A stretch of DNA of 64,000 nt from positions 1,860,001 through 1,924,000 of the forward strand of contig ML978127.1 in assembly GCA_010015805.1 (NCBI GenBank). Reading direction: 5' to 3'. The position numbers and the translations under genes were made by a program. Below the pieces are notes generated by a model. That model had not been told where the DNA came from. It ran no database searches and worked only from the letters and a program-made list of their open reading frames with translations. Source of the DNA: Rhizodiscina lignyota. Its lineage: Eukaryota. Shown one piece after another: positions 1 through 64,000 of this stretch; position 1 is the stretch's first letter, and every line of letters begins with the position of its first letter.

Positions 1-362
1 AGCGTCTTCGCGGTGGAGCGAGCATGGGAAAGTCATGCAGAAGAGTGAGTTAAGAGTGCTTTGGAATCACATCTGGATGTTGGGCTGGTGTTGTTCATGA
101 TGAAGGCAAGAGATGCTGAAGCTCCACTTTAGATGTCGTGTCTGCCTTGGCCTTGATTGGCCGTAGCTTGGTGTCTAGTGGGCGCGCCGCCGCAAGCGAA
201 TCGATCAGCGCCAGCCTGCTCGCGTGACGAGAGAACAAATCATCACCGCCTTGCTTTTTCAATGCAGGGCCGCATGTAGGGTCCACGTCTTGCTTATTGC
301 AACGTGGAGAGCGTTAAACAATCATTTAGACAGACGTCGGTGGGTATATTTCATCCTATCCA

Positions 363-2063
363 TCAACGCCGAGCGTCGCTGTCCCCGACGGCATACCCCC
401 TTGCCACGCCTCTCCTACCTTCCTCTATCCTCGCTGACTCCTCGGCGTGCCCGTCTTCTTGATACGCAATCTCAAAGTCGCTTCCGAGACCCTGCCATGT
501 CCGTTTCTCGCGCAGGAACTCTGCTCCAGGAGATGCGACACCTCCGATTTGAATGACATCGCCATTCGCTCTCTTGATGAGCGACTGAGACGATGCGCTT
601 GGCACGCTCCCCGACAGCTTCTTCGGCGCCACTCGCATCGGTCGTGAGTGTGACACATATCGCCCTGTCCTCAGATCGAACTCCGGCGGCGCAGATTCTT
701 CTTCTGAATCATATTCTGCGTCGTCACCTTCCCCATCCTCACCGTTTTCGCCACGTCTGTCTCTCAACTCATCCTTTGTTGCTAGCACAGCTTGGAAGTC
801 GCTCGTCCATTCGCCTGTCCACACTCTTTCACTGTCACCTTTCAGTGCCAGGCTCAACTCGAAGGGCGTAATGATTGGCTTGTAGAACTCCTTGCTCTCA
901 AGTAAGCTGCTCTCCCAGCAACCGATGACAACCCATCCTCCAATCTCACTAAAATTCGCAATTTTCGCTGCGTTGACTTTGCCGACGACGAATGTATACG
1001 ACTTCTTGCCGGCATTAGCAATCATTTCTTTGACGTGCTCCACGACATGCAAGTAATTCTTGACGCTCAGTGTGTTGATGAGGATACCAAAGATGGAGAC
1101 TGTAGAGAGGGATGTGAGTAGAGCATATCTACGTCGAAGCGTCGCGGTAGAAGAAGCCAGTAAAGCCTTTGAGATATTGGTAGAGTCCCCTGAGGATGTT
1201 GGATAGATATGTATTACACCAGCTCGCGACGACAATGTGAGTAGCAGTGCTGTCGGAGGATGAGAAACATGAAATATCTGGTACTCCCGTAGTCGCGTTA
1301 TATCTTCTTGCACCTCTGTTGGTACAGTGCGGTTCGGAAGAGGAGAAGAAGGGTCATGTATAATCTCAGTCTCGAAGATGTTGCTATAGCCTTCTTTTTG
1401 AAGCAGCTGTGTGAGCTCTGCAATATGACTCGAATATGGTATATCTGTCATTAAGATGATTTTCTGCTCCAGGTCAGGATATGTGTCTTTGAATGTCCGT
1501 ACGATGTTCTCGAGTCCCAGCGGCCTAGTTGTAAAGACATAAATCACCGATAGTCGTGCAGTTGGTGAGAGACATGACCGGCCGTAATGTACAACTACAT
1601 CCGCATCGACATGCTCTGCAGCCACTTCGTCCACGCAGCACGATCCATACGAGGTGTCCGCTAGTATGAAGATCTTCTGTCCTTTTGCTTGAGTGTCCTC
1701 TTTGCTATCAGCCTCGTTGCTGACTGACACCTTCTCAAGCCGTGCAGATGTATCACCAACTTCATCCTTCGAGTCCGCCTCTTTCGTGGCCACCTCGGTC
1801 CGCCGCCTCTTTAAGCCTCTGACCAAACCCTCATACACCCTTGGTGCATCTACCAGCATCTCATCTGGAAACTGTAAGGCTATCCGCTTCCATCTTCCTT
1901 GTTGAATTTCTCTAACCGTCCGTTCAATCTCATATGTAACATGTACCTGCTCATCTGAGAGCTTCGGGAGGGACGATATGTCGATGGGGGCGGTTGGATC
2001 TTCGAAGATGTGAGTGTCTGGCGTTGACAGCACAGGAGCTGCTGTTTGAGGTGGCACTGCCAT
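363..2063 (-). CDS. DPH2: Diphthamide biosynthesis protein 2
   Basis: Intronless 566-aa ORF with IALQFPDEML, ILADTSYGSCCVDEVAAEH, VVHYGRSCLSP, VGKVNAAKIANF, GCWES, PIITPFEL and C-terminal RTWQGL...IEEGRRGVARGY, all characteristic of Dph2. Confidence 0.95.
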   Translation of the reverse strand: MAVPPQTAAPVLSTPDTHIFEDPTAPIDISSLPKLSDEQVHVTYEIERTVREIQQGRWKRIALQFPDEMLVDAPRVYEGLVRGLKRRRTEVATKEADSKDEVGDTSARLEKVSVSNEADSKEDTQAKGQKIFILADTSYGSCCVDEVAAEHVDADVVVHYGRSCLSPTARLSVIYVFTTRPLGLENIVRTFKDTYPDLEQKIILMTDIPYSSHIAELTQLLQKEGYSNIFETEIIHDPSSPLPNRTVPTEVQEDITRLREYQIFHVSHPPTALLLTLSSRAGVIHIYPTSSGDSTNISKALLASSTATLRRRYALLTSLSTVSIFGILINTLSVKNYLHVVEHVKEMIANAGKKSYTFVVGKVNAAKIANFSEIGGWVVIGCWESSLLESKEFYKPIITPFELSLALKGDSERVWTGEWTSDFQAVLATKDELRDRRGENGEDGEGDDAEYDSEEESAPPEFDLRTGRYVSHSRPMRVAPKKLSGSVPSASSQSLIKRANGDVIQIGGVASPGAEFLREKRTWQGLGSDFEIAYQEDGHAEESARIEEGRRGVARGYAVGDSDARR

Positions 2064-3363
2064 TGTAAAATGAGGTATTGATTAGTAGAGGTAGAGTAGT
2101 CAACTCTGGAGGAGAAAATAACTATCAGCGGCGTTGTCGGTGATTAGATTAGATACGATAAGATTGATCTTTTTGTTGGACAACATGCCGTCCGCGATGT
2201 CGACGACAGCGCTGCCGTTCTCACAAATGTGCTTGGCTCCAAACTTCAACTCACGAGGGTAGCCATGGAAATGATCAACCGCATGTTTCTACTTTAAGTC
2301 CCTCCATGACAGCTGGAGTACGTACGACCGCGTGGGTCACAGAATAGCCGGCCGCCAGGCAAGCTGTAACGCCTAAGGGCGACCAGCTCTTGCACTTCAA
2401 CGCGAGCGAGATTATCTCTAAAGGCTTAGTTCTAGGCTCTTTGGAGTGTATGTGCTAGTAACAGACTGTTGACATGCTTGCATACTTTGTTGGTGATGGA
2501 AGCTTTGCATTGCAGCTGACTAACTATATAAAGTGATACATGCACATGAATTTATTCAATTGCTTTCCCCAAGCACTTCCAAATGCCAGTCGTCAACTAT
2601 CCAATGCTCGGGGTTCGCTGGCAGAGCCCCGACAACGTTGGCAACAGCAAGAAGGATACTCCGAAGAAGGCAGACTGCGGTGAAAAGAAGGCTGTGTGAA
2701 GGAGTACTTGGAAGCCTGGAAATTCAATGTATATAGATTCAATCCATACCTCTTCAAATGGATACAGTGCCCTGTCATTATTTACACTCCCAATGACCAC
2801 GCAAAGTGAGAGCGGCCCCGAGGGTGACAAATAAGTTGAACGCTCCTTTCACGATACTGAACAGCAATAGAGTGTAAGCATGATAAGTAATAAAGCATGC
2901 AAGTTTTTCAACGGTTCGCGAATGTTTAGTACACTCCACAGAAAGTACAACTGAGCTTTCAGATATAATCTCACTCATCTTGAGGTGCATAAGCTAATGG
3001 CCCATGGCCGTTGCAACTTACGCGGGCAGGAAAGGTCGATGGAAAGCCGAATGGCTCATGCTTGTTTAACATAGGCCACAGGACTCTAAGCTGTCGATGC
3101 TCCAGGGCTCTTAGGGAAAATGTTGTTAGGGTATCAATTATCTGTGTGGTCGGAGGTGACAAAAAGGTTGGCCGTAACTTTCCAGACACTGAACAGCTAG
3201 TTACCCCCACGTGGGCCAGCCATGGCTTAAAAAGGCGAATGAAAACTCCTCCTCCACCATCCTCATTCCGTACATTGCAAGAGGGTTTCTTCATGTCGTT
3301 GAATTCGTTTCTGCCGACAGCTTGCGACACAGACAGTTCTTCTCATCCTTATTTGCGCGTCTG

Positions 3364-4770
3364 ATGGCAACATCCGCGGCGTGGAAGCGACCGATCAGGA
3401 CGGCCTGCGACCGATGTTACGAGCTCAAGGAGCGATGCGTGCGAGCCTCTTCAGAGGCCAGTGGAGCTTGTACAAGGTGCAGCAGGCTCGGTTTGGTCTG
3501 CTCAACTGTTCGCCCAGTGCGGCCAGCAGGCCGAAGACCACGCCACCGCGTACAATCAGCTTCAGGCACATCAAGTTCATCCGCTACCGTCGAAAATAGT
3601 GCTCTCGATATCGGTGCGTGGCTGAATGACGTCCGCGATCTTCTTCCGGAGGAGAAGGAGCTGCTGATGTTTCTCTTGGGCCGGCCTGAAAACCTGGAAT
3701 TGTACATGGTGAGCCCTGTCTTTCGAGATGCGGAGCAGCAGTCGCTGGCAGCTTCGTTGCGTTCTGCCTTTCCAGTCCTCAAAGATGCTTATCTTGCATG
3801 TGCTGGCACGCTGAAGCTGCTCTACCGGCCTGACATCGCGATGGAAGTGGATAAGAGCGCCACTCTCCGTCACGCCTCATCAGCGATGAAAATATTGCGA
3901 TCGCTCCCCGTTGCGAGCTCGAAGGACGCCGTTCTGTGTCTTATTCTCGGAAAAGCACTGGCGCTATCTGTGTATACTGCCGTTGGATCAGGTGTCGCAG
4001 ACATCTGTCATCACTGCCTCCGTATAACAAGTCCATTCATGGACTCATTGATATCATGTACAGATGCAGAGCCATGGTGGAACTTCCTTGTGATGCTTGA
4101 GACTATGGATTGTATGGTCCACCGTCGAATACCAACAGTGAGGATTCAGCTACGAGACCTCGAGAGAGTGGATCGCTACCTCGGTCTCTGTTTGCCCTTG
4201 TTGCCATATTACTATGATCTGTGTGTCATGAGCCACTCACTCGCCAACACTACTGACGCGAGCTACCTGGTCCGCATTGAGAAACAATTGAACGACATTC
4301 ACGCTGCCGTGGAGGCATGGCAGCCATCTCATCAGGCTCATCTTGTCAATCAATTTCAATCAGCAGATATTGTCAACCTCCTCGCTCAGGTAAAAGTTTA
4401 CCGGTTGGCAGCGCTCCTCGTGAGCCATCGTTTGCGATTCTCGTTTGGCCAGCAGGACATCCAGGCCGATATTTGGTCGAAAGAGATTATGACGGAGCTT
4501 AAGCTGGCGCAATGGGTCACGAAGCGGCTTATGCGATGTGTGACATTGCCATTTATCGTTGCAGCTATCGAGATTCGAGATCCCAGCACACGAGTTGAAG
4601 CGCTCCAGGCCGTGGAAGACTATGTGGACCGGTTTGCTCCACTTGTACAAAAAGCAGCAAAGACCTTTTTGTTAAGAGTTTGGCGCGAACGGGACTTGCA
4701 TCTCACATCCTCCTGGTTTGATTCGACCTACAAGCCATGTGTGCTATTGCATTACGCGGACGCAGCCTGA
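3364..4770 (+). CDS. Zn(II)2Cys6 transcription factor with fungal-specific TF C-terminal domain
   Basis: ACDRCYELKERC-x10-CTRCSRLGLVC six-Cys cluster follows the ATG at 3364; the ORF-track start at 3211 is a non-ATG extension. Confidence 0.88.
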   Translation: MATSAAWKRPIRTACDRCYELKERCVRASSEASGACTRCSRLGLVCSTVRPVRPAGRRPRHRVQSASGTSSSSATVENSALDIGAWLNDVRDLLPEEKELLMFLLGRPENLELYMVSPVFRDAEQQSLAASLRSAFPVLKDAYLACAGTLKLLYRPDIAMEVDKSATLRHASSAMKILRSLPVASSKDAVLCLILGKALALSVYTAVGSGVADICHHCLRITSPFMDSLISCTDAEPWWNFLVMLETMDCMVHRRIPTVRIQLRDLERVDRYLGLCLPLLPYYYDLCVMSHSLANTTDASYLVRIEKQLNDIHAAVEAWQPSHQAHLVNQFQSADIVNLLAQVKVYRLAALLVSHRLRFSFGQQDIQADIWSKEIMTELKLAQWVTKRLMRCVTLPFIVAAIEIRDPSTRVEALQAVEDYVDRFAPLVQKAAKTFLLRVWRERDLHLTSSWFDSTYKPCVLLHYADAA

Positions 4771-4989
4771 TTTCTCTGACTGATAGCTACTCGGATAGTC
4801 TTGGTATTACGCGATTATGATGTGCAAGAGTTTGCAACTACTACGGTCAAGAACGGGATGTGAACTCCATTGGTATCTCAACTCGGCATTCACGCACATG
4901 GAAAGGCAAATGGCGCTGTACACCGAGATCGAAAGAGTGAGTCGGCCATTGTTTGATTCTTTGCAGTAACCTACGTCGCATATTTCTAA

Positions 4990-6792
4990 TCATCTGCCAT
5001 TCAGGATCGCGTCCAGCATTGTTGCAATGTTTAGCAAAGCCTCATCAGCATGCCTATATCCAACCACCTGAACGCAAACAGGTATGCCTTTGTAATCTTT
5101 AGGGCCAGTGTCTGAATGAGTCAAGTGTTAGCTCACACCATCTGATGGAAGAGCGGATATCTTGTTGTTCTTACAGAGACTGTACAGCCGGGTATCTTCA
5201 GAACCAAACTTTGCATTACCCACATCGTCTGCCAGGTCTGACTCTCGCACTTCGTCTACCGGCAATACCACAGCAGGAAAGTCGAGATGGTTCCACAAAC
5301 CAGTGTAAGTTGCCGTGCTCCAAGTGTCCAAAGGGATCGCCGTATGAGGCGCTGGAGGCATCAAGATTGCGTCAAGATTGTTGTCGCGGAACAGGCGGAG
5401 ATATTCTTTAGCCGCCTCGGCTTGCCTAACGTTAAGGTCAAAAAAGCCCTTCAGGGTCGTTCCACGCATGTCAAGAAGGCCGAGCGCCTTGAGTGATGGC
5501 ACGAGCGGCTCACCAGTTCGGGCAAACTGTTCAAGGTAGTGCTTAAGTGATTCATGTCAGCTTGCACAAGATGAGAGGATCTCTCTGACGTACGTCACCT
5601 CCCGAGACAGCCCAGTGGCTGACGAGATTTTGATAATGTTCCTTGACATCTGGCAAAGTCAACGGGATAATCTCGATACGTTTGCTCTTCTCAAGAAGAG
5701 TCGCTGCCTCTTTCATGGCCCGTCGGATCGGAGGTGTTGGTGTATAGATGCCGTCATTTTCAACCACGGCGATGCGCAGACGTTCCTTGGCCTTCACATT
5801 CGTCCATGGCAGCGAGACGACGGTACTGTCATATCTCCAGGTGCCTGTTTGCATTAGTGTTTTTACAAAAAGACGGCAGTCCCGAATTGACGTCGCCATT
5901 GGCCCAGCCGTCGAACGAATGCCATCCGTCCCAGGTACGTTGAGATCGCGGACACCACCATGAGGCACCAGCCCTACGCTCGGCCGAAATCCGTAGATGC
6001 CATTGCACAGGGATGGGATACGAATGCTCCCGCATATATCCGTACCGACTCCAAGCACACTTCCTCGAAGCGCAATCAACGCACCCTCGCCACCAGTGCT
6101 CCCGCCCGCAGTCAAGAGTTCATTGCGAGGATTGAAAGTCCTGCCAAAGACATTGTTGTCGCTGTCGCCAGTCATGATAGACTGAGGGAGATTGGTCTTG
6201 CAGTAGAGTACTGCGCCCAAGTCCAACAGCATGGCGGCAGTACTGCTGTTTTCCTCTGCTGGCTCGTTGACGTAGCAAGCCAAGCCTGTTGATGTATCAT
6301 ACCCAGCCACCTGGAAACTGTCTTTGAGAGAGATTGGTAGGCCGTGGAGAGGTCGGAGAGCGTTGCCACTTGGATTTTGTTGTCGCTCTTTGTCAAGCTG
6401 GCGAGCGCGCTCGATTGCCTCATCGAAGAAGATCTCAGTCAAGCAGTTGGTCTGGTTTCGCATTAAAGTTCGTCAACTACAACGCAGTGGGTACATCTGG
6501 GCCAACTGACCAGCTGCTGCGCAATAGCAGCCCGCTTGCAAAAAGCGATCGTCACTTGCTCGGCAGACCAAAGGCCGCTCCTGAGCTTCTCGAGGAGAGC
6601 CGTGGCGTCGTATTCCGATGTGATCTCGCACTCGACATTATCCAAGATGCCACAAGTAACTGGCACGTCCAAGACATTGGTAGAGTTGCGATGTGTCTCT
6701 GCAGAAATCAGCCAATCTTTAGGGATCTTGTTAGCCTGTTGTAGTTTCTTCTCTGCGGCAATTATTTGATAATCTGGCTTGGTTGAATGCAT
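4990..6792 (-). CDS. Amidase-signature family enzyme (acetamidase/general amidase-like), multi-exon
   Basis: ORF pieces 6463-6792, 5552-6463 and 5128-5502 plus a terminal exon (YKGIPVCVQVVG...LDAILNGR*). Motifs AFCKRAAIAQQ, LHGLPISLKDSF, GGSTGGEGAL, GTDICGSIRIPS give the Lys/cis-Ser/Ser triad. Exon boundaries approximate. Confidence 0.92.
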
Positions 6793-7751
6793 CTTGATTC
6801 AGCCGCAGAAACAAATGAGCTGAAGAAAAGAACCTTTAGATTTTCTGACAACTTGCGAGCTCTCTTTCATCATATATACTCCAGAAGGCCCTTGAGCTGG
6901 GTCTCGGATTACTAGTAGACGCAGAACTTACACGCACATTGGGTTGCACAAATCATTGAAAACGTCCGGTTTCGGTTCCAAGCTTCACGCCATGGGAAGC
7001 ATGTTTGGCGTTGCAATCAGAAGAAGACTTGCAAGCGCCGATTAATCCCAATTACTCTGCGCTTGACCGTGTCCAGCAAGGTAATTTCCATTTCCCTGGC
7101 ATCACTCTGCACGATGAAGCGCCAGGCTCGTCCTCTACACCACACACAGGATTATTCTATTGGTTTCTATTGGGTCCGGACGTGCTAGCGACAATGCGGC
7201 GTCCGTGAGGCTACATAGACGACTCGATCCATTTTTCGATGCGGAACATCCGCCAATCCTCCGGCCAACCTTCCGGCTTGATCAAAATTAGTCAGTGAAC
7301 GCGCTGTTTAGCTATCACAAGTGCATGTTTAAGTCGCGGCTAGTGAAGTGGGGGATGCAGCCTCGCGACCTTTCTGCCTGATTTATGAGGTCGGATGCAT
7401 ATTGTCATATGTGATGAGGAATGGCTGTTCCATCGTGCTGTTCGAAATGCCATGATATCGATGATGCGGTAGGATCATGATGATAACATCGAGAAGACAT
7501 CTTAGCATGGTAGAATCCGAAGAACTAGGTGTAATAGTAGTTGGATATGCAAGAGGTCGTGCCCGTCTCAATTTTGAAGTCGGAGGAGTCCAACATTCCA
7601 CCCTCAGCACGGACGTTTCCTAAAGCAGCACTAGGCGCATCATCTTGCAGCTCCCGCTGCACGCACCCCGCGAACCTTCCATCTCAACAGCATAGCCTAT
7701 ACCCTCAATTCGAAACGCTTACCTACGTTTTTCACATGATACCCGGCCAGC

Positions 7752-9181
7752 ATGGACATTGCTTACGACCACATCCAAGAGGAGAACTTCAAAGAGAGCG
7801 AGGGCGCGGAGAAGCAGGCCGCTGAGACGCAGAGCAACCTCAACCAGGAGTTCCAGGACGCTTACAAGGCCATCTCGAGCAGTCCTTGGGGAACAAAGCT
7901 GGGAGGATGGTTCGCGACTGCTAAGAAGCAGGTCCGTTTCCCTTCTTCGTCTCCATTACTGGGGCATTGTATGTATGGGACTATGGAGCTGACGTCGAAC
8001 AATGCATAGGGCCAGTCCTACCTTGAAGAAGCAAAGCGCGAATACAATACCGCCAGCACCGAAGCCTCCAAGAACCTAACTTCCCTCGTCACACGCGCGC
8101 GTTCACTGTCCCTAAATCAAGACGCCTCTGCCTCTACGAACATAGCATCCGCCGATGGCCAGACCTTCACCGAAGAGCTCCCCCGCGCCTCCACTGACAC
8201 TAATGCCACTGCGACCGCTCCCACTGTCGTCGTCGAACGTCCCGATTCTCTACCCGCCGACATCGTCAAGGAGGCCGAGAGCATGCTGACGCGCTTCCGG
8301 GGCGAGGCAGCAAAGCGACTCAAGGATATCCAGAAAGCAGAAGACGCAGCAGATGAGGCACTGCTTAAGTTCGGCACGAACATTCGGAGCTTCCTGCGCG
8401 ATGCAGTAACAGTGACCGCGCCGCCGGAGGACGAGCAGGGGAAGGATGGAGGCAAGGTGCTGTTCGAGTCGAAAGACGCGGAAGGGAAGAGGGTCATTCA
8501 TACCACGAGGTTCGACGCGCAGTTGCATGTTATCCACAGCAGTTTAGATTCGTTCCTGCGGGATCCAAAGAGCGAGCTATATGAGCCGTGGGCGAAGGAT
8601 TTTGATATTGACAAGAAGACGGAGGAGATCGCGAAGGACTTGGACAAGTACGAGGAGCTCAGACGGGCGATGGAGAAGTGCGTCCCGGAGAAGGTCGACT
8701 ATGGCACTTTCTGGACACGATACTACTTCTTGCGACACGTCATTGAGACAGAGGAGGCCAGGAGGAGAGAATTGCTGAAAGGTATGTTCAGTCCCCTATT
8801 TATCAATTTCATCTTCAGTTTGGATTTGTAACAGGAAAAACTACAGGCGCCGCAACAACCGAAGAAGAAGTCGCCTGGGACGAAGACTCCGATTCTGAAG
8901 GATCCGCAACCCCTAACAACGCCGGTGCTCCAAGCAGCTCCACAACAACGCTCACGAAGAACGCCGCACCGACAGCTGAATCTAAAGCCGAGACTGATAC
9001 ACTCAAGCCCACCGAATCGCGCCGTTCTCACGACCAACAAAGCCAGGCCGGCAGTGATGCTAGTTATGACATCGTCAGTGGAGCTTCAAGCCGTGCACCG
9101 GGCAGCCCTACCGACAGCGCCAAGGGCAAGGACAAGGTTAAGAGAGTAGCGGAGGAGAGCGACGAGGAGGATTGGGAGTAG
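7752..9181 (+). CDS. BSD-domain protein (Dos2-like), 3 exons
   Basis: [11 protein letters not shown] start, [45 protein letters not shown] (BSD core), [11 protein letters not shown] and acidic C-terminus [13 protein letters not shown] introns near 7932-8009 and 8782-8834. Confidence 0.88.
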
Positions 9182-9404
9182 ATCTATATCTGTTTTGGTC
9201 GCATCGGTAGGTTTGGTTATCGGCGTATGCCTCTCTTGGGAATTAGCTTCGCACGGTGTACTTTGGTCATTGTCGCATGAACGTGGTTCTGACATGTACG
9301 ATCTGGTCAAACGGGAAGTTCAATGCAATTTTTGAATAAGGCCTCCGGGTATCATAAATGCAAAGACGTAAACATCACGTCGTCTATCTCCACCGACCCC
9401 ACTA

Positions 9405-11912
9405 TTACTTAGTATTACCCTGGTCTTTCAATGTCGCAGAACCAGGACTTGTTCCTAGAGTGGAGTCCCTCTCATTCCTCCCCAGTGGACTCTTACCCAC
9501 CGGCATACTCTTCTCCCGCCGGAGCGCATCCGGTCGCGGAATCGGATGCATTTGCACCTGCATGCTCTTTCTCAGCAAAGGAGAAGACATGCCCGGCGAG
9601 CTAGCGGGCGACATGTGTACTCGCGGTCTATTTCTCGACGCACCTCCACTCCGCGCGGAGAAGTGCAGAGGCGGCTCGTCCGACGTACCACCACTTGCAA
9701 AACTCTCGCCATACCCTCTCGCAAGAGCAGGTGAGTATCGCCGGTCAGAAATGGGTGTGCCGTAACCTTCTCCTTCCTCTGAACCACCTGTAGTGGCATC
9801 ATGGCCATAATGCTCGAGATACTCTTCGCCTCGTCTCTTCACAGGGCTCTCGTCGTATGGATCGAAGCCGACGCGCTGCCTCGCTTCCCGCCTTACGCGG
9901 CGCCTTGTTTCGGCATCGCCACCTGCACCGGTGGTGCCGGCTTCGGACAGGAAGAAGTTGAGCAGCTCGTCGGTGATTGCGAGATGGCTGCATTGCTGAA
10001 ATTGTTGGAGGGCGGTGAGGCGAATGAGGAGCTCGAGGAGGGACAGTGATGTACGAAGTGGTGGTAGGGTGGTAGGTGCTGTTGGGTAGGATGCATTCGG
10101 AGCTGGAGAATGGAGAGGTTGAGTGGGGATTAGTTGGCTTTGGTGATGGCGGGGAGATGATGGTGGCGTAGTGGATGTGAGGTTGAGGTGTGAGAGAGCG
10201 GCTGTGACGGTGGGATCAAGTGAGTTGCCGCGGGTTGGCACAGGCGGTGTAGACGATGGCTCTTCAGTTGGGAGAGAATCTTCTTCATCAGAGTCAGGAT
10301 CTTCGGTATAGACCTCAAATGCCATCCACTCCGGATCGAGATTCGGCGGGAGTGACCACTCGCGTGAGGCTAGAGAGGCGTGACCCGCAGTCTCCTCTTC
10401 AGGTGCAACAGAAGATTCACGTCGGATCTGGGCATCCACGTCCGGCTGCTCGTCGTCATCGTCATCATCGCTCTCATCATTGAGCCACTGCGATTCTTCG
10501 GCTTCCCTGTCCATCATGCGACGTGGCGGAATGGCGTTAATGTCACGCTTTAGCAGCAAGATTGGATTGTTCGTCTCGCCTTCCGATCCAATGTTCAGGA
10601 TTTTTCCTGTATCAGCGTAGAAAATCTTGGAAATCTGATGGATGGGGAGTGCCTCTCGGATGCCCGCTAGAGCGACATCGTCAAATGGTCCAGGCTGAGG
10701 TTGATCGTCTTCGAAGGTGTGAACCCGGTCATCGTCAAGGTCTTCTGTGATAAGAAGCTGGTAACCGAATTCGTATGCTTTACCTTCCGATGGGATCTCT
10801 TCGGTCTCGTTTTCTGCAGCGTTTGATCGGAGGCCGTGAACTGAAAACTCAAGCGTTCCCTCACCCGAAGCTGGGAGACGATCGATTTTCTCCAGAGGTA
10901 TACGAAGAAGCTTGACTCGAGCCTTATGGATAACTTCTTTCCAAGTAGTCTCGCGGACACCCTCTTCATCCTGTGGCCTATATGCATGGCCCGAAAACAG
11001 CATGTATAATGACAGGGTGAAGACTGGACCGACTTGTACGGCCTGTCCAGGAGCCATGGAGTAGCGCGTATCCCCCGCTGTGAGGAATGTGCTTGCTTGA
11101 AGGAGCCTTGACGGTGAAACACTTGAAGGTAGAGCTGTGGATAGGTTGACTCCAGAGGTGGTAATCGCGAGGCTAATAAGGGGAACAGCATCCTCAACTC
11201 GCTCCAGTAGTCGTCTCATATCCGCGATGATTTGCTTAAGCTCCTGTTCATTCTGAGCAGCCGACTTTGCCCTTGAACTGCCTTTCCTCTGGAGCTCTTC
11301 ATCTGTTGCGGCTTTGGCCAAACGGACACCCAGTGATTGAATGTCCCATCGTAGAGCTTTGGTTAATGTAACGGCAGATTCAAGAGACGTATTTCCTCGT
11401 GCTGCTCTTTCGATTGTCAGCTGAATACCGTAGAGCACAGTAATGTACCTACATCAATTCGATCATGTCGATGGCTGGCGAGATAATCTTCGATCTTGTC
11501 AGCGAATGCAAAGTTTGAGTGTGATGTCCAACATACCCTTATTTTGCTCTCAAGGCGTTGCTGAAGGCTGGAAATTTCGAATCGCTCCGTCTCGTTTGTT
11601 TTTACGTTCTACTGGCTGTCAACTGCGTGCCGACGAGAACAATCAGGCCTCGTAGACTTACGCGGAGAAGCCTTGAACATTGCCGGATAGCATATCCACT
11701 AGTGATAGCAATGCCAGAACTACATAGGCAACTGTTAGATTCACCTCTAGAAAGTATCGTCCTAGACCCACCGAATGGCATGGTTCATCGCCTGCTGAGT
11801 GATCTGAAATGTATATTAGCTTGGGCTCAAAAGAGGGTTCGAACTTATTGGCCAATATCTCTTTAGATAAGAGGGGAAGTAGATAGTAAACATTTATACG
11901 CAGAAACTCCAT
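9405..11912 (-). CDS. RanGTP-binding protein (Yrb30-like), multi-exon
   Basis: 5' exons give MEFL...AMN/YAIR..SGITITSGYAIRQCSRLL; main exon has AARGNTSLESAV, RVEDAVPLISLAITTSGVNLST, SVSPSRLLQAS and LSLLELLIRLTALQQFQQCSHL. Start exon inferred. Confidence 0.82.
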
Positions 11913-12511
11913 CGACAAACGCGAGAGGCGAGAGAATATAACCTGCTAGAGCTTCAAAATGAGGCAGCAGACAAAGGGAACCAACCTTTGACAACAGAAT
12001 GTCCATGATTGTGACGGGGGGGCAGCAACATCAGCTGCATGTTCCTGGATAGAGAAGAAACAAAACTTCGTTCTGCAATCACTCTGAATCTGCAATATGA
12101 AGTTGTTGTGTTTGATGGCGGCGTGTTTATGATCAGGGCGGCGTGTTTGGAACCTAATGGTGCCGGGAAGTTCAGCCACATCACGAATGACTCTGTGGCG
12201 CTTGCGCTCCACGCCAAGCCTGCCAGCCAGCATTAAAAAATTCCCCACCACCACCTGCCAATCCTCCGTTGCGAGGCCAAATCAGTGACACAGAAGAATC
12301 GCCAGAACTGTCAAGCACACATCCCGATAGCCCGCGATACCCTATCATTCTGCTCACGATATAATTGGGCCAGCCCGATTTGCGGAAGACTGTGGCGTGC
12401 GACCGCGGTCTGAGTACCAAGAGTCATCGACTCTCAGATACTTCAGGCACACTCACTCATTCTATCGTTTCTCCTCCATCAAAACCGCATCATACCACTA
12501 CTTCGAACACA

Positions 12512-14708
12512 ATGGCCGACTTGAACTCATGGGAAGACGACCAGGACGCTCAGGATGAGTCGCTCTCGAGACAGGCACAGCAGAACCTGCACATGGGCAA
12601 TCCAGCCCAAAACAACACATTTCAGCCCGGTGCTGCAGCGTTTCAACCGGGCGTACAGTCATTCCAGCCCGGTGCGCAGTACTACAACCAGTACAATCAG
12701 TACCAGCAAGGATACGCTGGAGGGTATCCACAATATGGACAACAACCTTACACGCAATACAACCAAGGGTACGGCTACCCATATCAGCAGCAAGGATATA
12801 TGCAACAGCAACCGCAACCGCAACAAGTTCAGCCTCAGCAGGTGCCTATGATAGCGAAACGGGGCGAGAGTCTACCACAAGCTCCTGCCCAGAGACCAAC
12901 GGCTGCGGACTCGAACAACGGAACAACGGCTCCCAAGGCCAAGGTCATGTCCATTTCTGCTACTGACACCGCAGCACCTCCCAAACAAGCCAAAGTACTC
13001 TCGATCGGCAGCGATGCTTCAACGAAACTCGAGACGGGAGGTAAGACGAAAGTCCTGAGCATCGGCTCCACAGCACCAGAGAAACCTGCAGAGAAACCCG
13101 CAGAAAAGGCCCCCGAGAAGCCAGCAAAGAGTGACGAACCGGAGGCTGGGTCGAAAGCTACCGCCGTAAAAGCCATCGAAAAGACAGGGGAGACCGTCAC
13201 AAAAGGTACAAGCTCACCTGGAAAGACGTCCCCAACACCATCGACCGGTCGAAACAGCCCTAGCGCCGCCGATAAGAAGATGATGAGAGAAGCAGATGCT
13301 GTGGCGAAGGAGCAGGAAGCAGTGATTGATGATGAGACACTGCGAGAAATGTATGGCAAGGAGCATGTCAATGTCATCTTTTTGGGCCACGTTGATGCGG
13401 GAAAATCGACACTTGGTGGCTGCATTTTGGTCGTAACTGGCATGGTAGACGAGCGAACACTGGACAAATACAAGCGAGAATCTAGGGAAGCTGGACGAGA
13501 GAGTTGGTTCTTATCTTGGGTGCTGGATTTGAACAAGGAGGAACGCGCCAAGGGAAAAACCGTCGAAGTCGGTAGAGGCTTCTTTGAAACGGAAAAGCGA
13601 AGATATTCCATCTTGGACGCTCCAGGCCACAAAACTTTCGTACCCAACATGATTGGTGGCGCTTCCCAAGCAGACGTTGGTGTACTAGTCATATCAGCGC
13701 GAAAGGGCGAATACGAAACTGGGTTTGAGAAAGGTGGTCAAACCCGAGAGCATGCGATTCTGGCGAAGACACAAGGTGTTAACAAACTTATTGTTGTGGT
13801 GAATAAGATGGACGACCCGACCGTCAATTGGAGCGAAGATCGATACAAACAGTGCATTTCGAAATTAAGTGTCTTCCTTAAAGGTGTTGGGTACAACCCA
13901 GTAACAGGTCAGTACATTTGCGACAGGAAGGAGAAGTTCAAGAGCTTATATAACTGCAGATCTCACATTCATGCCTGTATCCGCTCTCACTTACAAAGGC
14001 ATCAAGGACCGCATACCGAAGGAAGAATGTCCTTGGTACGATGGGCCGTCGCTTCTCGAGTACCTCGACAGCATGACAGCTCTCGAACGAAAGATCACTG
14101 CACCATTCATGATGCCCATTGCGGCCAAATATCGAGACATGGGTACTATGATAGAGGGCAAGATTGAGGCGGGTATCTTGAAGAAGACAGATACGTACCT
14201 CATGATGCCGAACAGAGAGGCGATATCCATCGCAGCTTTATACGGCGAGACCGAAGACGAAATCCCTCAAGCGATTGCTGGAGATCAGGTCCGTATGCGT
14301 ATCAGAGGCGTAGAAGAAGAAGATATCCTCCCTGGTTTCGTGCTCTGCACATCACTACGACCAGTGCACAATGTCAGCGCGTTTGAGGCTCAAATCAACT
14401 TGCTCGACATTAGGAGTATCCTCTCGGCTGGCTTCAACTGTGTACTCCATGTGCACGCGGCGCAAGAAGAAGTCACATTCGCTCAGCTCCTGCACTCGTT
14501 GCAGAAAGGTACAAACAGAAGGAGTAAGAAGCCGCCTGGTTTCGCAAAGAGGGGCGATAGGATCATTGCCCGCTTGGAGGTCATTGGTGGAGCAGGCAGT
14601 GTCTGTGTGGAGAGGTTCGAGGATTATCCACAGTTGGGACGTTTCACTCTGAGAGATCAGGGACAGACGATTGCGATTGGCAAGATTACGAAGTTGATCA
14701 CGGAGTAA
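12512..14708 (+). CDS. SUP35: Translation release factor eRF3 (GTPase) with Q/N/Y/G-rich N-terminal domain
   Basis: GHVDAGKST, DAPGHK, NKMD GTPase motifs and GRFTLRDQGQTIAIGKI C-terminus; intron 13908-13959 (GTCAGT...CAG) joins the two track ORFs; ATG at 12512 (MADLNSWEDD). Confidence 0.97.
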
Positions 14709-15394
14709 ACGTATTCACATTAGTTGCATGAATAGCGGTATGGGACGGGGTTATGGGATGGCTCATGGATGAACCGTATGTAAAGGATAGAAAGGGCATT
14801 AAATCTACTGCCCCTCCACTATTTCGACATACAGAGATGCATGATACAATGGGCCCATCATTGATAAAATGAATTACGACACTGTTCTCCTGTTGGGGCG
14901 AAACTGCTCTTTACTTCCTGAAGAGCAAACATTGAAATAATATCGACCGAGGCGCTTTTGAGAATGAATTTCACGCGCCTCTACGGGCCGATGCTAACCA
15001 TTCTTAAGCCGAGCCTTTCCTTTGTCGGCCATCGGCTGGTCATCTTTAGCTTCCAAATCCTCGGTTGACTTGGACTTCTGACTTTTTCGAAAACACGCTT
15101 ATCTTCAACACAGCCCTCTTTACCTGGCTGCAACGCAGAAACCTAGGAGTTATTGGGGCCTGGTACCGACTTGTCACTATCTTGCTCTCGAATTGGCAAG
15201 ATATGCATTCCAGATCGGCCGTATCATCCTAACCCAAATCGTTGCGCCGGAAATGCAGAATTGTCCATTCAGGCGACGGCTTACGAGAGCGCCGTTGCTT
15301 CATAACTTTGATAGTACATAGCTTAGATTGAAATTCTTCCTAATAATCATATACTTGGGCGTCCCCTAAACTTTCACGTCTTTCTCGTGCAAAT

Positions 15395-17140
15395 ATGCAG
15401 TTCTTCGAAAAGATGCCTGAGTCGTCCTTGATACTCGTCGCACTCTGTGGTAGTGGCCTTTGTGCCCTACTTTTCGTAATTCCTCCCTATTTTTCCGTTT
15501 TCTTTTTTGCTTGTGCCGAGAGTAGCTAATAGAGATATAGGCTATTTCAACAACAATATACCGGCTCACAGCTCATCCGCTTGCGAAGTATCCCGGGTTA
15601 TTCTTCTGGCGCATTTCACAGGCTCCTTCAGCACGTTCAGCATGGACTGGGGATAAACATCTCAAACTACTCGAAGCCCATAAGAAGCATGGTACTAGCG
15701 CTTCAGATTCTACAGCGCTCTATCCCATTGCTGACGCTCGACTACCCAGGCTCTGTTGTTCGCGTAACCCCGGACACGCTCTGCTTTAATACAGAAACGG
15801 CTCTTCGTACAATCTATGGTTCGCGAACAATAAACAACATTAAATCACAGTACTATGTTCTTCAGCAGCAACCTCCGGGAAATCCTTCTCTGTTCAGCGA
15901 GACTGATAAAGACCGCCATGCCCGCCTTCGCCGTGTCATGGCGAATGGCTTCTCTGAAAGGGCAATAAGGTCCGCAGAAGTCCATGTACTTCAGACCTTA
16001 CCAGCTCTGCGTCAGTTCATTGACAAGCGATGTGAGGATGGCTCTTGGTCAAGTGCAATCGATATGGCGGATCTCGCAGCGTACTATACGTTTGAGGTCA
16101 TGGGGAGAACTACTTTCGGCAAGCAGTTCGGTATGCTCGAAAAGGAAGACGAACGCTACATGAAAAATATCATTATTGGCAATGGACGATATATCAATGC
16201 AGTAGCCTGCTATCCCTTTATCTTGAGCGAATGGCTACTCACGCATAATATCTTCAGCTACCTTCCTGGAAAGTTCGCACAGCTGGCAAATGAATCCAAA
16301 ATCTTTGAATCATACTGCGCAAAGCATGTAACGGAAAGGCTCAGTAGTACCACCGCGGAGAAAGAAGACACCAAGACATCCGCAGATTTCTTTACGTACG
16401 TTCAAAACTTCAAGGATCCAGAGACTGGGAAGGGATTATCAGATAAGGAGTTGGCCTCTGGGGCGATGCTCCTCATTGTAGCTGGCGCTGATACATCGAC
16501 GACCACTCTGGCAGCGCTGTTCTTCTATCTCCTACACAATCCGCACACGCTCGAGCGCGCCACAGCAGAGGTCCGATCAGCATTCTCAAATGCATCCGAG
16601 ATATCTAATGGGCCGGCCTTCGCATCTCTAACCTACATGAACGCGTGTATCGAGGAAGCACTCCGTCGCTCTCCTCCTGTCCCCGGGATTCTTCCCCGCG
16701 TTGCATTGTCAGGAGGCATGACCGTCGACAACCAGTTCATCCCCGAGGGAATCAACGTCGGCGTTTCGGCATTCGCGATCCACCATAATCCAGAGTACTA
16801 TCCAGATCCTTTCACGTACCGCCCGGAGAGATGGATCGCCGGCAGTTCGCCGGACGCCACGGCAGAGTCTGTAGCCGTCGCGAAGCGTGCGTTCTGTCCA
16901 TTCGGCATCGGGAGTAGGGGGTGTCTCGGGAAGGGCTTTGCGTATCTGGAGCTGAGACTTGCTGTTGCGACAATATTGTTCAATTACGATGTTAGACTTG
17001 ATCCAGAAGATTCGATGAGAGGCGCTGGAAGGAAAGAGTGGGATGCGGAAGGACGAGGAAGAGAGAATGAGTATCAGCTACAAGACTGCTTCATATCGGA
17101 CAGAGATGGTCCCATAATCCAGTTCAGGCGTAGGCAGTAA
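15395..17140 (+). CDS. Cytochrome P450 monooxygenase, short 5' introns
   Basis: AGADTS I-helix, EALR (ExxR), YRPERW and FGIGSRGCLG heme motif; upstream exons give a hydrophobic N-terminus and HPLAKYPG. Start at 15395 inferred. Confidence 0.92.
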
Positions 17141-17531
17141 CAGAATTGAGATAGAATCAGATATGAGAGTTATTGGACTGTAGTTAGAGAACAGAGCGAA
17201 TCGCGACCCTGTGGATCAAGGATAATTAAGTTCTGTGTTCCTATGTGTGCAATTCGAGTGCTCTGAGTTAAGCAGTAGGGTTTAGAGGAAGTGCTGTAAG
17301 CAGTGTTTCTGAGATGTGTAATAATAAGTACTCCTGGATATGCAGGTATCGTAAATTTAATGATTCGATGTGAGATGACACGTTGTTGTGATAGCGCGTC
17401 CCGAGATCTTGGGTCGTGATGAGACGACGCCACTTCTCATCATCCAAGCTCACATCAATTGGCACGAGTAGATAAATATGGCTCTCAATACACCAGCCGA
17501 CGGCCTGCTCTGAACCCTTACGAACTTCGCC

Positions 17532-18587
17532 ATGGCCACTCTCCCGATCATCGACATAGCGCCGTACCTGGCGCCTTCCTCCACTCCAGAGAGCCGCCAT
17601 GACACTGCGCAGCTCCTTCATAGGGCATGCACCGACACAGGTTTCTTCTATCTCACAGGCCACGGCATCACTTCAGCTACGACTGATCGTATCCTCGACC
17701 TCGCGCGACGGTTCTTCCTCGAAAGTTCGGACGCCGAGAAGGCATTAATTCAGAGAAAAGATGCCGGCTTAGATGATGGGGACGGTGGGAGAGGATACCA
17801 GAAGATTGGCGAGAATGTCACAGGTGGCAGAAGAGACTTTCACGAAGCAGTTGACTTGTATGCACCGGTGCAAGAGGAGCATGGTCCGCCTTACAAACTG
17901 TTGATGGGGAAGAATCTATGGCCTCAGCGGCCGCAAGAGCTGAAGCCGGCATTTGAGAACTATATCAAAGAATTAAAACAAGTAGGCACCGCTGTAGTCA
18001 AAGCAATGGGGGATGCACTAGGGCTGCTGGCGACCCAATCGGATGAAGGAGCCGATGTCTTCGTAGAAGCCACCGGGAATAGCTTTTGGGTTATGAGAAT
18101 GATTGGATATCCAGGTCTTCCTGGCACAAACGCACAGGGTGATCTGAATGGAGATGTCGAACAATTCAGCTGTGGTGCTCATACAGGTATGTCCCCAGTG
18201 TTTATGTCTCTAATTCACCTGCCAACATTACGAACAGACTACGGCTGCGTGACACTCCTCCTAGCAGATCAAACCCCGAATTCTCTCCAAGTCCAGGCTA
18301 AATCAGGGGACTGGATGTCCGCCAATCCAATTCCAGGAGCTTTCATCGTGAACATTGGCGACATGATGGAGCGCTGGACGAATGGCATCTGGAAGAGCAC
18401 CAATCATCGCGTCATCCATCGCGGTGAGAATTATCGGGTCTCTGTACCCTTTTTCTTCGAGCCGAACTTTGATGCTGTTGTCCGTCCACTGCAGAAATGC
18501 GTACGTGAGACAGGTGGAGAGGCAAAATATACTGAGGTTGTATACGGGGATTTCCTGACCAGAAAAATAGCAGGCAACTTCTATTAA
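17532..18587 (+). CDS. 2-oxoglutarate/Fe(II)-dependent dioxygenase (DIOX_N + 2OG-FeII_Oxy type)
   Basis: LPIIDI, ACTDTGFFYLTGHG, HT/DYG (HxD split by a 51-nt intron at 18187-18237), NIGDMMERWTNG, STNHRV, RVSVPFF. Confidence 0.93.
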   Translation: MATLPIIDIAPYLAPSSTPESRHDTAQLLHRACTDTGFFYLTGHGITSATTDRILDLARRFFLESSDAEKALIQRKDAGLDDGDGGRGYQKIGENVTGGRRDFHEAVDLYAPVQEEHGPPYKLLMGKNLWPQRPQELKPAFENYIKELKQVGTAVVKAMGDALGLLATQSDEGADVFVEATGNSFWVMRMIGYPGLPGTNAQGDLNGDVEQFSCGAHTGMSPVFMSLIHLPTLRTDYGCVTLLLADQTPNSLQVQAKSGDWMSANPIPGAFIVNIGDMMERWTNGIWKSTNHRVIHRGENYRVSVPFFFEPNFDAVVRPLQKCVRETGGEAKYTEVVYGDFLTRKIAGNFY

Positions 18588-18840
18588 TGGGTATCTACAC
18601 GGCGACACCACTTGGATCAGGCGAGTATGGTTCCGCTCAGCGCCCAGCCGATTAGAAAACACCTAGCGGCCAGCGTCCCATTATAGCAGTCCGGATTCTG
18701 GATACTCGGCGCATCGACCGGAAAGCAGATAGACTTGTCTCCAACCGTTTGTGCTAGTCTCGTATATCTTCGTTGATGAAGAATAAATCGGCACTGTATC
18801 GTCCGCGAGGAAAGAACTTGACGCCATGGCGAGCCTTAAG

Positions 18841-20634
18841 CTATGGCGAACGGCTCTCCTCGCTTTCCAGAGACTTCAGATATTCATTCGCAACTGTCCA
18901 CCTTCTCCCAAGCGCCGCCAATGCAGCCTTAAGATCAACAACCACGTGCGACAACTCGCTCCTCCCTGTCTCTTGGATGTACCAGATGAAATTAATGGCC
19001 GCTGCGTACAAACAGTCACACAGAAACGGACTCGTTTTGAGCAGGCCGTCGGATTCTATTGTCCTAGAGATCTTGCTTGCAAGCCCGTGTATTTCACCAC
19101 ACACGTCGTGCATACCAGCGAGTGCGATGCTCTGCATCTCCAATTGAATCGGAATGCCAACGGAATCCGTGTGATCTGCCTCCGTACAGGTGTACATATC
19201 GTACAACGCTATCTGCGCGCTGTAGCAAATTGCTATCCCAGTCAGGAGGGACATTTCTGAAGCACGATCTGTCGAATTGTGCAGTTCGTGGGAAATACCA
19301 GCGCGAAAGGCTTCGATTGTTCGATGGAGAAGCATTGCCTCTTCGTAGTAGAATTGGGCATCATTGTGCTTATCCTTTACGTGTCGTAGAATTCGGGAGA
19401 GCAGATCGGACGCTTGACAGGTTCTTGCGAAAGGCGACGCGATGATATTCGTGTTACAAGAAATGGCGAGGGACGGTATCGGTGCAGGCTCCTGCAAAGC
19501 TCAGTCAGACGAGATTTTCGAGTTGTGGGAAATGGTGGGTTAATAGTACGCCTTTCTCCCAGCTCTTTTCGTCCATCGGGAGAAGCTGGTCCGGCCTTGC
19601 GTCCTCGCAAGCATACCCACAATTGGTTGCGCCAATGCTGACGAATCTAAACACAAACTTAAAGATCAGATAGACTGCTCCAAGAACTTCACGAATTCTC
19701 TGTCACATGGATCGATCACCTGTCGAGTATTATGATGCCCCATGTAACTCTTCTCATCTCTTCAAGTTCGGTCACAGACCCTGCATCAACTCAGAAAATG
19801 TTCGATATGTCACATCAAAGGTTCTCACGAGGACTCGGAAACATCTGCGCAACACCCTTCAAATTGTTGATGCCCATGGCCCCGGCTACTCTCGCGCAGT
19901 GGCCAACTGTCAAATATCCGGCTGGATAGATCGCGTGGGCCATTTCGTACAGTCCTACCAGCAGAAGCCCTTGCAAGAATCTGACGGACAAAAGATGCCG
20001 GCTCTCTAGATGGGATGCTAGGCGTTTGGTGGACGCGTAGCGTTCGGCAACCTGCCCACTGGCATCCTCGACTGGTCGACATATGAGCTGCATCGCGTAT
20101 AACAAAAAGACAAGATCAGGCTTCAAGGATTCAACGGGGTCCTGGATATGCTGGTATATCCGAAGCCGCGATACTATTAACAAATCAGCATTGATTGAAT
20201 ATAGTCGCTTGCCAAATATGGCACATGGACTACACTCACTGATCGGAAAGAAGGTGTGTATTGAAGTAAAGTATAGATCCGCATCGTGCTGCACCTGAGC
20301 AGTATTTCCGATGTGGTCCAGAACTCCGAGAGGCAGCTCGATCTCGGGGATCTGTACCGTCAAACCTCGTCTGCCAAACGTGTAGGCGTCCAGGAAGAAT
20401 AAGGCCGGAAAAGCTGGAGGTCTCGTTTCCTGTTCGCGTTCAGAAGCCAATTTGCGCATTGGGATTGACAATGGATACCCTTCTGGTGCGTCCAGCCTCG
20501 TCGAGAATATATTCGCAAATTCGTCCGCTTTTCTTGCATAATGAACACGCAGGCAGTCCTTTGTCACATTTTCGTTTCTGCTTTCTGCACGTCAAGCAGG
20601 AATAACGGGCCAAAGTTTGGGCCGACTGTGCCAT
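18841..20634 (-). CDS. Zn(II)2Cys6 transcription factor, multi-exon
   Basis: MAQSAQTLARYSCLTCRKQKRKCDK at 20634; middle exons with YFTSIHTFFPI and LYEMAHAIYPAGYLTVGHCAR; last exon ORF 18841-19497. Confidence 0.85.
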
Positions 20635-21203
20635 TTCCGCGTACGAAATCTCAAGGACATCTAAAGAGGCGGCCAAACACGGCTGGGACCGCCGAGAAAT
20701 ATAGGTGTTGCGGCCGCCTCGCGGACTCTGGGGGTGCTGGATTGCAGGCGATGCGGTTCGCATGCGGACAAGTTGGCAAGGACTACAATGTCGAGCCCGC
20801 CCTGCTCAAACTCCGCGTCTCCGTTCAGAACGCACCGTTCAGTTACGACATTATAAAGACTGCAGGCTGACTCAGCGTTCGCCACCTTGTTTCGTTAGTC
20901 ATGACTAAGTCATCAGCCCAGTTTTATTCCCTCGATCTTCATATGCGAGTCTTTATTCCCCCGTTCATCAATTGCGGCTGCGATAGTGGATATGCAGACC
21001 GGAATGTTTTATAAATCGTCAATCACGCTTCGAAAGATGCTGCCAAGGCTGGCAAGTCTGGTGAAGTCCGGTGTGCCGTCTATAAATCTACAACGCGTTT
21101 CCCTCTTTCGAACGTTACTCTCAGATAATTTGAGTTCTTCGCATTGCATTCCGCCCTCTCGCCTCCCCCTGACTTTCCATCTCATTCTCGCCTCTCTATC
21201 CCC

Positions 21204-22361
21204 ATGCCTTCTAAGCTATCTTTCGACGCGCTACCAGATCTATCAGGAAAGGTTTTCGTGGTGACAGGCGGAAATGCTGGAATGTAAGCCCTACCGTTCA
21301 GCTACAAGCAACTGACCATGTTAGAAGTGACTAACACATCTGAAGTGGCAAGGCAACTGTCGTCGGCCTCGCAGCTCATGGCGCCCGCGTCTACATGGGA
21401 GCCCGAAGCGAACAGAAAGCCCTAACCGCCATCAACGAAATCAAAAACGAATTGCCCGAAGTCGACATACGATACCTTCACTTGGACCTGTCCAGCTTGA
21501 GTAGTGCTGGCGAGGCCGCGAATGCTATTTGCCAGTATGTTTAGGCCCCCTTTTAGTCAACAACACGTCCGCAATTGTCAATATGCGATCGGACAATGGT
21601 CATGGCTAAAGGTTGTTAGGCAAGAATCAGCGCTCCATGGCCTGGTCAACAATGCCGGTATCATGGGCGTCCCGTTCTCAAAGACAGCGGATGGTTACGA
21701 AATTCAATTCCAGGTGAGGTGTTCAAGCATCCCAGTTGATCCTGATACTGATTATGCCTAGACAAATTACCTATCACATTGGCTTTTAACGTACCGTCTG
21801 CTTCCCTTACTTCAGTCTACGGCAAGAACCTCGAAATCTGGTGACGTCCGTATTGTCAATTTAACTTCTGACGGTCACGAACGCTTTCAACAAAAAGAGG
21901 GAATCAATTTCAACGACATTGGCTTAGAGGGTGCATCAGCAATGGCACGATACGGGCAGTCGAAACTGGCAAATATTCTGCACGCAAAAGAGCTAAACAG
22001 GATGTACGGACCACGAGCAGAAGAAGGGGATACCGGCAGGATATGGGTTGCTGCTGTCCATCCAGGCCACATAGACACCGATCTCAATCGACAAGCAACT
22101 GGTACTGCACCAGAATGTGTGCTCAAGGTCATGACACCTATTATGCGGATTCTCGGGATCTTGAACGACCAGGAGAAAGGAGCTTGGTCATCGCTGTGGG
22201 CTATAGCTAGTGCGGAATTTACTGAAAAGGACTCCGGGGCTTATGTGGTACCCTACATGAAGATTGGCAAGCCAAGTGCCCTCGCAAGGGATGAGGAGCT
22301 CGCGAAGAAACTATGGGCATGGACGGTGGATGAACTTGAGAAGAAGAAACTGTTGGATTAA
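21204..22361 (+). CDS. Short-chain dehydrogenase/reductase (retinol-DH/WWOX-like), multi-exon
   Basis: MPSKLSFDALPDLSGKVFVVTGGNAGIG, LVNNAGIM, NYLSHWLLT, YGQSK (YxxxK), VHPGHIDT. Confidence 0.92.
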
Positions 22362-22992
22362 TGTCGCAGCGGATTTGTTTTCTGTGGTTTATGGGCATCG
22401 TAAATTTTAAAAGTTCAATGTATTTAGATTTAAGCTCTGTCCATAATGCTCTATCAGATGGGATGATGTCCAACTTGGAGAGGAGATGGAGTCGCCGCTT
22501 TATGCCGTTTCCCTTCAAAATGTTCAAGAAAGCGGCTTCCAAGGTATCCTACAGGGTTGGCTTCCATTACAGATATAGCTGTTGAAGTATTGAAGAGATC
22601 AGCACTTAGGTAGTTTGCAGACATATATCCTGGAAACTGAAATATCTCGTTAGCGTTGCTTAAGGGGGTGCTAGCCGAACAAAACCTCTGAATTTACGTC
22701 CGCTCAGATCGGAAAGACTTTGGGATGTTTCCGATGCCGAGGCGTGAAATGATACGCTATAAATGAACTAGTGCGTAAAATCCCCCTTAACCTGCACTTC
22801 TTCCCTCACTACATATCGGACTTACATTTCCTAAACATCTTCAAATTTATGATCATGTTTGTGCCTGGTTCGTGTCCCTACCCCTCAGTCTCAGACATAG
22901 ACATAGACATGGCAAGGCCGACTGACTTTAGACGAGCTCTATAGTGTGGAATACGGGATGCAAAAAGAGAATGCCTTCGGACAGTGTCGTAT

Positions 22993-23913
22993 TTACAATT
23001 TCAACGCTTTTCTCAACGCCTGCTTCTCTTCCTTGCCTTCCAGGTATTTAGAGAAGGGGGTCAGTTCAATTCCGTACTGATCCAATGATCCATCTTCAAT
23101 TTCTAGACCTTCTTCATTGGCCAGAAGTTCAAACATTTGCAGCAGCACCTTGCCCGTCGCATCTTTAATTTCTTCTTCCGTACGATAGTGAACCTTCACG
23201 TCCACACCCGCAGTCTTACTAATAGTCCTTGCGACTTCCTCAATCGTCATATTTTCATGGCCAAGCTCAATCACCTTCCCCGAGAACTTCGCCGGATGCA
23301 GGAATGCCGCAACGGCAAACTTTGCAACGTCCTCAGGTGCAATATGTGGCATTCGAGTCTGTGGCTTGTATGCTGTGGCCAAGGTGTGACTCGGCATGTC
23401 TGGGTAACATCTGGGAAAGAATGGCGCTAGGTAGTTATTCGTCAGCCATGCTGGACGGAGAATTGTGACGTGAGGCAATCCCGACTCGAGGACTGCCTTT
23501 TCGCTTTCAAACTTGGAGCGATAGTAGGCTTCGAGGATGCCTAGCCTTTCAGCCCATTCCGGGTATCTACCAACGTGGAATGATGTTGCAAACACAATGG
23601 TGTTCACAGATTGTACTGTCCGAGCGGCTCGCACGATGTTGTTTGTCATGTTGAGCCAACCACCTTGAAGAGCCTTGGGATCAGGCGGAAGATTCCAAAA
23701 GACTCCTGAGCAGCCCTCCAACGCCGAGATGACTGCCGCTTCATCGTCGAAACGCCCCTCATACAGTTTCACCTCAATGTCGGCCAATGCCAATGCTGCG
23801 GGTGAGTTCCGATCTCGAACCATCGCGTTTACGCCATGACCATGCTGGCGGAGGAGACGTGCGACTGCGCCGCCTTGAGCTCCGGTAGCTAAATTGATGA
23901 GAAATGAGGGCAT
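22993..23913 (-). CDS. NmrA-like NAD(P)-binding protein
   Basis: Intronless 306 aa; ATGAQGGAVAR Rossmann motif, YYRSKFESE, TILRPAWLTNN, IAPEDVAKF. Confidence 0.9.
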   Translation of the reverse strand: MPSFLINLATGAQGGAVARLLRQHGHGVNAMVRDRNSPAALALADIEVKLYEGRFDDEAAVISALEGCSGVFWNLPPDPKALQGGWLNMTNNIVRAARTVQSVNTIVFATSFHVGRYPEWAERLGILEAYYRSKFESEKAVLESGLPHVTILRPAWLTNNYLAPFFPRCYPDMPSHTLATAYKPQTRMPHIAPEDVAKFAVAAFLHPAKFSGKVIELGHENMTIEEVARTISKTAGVDVKVHYRTEEEIKDATGKVLLQMFELLANEEGLEIEDGSLDQYGIELTPFSKYLEGKEEKQALRKALKL

Positions 23914-25559
23914 CTTGGGAATTTGGACTCTTGAGAAGTCTTCTGGGAGAAGTTTTGAACAACTGGAGAATTTAAAAACGTATCATTCCACGGATGCGTC
24001 GCTTAAATTAATTAATGAAGCGATGTACTGGCATGTAGTTGGACCCAATGCTCCTGAAGATCGACTCTTTGGGTAACTTTTAAGTCCGAACATTAGGCTT
24101 TCGAGCGAAAAGGGAAAACGGGTAGTGCTAGTTCTCGTAAACCCATTGGCCCTTAATGGTTAGTTGCGAGATTTGATACGACCGAGGCTGCTTAATGAGC
24201 CCCTTCATGCCATCTAATAGGCCACTTCACAGGGAAAGAATCCAATACAAGGTAAATACGTCAGTGCTCCAAGCGTTAAGCGGAAATCTACCCAACTCCG
24301 AAAATAGCATGGGATCACAGGACGGAATAAAGTATTAGATGCTGACGTAAAGCGGCAATCGACTTGACGCAAGTTCTGAGTTGCCGGAAAAGATATGGGG
24401 CAAGCGAAGCGAAGAATAACTTCACTAAATGCCATATAGATGCCCCTTCCATGGTTTCTTTTGATTACGAATATATTTGTAGTTGCATACCCCTTACTCG
24501 AAAGACAATTGCTTACTCCTTAATTTGTAATATGCATGTGCCGTGGCCGTGACAGAACTGCGCGACGCAATCGCATACGGCGTACCCTACCCATCCATAG
24601 CGGGGAATTCTTCTGCGACTACATTCCGGTGAAGAGATGCATAACGGGATTGTGGCCTCAGCTTAAGGGTAACAGTGCCACAGTGCAATCCGGCGTCCCA
24701 GAACGGTAGGCCGTGCGAGCGACCAAATGATATGCGAATATTCTGGCCCCAAGAGCTAGAGGCACAGATATCTCACCCTCTTTGCGACGGTGTCCACTTT
24801 CCAATCACCTACATCTTGCACGTATACCCTCGAAAGGACTACAGCGCCCCAAATCCCGAATCATTTTCAGCTCAGAATGTTCGATCGTCCATTGAAAGCC
24901 GTTCCAAATTAGCATTCGCCCATGTGACTCTACTACATGCACACATGCATGGCCTAAAAGTCATCGATCACGAAGCATGACTTCGAACAAGATGATGCGG
25001 GGGCTAAGGCAGAATTAATGTCGGAAGAAAATCGCTACCACTATTCGTAATCAATGGGAATGTAAACAGCGGTGAGGGACTGTATGAATCCAGAGCGATA
25101 TGGACGTAGAGACAGAAGTGGTCAAGATTTATCGAGCACATGGTCGCAGCGTTCACCTTTCCCAGCCATTCACACATCACCCCTGCTCAAGTACGAAGGC
25201 AGGGAAACGAACGATGTGCAAAAGTATGATTCAGCAGCGGACTGGACAGCACAGGAGAATTGAAGCCAGACATCGAAATCGACACTTATCTCACGACGTG
25301 AGTTTGTTTGCTGAAGTCGCAAACCTTGGCGTGCACGGTCCCCAGAACTTGCCTCTAAATTGGTCTCATACGTCAACGACTTTGAAATGCCCATCCTCTC
25401 CATCATCGCAATTTGCAGGCGCAGATCGAGCTGAAACCAAGATCTGATCTCATCTAGCTGGCCCTGCCGATCAGCTCCCAAGATGCGACCGTTTCCCCTA
25501 AGGCTAAGTAGCCCACCACACCCACTATCTTTTTTTCTCGCGAGTTGCGTAGCATTCTC

Positions 25560-27239
25560 ATGATCGCGTTCCGAAGACTGTTTCTTCCATCTACTCCCAA
25601 TCGTCATATAATTGTCCGGTTTACATCGACAATGGCAAAAAGAGAGGAGCCCAGCCATCCTGAGCTAAAGCATCCAGACACCAAGCGCGCAAAGAAGATT
25701 GATGTGGACACGCCGTATGACAATTTGCTTCAGAAGCTCGAGGATCAGAAGAGCATCGACAAGGTTTCCAACGTCGCACATTGGTTCCGTAGCAAAGACC
25801 TTCGCATCCAGGACAATATCGCTTTACATCACGCGTCAACCCTTGCGCAAGAGAAGAAGAAACCACTTCTTTGCTTCTACCTCAACTGTCCGCCCGAGTT
25901 CGAATGGCACGGAACCAGCCCAGCCAGGACAGACTTCATTCTTGAGGCCCTTCGCCTGATGCAGGGGGGGCTCAAGAAATTGAATATCCCACTCGTAGTT
26001 CTTACTGCGGAAAAGCGAAGCGGAAAGATTCCTGCGGTGACCAAGTTTCTCAAGGAGAACGACGTCAGTCATGTCTTCGCTAATTACGAGTATGAGGTCG
26101 ATGAGCTTCGTCGTGATGAGGATCTTCTTGATGCTTCCAATGGCGAGTTCCAGGTGTCGCTACACCATGACCAGACGATCGTCGAGCCTGGATCAATGAT
26201 GACTGAGGGAGGAAAGCCTATGAAGGTGTTCACACCATATCATCGAGCCTGGCTGAGCGTTGTCAAGGATGATCCACCTCTACTTGACACTGTTCCAGAG
26301 CCGAAAGCCATTGATGCGTCTGCTTCTGAAGAGTTTAAATCTCTATTCGACTCCAAAGTCCCTTCTCCGCCAGAGAGCAAGACGTTTGCATCGAAGGAAG
26401 AACAGAACCGGATTAGAAAGCTCTGGCCTCCTGGACATGACGCCGGTATCAAGCGCCTTGACGATTTCATCGGCAAGAAGATCGAGAAATACGCTTCAAC
26501 TCGTTCGAATCCAGCCAAGGATAACACGTCGCGCATGTCTGCTTACTTTTCTTCCGGAATGGTGTCCGTCCGCGAAGCATTGTCAAAAATCAAATCGCAC
26601 AACGACAACAGCGCTGATTTCAGCAGCAACGGCTCCAGCCCTGGAGTTGCGTCTTGGGTTCGGGAGATAGTGTTCCGTGAGTTGTATCGCCAGACCACTC
26701 TCACCACACCGCATACGGCGATGAACTTGCCGCAGAATCTGAAGTTCGACTTCGTCAAATGGGAGGAAGATACAGAAGGATGGAAGAGATGGTACGAAGG
26801 GAAGACTGGGTATCCGTTTGTGGATGCGGGCATGCGGCAGCTCAACCATGAGGCGTACATGCACAATCGTCTCCGCATGAACGTTAGTAGCTTCCTATAC
26901 TGCAACCTGCTTATCGATTATCGCCGTGGGGAGCGCTACTTTGCTGAGCACCTCATCGACTGGGATCTTTCGAACAACACGCAAGGCTGGGAGCCGTCAT
27001 ACACGGTCTTCAATCCCGTAAGCCAGGGGGAGAAGAACGATCCGGACGGGGGATATATTAGGAAATGGGTACCAGAGCTGAAAGATGTAGAAGGTAAGGC
27101 GATTTTTGATCCATACCACAGGATGGATAAGAAGGCATTTGAGAAGTTAGGGTATCCGGCGCCATATGTTGACTGGGCAAGGACAAAGCAGAGGTGCATT
27201 GAGAGATTCAAGAACGATATGTCAGGCATTGAGCCATAG
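25560..27239 (+). CDS. Cryptochrome/photolyase family protein, class I CPD photolyase-like but divergent
   Basis: HWFRSKDLRIQDN, YEYEVDELRRD, KVFTPY, TSRMSAYFSSG, GKTGYPFVDAGMRQL, MHNRLRM, DPDGGYIRKWVPEL. In-frame ATGs at 25560 and 25632. Confidence 0.93.
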   Translation: MIAFRRLFLPSTPNRHIIVRFTSTMAKREEPSHPELKHPDTKRAKKIDVDTPYDNLLQKLEDQKSIDKVSNVAHWFRSKDLRIQDNIALHHASTLAQEKKKPLLCFYLNCPPEFEWHGTSPARTDFILEALRLMQGGLKKLNIPLVVLTAEKRSGKIPAVTKFLKENDVSHVFANYEYEVDELRRDEDLLDASNGEFQVSLHHDQTIVEPGSMMTEGGKPMKVFTPYHRAWLSVVKDDPPLLDTVPEPKAIDASASEEFKSLFDSKVPSPPESKTFASKEEQNRIRKLWPPGHDAGIKRLDDFIGKKIEKYASTRSNPAKDNTSRMSAYFSSGMVSVREALSKIKSHNDNSADFSSNGSSPGVASWVREIVFRELYRQTTLTTPHTAMNLPQNLKFDFVKWEEDTEGWKRWYEGKTGYPFVDAGMRQLNHEAYMHNRLRMNVSSFLYCNLLIDYRRGERYFAEHLIDWDLSNNTQGWEPSYTVFNPVSQGEKNDPDGGYIRKWVPELKDVEGKAIFDPYHRMDKKAFEKLGYPAPYVDWARTKQRCIERFKNDMSGIEP

Positions 27240-28272
27240 ATGGTGAAGAAGTGTCTGCCTGGGCACGGTCTCATATCGTTAATTGATAGGAGTCTTGTAA
27301 ACCACAGATATACCATCGAAACCTGCAGGTAGCTTTCGAAGACGGCGCCCTCCCTCCTGGGGCTTGGGACAAGCGCAATCTTAGTGATCCCCTTGAACAT
27401 GACGCGGCAATACGGAGGAAAGGAGGATCAATAAATTTACGAGTTGGCAGCCAAGATATGAAGCCGAGTGCGCTAGCTCTTCGGCTAGACAGAGGACGAA
27501 CGGGGCGAATTGTGGAGCTTCATTTCTTAAGATGAGTGGAGCGGAAGTAGCAGCGTCTGTTCCTAGCCTCTCCAGCTCCTTTCACGATAAAGGACATATT
27601 GTATCAATATCTACGTCTCTCCGAGCTGTGAGACCACGAATGCAAATAGCCCTATAAATGTGGGTTAGAGCGATCCGCAGACGCCAGGGTTCGGCTGCGG
27701 AGAAGACCCTCACGACCCTTGAGAGGTGCAGTATCGACTCGACCGGCATGCTTCTCGCCGAGAATATATTGTCTGATTGTCTTGGACCTAGAAATGTGCG
27801 TCGCTTCTGAAATCCGACCGCATCTGGCACATCTGATGTGTGCTGATGATGGTGAAAGCAGGTGATTCTTCGAGAGACCGCTCACGTTCATGATTGCATT
27901 GCACGTCCGAGACGAGACGACAAGCGCGGGAGTTGTGGGATGACGGCGCGTCACTTGCTGCCATCGTCCGCACCTGAACCACCCACGAATTTGTCACTTG
28001 CGCAAGCTGTGCTGGACCACCGAATATATCATCGGCTGCGCCGCCCGACGCCTGCCGGCAGCTCGCCAATTCTCTAGCATACGCGAATATTTCTTGTCTG
28101 GACGCAGTGGGGCCGACTCAAGATCGACGGCGTAAAGGAAAGCCACAGCACCAGCTCGAAAGCCACGCTTCCACTCCCCTTGAACTCCCGAGGACGAGTC
28201 CAGCTATAATACTCCTTCCTTATTGACCCACGACGACCTGCCATCTCCATCCTCACCAGTTTCAATGTCACC

Positions 28273-30067
28273 ATGGCGTTGACAGCTCGCGCTCCATCGT
28301 TCACGGACTCCTCTACCAGCCCGAGTACGTTGCTCTATTTGTTCCGCATATGACGTTGCTTTAGGGGGCCAGTGCGTGCTAACTACGAAGCGAGCAGAGA
28401 AACGCGAGGAGGTAGAAGAGCTGCTGCAGAAGCTCCGCATCGACCTCGAGGAGACTAACCTTTTGCCTCTTCGTAAGTAGTTCTCACGCGACACTCCCTA
28501 TACACCGCAACCCCGTGACGTCCCTCGATGCTGCGCAAAGGTTGACACGCGACACACCAGAGCGGACGGCTTCCCTGGAACAATTAAAGGTCTTCAGCCG
28601 GGATGTGAAGGATGCAGATGCTTTATACACTCGAGAGGTTCGTGGAGGTTGAATCCTGAGACGAAGACAACTGAGGCTCACGTTGGCGACTCAGGCAATT
28701 GAGACCTTGGGAAAGCACAGCTTCGACAGCAATTCCCTGTCCACCTCACGCGAGGCCCTACGATGTCTCGCCAATATATTCCTCTTGAATCCTCCTACAC
28801 GGCAAATGTTTGTAGACTTGGGTTTTGGTCCCAAGGCTGCAGAACGTTTGAAGGTCGACAATCGCGATGACGAGTTCCTGGTCTCCCGCATACTCTTTCT
28901 CATGACCTACAACACGAACTTGAATTTCGAAAAACTCGTCAATGACAATCAATTAGCCGATAGTATCAATCAGGTATGCTAGAGGCCTGACTTTCGTGTG
29001 TGCGATGTCTGACAGCCCGCAACGTAGAATATCACGCGTCATTCTAAACGATACTCGAAGACCAGTCGAAAATCATCCACTCCTGATCCAATGAACGCCA
29101 TGGCACTGGCTGAAACGCTCAAGCTCATGTTCAACATCAATCACTTCTACCCTGATCTCGCCGGGACGTTCTTAAAATCCTTGACACCGCTCCTCAAGAT
29201 GCTACATCGGACCAAAATCACAAGTCCAGCTCTCCAGCCGCCTGTGAATTACATCATCAATGCTCTCACGAATCTCGACTTCGAAGACAAGCGTTGCGGA
29301 CCGCTCAGCATTAGCCCGCTGTTCCCAAAGTTTGATCAGACAGCCAACGCGGACCATCTCATACACATACTCGGTCGGGTGGTAGATGACTATAAAGATT
29401 CTGAGCTTGATGCATCAGCCTCTCCGGTACTGGCATTAGTACGGAAAGTCTACGAGATTGCGCCTGAGAATGTGCGGAAGTACATGGAATCGCTGCTCCT
29501 TCCCTCGGACGAGGAACGCAGCTTGGTTCTTGGAAAATCAGACACACTCGCTGCAAAGCTTCTCCGTCTCTCTACATCACCGATGCTCCCTAACCTCCGA
29601 ACATCGATCCAAGCGATGATGTTTGAGCTGTCTGGGAAGGATGCGAGCAAGTTCGTGAGGAATGTTGGCTACGGCTTTGCATCTGGCTTCTTAATGAGCA
29701 ACGGCATCTCAATACCAGCCAACGCCATGGAAGCATATAGCAACGGGGACAGCAGCAGCAGCACCAGGGCGAGCACGAGCACTGAGCACGCAAGTTCTGA
29801 CAGCAATTTCCCTATCAATCCAATCACTGGCCAGAGGCTTGATGCTGAGGCAGAAGTGAAGGATGATCGCCCACCAATGACAGACGAGGAGAAGGAAAGA
29901 GAAGCAGAACGTCTGTTTGTTCTATTTGAGAGGTTTGTGATCCTTCCAGCAAGACGTTGCTTTGATTTTGACGCATCTGTAGGTTGAAAGCGACCGGCAT
30001 CATGGATGTCGAGAACCCCGTACGCACAGCAGTGGAGTCTGGGCGCATCGAAGAATTGCCAGATTGA
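28273..30067 (+). CDS. RIC8: Ric8/synembryn G-alpha guanine nucleotide exchange factor/chaperone, multi-exon
   Basis: REALRCLANIFLL, DEFLVSRILFLMTY, ETLKLMFNI, FVRNVGYGFASGFL, INPITGQ, MTDEEKEREAERLFVLFERL, ENPV...GRIEELPD*. Start exon inferred. Confidence 0.93.
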
Positions 30068-30547
30068 AAACTATGGTTTACCTCACACCTGTGAATTTTC
30101 TCCAATGATCTTTGGGAATTCATTGCATGGGTACGGCGCGGGGTCTGCATACACAGGGCGGATGAGGTAGGGTCACTGTACAATACCGGACCTCATCTTC
30201 AATGTTGGACGTGAAGGAGGACATGGCCATTTCGGTAACGACTTGATATCCCCTGTAAATAGACTGCATACTGGATGGATGATGAGGACGGTTCAAAAGC
30301 AATTGAATGATGTTCCACCACTTTTGAGACATTGTCTTGTGATGCGGTCATTCCGCAGACATGGACAGAGGGGCGTGACAGTTTAGGATACCTTGCTTCA
30401 AACTGGAAGCTTCCACCCCACCACAAACAAATGGCACAACGACAAACATGACGCCGCGCCCTGGCGAGGCTGCGGTGAGGCCTCGAGTTTATTTGACATC
30501 GACTTCAAACATTCACGGGCAGCTGCGCAAGCTCAACCGGTAGCTCA

Positions 30548-32873
30548 ATGGCTGAGGACACGCCTCCGCAGCAGCGGAGTAACATGTCGCTCGTGCCATA
30601 CATTCAAAGCGATTCTCAAGCAATAGTTCTGTAAGGCACTCTGAACTATATATAACCTTCCTTCTATGGAGCAATACTAATCTCGAGTCACTGTGTCTAG
30701 CCGCCACGGTTCTGCTGTTGTGCTTTACGACCATCAGTCGCGTCAAATCTCACTCGGTCGCGACTCGTCATACACATCTCCCTCTGCGCAGAGCTCCGCG
30801 CTCTCGCACGCCCGCTGTCCCACATGTCACCGTCCATATCACGACGAATTCGACCATGACCTCGATCCTGCGACAGATGATCAGCAGGAAGCCACCTTCA
30901 CAGACCCAGACTACTTCCAGCTCCTCCACCGAAGCCTTCCACAGTCCCAAACTTCCACTCGACCACCATCTCCGGGACGACAATCCCCAAGAAGAAGACT
31001 ACCGCTTGCTGCAGCTGCGACTGATGAAGAGGATGAACAGAACAGCAGGCCAACGAGAGCGGTGAGCGAAGGAGCGACATTGAGACCTCCAGCTGGAGCG
31101 GAATTCATAGGCAGTGCTCCCGATCCGAGCGACACCACTGCTCAGGGTATATCAGCACAAGCCTTCTCGCCCAACTACTTCCGGCGGTTCTTCATCGTAG
31201 AGCGCGAGCTCGGTCGCGGCGGTAAGGGCGTCGTCTTCCTAGTCAAGCACATCTTGGACGATGTCTTCCTTGGACGCTTCGCATGCAAGCGCGTCCCAGT
31301 CGGCAACGATCATGAATGGCTTAAGAAAGTGCTGGTTGAGGTACAGCTGCTCACGAATCTCGCTCATCCGAACCTCGTGCAGTATAAACATGTCTGGCTT
31401 GAAGACTACCAGATCAGTAATTTCGGGCCCAGCGTGCCGTGCGCATTTATACTGCAGCAGTACTGCAATGCGGGCGATTTGCATAACTATATGCTCGATT
31501 CTGCAAGGACGAAAACTACGACGCAGCAACTGAAGGACAGAATGCGACGCCGCTCCAAGGGCCAGCCGGAGCCGCCTCATGATCTGACAGGCCCAAGGCG
31601 AATGCATTTCGAGGAAATATTTTCCTTCTTCAAGGACATTACAGCTGGCTTGCACCATCTTCATGCTAACGGCTATATACATCGTGACCTTAAACCCAGC
31701 AACTGCTTGCTCCACCGCAATGAGACTGGACACATTCGAGTCCTAGTCAGCGACTTCGGCGAAGTACAAGTCGTTTCTGCTACTCGCAGAAGTACTGGAG
31801 GCACCGGCACCATCAGCTACTGTGCACCAGAAGTACTACGTCGTGATCCAGTAAGCGGCGGCCTCGGCAACTTCAGCACGAAGAGCGACATCTTCAGTCT
31901 AGGTATGATCGTGTACTTTATGTGTTTTGGACGGTTACCATACAAAAGTGCGGATCAGCTGGCAGAAGAGAACGAAGATATCGAACAGCTTCGCGCAGAG
32001 ATCGCCGCGTGGGTTGGCTTCGATGACCACCAGAAGCAACGTACAGACCTTCCGGACCGGCTATACAAATTTCTCAGGCGCTTGCTTTCCCTCGATCCGA
32101 ACGAACGTCCCAGCACGGACGATATCCTTCAGAATATTGGCGGGGGTAACGACATCGACGATGCGGGCATATCCGCGTCCGTTCCACATCTCTTCGACGA
32201 CATAAAGTCGCGATTCTCTAGTCTTGACAGCCCGAGTCCCACTCCGCAGCGGATGCAATCAGAAAGACGAAACTCTGCTCTGCAGCTTGGTAACAATGGC
32301 AGCCCTGTCCACCACAAGCGCCAACAGTCGTCACGATTGCGACCGACTTCGCCAACGAAATCCATTCGTCGAGAAGATAATGATCCGCACAAGGCTTATG
32401 TTGAAGATAGTGACGAGGATGTTTTCTCAGACGCACAAATGGACAGCAGTGTCATTCTACGCGCTCGAAAAGCTGAGCGAGGTAACGCGTCAGCTCCAGG
32501 CTCTCCCACTAGATCTCCTCAGCGACTTCTGCTCCCTCCACCGCCGACGCTCTCGACAAGAATAGCTCGCTTCTTCTCCGACTCGTTCAATATAGGCGCA
32601 CTAAAAGTACTGCTATTCGTCATCAAATTCCTCTCGTTACTCCAGCCCTGCGCTCCGTACGCCCCGAAGGCGATCCTTCTATACCCACTCCTCGCGCTTG
32701 GTGCACTGGACTTTGTTCTGCTACCATATGGCTATACACATTCTGAGCATGGGCATGGCGGGCAGGACTTGCAGATTTCTGGAACTCTCCTGCTTGTGCA
32801 TTTGGGCGTCATTTTACTTGCTGGCTGGTGGGACAACTTGTGTCCTACACGGCCAGAGATGTCTTGGGGCTAG
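30548..32873 (+). CDS. IKS1: IKS-family Ser/Thr protein kinase with C-terminal hydrophobic segments
   Basis: Exon 1 (MAEDT...MSLVPYIQSDSQAIVL), intron 30631-30700, then RHGSAVVLYD, CPTC, LGRGGKGVV, FACKRVPVG, HRDLKPSN, DFGE, GTISYCAPE, SDIFSLG. Confidence 0.88.
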
Positions 32874-34190
32874 GACCAGATCCAACTGGAGTTCTTCGTA
32901 ATGGCTGGCTTCCTGGTATTTGCATTGCGACACAGTATACAGAAGCGGTTCATGAGTTTATGCTTGATGAGTTGACGTCTATACCACCGACTGTAATAAT
33001 AGGCCACAAAAGTACGTAGTTGATCGTATCTATATGGAAGTTGCTTTGTATGTAGTCATATCTTCGTGTCTAACTAGCCCCAATCTCCTTTGTGCAATGA
33101 CTCTTCTCGCGAAACCGCAGAGTGTTGTCGTTGACTGTCACGTCGTGCGCCGCCCTCGGGGTCTCGACAAATCGGACACGCTCGACCGTCCTCTTGTCAT
33201 CATCCTCACCCTCTTCATTCTCTGCCCCTTCTGATGGGCTCGGCAAACTACTCGCAATTTGAACCAAGTCTCTCTCTTCTCCACTTCCCTACCTTTCAAC
33301 TCCAGCGTCGAACCAAAAGTCGCCATTTTCGCCTTGGCAAAGTTGTTCGCTCTCGAAGTACTTGAAGTATGGTGCCAGTTTAACTCGGCACGACTAGAAA
33401 TCTTTATTTCTACGGCTGTGAGATTATAGAATTCGCATTAAATGGTCTCAATATCAGTCGTATCGTTACTGGTTGTGGATTCTCGACATACAAACGTCCT
33501 CTTTTCTGATTGGCCCACTCTCGCGTCCATTTTGGGAATACCCCTGTCAGTTTGAGAACCTCATGCTTCACTCGAATACACCATGGTCCGAAGAATGAGC
33601 CAAAACACTCAAGCGTATATATTTTGCGCCACCTTGAAGCACTGAGCAAACAGTGCCTGTTGAGAGTGTACTAGAAACTTCTCAAAACTGAAGCCACGTT
33701 GGCGCCCTGGCGACCATGCACCCAAATAAAGGTCCCATTCACAGTGACTTCGCATAGATGGAAATCCACGGCAATGAGGCGCCACAGCGCTTGTGAGTCG
33801 CGCATATGATGTCTACACAGACGGCCTCCCGCGAAGTTTCGCAGTTGTGATGTCACGAACCGCCGTTCGCCCCAAAGTGGGCCTCCCCATTCTCACCACC
33901 AGAACCTCTTTGACCAGAGCCCAAATACCAATTCTCGCTTTCACATCCGGCTCCTCCCTTATGTTGCATGGATGAGGCTTGCTGTTGTTGTTATGGTGCC
34001 TTGGTTCTCGCCCTCGCGTGAGTTCGCCGCAGGTATTCACCACCCACCACGAGCATTGTTGAAACGCGCTAACGAGCTGTCACCACGCGTATCCGATTGT
34101 AACCTCAATTTCCACGGGCAGATACGGCTGTCACAGACAACGCCGCCGTACCCAATCTCCCCGAAGTTTGCCCGGCCCCAATCTCAAGAG

Positions 34191-34198
34191 TATTTATA
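34191..34198 (+). promoter_or_regulatory. TATA-like element (TATTTATA) upstream of the structured ncRNA
   Basis: TATTTATA followed by a long pyrimidine-rich tract typical of fungal Pol II start regions; no credible protein ORF follows. Confidence 0.4.
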
Positions 34199-34229
34199 CT
34201 TCTCTTCCCTCCATCTTTCTTACAACTCT

Positions 34230-36261
34230 TTCCGCCTCCACAAAGTGCCCCCGCCACCAAAGTCTTTCCACACCCTTTCTCTCCCCTTCCCAACCAAAAC
34301 ATATCATGTACCCTTCTTCCCTTACTCTTCCTCTCCTAACAAAAAACACATTGTACTTTCCTTCACTTGTTAATCATTGTTGTTGACAATCGCGTCTTGT
34401 TTTCATGTTTATCGCGTCACCCTCCTCCACCACAACATCATCACCACCTTATACATGTTGTCACTTCACTATCCTTCACCAGACAACATCATCACCACCT
34501 CTTGCATGTTGACGCTTCACTCCCCTTCACCACAACAATATCATAGCCGCCTCTTGCTTATCACCGCTACTCTTCAAACTTCAAACACCTTGTATCACTC
34601 GCACACATTCATGCCTTCCCCAACAATGCTCTTTCTCATGTTGTCGTTGATCAATAACACTTATGTTTTTCTTTGCTGTTTCTCCGAATCAACTTGCTAA
34701 CCCTTGATTTCTCAGGCAACATCCAATCTCATCTTGCTCAAGCTCTCGCTCGCAGAGGCCGTCCACCCTGCTTTCCGCTCGTCGCATCAACCATCAAGAC
34801 ACATTCACTGACTTCACCAACCAGATCGAGTCAACTTGCCAGGATCAGAGGCTGGGGGAGGACCAAGCCTGGCCTCGTCCGGGAGGGCCCCGTCCGGGGG
34901 GTACTTGCTCGCAAGGCGCTGCAGATCGGTCCGCCGGTTTGCAGGTCTATGCGTTGCAATTGCCTTGTGCAGTGCCGCTGGCCTGCGACAATTGACAGTT
35001 CACAGTGTTAGTCCGACACTGTGAGCTGAGATGCGTGTGCCACTACCACGGTCACAAACCAGTCTACCAGAAATTGAAGGCTACCGTGCCCAAATTCGTC
35101 CGGAAACGGCTTGTTTGGGATCCGGGTCTGCCATCGTGCTTACTACGGGTGAAACGTAACAGACTTGTCTGTAGCTGGGGTCACTGCTTGCATACCCGCT
35201 GCGCACTCTCCGTGGACTCAGCCGGCAGACCTGGGTGGTATCTGACATAGGCAAGCCATTTAGCGGAATGGCAAATCCGAGCCTGTTGCAAGACGCATCG
35301 CGTGCGGGTGGCCGAACCAGAGAAGGGCCGGAGGCAGCCCAGCGATAGGGGATGACAGGAGCGGATCCTCGACCTGTGCTGGAGTCTAACCGATGGTACA
35401 CACTCAGAGCTCGGAGGCCATAGACCCGTTGGAGAGCGCAATTGAGGATCCGGGGTCCTCGGGCTGGGTAGACGCCCAGGGGGCAGTGGTCGCCAGCCGC
35501 ATTAGGAGGATGGGTTTTGGGGGGGTGGTGAGCTTCGGCCGAAGCAACTGTAAGACTCCCTTTCCTGTTTGCACTCACCTCTTCCCAGCGGCCTCTGCGA
35601 CTTGAGCTTGAGCAAACGATGACCACGAACTTGATGCCTGGGTGCATCCCCTTTTTTTCATTTCGACTTCTGCCTTGTGCGGGAGCTTGACGAAGAATGA
35701 GAGTTTGGTCGACTCGGTTGGCGAGGTTTAAATATGGAATATCCATGGTGTTGAGTTTTTTCGTATCGGATATGCCACACCCACTAGGGTTACATAGCTG
35801 CTTTCTGTGTGCCATTGCATCTAGATTAAATCAGACGAGACTCGGGTCACGATCAATATTTAGTAGATCATGTTCTGGATCATGAATCCCTCTGTTGTGA
35901 TGTTGAGAATACTGAGAGACGTGAGAGCTGACGTAGTCCGATGCGCGTCACGGTCTACGGAGCAACGGCATTTCCAGGATTCCAAAGTTAGAAAGAGTGA
36001 TGTATAGACTGAAGTTTCCCAACCCTTCTGTCCCTGATGCTAGAGACCTGTCACTTTAAATGCACTTGCAACGTGCCCGACAGCTTGATGGTGAAAGATC
36101 AACGCGCGTGTCAATCCTCGCTTCTCAAGCATGGCACCAAGTCAATCGCGACTCAACAACAAATTCTTCGTTCGGCTTGAAGGTTCACGTTTGAATAATG
36201 TGCATAGTTCATCGTCCTGGCTGTAAGAGACGACACGACGTTGTCGCTCGCCTGCACTTAC
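34230..36261 (+). ncRNA. Large structured non-coding RNA, candidate telomerase RNA (TER/TR); ends approximate
   Basis: CTAACCCT at 34697-34704; perfect helices 34734-34745/35604-35615 and 34750-34761/35589-35600; many internal hairpins whose G-U pairs point to the + strand; U7 tract and candidate pseudoknot 35644-35703; ATAAGT at 36262. The structured RNA itself is well supported, the telomerase identity only moderately. Confidence 0.6.
34428..34557. repeat. Degenerate tandem repeat, ~51-bp period, ~2.5 copies
   Basis: CAACATCATCACCACCT...CATGTTG...CTTCACT..CCTTCACCA starts at 34433 and 34484, with a partial third copy at ~34536. Confidence 0.8.
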
Positions 36262-37289
36262 ATAAGTTCGCGGCGCCTGGCCTTCGGCTTCTTTGCCTGT
36301 TGCGGCATAGCGAGCAGCAAGCTCACTCCTCGCAGAGCGCCTTCAGCACTGGCTTCGGTTCTTTTGCGTAGAAGGTAATGTGGATTCTCTGATCGCTACG
36401 ATTGAACATTGCGCTAATCTTTCCATGCTAGACTCTCTGATCGTCTAGAGTCCAATGTCAACCTAACAAAATTGCCCTCGACGCGCTCCGCATTCCCAGC
36501 TTCACATACATCCTCGCGCGACGCGCTATCACCATGCCTGGATAATCGATTCCTTCCCCACATGCCAGGAATACAGTCCATATCTGAAACAGTGAGGCCA
36601 GATAGTGGCAATAGTGTGGTGACGGATACATATGAATCTGTAGAGGGCAAGGGCGCTTCGTGAGAGAATCTGAAGAGCTCGATACGGATGTTCAGGCCAA
36701 AATCCATGCCATTGAATTCTCATGTCCCTATTTCGAGGCCCTTCCTGTTCGTTCAATGTCGGAATAGGCCCAATCGCTGTATATTCTCGCCAAAATGACA
36801 TCATGCTCACATCTGTTCTTGTCAGATCACCATGCTCCGAAATGATCATTCACCGCAGTACCAATGCGCTAGTATGAAAGATGTCGATCAATACTCGCCC
36901 AAACTTGCTCGCTCTGTGTTCGACAGGTCGAAGAATCACGTACGGGCGCTAAGTTGAAGCGGTGCCACAGGTCAAGCAGTCTTCTCTGTGTATTTGCACC
37001 ACCGCAACACCGACACCACATGGATCAGACTATGCTCGTATTGGCGCAACATCGATGTGTGCCCTTAGTTGTGCTCAGCTACAGCTTAATACATAGCTCG
37101 GCGAATATGGAGATGTGACACAGTGTAGCTTTCAAGAGCGATAAATACGACGAAATGGTGACACCACCATCAGTACTTCTTCGTAATTACTGCTTAGGAG
37201 ATGGCTATATATACCAAGGTATGCCTCGCTCCCGAGTCTCCAAGTCATCGTTAGACCCACTCTTGAAAACGTCCATCAATCCGTCCACA

Positions 37290-37732
37290 ATGTTGACAAA
37301 GGTCAGGCAGTCCTCATTCTTCGTGGAGCGTGCACACTGATCCCTCGGACACAGATCCTCTACCCACTCCTCCTCGCTGGAGCTTCCCTTTCCGCTGAAG
37401 CTGCTACTTTCGAATCGCTCAGTACCCGTGACACCTGCACACGATTATTCGGCGTCGCCACCTTCTCCAACACCAAATGCCTTGGCAATGGCACTCCTAA
37501 GGTCGTCGGGTGGAACGGTAACGTGGCGGTCAATGTGTGTCAGCAGAACCAGGCGGCATTTAGCAGTGCAATCGGTATACAGCTCGGGCCTTCGAAGGAT
37601 GGATGCGTCCTGAGCGCGTATTCGGACACGAAATGCGCGACAAAGGCCTTGTCGCAGACAGGTAGCCTGCTGACAGCAAGCAATTGTGTGACTGCCGCAA
37701 GCAAAAGCTACAAAATTACCTGCGCAAAGTGA
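37290..37732 (+). CDS. Small secreted cysteine-rich protein (129 aa, effector-like)
   Basis: Exon 1 37290-37301 (MLTK), intron 37302-37354 (GTCAGG...CTGAT...CAG), exon 2 ILYPLLLAGASLSAEAA (signal-peptide-like)...ITCAK*; 7 Cys; TATATA at ~37207. Confidence 0.8.
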
Positions 37733-37857
37733 GCTCAGCTACAAACACAAGTTCAACCGCAAGTGGAAGCTGAAGTAGGTGGTTCTCAGAGCAATGAGTA
37801 ATCTCGAAACTAGGGTCATTTAATTCTCCTCCGAGTAATAGCTTGTCATGCTGTTCG

Positions 37858-39499
37858 TTACAGATCTTCGTGAATGTGTGGTATGCCTTGTCGGTCTCGA
37901 ATCTTCTCTCCTCTGAACCACAACCACAGTAGCGGGAAAATCGTCAGCCCATTTATCATGCCGAGCACCGGGAATGAGATATTCCAGCCTGAGTGCTCTC
38001 CAAACGGAACCGCATAAAAGCCAATATTGAAGGCGAAAACTATCAAAACATCAGCATCTTTGGATTTCGTCTCCAAGCACCAGCTGCACATACCAGACTT
38101 GTAGAGATTGATGACAGCGCCAATCTCCGCTGACTGCGGCTTGTAGCAATCAGTCGTGTACGTATATACCATGGTCGCGCCAGTCTGCAATCCGAATCCA
38201 GCCACACCCATGCAAACTGCAAGTGTAATCCACGGCTTCTTGGCTTCGACACAAGGGCCATATGCAATGACGCCCGCCAGTAACGTCAAGCAACCAGGAA
38301 GAAGTGCCAACCGAATCTCCGGTTTGCGGTACCCGCCATTCCTCTTCGCGTACGCGTTGATGATCAGATCACTCACCCATCCTGCGCTCGCCTCGCCGAT
38401 CATGCAGCCTATTGTTAGCGGAACGCCCATGAGCAGCCCTGTCTGTGCGACGTTGAAGTGGTAGAGCTCGGCCGCCAGGTGCGAACCGGTTACTGCGAAG
38501 AGAGCGCTGCCATACGTGTTGGCAGTCATCCAGTATATCGATGGAAGAGACACTGCCCAGTACTTGATCATGCGGTATGGAGTGATGAAGTCACGAAGGG
38601 TGATCCGACGGTCGACTATCTTGCCCTTCCAGCCGAGCTTCGAGATGTACGAGGTTCCTTCCAGCGTACTGAAGTCCGTGCGAGAGAAGAGCGTTTCCGG
38701 GAAAGTGAAGAGCAGGATGAAGAGCAATCCGCCTTGTAGGATCCCGGGTATGTAAAAGCACCATCGCCAACTGAGATTTTGCGCAATGTAGCCTCCAATA
38801 ATTGGCGCTAGATGGGGTCCGTTGTTTACACACAACCTGATGGGGTACGTCAGCGTCACAGTAGAAGCAGAGGGATTTTGGGGATTTGCAAAACAGGAGA
38901 CTGACGTATATATTCCCATGTACAGTCCACGTTCACCCTGAGTGAAAAGATCGCAAATGGTCGCAGCACCAATTCCTAAGGGGATTCCACCTCCGATACC
39001 ATAGAAGACACGTCCAGTGATCACGCCGCCATAAGTCGCCGCGGCGCCCGATCCAATCTGAGCAGCCACAGCGATGGTCGTGAAGAAGATGTACAAGATC
39101 CTACGGCCGTACACGTTGGAATATGGCACGATGAACATGGGAAAGATGCCGCTGAACAGAATGTATACTGTCGTGCAATAGCTTGCCTGTGCTTATGGTC
39201 ATCAGAAGAAATGGCGCAGAATTCTCACCACTCACTTGCTCGACTGTGATATGGAGGTCCTTAGACATAATCACGTACGCCGGATTGATGAGAGCTGAGC
39301 CCATCTGAGCGAGGAACCCAAGGCCAGACACCATAAGGGCGATGTAGACTTTTCCCCAATACGGCCAGTTAAGAGGGTCATCTTCGTGGTCCGAAGGCTG
39401 AGGGTCCAAAGGGATGCCATTGCGGTCGAGCTTCAACCTGGGGCCCTTGTGCACCTCTTCAACTTGATCGACCTTTTCCGTGTCAATTTTCTCAGACAT
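37858..39499 (-). CDS. MFS transporter, multi-exon
   Basis: PQPSDHEDDPLNWP N-terminal motif, YGRRILY (motif A), ICDLFTQGERG, SWRWCFY, PETLF, KPEIRL; multiple hydrophobic segments. Confidence 0.92.
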
Positions 39500-40102
39500 T
39501 GTTGCAGACCTCTCTGATGCCGCAACTCAAACCCAGTAGCGAGCGCGACACGGCTGCTAATGGTGCATATAAAGTCTGTGGAGGAACGACCAAATATCAA
39601 AAGGACACGATAGTGAAGTGCAAATCACTATTGACTAATTCCTCCACAGTTTCCCGTCTCCCCGGATCTCTGCATTCGACAAAGCGGGTAACGTAAATGG
39701 GCGGATATCAACCCAAGCCTGGAGTAGATGCGAGGGCAGATCCATATTCCAATCGTGTGTGACCATTGCTTCGGACTTCCCATAGCAAGAAGAGGAGAAG
39801 ATCGACGCCCCCGCATCTGTACCCCAGATAACATATACAAGTCTTATCTCCCCGGGACTTATTTGCATGTTTGTGGCAGCTGACTGGCAGTCGAGAGACG
39901 GTTTTTGCTTTGGAGAGCTGTGATTCGAGCATTTTTGTGCCGTCCCAATGGATGGCAATACCGAGAATCCCTCACGGAAATGCCGAAGCTGCGCAACACG
40001 ATACCTCTCTGGAATTGTCCAAAAAGGCAAAATCCAATCGTGCCCATATGCCATGACTCTCAAGTTATGAGCATTATTCATGATATCAATGGCGCCTCTG
40101 AA

Positions 40103-40903
40103 TTACGCTGCGTTGACATAGAGATTTGACGCCTCTACTTCTCTGACCCACAGCTTCCACGGTCGTTGGGCGCTCCACTTGGTCATATTTGTAGCAGCCG
40201 CCGATTCCTCCTCACTCAAATACTTGATCTCTTGCGTCGCCTTGCCGTATGCTGCTCGCGTTGTGAGGGCTGTGGTCTGGATAGCCGCATTTTTCTGCGT
40301 ATATATCGCTCGTAGCACACACTCCTCAATGTTATCAGCAACGACTGTCAGCCCGTGGCCTCTCATGAGAGCAACGGCATGTTTAGGCACGTCGCCGCCA
40401 TCCGAAAAGGTTGCGGCAAGCGAGCTGCCCAGATGCACGTTGCGGACGAGCATGTCTTTGATGTCGTCTGGTTGATATGCTTCTCCGATATCCCACACCG
40501 GCACTCCTGTTCCAAGAAAGCCACCCATATGAAAGCATGGTCGCAAGGGAACGCCGCTTATGGTGTACGGCACCACTGCTTCCGAATGACTGTGTATCAC
40601 GCTCTGCACGCTCGGATATCTCTTGTAGCATTCGCTGTGAATGCATCGCTCCGAATAGCCCTTGGAGGAGTTTGGATCGACTGGTTCAGCGTCTTTGACA
40701 TAGTACTCAATCAGATCATTTGGAGATGAGATTGTTCCCGGTGCGATATATCGAGACATGCAGAAACGATCTGATTTGAAAGGGTGTCGGAAGGAGAGGT
40801 GCCCATATGCGTCAACGACATTGTGATAATGCAGGATATGACAACCGGTTATGAATTTCCTGGTTAGCTGCTCTAATGTGGTCTTCTCGTGATTTGCATC
40901 CAT
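40103..40903 (-). CDS. Class II aldolase/adducin-fold protein (possible decarboxylase)
   Basis: VDAYGHLSFRHP, SERCIHSECY, VIHSHS, LMRGHG metal-binding His pattern; intronless 266 aa. Confidence 0.9.
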   Translation of the reverse strand: MDANHEKTTLEQLTRKFITGCHILHYHNVVDAYGHLSFRHPFKSDRFCMSRYIAPGTISSPNDLIEYYVKDAEPVDPNSSKGYSERCIHSECYKRYPSVQSVIHSHSEAVVPYTISGVPLRPCFHMGGFLGTGVPVWDIGEAYQPDDIKDMLVRNVHLGSSLAATFSDGGDVPKHAVALMRGHGLTVVADNIEECVLRAIYTQKNAAIQTTALTTRAAYGKATQEIKYLSEEESAAATNMTKWSAQRPWKLWVREVEASNLYVNAA

Positions 40904-42770
40904 GATGTATAGAGAATATCAATATATAGATATGCAGGAAGATTCGATTTGACTGTAGAAAATGCTACAGACCAATTCATACAAGAACTTACATCATATG
41001 CTCCAGAAGCTCCGCCCTCGGAACTGTCCCCAGGAGCCGGGGAGCTCTGTTCTCCGTAAGGTACTCCGTAGTTTATTTAGTCTTTCGCCTCGTGTTGCGC
41101 AAAGGCCGTTACGTCAGGGATAGGATGCACGTCAAGGGGACAGCTCGACGCGAGCGGAGCGTCGACGGAAGCGTGCTTCCCTGACCGGCAACAGGGGACG
41201 GCATCAGGGAGGGATCATTTGTCGAAATTGATCCACCAGGAACACAGATGTCTCAGTTTCACGACCTTCGTTAAACTCTCGGAGCTCAGACGATGCCTAC
41301 GTTCCCAGGCTTCCGGGAAGTGGTAACGTCAGCCTCCAGAATCTCAGAAGAATCTGGGGAAGAGATCCACCTCTGAGCTCTCATCATCCATTCGCTCGAA
41401 GGAATCCCGCATGACGGAGGCTAAGCTTAGGATGCAGAGCGTATAACGGCGTGAACTGACACCTCGGGCAAATTCCCATCGTCGCACGCTCATGAAACAA
41501 TGCGTAAGATGCACAGGTAAGGCTATGGATTGCGTCAGGAGATCGATATGATCGATATTCGGATCCATGAAGGCCATCTGCATGCCTTGAATAGGTACTG
41601 ATCTTCGCTGTAATCGAGATTGACCCTTCATGTTTCTCGAAGGGATCAGCAGAGCCTTCACTCAATGGGCCGAAAAACAGGACGAAACATTGCCAAGTGT
41701 AACACTTTGCTGATTCACAAATTCATGTTTCTGAGCCCCATCTCCACCGTAACATGTAGAACTTGCCAAATATCATGGCAACCAACCTGCTCAATAATTA
41801 ATCTCAAGGATGAAACAAGCGGAGTCTTCCAAGCTGAAGTTGCTATTGTTGTAATAACCACAGGAATACTGCTCGATATATTCCGCCACAAGAGGAATGT
41901 CTTGTACAACTCAGTCGTCGGCCTGTATGATGGTAGACATTGGAGGATACTGCATCTAGCTGATTAACCATGGTAGTCACCAATTTCACACCGTATCATG
42001 AACGCTAGGTTGTTGGAGGACTAGGCGTTGCGTCCTTCTCTCTGTTTAATACTATGTAATGTCGTTGTCGATGTTAGCCGACGGCAATGGACAAGGATCG
42101 AAATTGAGACGTGACCAATATCACCCCATAACTACTCTCAAGGCTTCACTCAGGTATTTGCAACTCACATTGGGAGCAGAGGGCAGCTCTGGCAAACTTG
42201 GTATTAGCACCCATGGACTTGGTGTGTCTGCGAGTGACACCATATGCACTTGCGAATATCGGATAGAAGCTTTTCTTGGTAAGGATGAGGAACATGTTCT
42301 CGAGTATCACTTCTGATGATGACATGAACATGTATCTGTGCCTATTGCCCTCCTCTTAATGCTGCCGGAGAAGAAAGATATTCCACTGGAAGCAATGGCA
42401 AAGCGCATTGACGATCCAAATACGATAGCGGTGCCGAGCGAGGACCTAATGCAGGAACAGACCTTATACATCCGTCGGAAATAAAGAGCATAATGACGTC
42501 GTGAAGGTAAGTGGAAAGAGGTTGAGGTCGTGGTACGTCAAGCACAATCCAGGAAATCGGTGAGTGCAAAAACTTTTGATCTATAGCGCTCCCAAAGAAA
42601 TTTGACTAAGAGCCACCAAAAACGTCGTTCCAGTAATAATTTCCGTCGCTGAAGGGGTATAGCACACAAATGATCGATCCATCCCAAAAGCTTTACCTCG
42701 GTGCCATGTTTTGGCCCACGTAGGTGTTGTATTTATAAAAAATTCCCGCATAAAATCGTACAGCCATGTC

Positions 42771-44255
42771 TCAAATGGGACTTTCCCTTCGCCAAACCAT
42801 CCGTCGCTGACTTTCCGCGCCGAAGGATGGCGCCTCTCTCGATCCGTCGTCGTCATCCTCCTCCTGCTCGCGCCCCGTGGCGGCTTTCGTCACCGCGGAC
42901 CGACCGACTGTGGGAGCGACGTTTATCGGATCGCTGTCTGAATAAAAGGATTCCGGAAAAGTGGGATCTACCTTTCGATTGTACGCCCTTACAGCGCCGC
43001 GAACCATTCCGGTTTGGTTGCTCTCCATGTCATACTGTTTGAACCCGTTTGGGGTAGGTGTCTTGATGTTCTGTAAAGGGTACGAGCCGTTGCGGCTTGC
43101 CTCCCTGACTGCGCTCCTGTGGGCGCTTCCGTGGCTGTTGCTGTTGCTTTGGCCGTAATCGATATCCGTCTGGACAAGGTGACGAGCGCTGAGCACGAAC
43201 ATTTTGCCTGTGTCGAAGCTGATGAGGAAGGACTTGAGGTTGGGGACAGTAGCGGTGAAGAGACTGAGGACGAGGTGGACGCTTTGAGAAGAGATGGCGG
43301 AGACATAGTTGAAACTGCGATTGGAGTGGTGGAGGTAGTCCCTAATGTATATGATGTTGAGAATGGCAGTGATTACAAGACTAGAGAGCGGTTAGCAATG
43401 ATGTATGCAACTCGGTTGAATGGACTCACGGAAGGCGGAAGGCGAAGGCAGCGATGACTTTTATTTTCATCGCTCGCTTGATGTGAATGCCCCATATAAC
43501 CATGAAGGCAAGGGCAACGATGACCAGCTCTCCGATTATCTCCGTGACACTGACGGCAGCCCATCGAGCAACCTGAACGAGGACAATTAGTCGATATCAC
43601 TCGAGACGTTAGGAATGGTGACAAACCTGGCCTGGACAATGGTCATTGCCGTCATCAAGGAGATGCGACGAGCTGCAGCCGACAGAAATTCCCAGTATAG
43701 CCCCGAGGCCCCAAACGGTAAAGACGGCGGCGACGACTTCACAGACACGGCGACGCTTCACCATGTCCTCAGCGAAGAGTCGACGAGTGAGCAAGACGAC
43801 GGAGACTTTTGAGAGAGTGAGTGTCAAGAATAGTAGTATGCGGCCTGCAAAGAGTGCCTATTGAGGCTGGGTCAGTGACGGATGACAGTTGTGTCCAGTA
43901 GGGAGGGCGTACTTTGCTCGCGCGCTCGAGTTCATCCTCCTTGACTCGAAAATTCGACCTGCCAAGGCCATTGGACAATGCATCGTAAGTCGTAGCTAGA
44001 GTTCCATAAGCCGTCACCTGCGTTTGTAGTGAGTTTGCCTGTGACGATGCGCAACTGACGCGGCCGGAAGAGACGAACCGTAGCAGCGAGAAAGACCCAA
44101 TCGTCCGCCCCAATCGTTTTCCGTTTGATGAGATAGCGGATAAGCAGGACCAGAAATGCATAGACGCCGCAGAGAATGGACAAGATCCAGACGATGCCTG
44201 CGTGATCAGTTGGAGTAACCGGCGACCAGCGGTTTTCGCTATCCAAGTTGGCCAT
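42771..44255 (-). CDS. Pth11-like/rhodopsin-like fungal integral membrane protein, multi-exon
   Basis: DHAGIVWILSILC...IRYLIK..IGADDW, LSNGLGR, LSKVSVVLL, WG...GC exons and a Ser-rich cytosolic tail. 3' end approximate. Confidence 0.75.
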
Positions 44256-46201
44256 GGACGGCTATCTGGGTGGAGGTGTCGAGTCGCCCGGGTCGCAAGA
44301 TCACATCCTTCTCCAGCCGGTCCGAGCGGATTCAGAGAGTCCCCGTAAGATCCGCAGAGTGGAGGCAGGCGCGTTGTCGAAGAAGATATATACAGCAGGA
44401 GTTGGAGGAGGAAGTGGTGCGCATGCCAAACCTTAAGGAGGGAGATTGAGCGTACGAACAGGCGATAGATGCAGGGGACGCCCGCAAAGGAACAGCCAGG
44501 ACCCGTCTTTTGTATGTCTGATTAGGGCTTAGGCACTCGCGCAGTGATCAACCACTGCACGACTCATGATATTTGCCATGGTCGAATGAGGAGGGGGGCC
44601 AAGACTCTCGACAGGCTGGTGTACCTGTCGTTCCCTGAATCCTCATCCGCGTCGCCGCCCTTGTCCGGGACCGCTTCCGCGGACGCCACTGCGCTGGCTC
44701 CCAGTCCGTTCCTGTCGCGATGGCGCCTGTCGGAGGCATCGTCGAGATTGTCAGGAACTCTGCTTCCTCCAGTACCCGTCGATCTCCCGGGCTGAGACGC
44801 TCATCAAATAACGCAATCCAGCGGCGACTGGCGACTGAAGTAGCGTTGGGCAGCACGCCTAGCACTCTACGCGAGCGGCAGAGCGGCCTCCAGAGCTGCT
44901 CCAAAGCTGCTCCAGACGGGCTCTGGAGGGCGGGCGGCTGACTCGCGGCCAGTGGGAGCGCAGCTGGGCCGCGAGAGGAGCAGGGCAGGCACGGCAGCGG
45001 ATAAAGGACGCCACGCTGCCCTTGGCCTGGTTGTTTCATAGGCATGCGCATGATTTTCCTGGAGAAATGCGGACAGCCATCACGCGCTCGTCTATCGTCG
45101 AGTACGGTACGGTCCCTCAGGCACAGAATTCACCCCTGGCGTGCCACAGGCACAGGCTGACAGAAAGCGTGGTAGCAGGCCCGTGGATTGTGTGCTGCTG
45201 GCGTCGAAAATAGCCAGCTGCAGCAGCATCGCCAGGCCGCGAGTCGCTCGCTCGCCGGCCGGCCAGCTCACGAATCATGTGCCGATGACAGCGCATCGGC
45301 AGCGGCACCCAAGCAGTTAGAGCAGCGTGGAAGGGCCGACTAATTGACTTTGTGCCGCAGATCTAAGGGGGTGCGGGAGTCGGGAAGAGGGGCGGGAGCT
45401 CGGGAGTTGGCGAGCGCCAGCTGCCAAGGGGACGTCCAGCAAGCGCAAGCGACTGCAATGGGTGAGGCTGACATGCCACCGAGAAGCTCCATAGGTGCGC
45501 TCTATAGGTGGGCTGGCCACCTCGAAACTCGGCCCACGCGAGGTGGAGCGTCGAGACGCAACTCACACAGCACTGATTCAGATCCAGCACGCGGGGCATG
45601 CACCATCCACCATCAGCACTCTGTTGAGCTTATTATCGAGCACTTCCTCCATCTCGACGCCGTGCCACGCCCGTTCCTGCGGCGTTCTTGACGGACAGGC
45701 GGATTCGGCCCATGCCTGAAGCAGCGCAATTTCGTCTCCAATATATGGCGGGCAGGATTCCCCGATGCCACCAAGCGCACTCGCGTGAAGCCAGAACCAC
45801 TGCTCTGGAATCCATCATCTGAGCGCGTCCAGACGGTCCCTTTTGAAACCCATGCTGTAGTGTCTGTGGCCTCTAATCCGCATGAGTACACGTGCAGAGA
45901 TAGGCGCGCCAACGACCCGGTCCGCTGGGACGGGGTCGGGCGAGCAAGCAATCACGTACATGAGTGTAGCACGGCGAATTTATCCAACAACCAGCTAACG
46001 CGGGGCCTTGACGCTGCGTCGTACAGTAGTGACATGCCCGGTGTAACGCGCGATAAGGGTTGCAATCCTCCTTCCTGAATGGAGCGTCGACGGACGAGGG
46101 GCCACTCCGCTTTGACAACCGCACCGAGTCCCAATCCTGACTCGCGCCCCAACCATCGCTCTCGCGGACCTGCGGTGAAATTGTCTGGGGCGCTCTTCTT
46201 C

Positions 46202-48193
46202 ATGGACATCAAGGAACCTGAAACACACGCCGCTGCTGCTCTTCAACATGCTGTCGCCCGCCATGGAGAGGTTGGAGCAACACCACACATGCTTGGCTCG
46301 TCGGAGGACCAGCGCGACATGTTTCGCATGCGCAAGGTGCAGCCGCGGCGACCGCTCGGCGAAATTTGAAAGAGCATGGCGTCAACGGAAGTATAGAGAA
46401 TTTCTCTTTTTGCCATGTTTGGTTTTTCCATGCTGCTGCTAAGCACTTGCGAGGCTCAACTCGGGTCCGCAAATCGTATCGGCCAACGAGCCTAAGCGAT
46501 TCATGCATCCGAAACTCTCCCCGTCAGCATTGAATCTGATTATCGACTCAGCTCCACATGCTCCAAAGATATTTAACTAATGGATCGATCAGCGTTGCGA
46601 CATTTGCTCTGCTCAATGCGGGAACGGCTGGCCTTCTGTACATATATCTCGCTACCTGGGTCAGTTTCGGAGCTGTCGTAGCGTCGATGGCAGAATGCCG
46701 TCAAATGACGCACCTTCGCTAATCTCTCTCCTGAATCTTGCCTGAATCCATGACCTGAAGCATCTAGGGCCTCGACTGCTGTAGACAATACCATTGGGCC
46801 TCAGAGTACGCTCCTCCAGGCTCGCAGCGTTTCCTCAGTTACCTCGTCGAATGGCTGTGTCATGGATTGGCAGTCAGGGGCAGCATCCACTGCGTTTCTC
46901 GCTGGCACGGAGATCCAAGGCCTGATCGTCCTGAATCACCTCGAAACATACACGTTTGAACGTTGGCATGGGACACTTATCGTCATTGCTATCACTCTCA
47001 TCTGTGGTATCGTAAACTCCATCCTGGCAAAGACTCCCTTTCCTGGAATGGTGCGCTGTAATACTGCACGCTGTTGGCCTCTTCGCTATCATGATTACCT
47101 TGCTGGTCCTCACTCCCAAGTCGTCTCCCCACGATGTCTGGACACTGGTGCTGGATGGGGTAGCACCGGCCTGTTGTGCCTGATTGGCACTCTTGCGCCA
47201 ACCACATCTATCATGGGCTCAGATGCGGCAGCCCATATGTCTGAGGAGCTTCTCGATGCGAGCCATACTTTACCACAGGCTATGCTGGCAACCCTCGTGA
47301 TAAACGGTACTCTTGGTTTCGTAATGCTTGTGACGTTTGTATACACTAGGTGATGTTAACAGTATCATTTCTTCTCCGACAGGACATCCGTCTATCCAGG
47401 CATTCGCGAATGGTACTGGCAGTACATCAGGTGCATGTCATGACGACAGTCATGATGGTTCTCTCCACGTTCGGCTGTCCCACGAACGTCGTTTCGGCGT
47501 CCTGTCAACTCTCTCTTCGCGTTCGTCCGGGATCAAGGGACGCCGTTTTCGAATTTTGTGGTATATGTATGTGTCCAAGTGGACATACTTTCGCTCCATG
47601 GGCTGATTGCACTCTCAGGTGCCGCCAGGATGGGACATTCCACTAGACTGCGTGCTCATCACCGTGACGATTCAAATCCTCCTTTCCCTCACCAACATCG
47701 GCTCCACAATAGCATTCAATCAGGTCGTATCGTGGGGCGTATGCGCTCTAGTGACATCGTACCTGATCTCCATATCTTGCGTTGCATGAAGGCGCTTCAA
47801 GAACGGGCGCTTCTTCCACGGAAGTGTGATCTTGGTAGAGCAGGGCTAGCGATCAATGTCTTTGCCATATTGTTCCTGATCCTGGATCTGCTGTTGTGAT
47901 TCTTCCCATGGCAGCCAACTCCAGTACTGGATAATATGAATTGGTCGATTTTGATGTATGGAGGTGTGATTGTTCTGGCGCTGGTATGGTTCGCCTTGAA
48001 GGGCTGCAAGATCTATGTCGGGTCAGTGGGATATGTGAGGAAGAATGTCGAAGGAAATGGCCATCTTTGGCACTTGTTGCTCGATAAATTTGACATGATG
48101 CAGAAGAAATTCATTGAGAGTGAGGACGTGTCGTGCCAATCCGGCATGACCTCTGACGACCTGGCTCTGAAAGACTCCCGCGTTTTGGTCTGA
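46202..48193 (+). pseudogene. Disrupted amino-acid (GABA/choline-type APC) permease
   Basis: Recognisable blocks (DQRDMFRM, QYHWASEYAPPGSQRFLSYL, WQSGAAST, FERWHGTL, GSDAAAHMSEE, NIGSTIAFN, MNWSILMYGGV) are spread over changing frames, with in-frame TGA stops at 47787-47789 and 47897-47899 and no matching intron signals. Confidence 0.8.
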
Positions 48194-48647
48194 CTGGAAA
48201 TTAGAAAATGTGCAATTGGACTCAAATCATGCCCGGTCTTCATTATTGAGTTTGCTTATACGAAGGTAGCGAATTGCCATTCGACATTCACGAGAAACGT
48301 ACGATGGACTATTTTTGTAGGGCAGGCAGATCCCGCGGACACGCGATCCTTGTCTAGGCGCGCTAGGCTCAGGGTTAGCGAGAGGCCATGCGAGCAGGCA
48401 TTTGATATCGACCCACTCGGCTCTCCATAGAAATTATTCTGTACCACACGACTCTCACTGCTATACTTCTCCTATCTTGAGAGGAATTAGAGTCGACTGT
48501 ACGTTCTGCAACGATATCACGGAAACCCGCAGCGAAGCGGTACCTGCCATGTTCGCGCTGATCATATAACTTGATCAAGCGGTACGGGGCGTTGTGCTCG
48601 CCCTCGACACTCTACATTTTCAAACTGAACATACTCTCATCACCATA

Positions 48648-51641
48648 ATGGCAAGAGACAACATAGAACTTGCGCGAGGCAAATACACAAAAGTCGAGTC
48701 TCCTGACGAGTCCGCATCGCCCACCCTCCGACCCTCCCTCGAAGCTTCGTACCGCCGCTCCAACGATTCCAACTTTTCCGACGAAGAGGATGTCGACGAA
48801 TTCGATCCCTTGAACTATGACGCCGGTACATTAAAGCGTACAAAAGACCGTTCATCCCGTCATCGCTCCAACATAGAACCAGAGCCAGCGTACAAGAAGA
48901 GACAAAGCTGGGCCAAACGATGGCTCGTGCCGTCGAAATTTGGCTGTTTCCTCCTATCGCTATTCTTCGCATGCGTCTTCCTGCTGTTAGGCGCCGGGGG
49001 ATTCTGGGCGTACAAGTATAAACCTCCAGGAGCAGTAGCGTCAGACAAGTGGTACCCTGCGCCGCGCGGAGGTACGGACCAGGACTGGGCAGATGCGTAT
49101 GCCAAAGCTGCGAAGATGGTGAGGCAGATGACATTGCCGGAAAAGGTCAATATCACGACTGGCACGGGATGGAGGATGGGCATGTGCGTTGGAAATACTG
49201 GACCGGTGGAGAGACTTGGCTTTCCGAGTCTCTGCCTCCAAGATGGGCCGATAGGGATTCGCTTCGCTCGAAATATTACAGCCTTTCCGGCGGGCATTAC
49301 GATCGGCGCAACATGGAATGCAGATTTAATGTTCGAGCATGGCCAGGCGCATGGAAAAGAGGCAAGACTGAAAGGGATTAATGTCCTTCTTGGTCCCACT
49401 GTTGGCCCAATTGGAAGGAGTCCAATGGGCGGCAGGAACTGGGAAGGTTTTGGAGCGGACCCGGTTCTGCAGGGCATTGCTGCTGCTCAAACAATTCGCG
49501 GTATTCAAGGAGAACATGTGATGGCAACGATCAAGCATTTCGTTGGCAATGAGCAGGAGCACTTCCGCCGACCTTGGGAGTGGCTCACTCCTTATGCGAT
49601 TTCGAGCAACATGGACGACCGCACATTGCATGAGATGTACGCGTGGCCGTTCGCTGAAGCCGTGAAAGCCGGCGTTGCGAGCGTCATGTGCAGCTACAAC
49701 CAGATCAACAACTCATACGCATGTCAGAATAGCAAGCTGATGAACAGCATCTTGAAGGATGAACTTGGCTTCCAGGGCTTCGTCCAGAGCGACTGGCTTG
49801 CGCAGCGAAGTGGTGTCCCTTCTGCTCTGGCAGGTCTGGACATGAGTATGCCTGGCGATGGCTTGAAATGGGAGGATGGTCTTAGTCTATGGGGTCCGGA
49901 GCTCACCAAGGCAGCCTTGAATGGAAGTGTGCCTATGGAGAGGCTGAACGACATGGTCGCCAGAATTGTGGCCTCATGGTACCAGGTGGGCCAGGATGAC
50001 AAGAAGAAGTTCCCTGAGGACGGACCGAACTTTTCAAGCTGGACGCAAGAAAAGGTCGGACTTTTGCGTCCGGGCAGTGACGACGTTTTGACGGGAGTGG
50101 TCAACAAGTTCGTTGACGCACAGGGCAAAGGCAAGGATGCTCATAAGATTCTGGCACGCAAAATCGCTGCGGAAGGCACTGTGCTGGTCAAGAATGAGGG
50201 CAACATTCTTCCGCTGAAGAAGTCAGGCGGCAAGCCCAAGATGGGTCCGAAGTATCGTGTTGGCATCTATGGCGAGGACGCTACGGTTAATCCGAATGGA
50301 CCGAATAACTGCCCAGACCGGGGCTGTAATCGAGGCACTCTCGGTCAAGGATGGGGCTCGGCATCTGTCGAATATCCATATCTTGTGGCGCCAGACGAAG
50401 CTCTCATGGCAGCGTTCAACAACAAGACCGTCAAGGTATCGAAATTCACGACCCAGGAAGTACCAAAGCTCCAGAAGGGAAAGTTCCTCCACAATCAGGA
50501 CCTCTGCATTGTGTTTGCAAACGCCGACTCTGGAGAAGGCTACATCCAGCCACAGGACCAGATTGCAGGAGACAGGAACGACCTTCGATTGGCAAAGAGA
50601 GGCGAAGTCCTCATCAAGCAAATTGCTTCCGAGTGCGGTGGAGATGGTTCCAGTCCTACCATCGTAGTCCTCCACACTGTGGGACCCGTTCTTGTGGATC
50701 CCTGGATTAACCTGCCGGGCGTCAAGGCCGTCCTCTTTGCTCACCTACCTGGCCAGGAGAGTGGTAATGCTATCGCAGACATCCTTTTCGGCGCCGTCAA
50801 CCCAAGTGGTCGTTTACCTTATACCATTGGGAAGAAAGAATCCGACTACGGTCCTTCCAGGAAGATCATCAAATCCTCATTTCCAGATCCGCTCTGGGGT
50901 CCACAGCAAAATTTCACGGAAGGTCTATACATCGATTACCGCTATTTCGACAAGCATAACATTCAACCCCGCTACGAGTTCGGTTACGGCTTGTCATACA
51001 CTACATTCCGCCTCTCTTCGCTCATGATCCAACCGAAGCTTCCTTTCTTCAAGCATATTACCGTCCTCCCACCGCCAGAAAATACGACAGTGACTGCTCC
51101 AGACTTCAACAAATCTATTCCAGACGCCCAGGAGGCATTATTCCCTGTCGGATTCCGAAAGCTGAAGAACTTCATCTATCCGTACATTGACAAAGTCTCC
51201 GACGTTTCTCGAACCGGCCGCAATACCTCCGTCGTCACCAATGAAACCGTCTCCAACCCAGCATCCTCTTACGGCTACCAAGGCGGCCATCCTGGTCTCT
51301 ACGAAGAATTTGTTGAAGTCTCTGCCTCCCTCACCAACACTGGCGACCGCGACGGCTCCTCCGTCGTTCAGCTTTATGTCAGCTTCCCTCAAGACTACCA
51401 CGATTCGGTGACGGGCAAGAAAGTTGACTTCCCGGTCAAAGTACTCCGCAACTTCAAGAAGATCCATGTGCCGGGCGGTAATCGGAGAGCTGAGGTGATC
51501 ATGAGCTTGACTCGGAAGGATTTGAGCTACTGGAGCCCGGAGAGGGGAAATTGGGTATTTCCGGAGAGGGGGACGTATAAGATAATGATGGGCTTTTCGA
51601 GTAGGGATATCCCGATGAAGATGACTGGCACTCTGGATTAG
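48648..51641 (+). CDS. GH3 beta-glucosidase with N-terminal cytosolic tail and TM anchor (BglE-like)
   Basis: LCLQDGP, GRNWEGFGADP, KHFVGNEQE, VMCSYN, QSDW nucleophile motif, PGQESG, YEFGYGLSYT; hydrophobic anchor FGCFLLSLFFACVFLLLGAGGFW. Confidence 0.95.
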   Translation: MARDNIELARGKYTKVESPDESASPTLRPSLEASYRRSNDSNFSDEEDVDEFDPLNYDAGTLKRTKDRSSRHRSNIEPEPAYKKRQSWAKRWLVPSKFGCFLLSLFFACVFLLLGAGGFWAYKYKPPGAVASDKWYPAPRGGTDQDWADAYAKAAKMVRQMTLPEKVNITTGTGWRMGMCVGNTGPVERLGFPSLCLQDGPIGIRFARNITAFPAGITIGATWNADLMFEHGQAHGKEARLKGINVLLGPTVGPIGRSPMGGRNWEGFGADPVLQGIAAAQTIRGIQGEHVMATIKHFVGNEQEHFRRPWEWLTPYAISSNMDDRTLHEMYAWPFAEAVKAGVASVMCSYNQINNSYACQNSKLMNSILKDELGFQGFVQSDWLAQRSGVPSALAGLDMSMPGDGLKWEDGLSLWGPELTKAALNGSVPMERLNDMVARIVASWYQVGQDDKKKFPEDGPNFSSWTQEKVGLLRPGSDDVLTGVVNKFVDAQGKGKDAHKILARKIAAEGTVLVKNEGNILPLKKSGGKPKMGPKYRVGIYGEDATVNPNGPNNCPDRGCNRGTLGQGWGSASVEYPYLVAPDEALMAAFNNKTVKVSKFTTQEVPKLQKGKFLHNQDLCIVFANADSGEGYIQPQDQIAGDRNDLRLAKRGEVLIKQIASECGGDGSSPTIVVLHTVGPVLVDPWINLPGVKAVLFAHLPGQESGNAIADILFGAVNPSGRLPYTIGKKESDYGPSRKIIKSSFPDPLWGPQQNFTEGLYIDYRYFDKHNIQPRYEFGYGLSYTTFRLSSLMIQPKLPFFKHITVLPPPENTTVTAPDFNKSIPDAQEALFPVGFRKLKNFIYPYIDKVSDVSRTGRNTSVVTNETVSNPASSYGYQGGHPGLYEEFVEVSASLTNTGDRDGSSVVQLYVSFPQDYHDSVTGKKVDFPVKVLRNFKKIHVPGGNRRAEVIMSLTRKDLSYWSPERGNWVFPERGTYKIMMGFSSRDIPMKMTGTLD

Positions 51642-52481
51642 CATGGCGCCCATGTTTTGGGAATTGGTAGGGCTAGGTCTGTGGCGTTCCGAGAAGCATG
51701 GTATCATTATGTCTGTTTTGACGGCTGTGTGAGTATATTTAATTTCGATATGTACAATTCAATTATGAATTAATAGCTTCAATTGCGTCCTCAACTCAAG
51801 AAGAAGAAGAAAGCTTCATGAAATGAAAGAGCTCGGGGCCGCAGAAAGAATAGTAACGCGCTGAACAGCATCGATATAAGATCGTAATCTTGTAGGTTGA
51901 GTGACGTTCGTCACCATGCCACAGCAATGCTATATTATGTTTCCTAGCTCACCGCGGCTACTGCTAGAGGGAGAGGAGCTGCGGGGGTGGTGGTGATGGG
52001 TGGTAGTGGAGATGGATAAAACTGAGAGACTTCCGTGGGCTCCTTATAATTGACATTACACAGCCCTGAGAGCAGATTATTTGCACCGACTTCGCAGCTA
52101 GCATGAGGTCATCGGTTCTGCGGGCGTGTTGTTTATAAATCTCTAAACGCACTTTCGTTTCTCCCCAACACCTTTGCAAAACTCTTCGGCACGGCCAACG
52201 TAAACCTCTGCACTTGCATTCCTCTCTCGCTGCCACAGTGAATCACATCCCTTCCGATACATTTAGGCAGCCACGAATATTTTCGTGCTCTGTTACCAGC
52301 CACACGAGGGACTCATTGTGCTTTTCTGTCACGTCTACTTGAGGTCAGTGCTCCGCCGCATAAATAAACACCATTCTCTCCCCCACCAAGTTTCTTCCAA
52401 AAACATCTTCCTCAGGCTTCTAGCTGATCCACCTTCAGCTATCAAACCAGCGATCAACACCAGTCCTTCTCCGCTCTCACG

Positions 52482-53468
52482 ATGCCTACTCGCTCTGATA
52501 TCGAAGCCTACATTGGCGGCGCGAAGCGTCACTCCGAAACACCAACCAGCGCGGGCAAGAAGCGCGATAACGACGAGGATCGCGAGCTCAGCCCCGAGAA
52601 GAAGATCACCAAGAAGCTCAGACCGGGAGGTCTGCCGAGCCGCACTCGAGCTCATGCTACGAACAACCAGCGCATGGAGCGCATGTCACACATCCACATT
52701 TCTGAGGAGTCCGAGGATGACTCCCTCTTCGTGCCAGAGTATCGATCGGGCCTAAAGGAACGCATCGAACAGGCAAAGGAGCGCATGGAGGAGGCGAAGC
52801 TCCGCAAGTCCCAGAGCGCCACTCCTACTACCGCTTATGGCCGTGCACACTTCGAGACTCCCGCCGAGGATAGCCCATTGGCAAGTGTTGAGGAAGCAGG
52901 CGAGATGGAGGAAGAGGTCAACACTTATGATGAGCAGGCTAAGCGTAACGCGCCAACCGCGGCTATGCTCCCTCCAGCCAGGTCTGCCGCTACGTCCATG
53001 CACTCCACGCCTGCTTCTGCTGTCGCTGCCGCCGCCGCCAAGGCTCGCTCGGGTACGTCCACGGGCGCTTCACCCTCTCTTTCGGCACTCCGCGGTCGTG
53101 AGCGTCAGTTGGCCGAGCTTGAGGCTATGCGCCAGAAGGTGCAGAAGGCGAAGGAGAAGCGCGCAGCCAAGCAGCGCGAGAACGAGGAGGAGTCGCAGGT
53201 CATCGAGGACGCGACGGTATGTCTCTCCTTAACGATACTAACCCTTCGATTATTCCTGCATAACGGCTTACTACATGGTCAGCTAGAGCTCAACGCCAGC
53301 CACCGCGCTGAAATGGAAGAGCTCCAGAAGCAACTAGAGGAAGAGAACGAGGCCTTCGACGCTGCGGAGGAGGAGTCTGCCAGGCTTCGCGCCGAGCGCG
53401 AGCGCGTGAAGGATGAGCTGGCGAGGAAGCGTGGCGAGTCTCGCGTTAAGACGGAGCCGGTTGAGTGA
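52482..53468 (+). CDS. Hypothetical coiled-coil, low-complexity protein
   Basis: Long ORF with coding-like GC3 bias and E/K/R-rich heptads; a 66-nt in-frame intron at 53217-53282 (GTATGT...CAG) explains the odd hydrophobic insert. Confidence 0.65.
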   Translation: MPTRSDIEAYIGGAKRHSETPTSAGKKRDNDEDRELSPEKKITKKLRPGGLPSRTRAHATNNQRMERMSHIHISEESEDDSLFVPEYRSGLKERIEQAKERMEEAKLRKSQSATPTTAYGRAHFETPAEDSPLASVEEAGEMEEEVNTYDEQAKRNAPTAAMLPPARSAATSMHSTPASAVAAAAAKARSGTSTGASPSLSALRGRERQLAELEAMRQKVQKAKEKRAAKQRENEEESQVIEDATVCLSLTILTLRLFLHNGLLHGQLELNASHRAEMEELQKQLEEENEAFDAAEEESARLRAERERVKDELARKRGESRVKTEPVE

Positions 53469-54808
53469 ACGACATGGGGAAGCTGTGGAAGAGGCGTGGG
53501 TCAAGATTGACATGGGGGTGATGAGGTGGTTCACAAATGGGGTGGGGGATTTTCTGCGGCGTTAAAGGCATTGGGAAAAGTGTGTTTTCAACAACGACAG
53601 GCTACGACAAACAGTAGCAGAATGGAACTTTCAACTCTACAAGTGAATGCAAAGAACATATGCTGCACGTGACTACCCTCGTGATGCTCTAAGCTCTGTG
53701 AATTGCCGCTGTTTCGTCTCGGTGGCGAATATCGAGATATTCAGCCATTGATGTCGAAGCGACGAGGAGGCGTTGCACTGTATTATATCTGTGGCCAGCC
53801 ATCAACGCAACATTTTCAGAAGCCTACTCAGTATCTGTATTTCAACCTCAGTAAAACCAAAAGATCGGCGTAAATAGGTGCTCGGCGAGATCGATATGCA
53901 TACATCTGCATGAGTATCAATTGTGCTTGAACGGCAGTCGAGAACCCAACGCCGAGGCTTCTGTATGGACACCGAAGGTCTGCGATAGATATTACCGTTA
54001 AATTAAACGCTTGAGAAAACGAATTAAATGCTTCAGCATGTGACAATCTTGGGCAGAGACTCCTTCCATGATGGAGTGGAGGAGATGAGGTTCTCCACAG
54101 ACCGGATTCGGAAAGGCGCCACGGAACTTTGGGCTTGGCAGGAGGTTGGATGGCCTGACCTGCCTGATGGCGAACTTCAACTCATCACCCATCAACGATA
54201 GCCACCATTCACCCTCAGTCTTTATACATAAAATAGATGTCAAATGCCCCCAGACTTAATTCTGCAAACTCGCAAATGATGGCACGACTGAACACTATGA
54301 GGACAACAGGTATAGCTTCGCTCCTTGTCTCGAAACGAGCGAAAATGAATCAGGTGAAGCAATTAAATATACGTCTGCTCTTACGATGAACGAGCCTTTC
54401 AATTGAACTTCAACCATATTTAAACATTCAAGATGACTCCAGACTCTCACCGCCCATTACGATTAACTCACCTGGTAGCTTAACCTTGAACGATCGCATG
54501 GCACCTCTCCCGATTATTTCACTCCCTATCACCATCTTCGCCTTCATTTAGATGACTTTGGGCTATCCTCAAACATTTCTTCACAGTCATCACAAGAGGC
54601 TATTCTTTCTCTCTACCTATAAGTAGATCAGCCTCTCCTCTACCCCACTCTACTTCCTTCAACTTCCAATCCAGCTTCGATCCCCAATTCGACCTTCAAC
54701 AATATCTTCCTTAGTCATACATACTTTGGACTTTGCAGTGCTACGTGCTTTCCTTTTCAAGACATTCTCCACGGAACCATTCTCCACACTTCAAGTCCAA
54801 CTCTCAAG

Positions 54809-56809
54809 ATGTCCACACTCACTCCCGATTCAACTACTGAAATGGTACGCAGCGATCCTCAACATGCCAGGTTGATAAAAAAGCAATGTGTAGAGGCGGA
54901 GAAGAGACGCAAGCAGGCGGAGCAAAGGCGTAAATATCAGGAAAATAAACGACGCAAAGAACAGGAACGATTAACATCACGACGGAGGGACATCTTAAGA
55001 CACGGACGCGTCAATAAAGAGGCAGCTCGGAGTCACATCGAGGCATGGAAGGAGCATGAAGCAGATGAGGAGGAAAAAGCCCGAGCGCGTGCAGCAAAGG
55101 ACAATAGGATCTACCAACAGCCTGACCCCAAGAAATACGCAAGTGAAATGCAGCTACTCCTTGACAGCCCTTCGATGTTATTGCGACAACTTGAGAATGA
55201 TTTGAAAGCGCACTCGGAGAGATGTTGGCCTTTCTTGCTGCGCGCCGTCTCCAGGGACAAAGTCCGCGGATCCTTCAACAAGGCGACGAAAGGACACACG
55301 AGCTTGGATTTATTCCAACCGTCAGCAGATAATCAGCTTGGTCAAGATTGTCACGGATCCATATTTGATATGACCGTGGGAGAGGTGCTGACCATGGTTG
55401 GCCACCACCTCTTGTGGAAAGATCGGAATCCGGACGAGTTCTTATCTTTCTCAATCTCAATGCTATTCGTCATTGAGCACGCCCTCGGTAGGTCTAGAAA
55501 AGATCAGTTCGGCTGCTTCATTATGATGATGGAGCCCAAAAAGGCCACGACTACTGCCACAAGGACATCTACAGCTGGACGACCGGCCCCATTCTACGGT
55601 GCGCTGGAGTTACTCGAAGTATACGGGGTCCGCAAATGGGAAGGTTGGGGTAACGAAGATAGGGGAGGGCTGCATCCACGCAAGTTCACCCATGAGTGGT
55701 TGTTGCATGGAAATGCGAGGTACACTCCGGACAATGAAAGTCTCCTTACTCTCGATGAATTGAAGGCGAAGGGGTTGTTTCGCATCTACCCTGAATTTGC
55801 CATACCGAGGAGATCGCATAGCACCAACCTTTATGAGAGGCTGGTCGCTCTCCGCCGGGTATTGTTCGATGGTGAAGGTCCACAGTACCTAGGCATAGAC
55901 GAGATCGAATGGGCTGCAGATGTAGCTCGCGGATTTGTCCAGGGATCAGGCGATGGCGATGTGGAAGACTCTCCGGCCAAGGCACCGCTACATGCAGTGC
56001 TTATGCTCATTGGACTTCGAAAGCGGCCCCAGGGCTCTCAGTTGCTCATAGGGTGGATTCGCGCAAACTATACAGGTACGATTCCGTTGTAGCTTTCTTG
56101 CATATGCATGCTAACAATAGTTGGAGCCTACGACCTCGAGAAGTACCTGCATCCGCACATGCATCAAATTGCCGACAATCTGCCTGAAGTTGAACAATAC
56201 CTAAACCTTGTACGAGATGCTTGCACTGCTCTCAACACCAATATGATCCCAGATACTATCCTGGACTCTGGGAGCACGATAGGCACTGCAGGAATGTTCT
56301 TGGAAGAAGACCAGAGGCTATTTAAGGAACCACGACTATATTTCAAGGACGACGTGCTTTGGGCTGAGAAGGAAGCACGCAAAAAGCGCCATAACAAGGG
56401 GCCGACGCTGAGTCTCTCACAGAAGGTTATGCACGGCATGAATGCAAATGGTCAAGCCCCGACTGATCATCAAGTTCTGGAACCGGAGGACAGAACAATG
56501 GAGCACATGGGCCTGGTGGGAGAGGTCGAAGGGGAGGACGGCATGGGCCAGGACGCTAACGATGACGCGGAAAATGAAGAGGAAGTCGACATCGAAAAAG
56601 AGCTCGCCGAGGTATTTGCTGAAATACCAACTGCTGAAGAGGATATCCTCGACTTCGCTACGGCAGATGATGGGCACTTTGAGGAGGAAGAGGAAGCGGA
56701 GATGGACGACGAAATGGACGATGTTAATTCTGACGATCAAACACCTTTGAAGCGAGGTCGTCGCTCTTCGAGTATCGAGCTGGTTGCAACGAAGAGACAA
56801 AAGTTCTGA
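54809..56809 (+). CDS. Hypothetical protein: basic coiled-coil N-terminus, central domain with R/S/E motifs, acidic tail and C-terminal basic patch
   Basis: ORFs 54809-56092 and 56108-56809 are joined by intron 56076-~56120 (GTACGA...GCTAAC...TAG) in compatible phase. Confidence 0.72.
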
Positions 56810-57363
56810 AATGAGTTTCATTTACTCCGTACATTGCTCAAGATGGCTCAAGGACCGGCAAACACGAAGCTGAGCAACTCGATTCAGACACGAAAGTCGA
56901 TGACGGTAATTTTGCAGAGCTCGAAGTTTGCCCAATGGCATGGTGGTTACCTCAATGGCATTATCTGATCCTCCCACGGTTGCTTATATAGATAGCATTC
57001 GGTTACATTCTCATGCACATTTCTTTTCCAACTTACGATTTGAATACCAGCGTCCAAAATGATATCTTATTGAGATTTGTTGGTCCACGGCGACGATTTG
57101 AATGCAAAATTACTCTCCCAAACGTCCGGGTGACTTTCAAAGAATCCACTCAATGCTGGACCTTTCGACCCTCGCATCAAGACCGCGAACAGCTTCTCCC
57201 TGAGCCTTCAGAAGTATGAAGACGGCAATTGCACCTGTACCATCATCCGTATCCAATTTGTCATGTCAACATTCCAGCTCATGATGCCAACGGTATTACC
57301 TCCGCTCGTCCTCTCACGCCCAGCAAGCCGAGAACTCTATTTTCCGCCTTAGGATAAGACACC

Positions 57364-57390
57364 ACAGTCCCACAGTCCCACAGTCCCACA
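57364..57390. repeat. 8-bp tandem repeat (ACAGTCCC)x3
   Basis: acagtcccacagtcccacagtcccaca read directly from the sequence. Confidence 0.85.
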
Positions 57391-57823
57391 GGCCAGAATA
57401 CGGGAATAAGAGGACCAATCCCACAGCCTACACCTTCGGAAGCTGCATAGAAGAACTCAAACACGATGTCGTCGCGTGGCAGCATCCGTAAACGCGTGGA
57501 GAATTGTCAATCTTCCCCGCATCCGCGTCGCCCCGCAACGCCTACGGAGCAGAGCTGTATGACGCGCCAGGGTTGGCACGGAGTCGAGAACTTCCAGAAA
57601 CGACGAGTGGAGCCGTAAGAGAGCGTGAAATACGTCAGGGCCCATGTGAAAAAGCATCCCGTTGCGACATGTCACCATCAGCTTGCCCCGCCCTGGGAGG
57701 TGGGGAGCTTATATATACGCGATGGGCAAGAAAAATCTATGGGATTTGCACGGTCTGGATATCCAGAGATTCGGGACTTTCACAATTTTAACAGATTAAG
57801 CAATTGAGAAGATATCAATCAAG

Positions 57824-59086
57824 ATGTCGGACAAAATGAAGGCAGTGCACTATGAAGGGCCGTTCAAGGTCTCCGTTAAGGAGGTAGAGTTGCCAAAGCT
57901 TGAGCATCCGGATGAGGCCATAATCAAGGTCACGACAGCTTGTAAGCGGGACATGAATGTCAATTGAGAGGCAGGGCGGTACTAATGTGCTATGAGGTAT
58001 CTGCGGCTCCGATCTGCACATGTATCAAGGTCGAACAGCAGCACAAGGCGGTCTCGTCTTCGGCCATGAGAACATGGGCATCATAACAGAAATCGGACCC
58101 GGCGTCACGCTCCTGAATAAGGGCGATCGTATCGTACTGCCATTCAACGTTGCTGATGGGCGCTGCCGCAACTGTGAAGAGGGTAAGACGGCGTTCTGCA
58201 CAGGAGTCAACCCAGGCTTCGCTGGAGGCGCGTACGGCTACGTTGCTATGGGACCGTATCAGGGAGGACAGGCGCAGTATCTCCGCGTGCCATACGCAGA
58301 CTTCAACGCCCTGAAGCTTCCGCCTGGAAAGGAGCACGAGGCGGACTTTGCTCTCCTTGCCGACATTTTCCCGACTGGCTGGCACGGCGTGCAGCTGAGC
58401 GGCTTCAAGCCAGGCGAATCCATTGCCGTCTTTGGTGCTGGCCCGGTCGGGTTGATGGCCGCGTACAGTGGTGTACTCCGAGGAGCGAGTAGAGTGTATG
58501 TTGTCGACCAGGTGAAGGAGCGATTGGACGCCGCAGAGAAGATCGGGTGCATACCTATCAACTTTACAAAGTCCGACCCCGTTCAGCAGATCATTGATCA
58601 CAATGGAGACATGGTCGACCGTGCAGTGGATGCAGTAGGATACCAGGCTGTTGATGCTTCTGGCAGCAAGGAGAAGCCGAACATTGTCTTGGACCAAATC
58701 ATCAAGGTCACTCGACCGACTGGCGGACTGGGTATTCCCGGACTTTACGTCCCGGCTGACCCAGGTGCACCGGACGCTCAATCAAAGGAAGGTCAGGTTC
58801 TGATTCCATTTGGAAAATTATTTGAGAAAGTGAGTGGCTACCTGCAAAACGACTGGATTATGATACTGATTTGCTGCAGGGTTTAACTGTTGGCACCGGC
58901 CAGTGCAACGTAAAAGCATACAATCGATACCTCCGAGACCTGATCATCTCCGGCCGAGCAAAACCGTCCTTTGTAGTCTCGCATGAGGTTGGCATGGATG
59001 AAGCCGTGGATGCTTATGACAAGTTCGACCGTCGCGTAGACGGATATACTAAGGTCTTGATTCACCCCAACGGAACTGACTGGTAG
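57824..59086 (+). CDS. Zn-dependent MDR dehydrogenase, glutathione-independent formaldehyde dehydrogenase-like
   Basis: ICGSDLHMY, GHENMG, FNVADGRCRNCEEGKTAFC, LADIFPTGWHG, GAGPVG, TGQCNVKAYNRYL; introns 57942-57996 and ~58830-58879. Confidence 0.93.
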
Positions 59087-59301
59087 GGGGAAGACTAGAA
59101 GTTTGTTAGGACTAAGAGCCTATGATTATTTTGGCGTGTGTACAGTACCTGTCAAGCCAGTTCAGTAAGCGCTGCAGCTTATACCTGCCAAGACCCGCCG
59201 ATGTATCAACCGGCTTGTCAACCGGCTTGTCCACCACCTCGGTCTCTACCTCGCTCTAGTGATTGTAGTAATAACGTGGTATTGTCTCGATCATGTTGTG
59301 T

Positions 59302-59838
59302 TCATACCTCGCCCTTGCCTTCCTCAACAACGTGGGCACTCAAGATCTTCACTTCTTCGACTGGTCTGTCGTCCTTAGTCTTCACCAGTCCCATCCTCTG
59401 AACGACTCGCAGTCCGTTCTTGACCCTTCCGAAAATCGTGTGCTTCCCATCCAGCCATGGTGTCGGCGCGAGCGTGATGAAGAATTGGCTGCCGTTCGTG
59501 TTTGCGCCCGAATTTGCCATGCTCAAGATTCCAGCACCGGTGTGCTTCAGTCCAGCGTGAATCTCGTCCTCGAACTTTTCACCATAGATAGAGCTACCGC
59601 CGCGACCTGTGCCGGTCGGGTCGCCACCTTGGATCATGAAGGAGGGGATGATGCGGTGGAAGACGGTGTTGTTGTAGTAACCACGTTCGGCCAGCTCGGC
59701 GAAGTTCTTGCAAGTCTTTGGAGCATGAGCGTTGTAGAGCTCAACGACGATGATGCCCTACGGTCATTTAGGATTAGAGCAGCGAGCTGACATTTCATGA
59801 CATACCATAGTAGTCTCTAGCGCCACATTGGTAGCCAT
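59302..59838 (-). CDS. Cyclophilin-type peptidyl-prolyl isomerase, PPIL1-like
   Basis: [87 protein letters not shown]; intron 59758-59805. Confidence 0.95.
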
Positions 59839-60689
59839 GTCGCCCCTGGAAATCCCGGAGATTCCTTGACGCGAGTGAAGTGATTGTAGTCTGCAGCTCA
59901 AAAACTCGGGTCTTGGACCTGAAATTTCAGCTCCTGAACTGAGACACGTCGATCTTTAGTATTTGAGATGAGACCTAGCCGTAAGAAGTCTAATTGAACC
60001 TCGAATTGTTAGATCGCAAGTTAGAGTTGTGATGAAGCACGGAGGAGCACGGTGAGTGAAGGAACGCGTTCAGCCCTATGGAGCCTTGATATTTGCGGTC
60101 TCGCTGATTCTAACTGCTTTTGGCCTAGCGTACGGCTGACTACTTTCATACCTCCCCAGTACTTCGACACCATTCTCCCTTATTCAGGCTTCGCCGGCCG
60201 AGAGCGCCATTCATGCTGCTCGAATTCAACCACATGCTGTTATATTGCGGTCACGGGCCTCGTGCCTGTCGAGGTTGGTACCGACGAGCTATACGAAATG
60301 TTGGCTCCACTTCTCCGCAGTTAATGGAGAGGTGTAACAGTAGCCAAGGCTCGCTTTCCAGGAGACTGCTCTCCATGCTATTCGTTTCCACTGCAGCTCG
60401 CTCAGTCTAACTGCTTTCGAAACTATCACTGTCTGGAAATGCTGATGAACCTCCTCGGATACACTTCTCTTCGCTCCAACACCCGTTCAACTTCAGCGCC
60501 TCATGGCGCGGCGAACTTAGATTTCCATCCATCAATTCAGCTTTATGCCATACTACTCTGCATAGTATAAAGGCAGGATGTCCTTTGCGATTGTCAGAGA
60601 TTTTTCACCCCTTTCCACTCTTCACCCTTGTCGATTCGTTTGTCTTAGTCACTCCGCATCCTCTCTTATTCTTATCCGAAGCCTTCAGA

Positions 60690-64000: not shown

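Follow-up and report, generated by a model that had tools for sequence, protein, structure and literature searches.

The best reading of the intergenic segment at 34230-36261 (+ strand) is a gene for the telomerase RNA of the Dothideomycete concerned, at a chance which we rate as about even; all positions refer to the window, i.e., the entire 64-kb stretch of DNA that was analysed. The proteins encoded in this window are 99% identical to those of Rhizodiscina lignyota. If this is true, the locus belongs to an already known kind of RNA, the telomerase RNA of the Pezizomycotina, and the order and spacing of its presumed parts—TATA, template, arm and AUAAGU unit—fit those of the published Neurospora and Aspergillus telomerase RNAs. 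A telomerase RNA locus had been proposed in the first-pass annotation; layout, arm, non-coding status and AUAAGU unit speak for it, while the failure to find a U-rich pseudoknot, a boundary helix, IKS1 synteny and an Rfam match speaks against it. Motifs, arm, lack of coding capacity and single-copy status are seen in the sequence itself; that the locus is transcribed, where its RNA begins and ends, that the template is used and that there are a pseudoknot and a CR4/5 junction is inferred.

According to the proposed mechanism, RNA polymerase II would initiate downstream of the TATA/CT-rich tract, and CUAACCCU (34697-34704) would act as a minimal, rodent-like 8-nt template for TTAGGG. The arm of ~930 nt that follows would be the fungal-specific arm between template and core, dispensable for activity. 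Finally, the first splicing step at AUAAGU (36262) would form the 3' end, with the A at intron position 1 blocking the second splicing step.

Non-coding interval, putative promoter region and candidate template

The candidate is located in an interval of ~5 kb on which two genes converge, with the 3' end of an IKS1-like kinase gene at 32873 and that of an MFS transporter gene at 37858, and the central part of this interval is without coding signal. Its longest open reading frame (ORF), of 244 aa on the minus strand (35081-35815), has neither a Pfam match nor a homologue, a Pfam search of the interval's ORFs returned no matches, and the codon-usage scores of the ORFs in 33810-35830 range from -0.12 to -0.01, as opposed to 0.12-0.26 for the real genes of the window. 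The earlier statement that no credible protein ORF is present is thus borne out, and the candidate interval is non-coding and single-copy.

A TATA-like box, TATTTATA, is read directly at 34191-34198 (+), where it had been reported, and is followed by a strongly C/T-rich tract; together, they form a putative promoter, comprising core promoter and start-site region, and the GC skew over 34000-34799 amounts to -0.44 to -0.68. The putative 5' leader (34230-34696, +) is G-poor and nearly unstructured, with 300-nt windows folding at just -18 to -39 kcal/mol, and contains a 51-nt tandem repeat in 2.4 copies (34419-34544). Pairing of this leader with the 3' region was considered and rejected, since 99 of 100 shuffles were at least as complementary.

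The candidate template, CUAACCCU (34697-34704, +), would provide six templating and two alignment nucleotides for TTAGGG. With 8 nt, it represents the bare minimum of a template that exceeds one telomere repeat and repeats at least 2 nt at its ends. Its DNA form, CTAACCCT, is present exactly as first described; it occurs three times in the window versus 1.11 expected (three are reached by 12 of 100 shuffles), and the six telomeric 8-mer permutations give nine matches on both strands, which is about the uniform expectation. Telomeric 9-mers are absent from the 64-kb window; hence, the 8-mer on its own is at chance level. Another telomeric 8-mer, TAACCCTA, is found at 35785 on the opposite strand. 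When the full-length RNA is modelled thermodynamically, the template pairs with 35716-35725, leaving six of its eight nucleotides with an unpaired probability of ~0.01, which is weak counter-evidence because such predictions are unreliable for an RNA of 2 kb.

The sole local candidate for a template-boundary helix is a weak 6-bp hairpin, GUUGAU/AUCAAC (34646-34693, +), recognised by eye and ending 3 nt before the template. Being AU-rich and having a 36-nt loop, it is not a "stable helix" of the Aspergillus type, so that the lack of a strong boundary helix noted previously holds. An accessible template combined with a stable boundary helix was accordingly not found at 34697-34704, the pairing counting as a weak negative.

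Two further pairings of telomeric 8-mer and ATAAGT in the window were discarded. One, with CTAACCCT at 48371 (minus strand) and an ATAAGT downstream, is antisense to a + strand amino-acid-permease-like gene; the other, a minus-strand reading of the locus itself (TAACCCTA at 35785, ATAAGT at 34664), is disfavoured by the weaker minus fold and the missing branch point.

The long arm and the 3' region

Seven nucleotides downstream of the candidate template begins a branched, GC-rich arm of ~930 nt (34711-35642, +), which is closed by ~37 bp of helices. The predicted fold contains the helices 34711-18/35635-42 and 34729-33/35618-22, followed by two collinear helices of 12 perfect pairs each (34734-45/35604-15 and 34750-61/35589-600), a 24-bp perfect core that encloses 827 nt. 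Single 12-mer helices are at chance level in the window; the composite of two 12-bp helices has its sole instance, in 1.03 Mb of fungal DNA, in this arm. Against shuffled sequences, the fold reaches z = -4.34 on the + strand, where none of 45 shuffles attained its stability, and -2.07 on the - strand; the folding tool's own run gives -4.57 and -1.64, respectively. The self-closing arm claimed for 34711-35642 is real, with helices in place and with rarity and fold stability far beyond chance; it is a non-random, + strand-specific feature of the locus and provides the long helix or arm just 3' of the template that is looked for in such RNAs. By analogy, it would equal the dispensable template-to-pseudoknot arm of N. 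crassa (nt 463-1288). In a contig set of 34.2 Mb, the arm is single-copy at ≥80% likeness, and the window contains no second copy; given that, in that set, a 45-nt hairpin at its 3' base is the sole repeated part, a transposon present in many copies can be discounted for the arm.

This 45-nt hairpin belongs to the region for which a U7-containing pseudoknot had been suggested. The U7 tract is indeed situated at 35652-35658—one of just two runs of at least seven T on the + strand of the window—but the pseudoknot did not stand up: in the minimum free energy (MFE) fold, the tract leads a simple 17-bp hairpin (35652-35697, +), and this is a dispersed repeat, of which the assembly has three more copies, at 4-6 mismatches, on three further contigs. 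The pseudoknot of non-yeast fungi, as far as set out in the sections of PMC3592445 used here, is of the H-type, its upstream loop being U-rich and its helices contiguous. In four descriptor searches, no H-type pseudoknot having a U-rich upstream loop and contiguous PK1/PK2 helices was found: at U7, there was no solution; at U6, there were 4-bp GU-rich solutions and nothing else; a relaxed descriptor gave no solution at the locus, though one in 50 of 100 shuffles; and dropping the U-run requirement yielded no U-rich pseudoknot. As the descriptors permit no bulges, a real but irregular pseudoknot could be missed.

Concerning CR4/5, which had initially gone unidentified, a P6.1-like hairpin, CUCG-GUUGG-CGAG (35713-35725, +), is now found, with four Watson-Crick base pairs, a 5-nt loop that fits NUNGN, an A immediately 5' and a three-way junction in the MFE fold of 35616-35830. 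Three such hairpins occur in 34230-36400 versus 1.4 expected by chance, the background density being 0.63 per kb and strand. The hairpin competes with the template pairing and with another hairpin (35701-35715), it lies unusually near the arm, and in the junction at 35713, the dispersed repeat hairpin would have to serve as "P6" and a helix with seven G-U pairs as "P5". A compact P6/P6.1 junction was sought 3' of 35760, and none was found; the fold stability of the 3' 600 nt is nothing unusual.

The locus closes with an intron-like unit (36262-36335, +) consisting of AUAAGU, a branch-point-like CUCAC and CAG. The ATAAGT is at 36262-36267, as claimed, and CTCAC (36322-36326) and CAG (36333-36335) are read directly downstream of it, so that the sequence elements of an AUA(A/C)GU site, a branch point and a 3' splice site are all present. 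From this arrangement, the mature RNA's 3' end is predicted at 36261. ATAAGT occurs seven times on the + strand of the window; the AUAAGU of this unit is 1,565 nt downstream of the candidate template. Across 1.03 Mb, two of 60 telomeric 8-mers are followed by such a unit at 1200-1900 nt, i.e., the candidate locus and one that is antisense to a permease gene.

Homology and comparison with known telomerase RNAs

Rfam presumably includes an ascomycete telomerase model, and pseudoknot and junction sequences of Pezizomycotina have been published as conserved enough for homology search. No match to a telomerase family in Rfam was obtained at the gathering threshold, nor at E ≤ 10 with pieces of 151-751 nt, although its models may be insensitive to this lineage. 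Synteny was assessed on 80 metagenomic loci encoding IKS1 relatives of 41-61% identity, and among these related loci, the linkage to IKS1 proposed at the outset was not seen. Upon comparison by blastn, they had no similarity to 34230-36335; the two weak matches (E 0.28) are both at 33193-33307, outside the candidate interval. In the 80 loci, the DNA downstream of the kinase showed no template that was consistent among them, and an Rfam scan of seven of them gave no match. At the protein level, one relative has an IKS1 of 81% identity. Telomeric runs of 12-13 nt in two loci (L020 and L041) were rejected as templates: they precede the start codon of IKS1 by ~220-250 bp and are, hence, promoter elements.

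The likeness to the N. crassa RNA, as documented in the parts of Qi et al. 2013 (PMC3592445) that were consulted, is one of layout and sizes. That RNA comprises 2049 nt, with the template between nt 434 and 462, at a distance of ~450 nt from its 5' end, and the 826 nt that come next (nt 463-1288) are dispensable; here, the RNA would measure ~2032 nt if it started near 34230, the candidate template follows ~467 nt after the proposed start, and the long arm directly after it encloses 827 nt. On the evidence of the same parts, a TTAGGG-type template is common to both, and both are without a canonical Sm site. In contrast, the candidate template has 8 nt instead of 9 nt, no counterpart of the core-enclosing helix 1 and the boundary arm is demonstrated, the PK1/PK2/PK2.1 pseudoknot was not found, and the sole P6.1-like hairpin is ~100 nt after the arm, whereas P6/P6.1 in N. 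crassa follows at ~540 nt.

Aspergillus telomerase RNAs, to the extent covered by the portions at hand of Kuprys et al. 2013 (PMC3603654) and Kannan et al. 2015 (PMC4299874), are encoded at intergenic, ORF-free loci of ~2 kb, as is the candidate, and carry AUA(A/C)GU 5' splice sites. They share with the candidate a 3' signal made up of AUAAGU, branch point and 3' splice site, and the 3' end would come ~1.57 kb after the template as in the Aspergillus RNAs, that of A. oryzae being given in those portions as 1567-1775 nt downstream. Differences, within that coverage, are a U-rich, Sm-like tract (CGGC3-5U7-12) that shortly precedes AUAAGU in Aspergilli and that the candidate lacks; the branch point, GCUAACU versus a weaker CUCAC; the template of at least 9 nt; and the stable boundary helix ~2 nt from the template as well as the U-rich/A-rich pseudoknot strands, neither of which was found at the candidate.

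A short template has a parallel outside the fungi. In rodents, the telomerase RNA template is 8 nt long with a 2-nt alignment region, so that rodent RNA and candidate are alike in a minimal CUAACCCU-type template with two alignment nucleotides; however, the rodent RNA is of the vertebrate H/ACA type, ~400 nt in size, and unrelated to the candidate in biogenesis and architecture. The shortened mouse template is also mentioned in the consulted part of PMC3592445.

Alternative readings and significance

The most serious competitor, which we regard as possible yet distinctly less probable than a telomerase RNA, is a long non-coding RNA, structured as a whole or in the part seen here, that is unrelated to telomerase, with the 8-mer and the AUAAGU standing by coincidence beside a selected fold. 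It gains from the fact that the arm is the sole statistically solid feature, that the telomeric 8-mer is at chance level, and that the locus yielded no pseudoknot, no boundary helix and no homology to a telomerase family; furthermore, the opposite strand of the interval also carries an 8-mer and an ATAAGT, and thus such motifs arise easily. It is weakened by the combination of an 8-mer 7 nt from an arm that is rare, on the strand that folds better, with an AUAAGU at the published distance, which is jointly unlikely and, by estimate rather than computation, expected well below once per genome, and Rfam gave no match to any further known class of fungal RNA of comparable size. That the interval is no gene at all, but intergenic DNA in which an ancient inverted duplication or a mobile element in decay has left its relic, with motifs present by chance, appears rather unlikely. 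The dispersed 45-nt hairpin repeat adjoins the 3' base of the arm and, hence, the locus bears a trace of mobile or repeated DNA; also, the minus strand beats shuffles too (z -1.6 to -2.1), as expected of an inverted repeat at the DNA level. However, the arm is branched and not a plain foldback, the + strand fold is clearly better, and neither the 34.2-Mb set nor the window holds a second copy at the likeness given above. Relics of repeat-induced point mutation are not expected to be GC-rich, and the arm, with a GC content of 0.54-0.62, is unlike them.

The 8-mer has been suspected of being part of an intron end, with GCTAAC...CTCAG (34696-34715) serving as branch point and 3' splice site of an unannotated protein-coding gene. 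GCTAAC with CAG 12 nt further on is indeed a typical fungal intron end, and the upstream CT-rich tract resembles a 5' UTR or promoter; nevertheless, a gene of this kind is the least probable of all readings and very improbable in itself: a search for an upstream 5' splice site, GTNNG[TC], in 34200-34700 found none, which deprives the suspected intron of its donor, + strand ORFs between 34658 and 35830 are all ≤117 aa with negative codon scores, and none of 84 six-frame peptides (≥40 aa) matched the 80 fungal loci, in addition to the lack of Pfam matches. Improbable, if less so, is a telomerase RNA of unusual build, i.e., one that has either an 8-nt template without the canonical U-rich triple-helix pseudoknot and with a P6.1 junction beside the arm, or a longer template, CUUGCUAACCCUUG (34693-34706). 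In the latter case, the 4-nt terminal repeat of CUUGCUAACCCUUG would specify a non-canonical 10-nt telomere repeat, much as Aspergillus oryzae has one of 12 nt.

Telomerase RNAs evolve fast, for which reason the annotation of most fungal genomes omits them. For the Aulographales, an isolated Dothideomycete lineage, a validated locus would inform on the variation of template, pseudoknot and CR4/5 core. Should the locus not encode a telomerase RNA, the arm would still be a rare, strand-specific, single-copy structured RNA candidate; if its odd features are real, the 8-nt template, the lack of a recognisable pseudoknot and the repeat hairpin inserted into the core would help to define what a fungal telomerase minimally requires.

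Genomic setting and coding capacity

The candidate (34230-36335, plus strand) lies within fungal DNA in a 5-kb gap between two genes that converge tail to tail, a plus-strand IKS1-like protein kinase (ORF 30693-32870, gene end 32873), whose best named relatives are from Dothideomycetes (~54% identity), and a minus-strand MFS transporter gene ending at 37858. The first-pass annotation had found no credible protein ORF here, and coding signal is indeed absent from the central part of the interval. Codon-usage scores range from -0.12 to -0.01 for the ORFs in 33810-35830 versus 0.12-0.26 for the real genes of the window; neither a Pfam match nor a homologue among 5.8 billion clustered proteins was found for the longest ORF (244 aa, minus strand), and none of the 84 six-frame peptides matched in the comparison with 80 fungal loci. 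No canonical 5′ splice site was found in 34200-34700; GCTAAC...CAG is therefore no obvious intron end, and the proposed template is not evidently removed within an intron ending at 34715.

The supposed "gene desert" holds, 3′ of the candidate, an orphan ORF (37187-37729) without a Pfam family, the sole database protein matched being a 129-aa hypothetical protein of Rhizodiscina lignyota (Dothideomycetes, Aulographales), at 99% identity across 70% of its length. This match assigns the window to that species or a very near relative. Further downstream, a GC-rich stretch (43770-46530) contains numerous overlapping ORFs in several frames without codon-usage signal, a 22-nt inverted repeat (44929-44950/45235-45256) and no telomeric 8-mers. 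A plus-strand ORF at 46754-47353 weakly matches amino-acid permeases (27.7 bits versus a cutoff of 27); since the ORFs around it are short, 46750-48300 probably holds a permease gene that is either decayed or split into several exons.

Synteny next to IKS1, proposed earlier as a check, yielded neither similarity nor shared gene order with the candidate among 80 IKS1-linked metagenomic loci, which are too distant (41-61% protein identity). Two of these, on related metagenomic fungal contigs, carry 12-13-nt telomeric runs (AACCCTAACCCT type; L020 3869-3885, L041 613-630) that precede the start codon of IKS1 by ~220-250 bp and look like telomere-repeat-type promoter elements.

Motif layout and the ~930-nt arm

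All motif positions of the first-pass annotation were reproduced on the plus strand: a TATA-like box, TATTTATA, at 34191-34198; the template-like 8-mer CTAACCCT at 34697-34704; a U7 run at 35652-35658; and ATAAGT at 36262, followed by CTCAC (36322-36326) and a CAG ending at 36335. Between the box and the 8-mer, a G-poor tract harbours a 51-nt C/A/T-rich tandem repeat (34419-34544; 2.4 copies, 80% matching) with a CATGTTG-type motif in every copy. A telomeric 8-mer alone is not beyond chance: the window contains three copies of CTAACCCT (1.11 expected), nine matches to telomeric 8-mers of all permutations and no telomeric 9-mer. In the same interval, a second telomeric 8-mer, TAACCCTA (minus strand, 35785-35792), together with a minus-strand ATAAGT at 34664, shows that such motif pairs easily arise.

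The spacing is close to that of published telomerase RNAs. In Neurospora crassa (2049 nt), the minimal core described retains template-holding nt 434-462 and lacks the adjoining, dispensable nt 463-1288 (PMC3592445); in the candidate, the 8-mer lies ~467 nt from the proposed start, and the arm begins 7 nt after it. The Aspergillus papers give a template-to-3′-end distance of 1567-1775 nt for Aspergillus oryzae (2035 nt) and describe Aspergillus telomerase RNAs as ending at an AUA(A/C)GU 5′ splice site accompanied by branch-point and 3′ splice-site sequences (PMC3603654, PMC4299874); here, an AUAAGU lies 1565 nt downstream of the 8-mer. As an empirical control, 60 telomeric 8-mers in 1.03 Mb were scanned for ATAAGT 1200-1900 nt downstream, which was present for four and intron-like for two, namely the candidate locus and one 8-mer antisense to a permease-like gene.

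The arm itself is beyond chance. It contains 827 nt enclosed by two collinear helices, each of 12 perfect bp (34734-45/35604-15 and 34750-61/35589-600), and additional closing helices extend its base to 34711/35642. Single perfect 12-mers occur in the window at about the chance rate; a composite helix of at least 20 perfect bp is unique to this arm within the 1.03 Mb of fungal DNA examined. Against dinucleotide shuffles, the plus strand folds with z-scores of -4.57 (0/20 as stable) and -4.34 (0/45), the minus strand being modestly better than shuffles (-1.64 and -2.07). The arm is branched, GC-rich and, at ≥80% likeness, single-copy in the 34.2-Mb contig set of the one public run containing it, which may itself be the source of the window. 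Its rarity and strand bias, together with these properties, argue for a selected plus-strand RNA structure rather than a transposon or simple DNA foldback.

Core elements expected of a telomerase RNA

The U7-containing pseudoknot proposed earlier folds as a plain 17-bp hairpin. Copies of these 45 nt (35652-35697) with 4-6 mismatches are present on a further three contigs of the assembly, in both orientations and amid unrelated flanking sequence; the element is thus a short dispersed hairpin repeat. Searches with descriptors of the published pseudoknot type, in which the upstream loop is U-rich and the helices are contiguous (PMC3592445), returned none at U7, none without the U-run requirement, and only poor 4-bp solutions at U6. 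In place of a boundary helix, only a weak 6-bp hairpin lies 5′ of the 8-mer, which the full-length fold model pairs with 35716-35725.

For the CR4/5-type junction (P6/6.1; nt 1826-1864 in N. crassa, PMC3592445), one candidate was found and no further ones: a P6.1-like hairpin, CUCG-GUUGG-CGAG, at 35713, with an A immediately 5′ and, in the local fold, within a three-way junction. Three such hairpins are present versus 1.4 expected, the partner helix would be the dispersed repeat hairpin, and the distance from the arm is ~100 nt, rather than several hundred as in N. crassa. No telomerase family was matched in Rfam, whatever the threshold or piece size, a result whose weight hinges on ascomycete-model sensitivity. 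Since telomerase RNA cores are published as conserved enough within Pezizomycotina for homology search, the failed core and family searches count against the candidate.

Weighing of the readings

The layout, the spacing and the rare arm favour the telomerase-RNA reading; the short template, the missing pseudoknot and boundary helix and the lack of a family match weigh the other way, as does the ambiguous junction. The rare arm, the telomeric 8-mer beside its 5′ base on the strand with the better fold and the intron-like AUAAGU spaced as in published RNAs would often be expected together in a genuine telomerase RNA, and we estimate, without formal computation, well under one such arrangement per genome by chance. 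We consider the chances of a telomerase RNA about even, and the identification is not near-certain. Another structured non-coding RNA, compatible with the arm and the missing core but leaving the joint arrangement to coincidence, is a rather unlikely yet serious reading. Non-genic DNA would accommodate the chance-level motifs, the strand-biased arm speaking against it, and is distinctly improbable; a coding gene, given the codon-usage scores, is very improbable indeed. If confirmed, the locus would add a member to the telomerase RNAs of Pezizomycotina, possibly one whose core is unusual.

Follow-up and report, generated by a model that had tools for sequence, protein, structure and literature searches.

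The question raised by this locus is whether a domain of about 930 bases, with ends that pair with one another over a long distance, acts as an RNA, and which RNA it might be. An earlier sequence-only reading had described it as a multi-branched RNA domain closed by two perfect helices, on whose RNA structure selection acts. The two closing helices lie exactly where that reading had placed them, with 34734-34745 pairing to 35604-35615 and 34750-34761 to 35589-35600, each over 12 nt with 100% complementarity, and the sequence between them leaves a 4x3 internal loop, TCGC (34746-49) against CTT (35601-03). The outer extensions were likewise recovered, TCATC/GATGA at 34729-33 / 35618-22 and, outermost, CTCAGGCA/TGCCTGGG at 34711-18 / 35635-42, the latter with one U-G pair. 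Written as + strand RNA, the 5′ arm of this clamp (34711..34761) consists of CUCAGGCA (34711-18), UCAUC (34729-33), UUGCUCAAGCUC (34734-45) and UCGCAGAGGCCG (34750-61), and the 3′ arm (35589..35642) of CGGCCUCUGCGA (35589-600), GAGCUUGAGCAA (35604-15), GAUGA (35618-22) and UGCCUGGG (35635-42). The two 12-bp helices and the two outer helices together form a composite clamp of ~37 bp.

This clamp is beyond chance. When the domain was dinucleotide-shuffled 300 times, two perfect stems of at least 12 bp never appeared (shuffle mean 0.037). Throughout the window, by which we mean the whole 64-kb stretch of DNA analysed, we counted eight perfect inverted repeats of at least 12 nt within 2 kb, against ~7.6 expected by our own arithmetic, and the clamp pair is the only nested double among those eight. 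When folded in the context 34300-36261, the clamp pairs have probabilities of 0.65-1.0; of the 24 core pairs, 23 score 0.97 or higher. The core is Watson-Crick throughout, without a single G-U, and is therefore uninformative on strand.

Inside the clamp lies a GC-rich interior of 827 nt (34762..35588, + strand; GC of the whole domain, 0.589) that is predicted to be multi-branched. Its proposed inner elements include a hairpin at 34996-35009/35015-28 (14 bp, two U-G), a stem at 35120-32/35224-36 (13 bp, two G-U) and a hairpin at 34919-44 (11 bp, two G-U, UCCG loop), all of which are present, as are the stems GCCATT/AATGGC and GCTTC/GAAGC; CTGGGT/GCCCAG can be read in the sequence but is absent from the minimum free energy (MFE) structure. 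The fold additionally contains an interior arm at 35518-31/35575-87 (13 bp with three G-U) and, among the further best interior stems, 35102-07 (CCG-GAAA-CGG) and 35255-72, all on the + strand. Compared with shuffled sequences, the + strand fold of the whole domain is strongly stabilised, in two comparisons (z -4.87, with none of 20 shuffles as good, and z -4.45, with none of 132), whereas the signal on the - strand is weak (z -2.13, one of 20 as good; z -1.71, three of 125). Among 98 window-strand folds, none is as strong a GC-corrected MFE outlier as the + strand domain (z -2.74, the next being -1.57), which also carries UCCG, GAAA and CUUG hairpin loops, none of which occur in the - strand hairpins. 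We therefore favour the + strand over the - strand for a functional RNA.

The domain sits in a 4.3-kb intergenic gap that has no coding potential. None of its 11 open reading frames (ORFs) matches a Pfam domain, a 244-aa - strand ORF has a single match among 1.84 billion representatives, itself a translated tandem repeat, and a 112-aa + strand ORF has no protein matches; with no Pfam domain and no real relatives of the ORFs, a protein-coding gene is not supported. The locus is also single-copy: in a 34.2-Mb contig set, one contig only covers 34000-37000 at a likeness of at least 80%, and additional matches of this region are confined to 35652-35697, where three other contigs differ by 4-6 letters. 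The host is a Dothideomycete-like ascomycete of the Pezizomycotina.

Our tentative reading, to which we give somewhat less than an even chance, is that the domain forms the large arm beside the template in a ~2-kb telomerase RNA (TER) gene on the + strand. We favour it because of a template-like 8-mer that is unpaired in its local fold, the positions of the clamp and of a 3′ signal, a precedent in N. crassa, a candidate P6.1-like hairpin, the size, the single copy, the non-coding gap, the host and the strand. In a Pezizomycotina TER the template is expected to complement ~1.3-1.5 telomere repeats, with a stable boundary helix 2-3 nt ahead of it. The 8-mer, CTAACCCT (34697..34704, + strand), comprises 1.33 repeats of CCCTAA and lies 6 nt before the clamp. 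Template-like 8-mers occur in the window at chance density (nine observed, ~11.7 expected), so that only the position of CTAACCCT counts. A candidate template boundary helix of 6 bp, GUUGAU/AUCAAC (34646-51 / 34688-93, + strand), ends 3 nt before the word; in the local fold of 34600-34710 (MFE -7.8, z +0.67) this helix is weak and the template word is unpaired. CUUG direct repeats at 34693-96 and 34703-06 flank a possible longer template, CUUGCUAACC. Farther upstream on the + strand, a 51-nt tandem repeat of 2.4 copies (34419..34544; TRF 80% matches, score 161) has adjacent copies that pair (AUGUUGUC/GACAACAU) into nested hairpins, and the fold of this repeat region (34400-34549) has a z of -3.69, equalled by none of 200 shuffles. 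A TATA-like TATTTATA (34191..34198, + strand), read from the sequence ~500 nt ahead of the 8-mer, is a possible Pol II promoter element that would set the transcript start near 34240-34290. Several features of the word count against a TER: as RNA, CUAACCCU, it does not contain the CCCUAA that all 13 Aspergillus TER templates conserve; it can equally be read as GCTAAC, an intron branch site with a CAG downstream at 34713-15; and the 2-kb MFE structure pairs the template region with a candidate for the P6.1 hairpin, described below.

At the other end of the proposed transcript, 1,565 nt past the 8-mer and on the same + strand, we observed a candidate intron-like 3′-end signal (36262..36431) made up of AUAAGU (36262-67), a branch site GCGCUAAUC (CTAAT, 36414-18) and UAG (36429-31), a trio with a chance probability of ~0.08 by our own estimate; no U-rich Sm-like tract precedes the AUAAGU. 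In Aspergillus TERs the 3′-end signal consists of AUA(A/C)GU, a branch site and a 3′ splice site (PMC4299874, PMC3603654), and the spliceosome is reported to cleave every filamentous-fungal TER known (PMC4993307). A transcript from ~34250 to 36261 would measure ~2.0 kb, and known TERs measure 2,049 nt in N. crassa, 1,584-2,130 nt in Aspergilli and 2,425 nt in M. graminicola.

Between the clamp and this signal, a U7 tract (35652-58) is followed by a hairpin, CUUCUGC-CUUGU-GCGGGAG, the two spanning 35652..35697 on the + strand, a 45-nt piece that belongs to a dispersed repeat. Local folding gives a candidate P6-like hairpin, UUGAC.AAG/UUU.GUCGA, within 35687..35725, and a candidate P6.1-like hairpin, CUCG-GUUGG-CGAG (35713-25), both on the + strand, the latter with a 4-bp stem and a 5-nt NUNGN loop. 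By the published consensus, P6.1 has such a stem and loop, with a free A between P6 and P6.1 (PMC3592445); here A35712 is paired, not free, the local fold of the two candidates has an MFE frequency of 0.55 and a z of -0.77, and no clear P5 was found beside them. The P6.1-like pattern matches three times in 34000-37000, against ~2 expected by our own estimate. U tracts occur at 35652-58 and 35756-61 and U-rich stretches near 35515-18 and 35561-70, and inspection by eye revealed no convincing pseudoknot with U-A.U triples, there being no downstream A run of at least four and no consistent H-type pairing. Of several partial pairings noticed, none convinced; one, between GUUUGC (35568-73) and GCAAAC (35612-17), clashes with the clamp. 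The 619 nt past the clamp have no excess structure (z +0.85), which also counts against a TER.

If the locus does encode a telomerase RNA, Pol II would start near 34250, downstream of the TATA-like box, and the 5′ region of the transcript would bear the repeat hairpins. The template CUAACCCU (34697-34704) would be kept single-stranded, and the composite ~37-bp helix (34711-61 / 35589-35642), which begins six nt past it, would clamp ~830 nt of mostly dispensable scaffold and thereby return the downstream parts, a presumed pseudoknot and a P6/P6.1-like element that would bind TERT, beside the template. The spliceosome would then make the 3′ end through its first cleavage step, at AUAAGU (36262).

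The closest parallel to this arrangement is the TER of N. crassa. Its minimal active template-pseudoknot fragment spans nt 225-1515, in which a tetraloop stands in for nt 463-1288 (826 nt) and only nt 434-462 are kept ahead of the replaced insertion (PMC3592445); this short retained stretch suggests a template immediately before the insertion. A helix-closed dispensable insertion of 826 nt there is matched by an interior of 827 nt here, the insertion here apparently occupying the same place, and long-range 'core-enclosing' helices there bring distant parts to the template; going by the text descriptions, the clamp would correspond to 'core-enclosing helix 2' or to the arm helix. Both loci, moreover, are ~2-kb non-coding loci of filamentous ascomycetes, with a TTAGGG-type template word, a candidate one here, a closing helix immediately after it and an AUAAGU-type 3′ processing signal. 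They differ in that no sequence or Rfam similarity is detectable, that the template is UAACCCUAA in N. crassa and the 8-nt CUAACCCU here, and that we found here neither a pseudoknot nor a stable boundary helix nor a clean three-way junction. The domain would also resemble the Est1 arm in the telomerase RNAs of budding and fission yeasts, which acts as a flexible scaffold outside the catalytic core, but it is ~5x longer and predicted to be multi-branched, and no Est1- or Ku-like sites are reported in N. crassa TER (Qi et al. 2013, PMC3592445).

The gene neighbouring the domain encodes an iks1-like kinase, the closest named relatives of which are ~54% identical; the nearest relatives, at 81% (P0002) and 61% (P0003) identity, are known as proteins. 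A blastn search with 33000-37800 against 80 metagenome loci carrying iks1-like kinases returned no match at E <=0.05, and the 11-13-mers shared with these loci are chance words only. Near the kinase, synteny is limited to the upstream neighbour gene, which 16 loci retain, often in inverted orientation. We examined and rejected the template-like words close to the kinase in L058-L060, L046-L051, L010/L011, L020 and L023; the candidate in L059 continues into apparently protein-coding sequence, and those in L020 and L023 would run partly into the kinase gene.

Among the alternatives, the one that survives best, though we consider it doubtful, is a + strand structured non-coding RNA of another, unknown kind, its ends clamped by the 37-bp helix. 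The clamp would then protect the ends or hold a scaffold, the telomerase-like words being coincidental, and the RNA could be ~0.95 kb long and end at U7, or could be a spliced lncRNA exon that begins after GCUAAC...CAG (34695-34715). The clamp and the + strand bias fit such an RNA, a terminal stem followed by U7 (35652-58) resembles RNAs with paired ends, and the flanks are without a TER-like structure signal. Also in its favour are GCTAACCCTTGATTTCTCAG, a good fungal intron 3′ end, and GTGAGT at 34018. Against it, the 650 nt before the branch-site look-alike contain no good 5′ splice site, and neither a TATA nor a Pol III promoter element occurs immediately before 34711. The zipper stems of long yeast introns are long-range helices that shorten the effective distance between functional sites, and the clamp would be similar in bringing two such RNA sites together; a zipper-stem intron was rejected here, as the sequence before the clamp offers no usable 5′ splice site and that directly after it no branch site.

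The Rfam scan bears on both of these readings. Across the whole window, the scan, proposed earlier as a check, produced no match at gathering score in Rfam 15, a release that may hold no filamentous-fungal TER model, and at E <=5 in 33500-37000 there were two matches only, neither of them telomerase. The missing telomerase match favours another kind of RNA, and the lack of any Rfam match also means that no known family fits such an RNA. RNase P and MRP RNAs share a P4 helix formed by the CR-I (GNAANNUCNGNG) and CR-V motifs. Neither motif is present on either strand of 34001-36500, which, along with the Rfam result, speaks against an RNase P/MRP RNA, and a motif search of the same region found no Pol III B box. 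A single loose A-box match lies at 35261. An RNA of another kind is further disfavoured by an interior that is not significantly structured, and it leaves the TER-like spacing of template, clamp and AUAAGU unexplained.

The properties of the interior also bear on whether the domain is an RNA at all. A DNA-level inverted repeat without RNA function, such as the relic of an inverted duplication or a degenerate single-copy foldback or MITE-like insertion, seems unlikely to us; it would make the inner stems what any GC-rich 830 nt yields. In line with this, the interior alone (34762-35588) has a z of only -1.38 on the + strand, equalled by two of 20 shuffles, and of +1.18 on the - strand, which leaves the claimed multi-branched domain less secure than the clamp. 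Stems of at least 9 bp number 34, at the shuffle mean of 35.2; those of at least 12 bp are in excess, however, with five against a mean of 1.13, a number reached by one of 300 shuffles, which argues against a plain DNA repeat. The proposed surplus of G-U pairs on the + strand divides in the same way: the transition mismatches in the five imperfect stems of at least 11 bp comprise seven G-U and one A-C, in favour of RNA, whereas the unbiased tallies reveal no strand bias, either over the 34 stems (30 G-U to 24 A-C) or in a Watson-Crick-only fold (13:9). A between-strand MFE difference as large as that seen here (37.6 kcal/mol) is common in the window (sd 28 kcal/mol), which again suits a DNA repeat, as do the adjoining 45-nt piece of a dispersed repeat and the 24 core pairs, which are Watson-Crick throughout, as in a young DNA repeat; that the + strand domain is the top MFE outlier after GC correction does not.

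Two inverted arms of ~28-50 nt around ~830 bp without an ORF do resemble a MITE or foldback transposon. Unlike one, however, the domain is single-copy at the likeness threshold used, has no direct repeat, and hence no target-site duplication, at either possible pair of ends (34711/35642 or 34734/35615), shows no transposase or other ORF match, and has an interior with extra long stems that are G-U biased. The arms, too, agree only in the four helix blocks, with a U-G in the outer one, and are broken by unlike loops (4x3, 10x12), which is not how a decaying DNA repeat looks and supports selection at the RNA level. The proposal of RNA-structure selection is thus partly supported: the clamp, the + strand z, the G-U pairs of the long stems and the single copy speak for it, and the interior z, the unbiased G-U tallies and the number of stems speak against it.

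It is rather improbable that the domain is a stand-alone ~0.95-kb RNA of a kind undescribed in fungi, defined by a four-block 37-bp lock plus U7 and unrelated to telomerase, RNase P/MRP or any Rfam family. A functional RNA on the - strand, for example a TER with template UAACCCUA (35792-35785), the clamp 143 nt later and an end at AUAAGU 34664-34659, is very improbable: although its template-like 8-mer (TAACCCTA, 35785..35792, 143 nt upstream of the domain on that strand) is no branch-site look-alike, its AUAAGU lies only 47 nt past the domain and the Watson-Crick clamp forms equally on both strands, the - strand has the weak whole-domain and interior z values given above, no CTRAY branch site in the 660 nt past its AUAAGU, an 8-mer caught in a local ACCC/GGGU hairpin, long-stem G-U pairs that turn into C-A mismatches, and hairpins without special tetraloops.

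Telomerase RNA or not, the present evidence comes from sequence. Should the telomerase RNA reading hold, the locus would supply such an RNA for a Dothideomycete-like lineage that has been poorly sampled and, next to N. crassa, a second case in which a clamped insertion of ~830 nt directly follows the template, and it would help to define the common features of the giant arms in filamentous-fungal TERs. If it does not, the domain would be an unannotated, end-clamped long RNA candidate.

Both long-range helices described in the sequence-only reading as closing a domain at 34711–35642 were recovered by an inverted-repeat search: 34734–34745 pairs with 35604–35615, and 34750–34761 with 35589–35600, each over 12 nt with 100% complementarity, and the 4 × 3 loop separating them (TCGC opposite CTT) was confirmed. 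The blocks TCATC/GATGA and CTCAGGCA/TGCCTGGG (one U-G) lengthen this composite helix, the clamp, outward to 34711 and 35642, giving four blocks and about 37 bp in all. When 34300–36261 was folded with a partition function, pair probability was at least 0.97 for 23 of the 24 pairs of the two perfect helices (0.69 for the remaining one) and 0.65–1.0 for the outer blocks. Single perfect 12-mer inverted repeats are not special here, with eight of at least 12 nt within 2 kb in the 64-kb window versus about 7.6 expected by our own arithmetic; among these eight, only the clamp pair is nested and adjacent. When the domain was shuffled 300 times with dinucleotides preserved, no shuffle had two perfect stems of at least 12 bp (shuffle mean 0.037), and the clamp is beyond chance.

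The whole domain also folds more stably than shuffled sequence, with a + strand MFE of −404.9 kcal/mol (z −4.87, 0/20 shuffles equal) and z −4.45 (0/132) in a second, independently made shuffle set, versus −2.13 and −1.71 for the − strand in the two sets. After regression on GC, the domain gave z −2.74 compared to −1.57 for the best of 98 folds (49 windows, both strands), and would be the strongest GC-corrected outlier among them. The clamp supplies most of this folding signal, since the 827-nt interior (34762–35588) folded alone gave only z −1.38 on the + strand (2/20 shuffles equal) and +1.18 on the − strand (18/20). The proposed multi-branched architecture held in part: the named inner stems are present, CTGGGT/GCCCAG being read from the sequence only, and stems of at least 12 bp are in excess (five versus a shuffle mean of 1.13, with one of 300 shuffles reaching five), but stems of at least 9 bp (ungapped, at most two transition mismatches) number 34 versus 35.2 ± 6.0 in 200 shuffles.

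A dominance of G-U on the + strand was retained in the five imperfect stems of at least 11 bp, where mismatches comprise seven G-U and one A-C (p about 0.045, own estimate), but not in wider tallies, which gave 30 G-U versus 24 A-C in stems of at least 9 bp, and 13 versus 9 at 1 × 1 loops and helix ends of a Watson-Crick-only fold. The gapped arm 35518–35531/35575–35587 contributes three more G-U pairs. Hairpin caps UCCG, GAAA and CUUG occur on the + strand and none of these on the − strand; the strand difference in MFE, 37.6 kcal/mol, is ordinary for the window (sd 28). Because the long-stem excess, the 7:1 G-U ratio, the tetraloop caps and the weaker − strand z-scores survive, the + strand is favoured, though only moderately. 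Selection at the RNA level is plausible and only partly supported, with a non-random clamp and this strand preference on one side, but an unremarkable interior and near-even wider G-U tallies on the other.

The domain does not look like a transposon or a protein-coding gene. At a likeness of at least 80%, 34000–37000 was covered by a single contig with 0 differences in the 34.2 Mb of contigs of the public run X1, possibly the window's own source, and no direct repeats flank either possible pair of domain ends, which speaks against the MITE that the first reading had wished to exclude. None of 11 ORFs between 33972 and 36849 matched Pfam, a 112-aa + strand ORF had no relatives in a protein search, and a 244-aa − strand ORF had one match among 1.84 billion representatives, a translated tandem repeat. 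Rfam gave 0 matches at gathering score across the window and, at E ≤5 around the locus, two weak ones, neither telomerase. The only part of 34000–37000 with look-alikes elsewhere in X1 is a 45-nt U7-plus-hairpin piece (35652–35697), found with 4–6 differing letters in three other contigs, two of them at contig ends and alike in their upstream sequence; the piece resembles a short dispersed repeat or part of some repeated element. Separately, a G-poor stretch at 34419–34544 holds 2.4 tandem copies of a 51-nt repeat (80% matches), adjacent copies of which pair as nested 8-bp hairpins (34400–34549, z −3.69, 0/200 shuffles equal).

The domain sits in an intergenic stretch of about 4.3 kb, flanked by an iks1-like kinase gene (30693–32873, +) and by the putative promoter of a small gene starting near 37290, beyond which lies an MFS transporter (37858–39138, −). 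At 37200–37732, a TATA-like box near 37205 precedes an ORF that begins with hydrophobic residues, contains several cysteines and seems to be interrupted by an intron; it looks like a + strand gene for a small secreted protein. As the kinase has its best named relatives, about 54% identical, among Dothideomycetes and allied ascomycetes, the host is a Pezizomycotina fungus of a thinly sampled lineage.

Orthologues were sought in 80 metagenome loci carrying the kinase. Blastn of 33000–37800 gave 0 matches, and gene order downstream of the kinase is not conserved in these loci. A short ORF convergent with the kinase gene (33070–33326, −, ATG at 33326) had no relatives there by tblastn. The only neighbour recurring beside the kinase (16 matches, in L001, L002, L022, L032, L046–L053 and others) is a 319-aa ORF upstream of it (29028–29987); its strand and side relative to the kinase are reversed in many of the loci, which suggests that local inversions are frequent in these fungi. 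Two distant relatives, L020 (about 3867) and L023 (about 12381, −), carry 12–13-nt telomere-repeat-like words AACCCTAACCCT no more than 350 nt from the kinase gene; we rejected these as TER templates, as the transcript would overlap that gene.

The most economical identity, offered tentatively, is that the locus may be the fungus's telomerase RNA (TER), with the domain as a giant template-adjacent arm. The template-like word CUAACCCU (34697–34704, +) stops 6 nt short of the clamp. Mouse telomerase uses an 8-nt CUAACCCU template. The mouse template is described as shortened (PMC3592445). CUUG stands on either side of the word (CUUG-CUAACC-CUUG, 34693–34706); should both copies serve as alignment repeats, the telomere repeat specified by the template would be 10 nt long and not TTAGGG. 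On the + strand, 1,565 nt past the word, are AUAAGU (36262), CUAAU (36414) and UAG (36429–36431). Aspergillus TERs have a documented 3′-end signal made up of AUA(A/C)GU, a branch site and a 3′ splice site (PMC4299874, PMC3603654), and every known filamentous-fungal TER is reported to undergo spliceosomal cleavage (PMC4993307). A transcript running from after a TATA-like box (34191–34198), on the putative start side, to AUAAGU would be about 2.0 kb, inside the 1.58–2.43 kb range of published TERs (PMC3592445, PMC3603654). At 35713–35725, next to a P6-like hairpin, a 4-bp stem carries an NUNGN loop.

The published account of N. crassa TER (Qi et al. 2013, PMC3592445) lists a template boundary element, template, pseudoknot and P5/P6/P6.1 junction, with two long-range helices enclosing the core. 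Its minimal active template-pseudoknot fragment, nt 225–1515, tolerates tetraloops in place of nt 256–433 and nt 463–1288, the latter being an 826-nt insertion that is closed by a helix and can be dispensed with, comparable to the 827-nt interior here. As the piece kept before this insertion is only nt 434–462, the N. crassa template probably lies just upstream of it.

Confidence in the TER reading is held below even because template-like 8-mers are at chance level in the window (nine versus about 11.7 expected), the word lacks CCCUAA and can also be read as a classic branch site with CAG after it, and the candidate template boundary helix is weak (6 bp); and because no pseudoknot is definable at the locus, P6.1-like words occur at chance rate (junction A being paired in the local fold), the 619 nt past the clamp show no structure beyond that of shuffled sequence (z +0.85), and Rfam gave no match.

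Another, unknown structured + strand RNA, either end-clamped and of ~0.95 kb to the U7 tract or an exon after GCUAAC...CAG, is rather unlikely. We consider it doubtful that the clamp is an inverted repeat at the DNA level that has no role as RNA: all 24 core pairs are Watson-Crick and the interior is unremarkable, but the locus is single copy with unduplicated flanks, its arms match block-wise and its long stems are biased to G-U. A − strand RNA with UAACCCUA (35792–35785) as template is highly improbable given its poor z-scores and the lack of a branch site past its AUAAGU. If the locus is indeed a TER, it would add one to the known class of telomerase RNAs.
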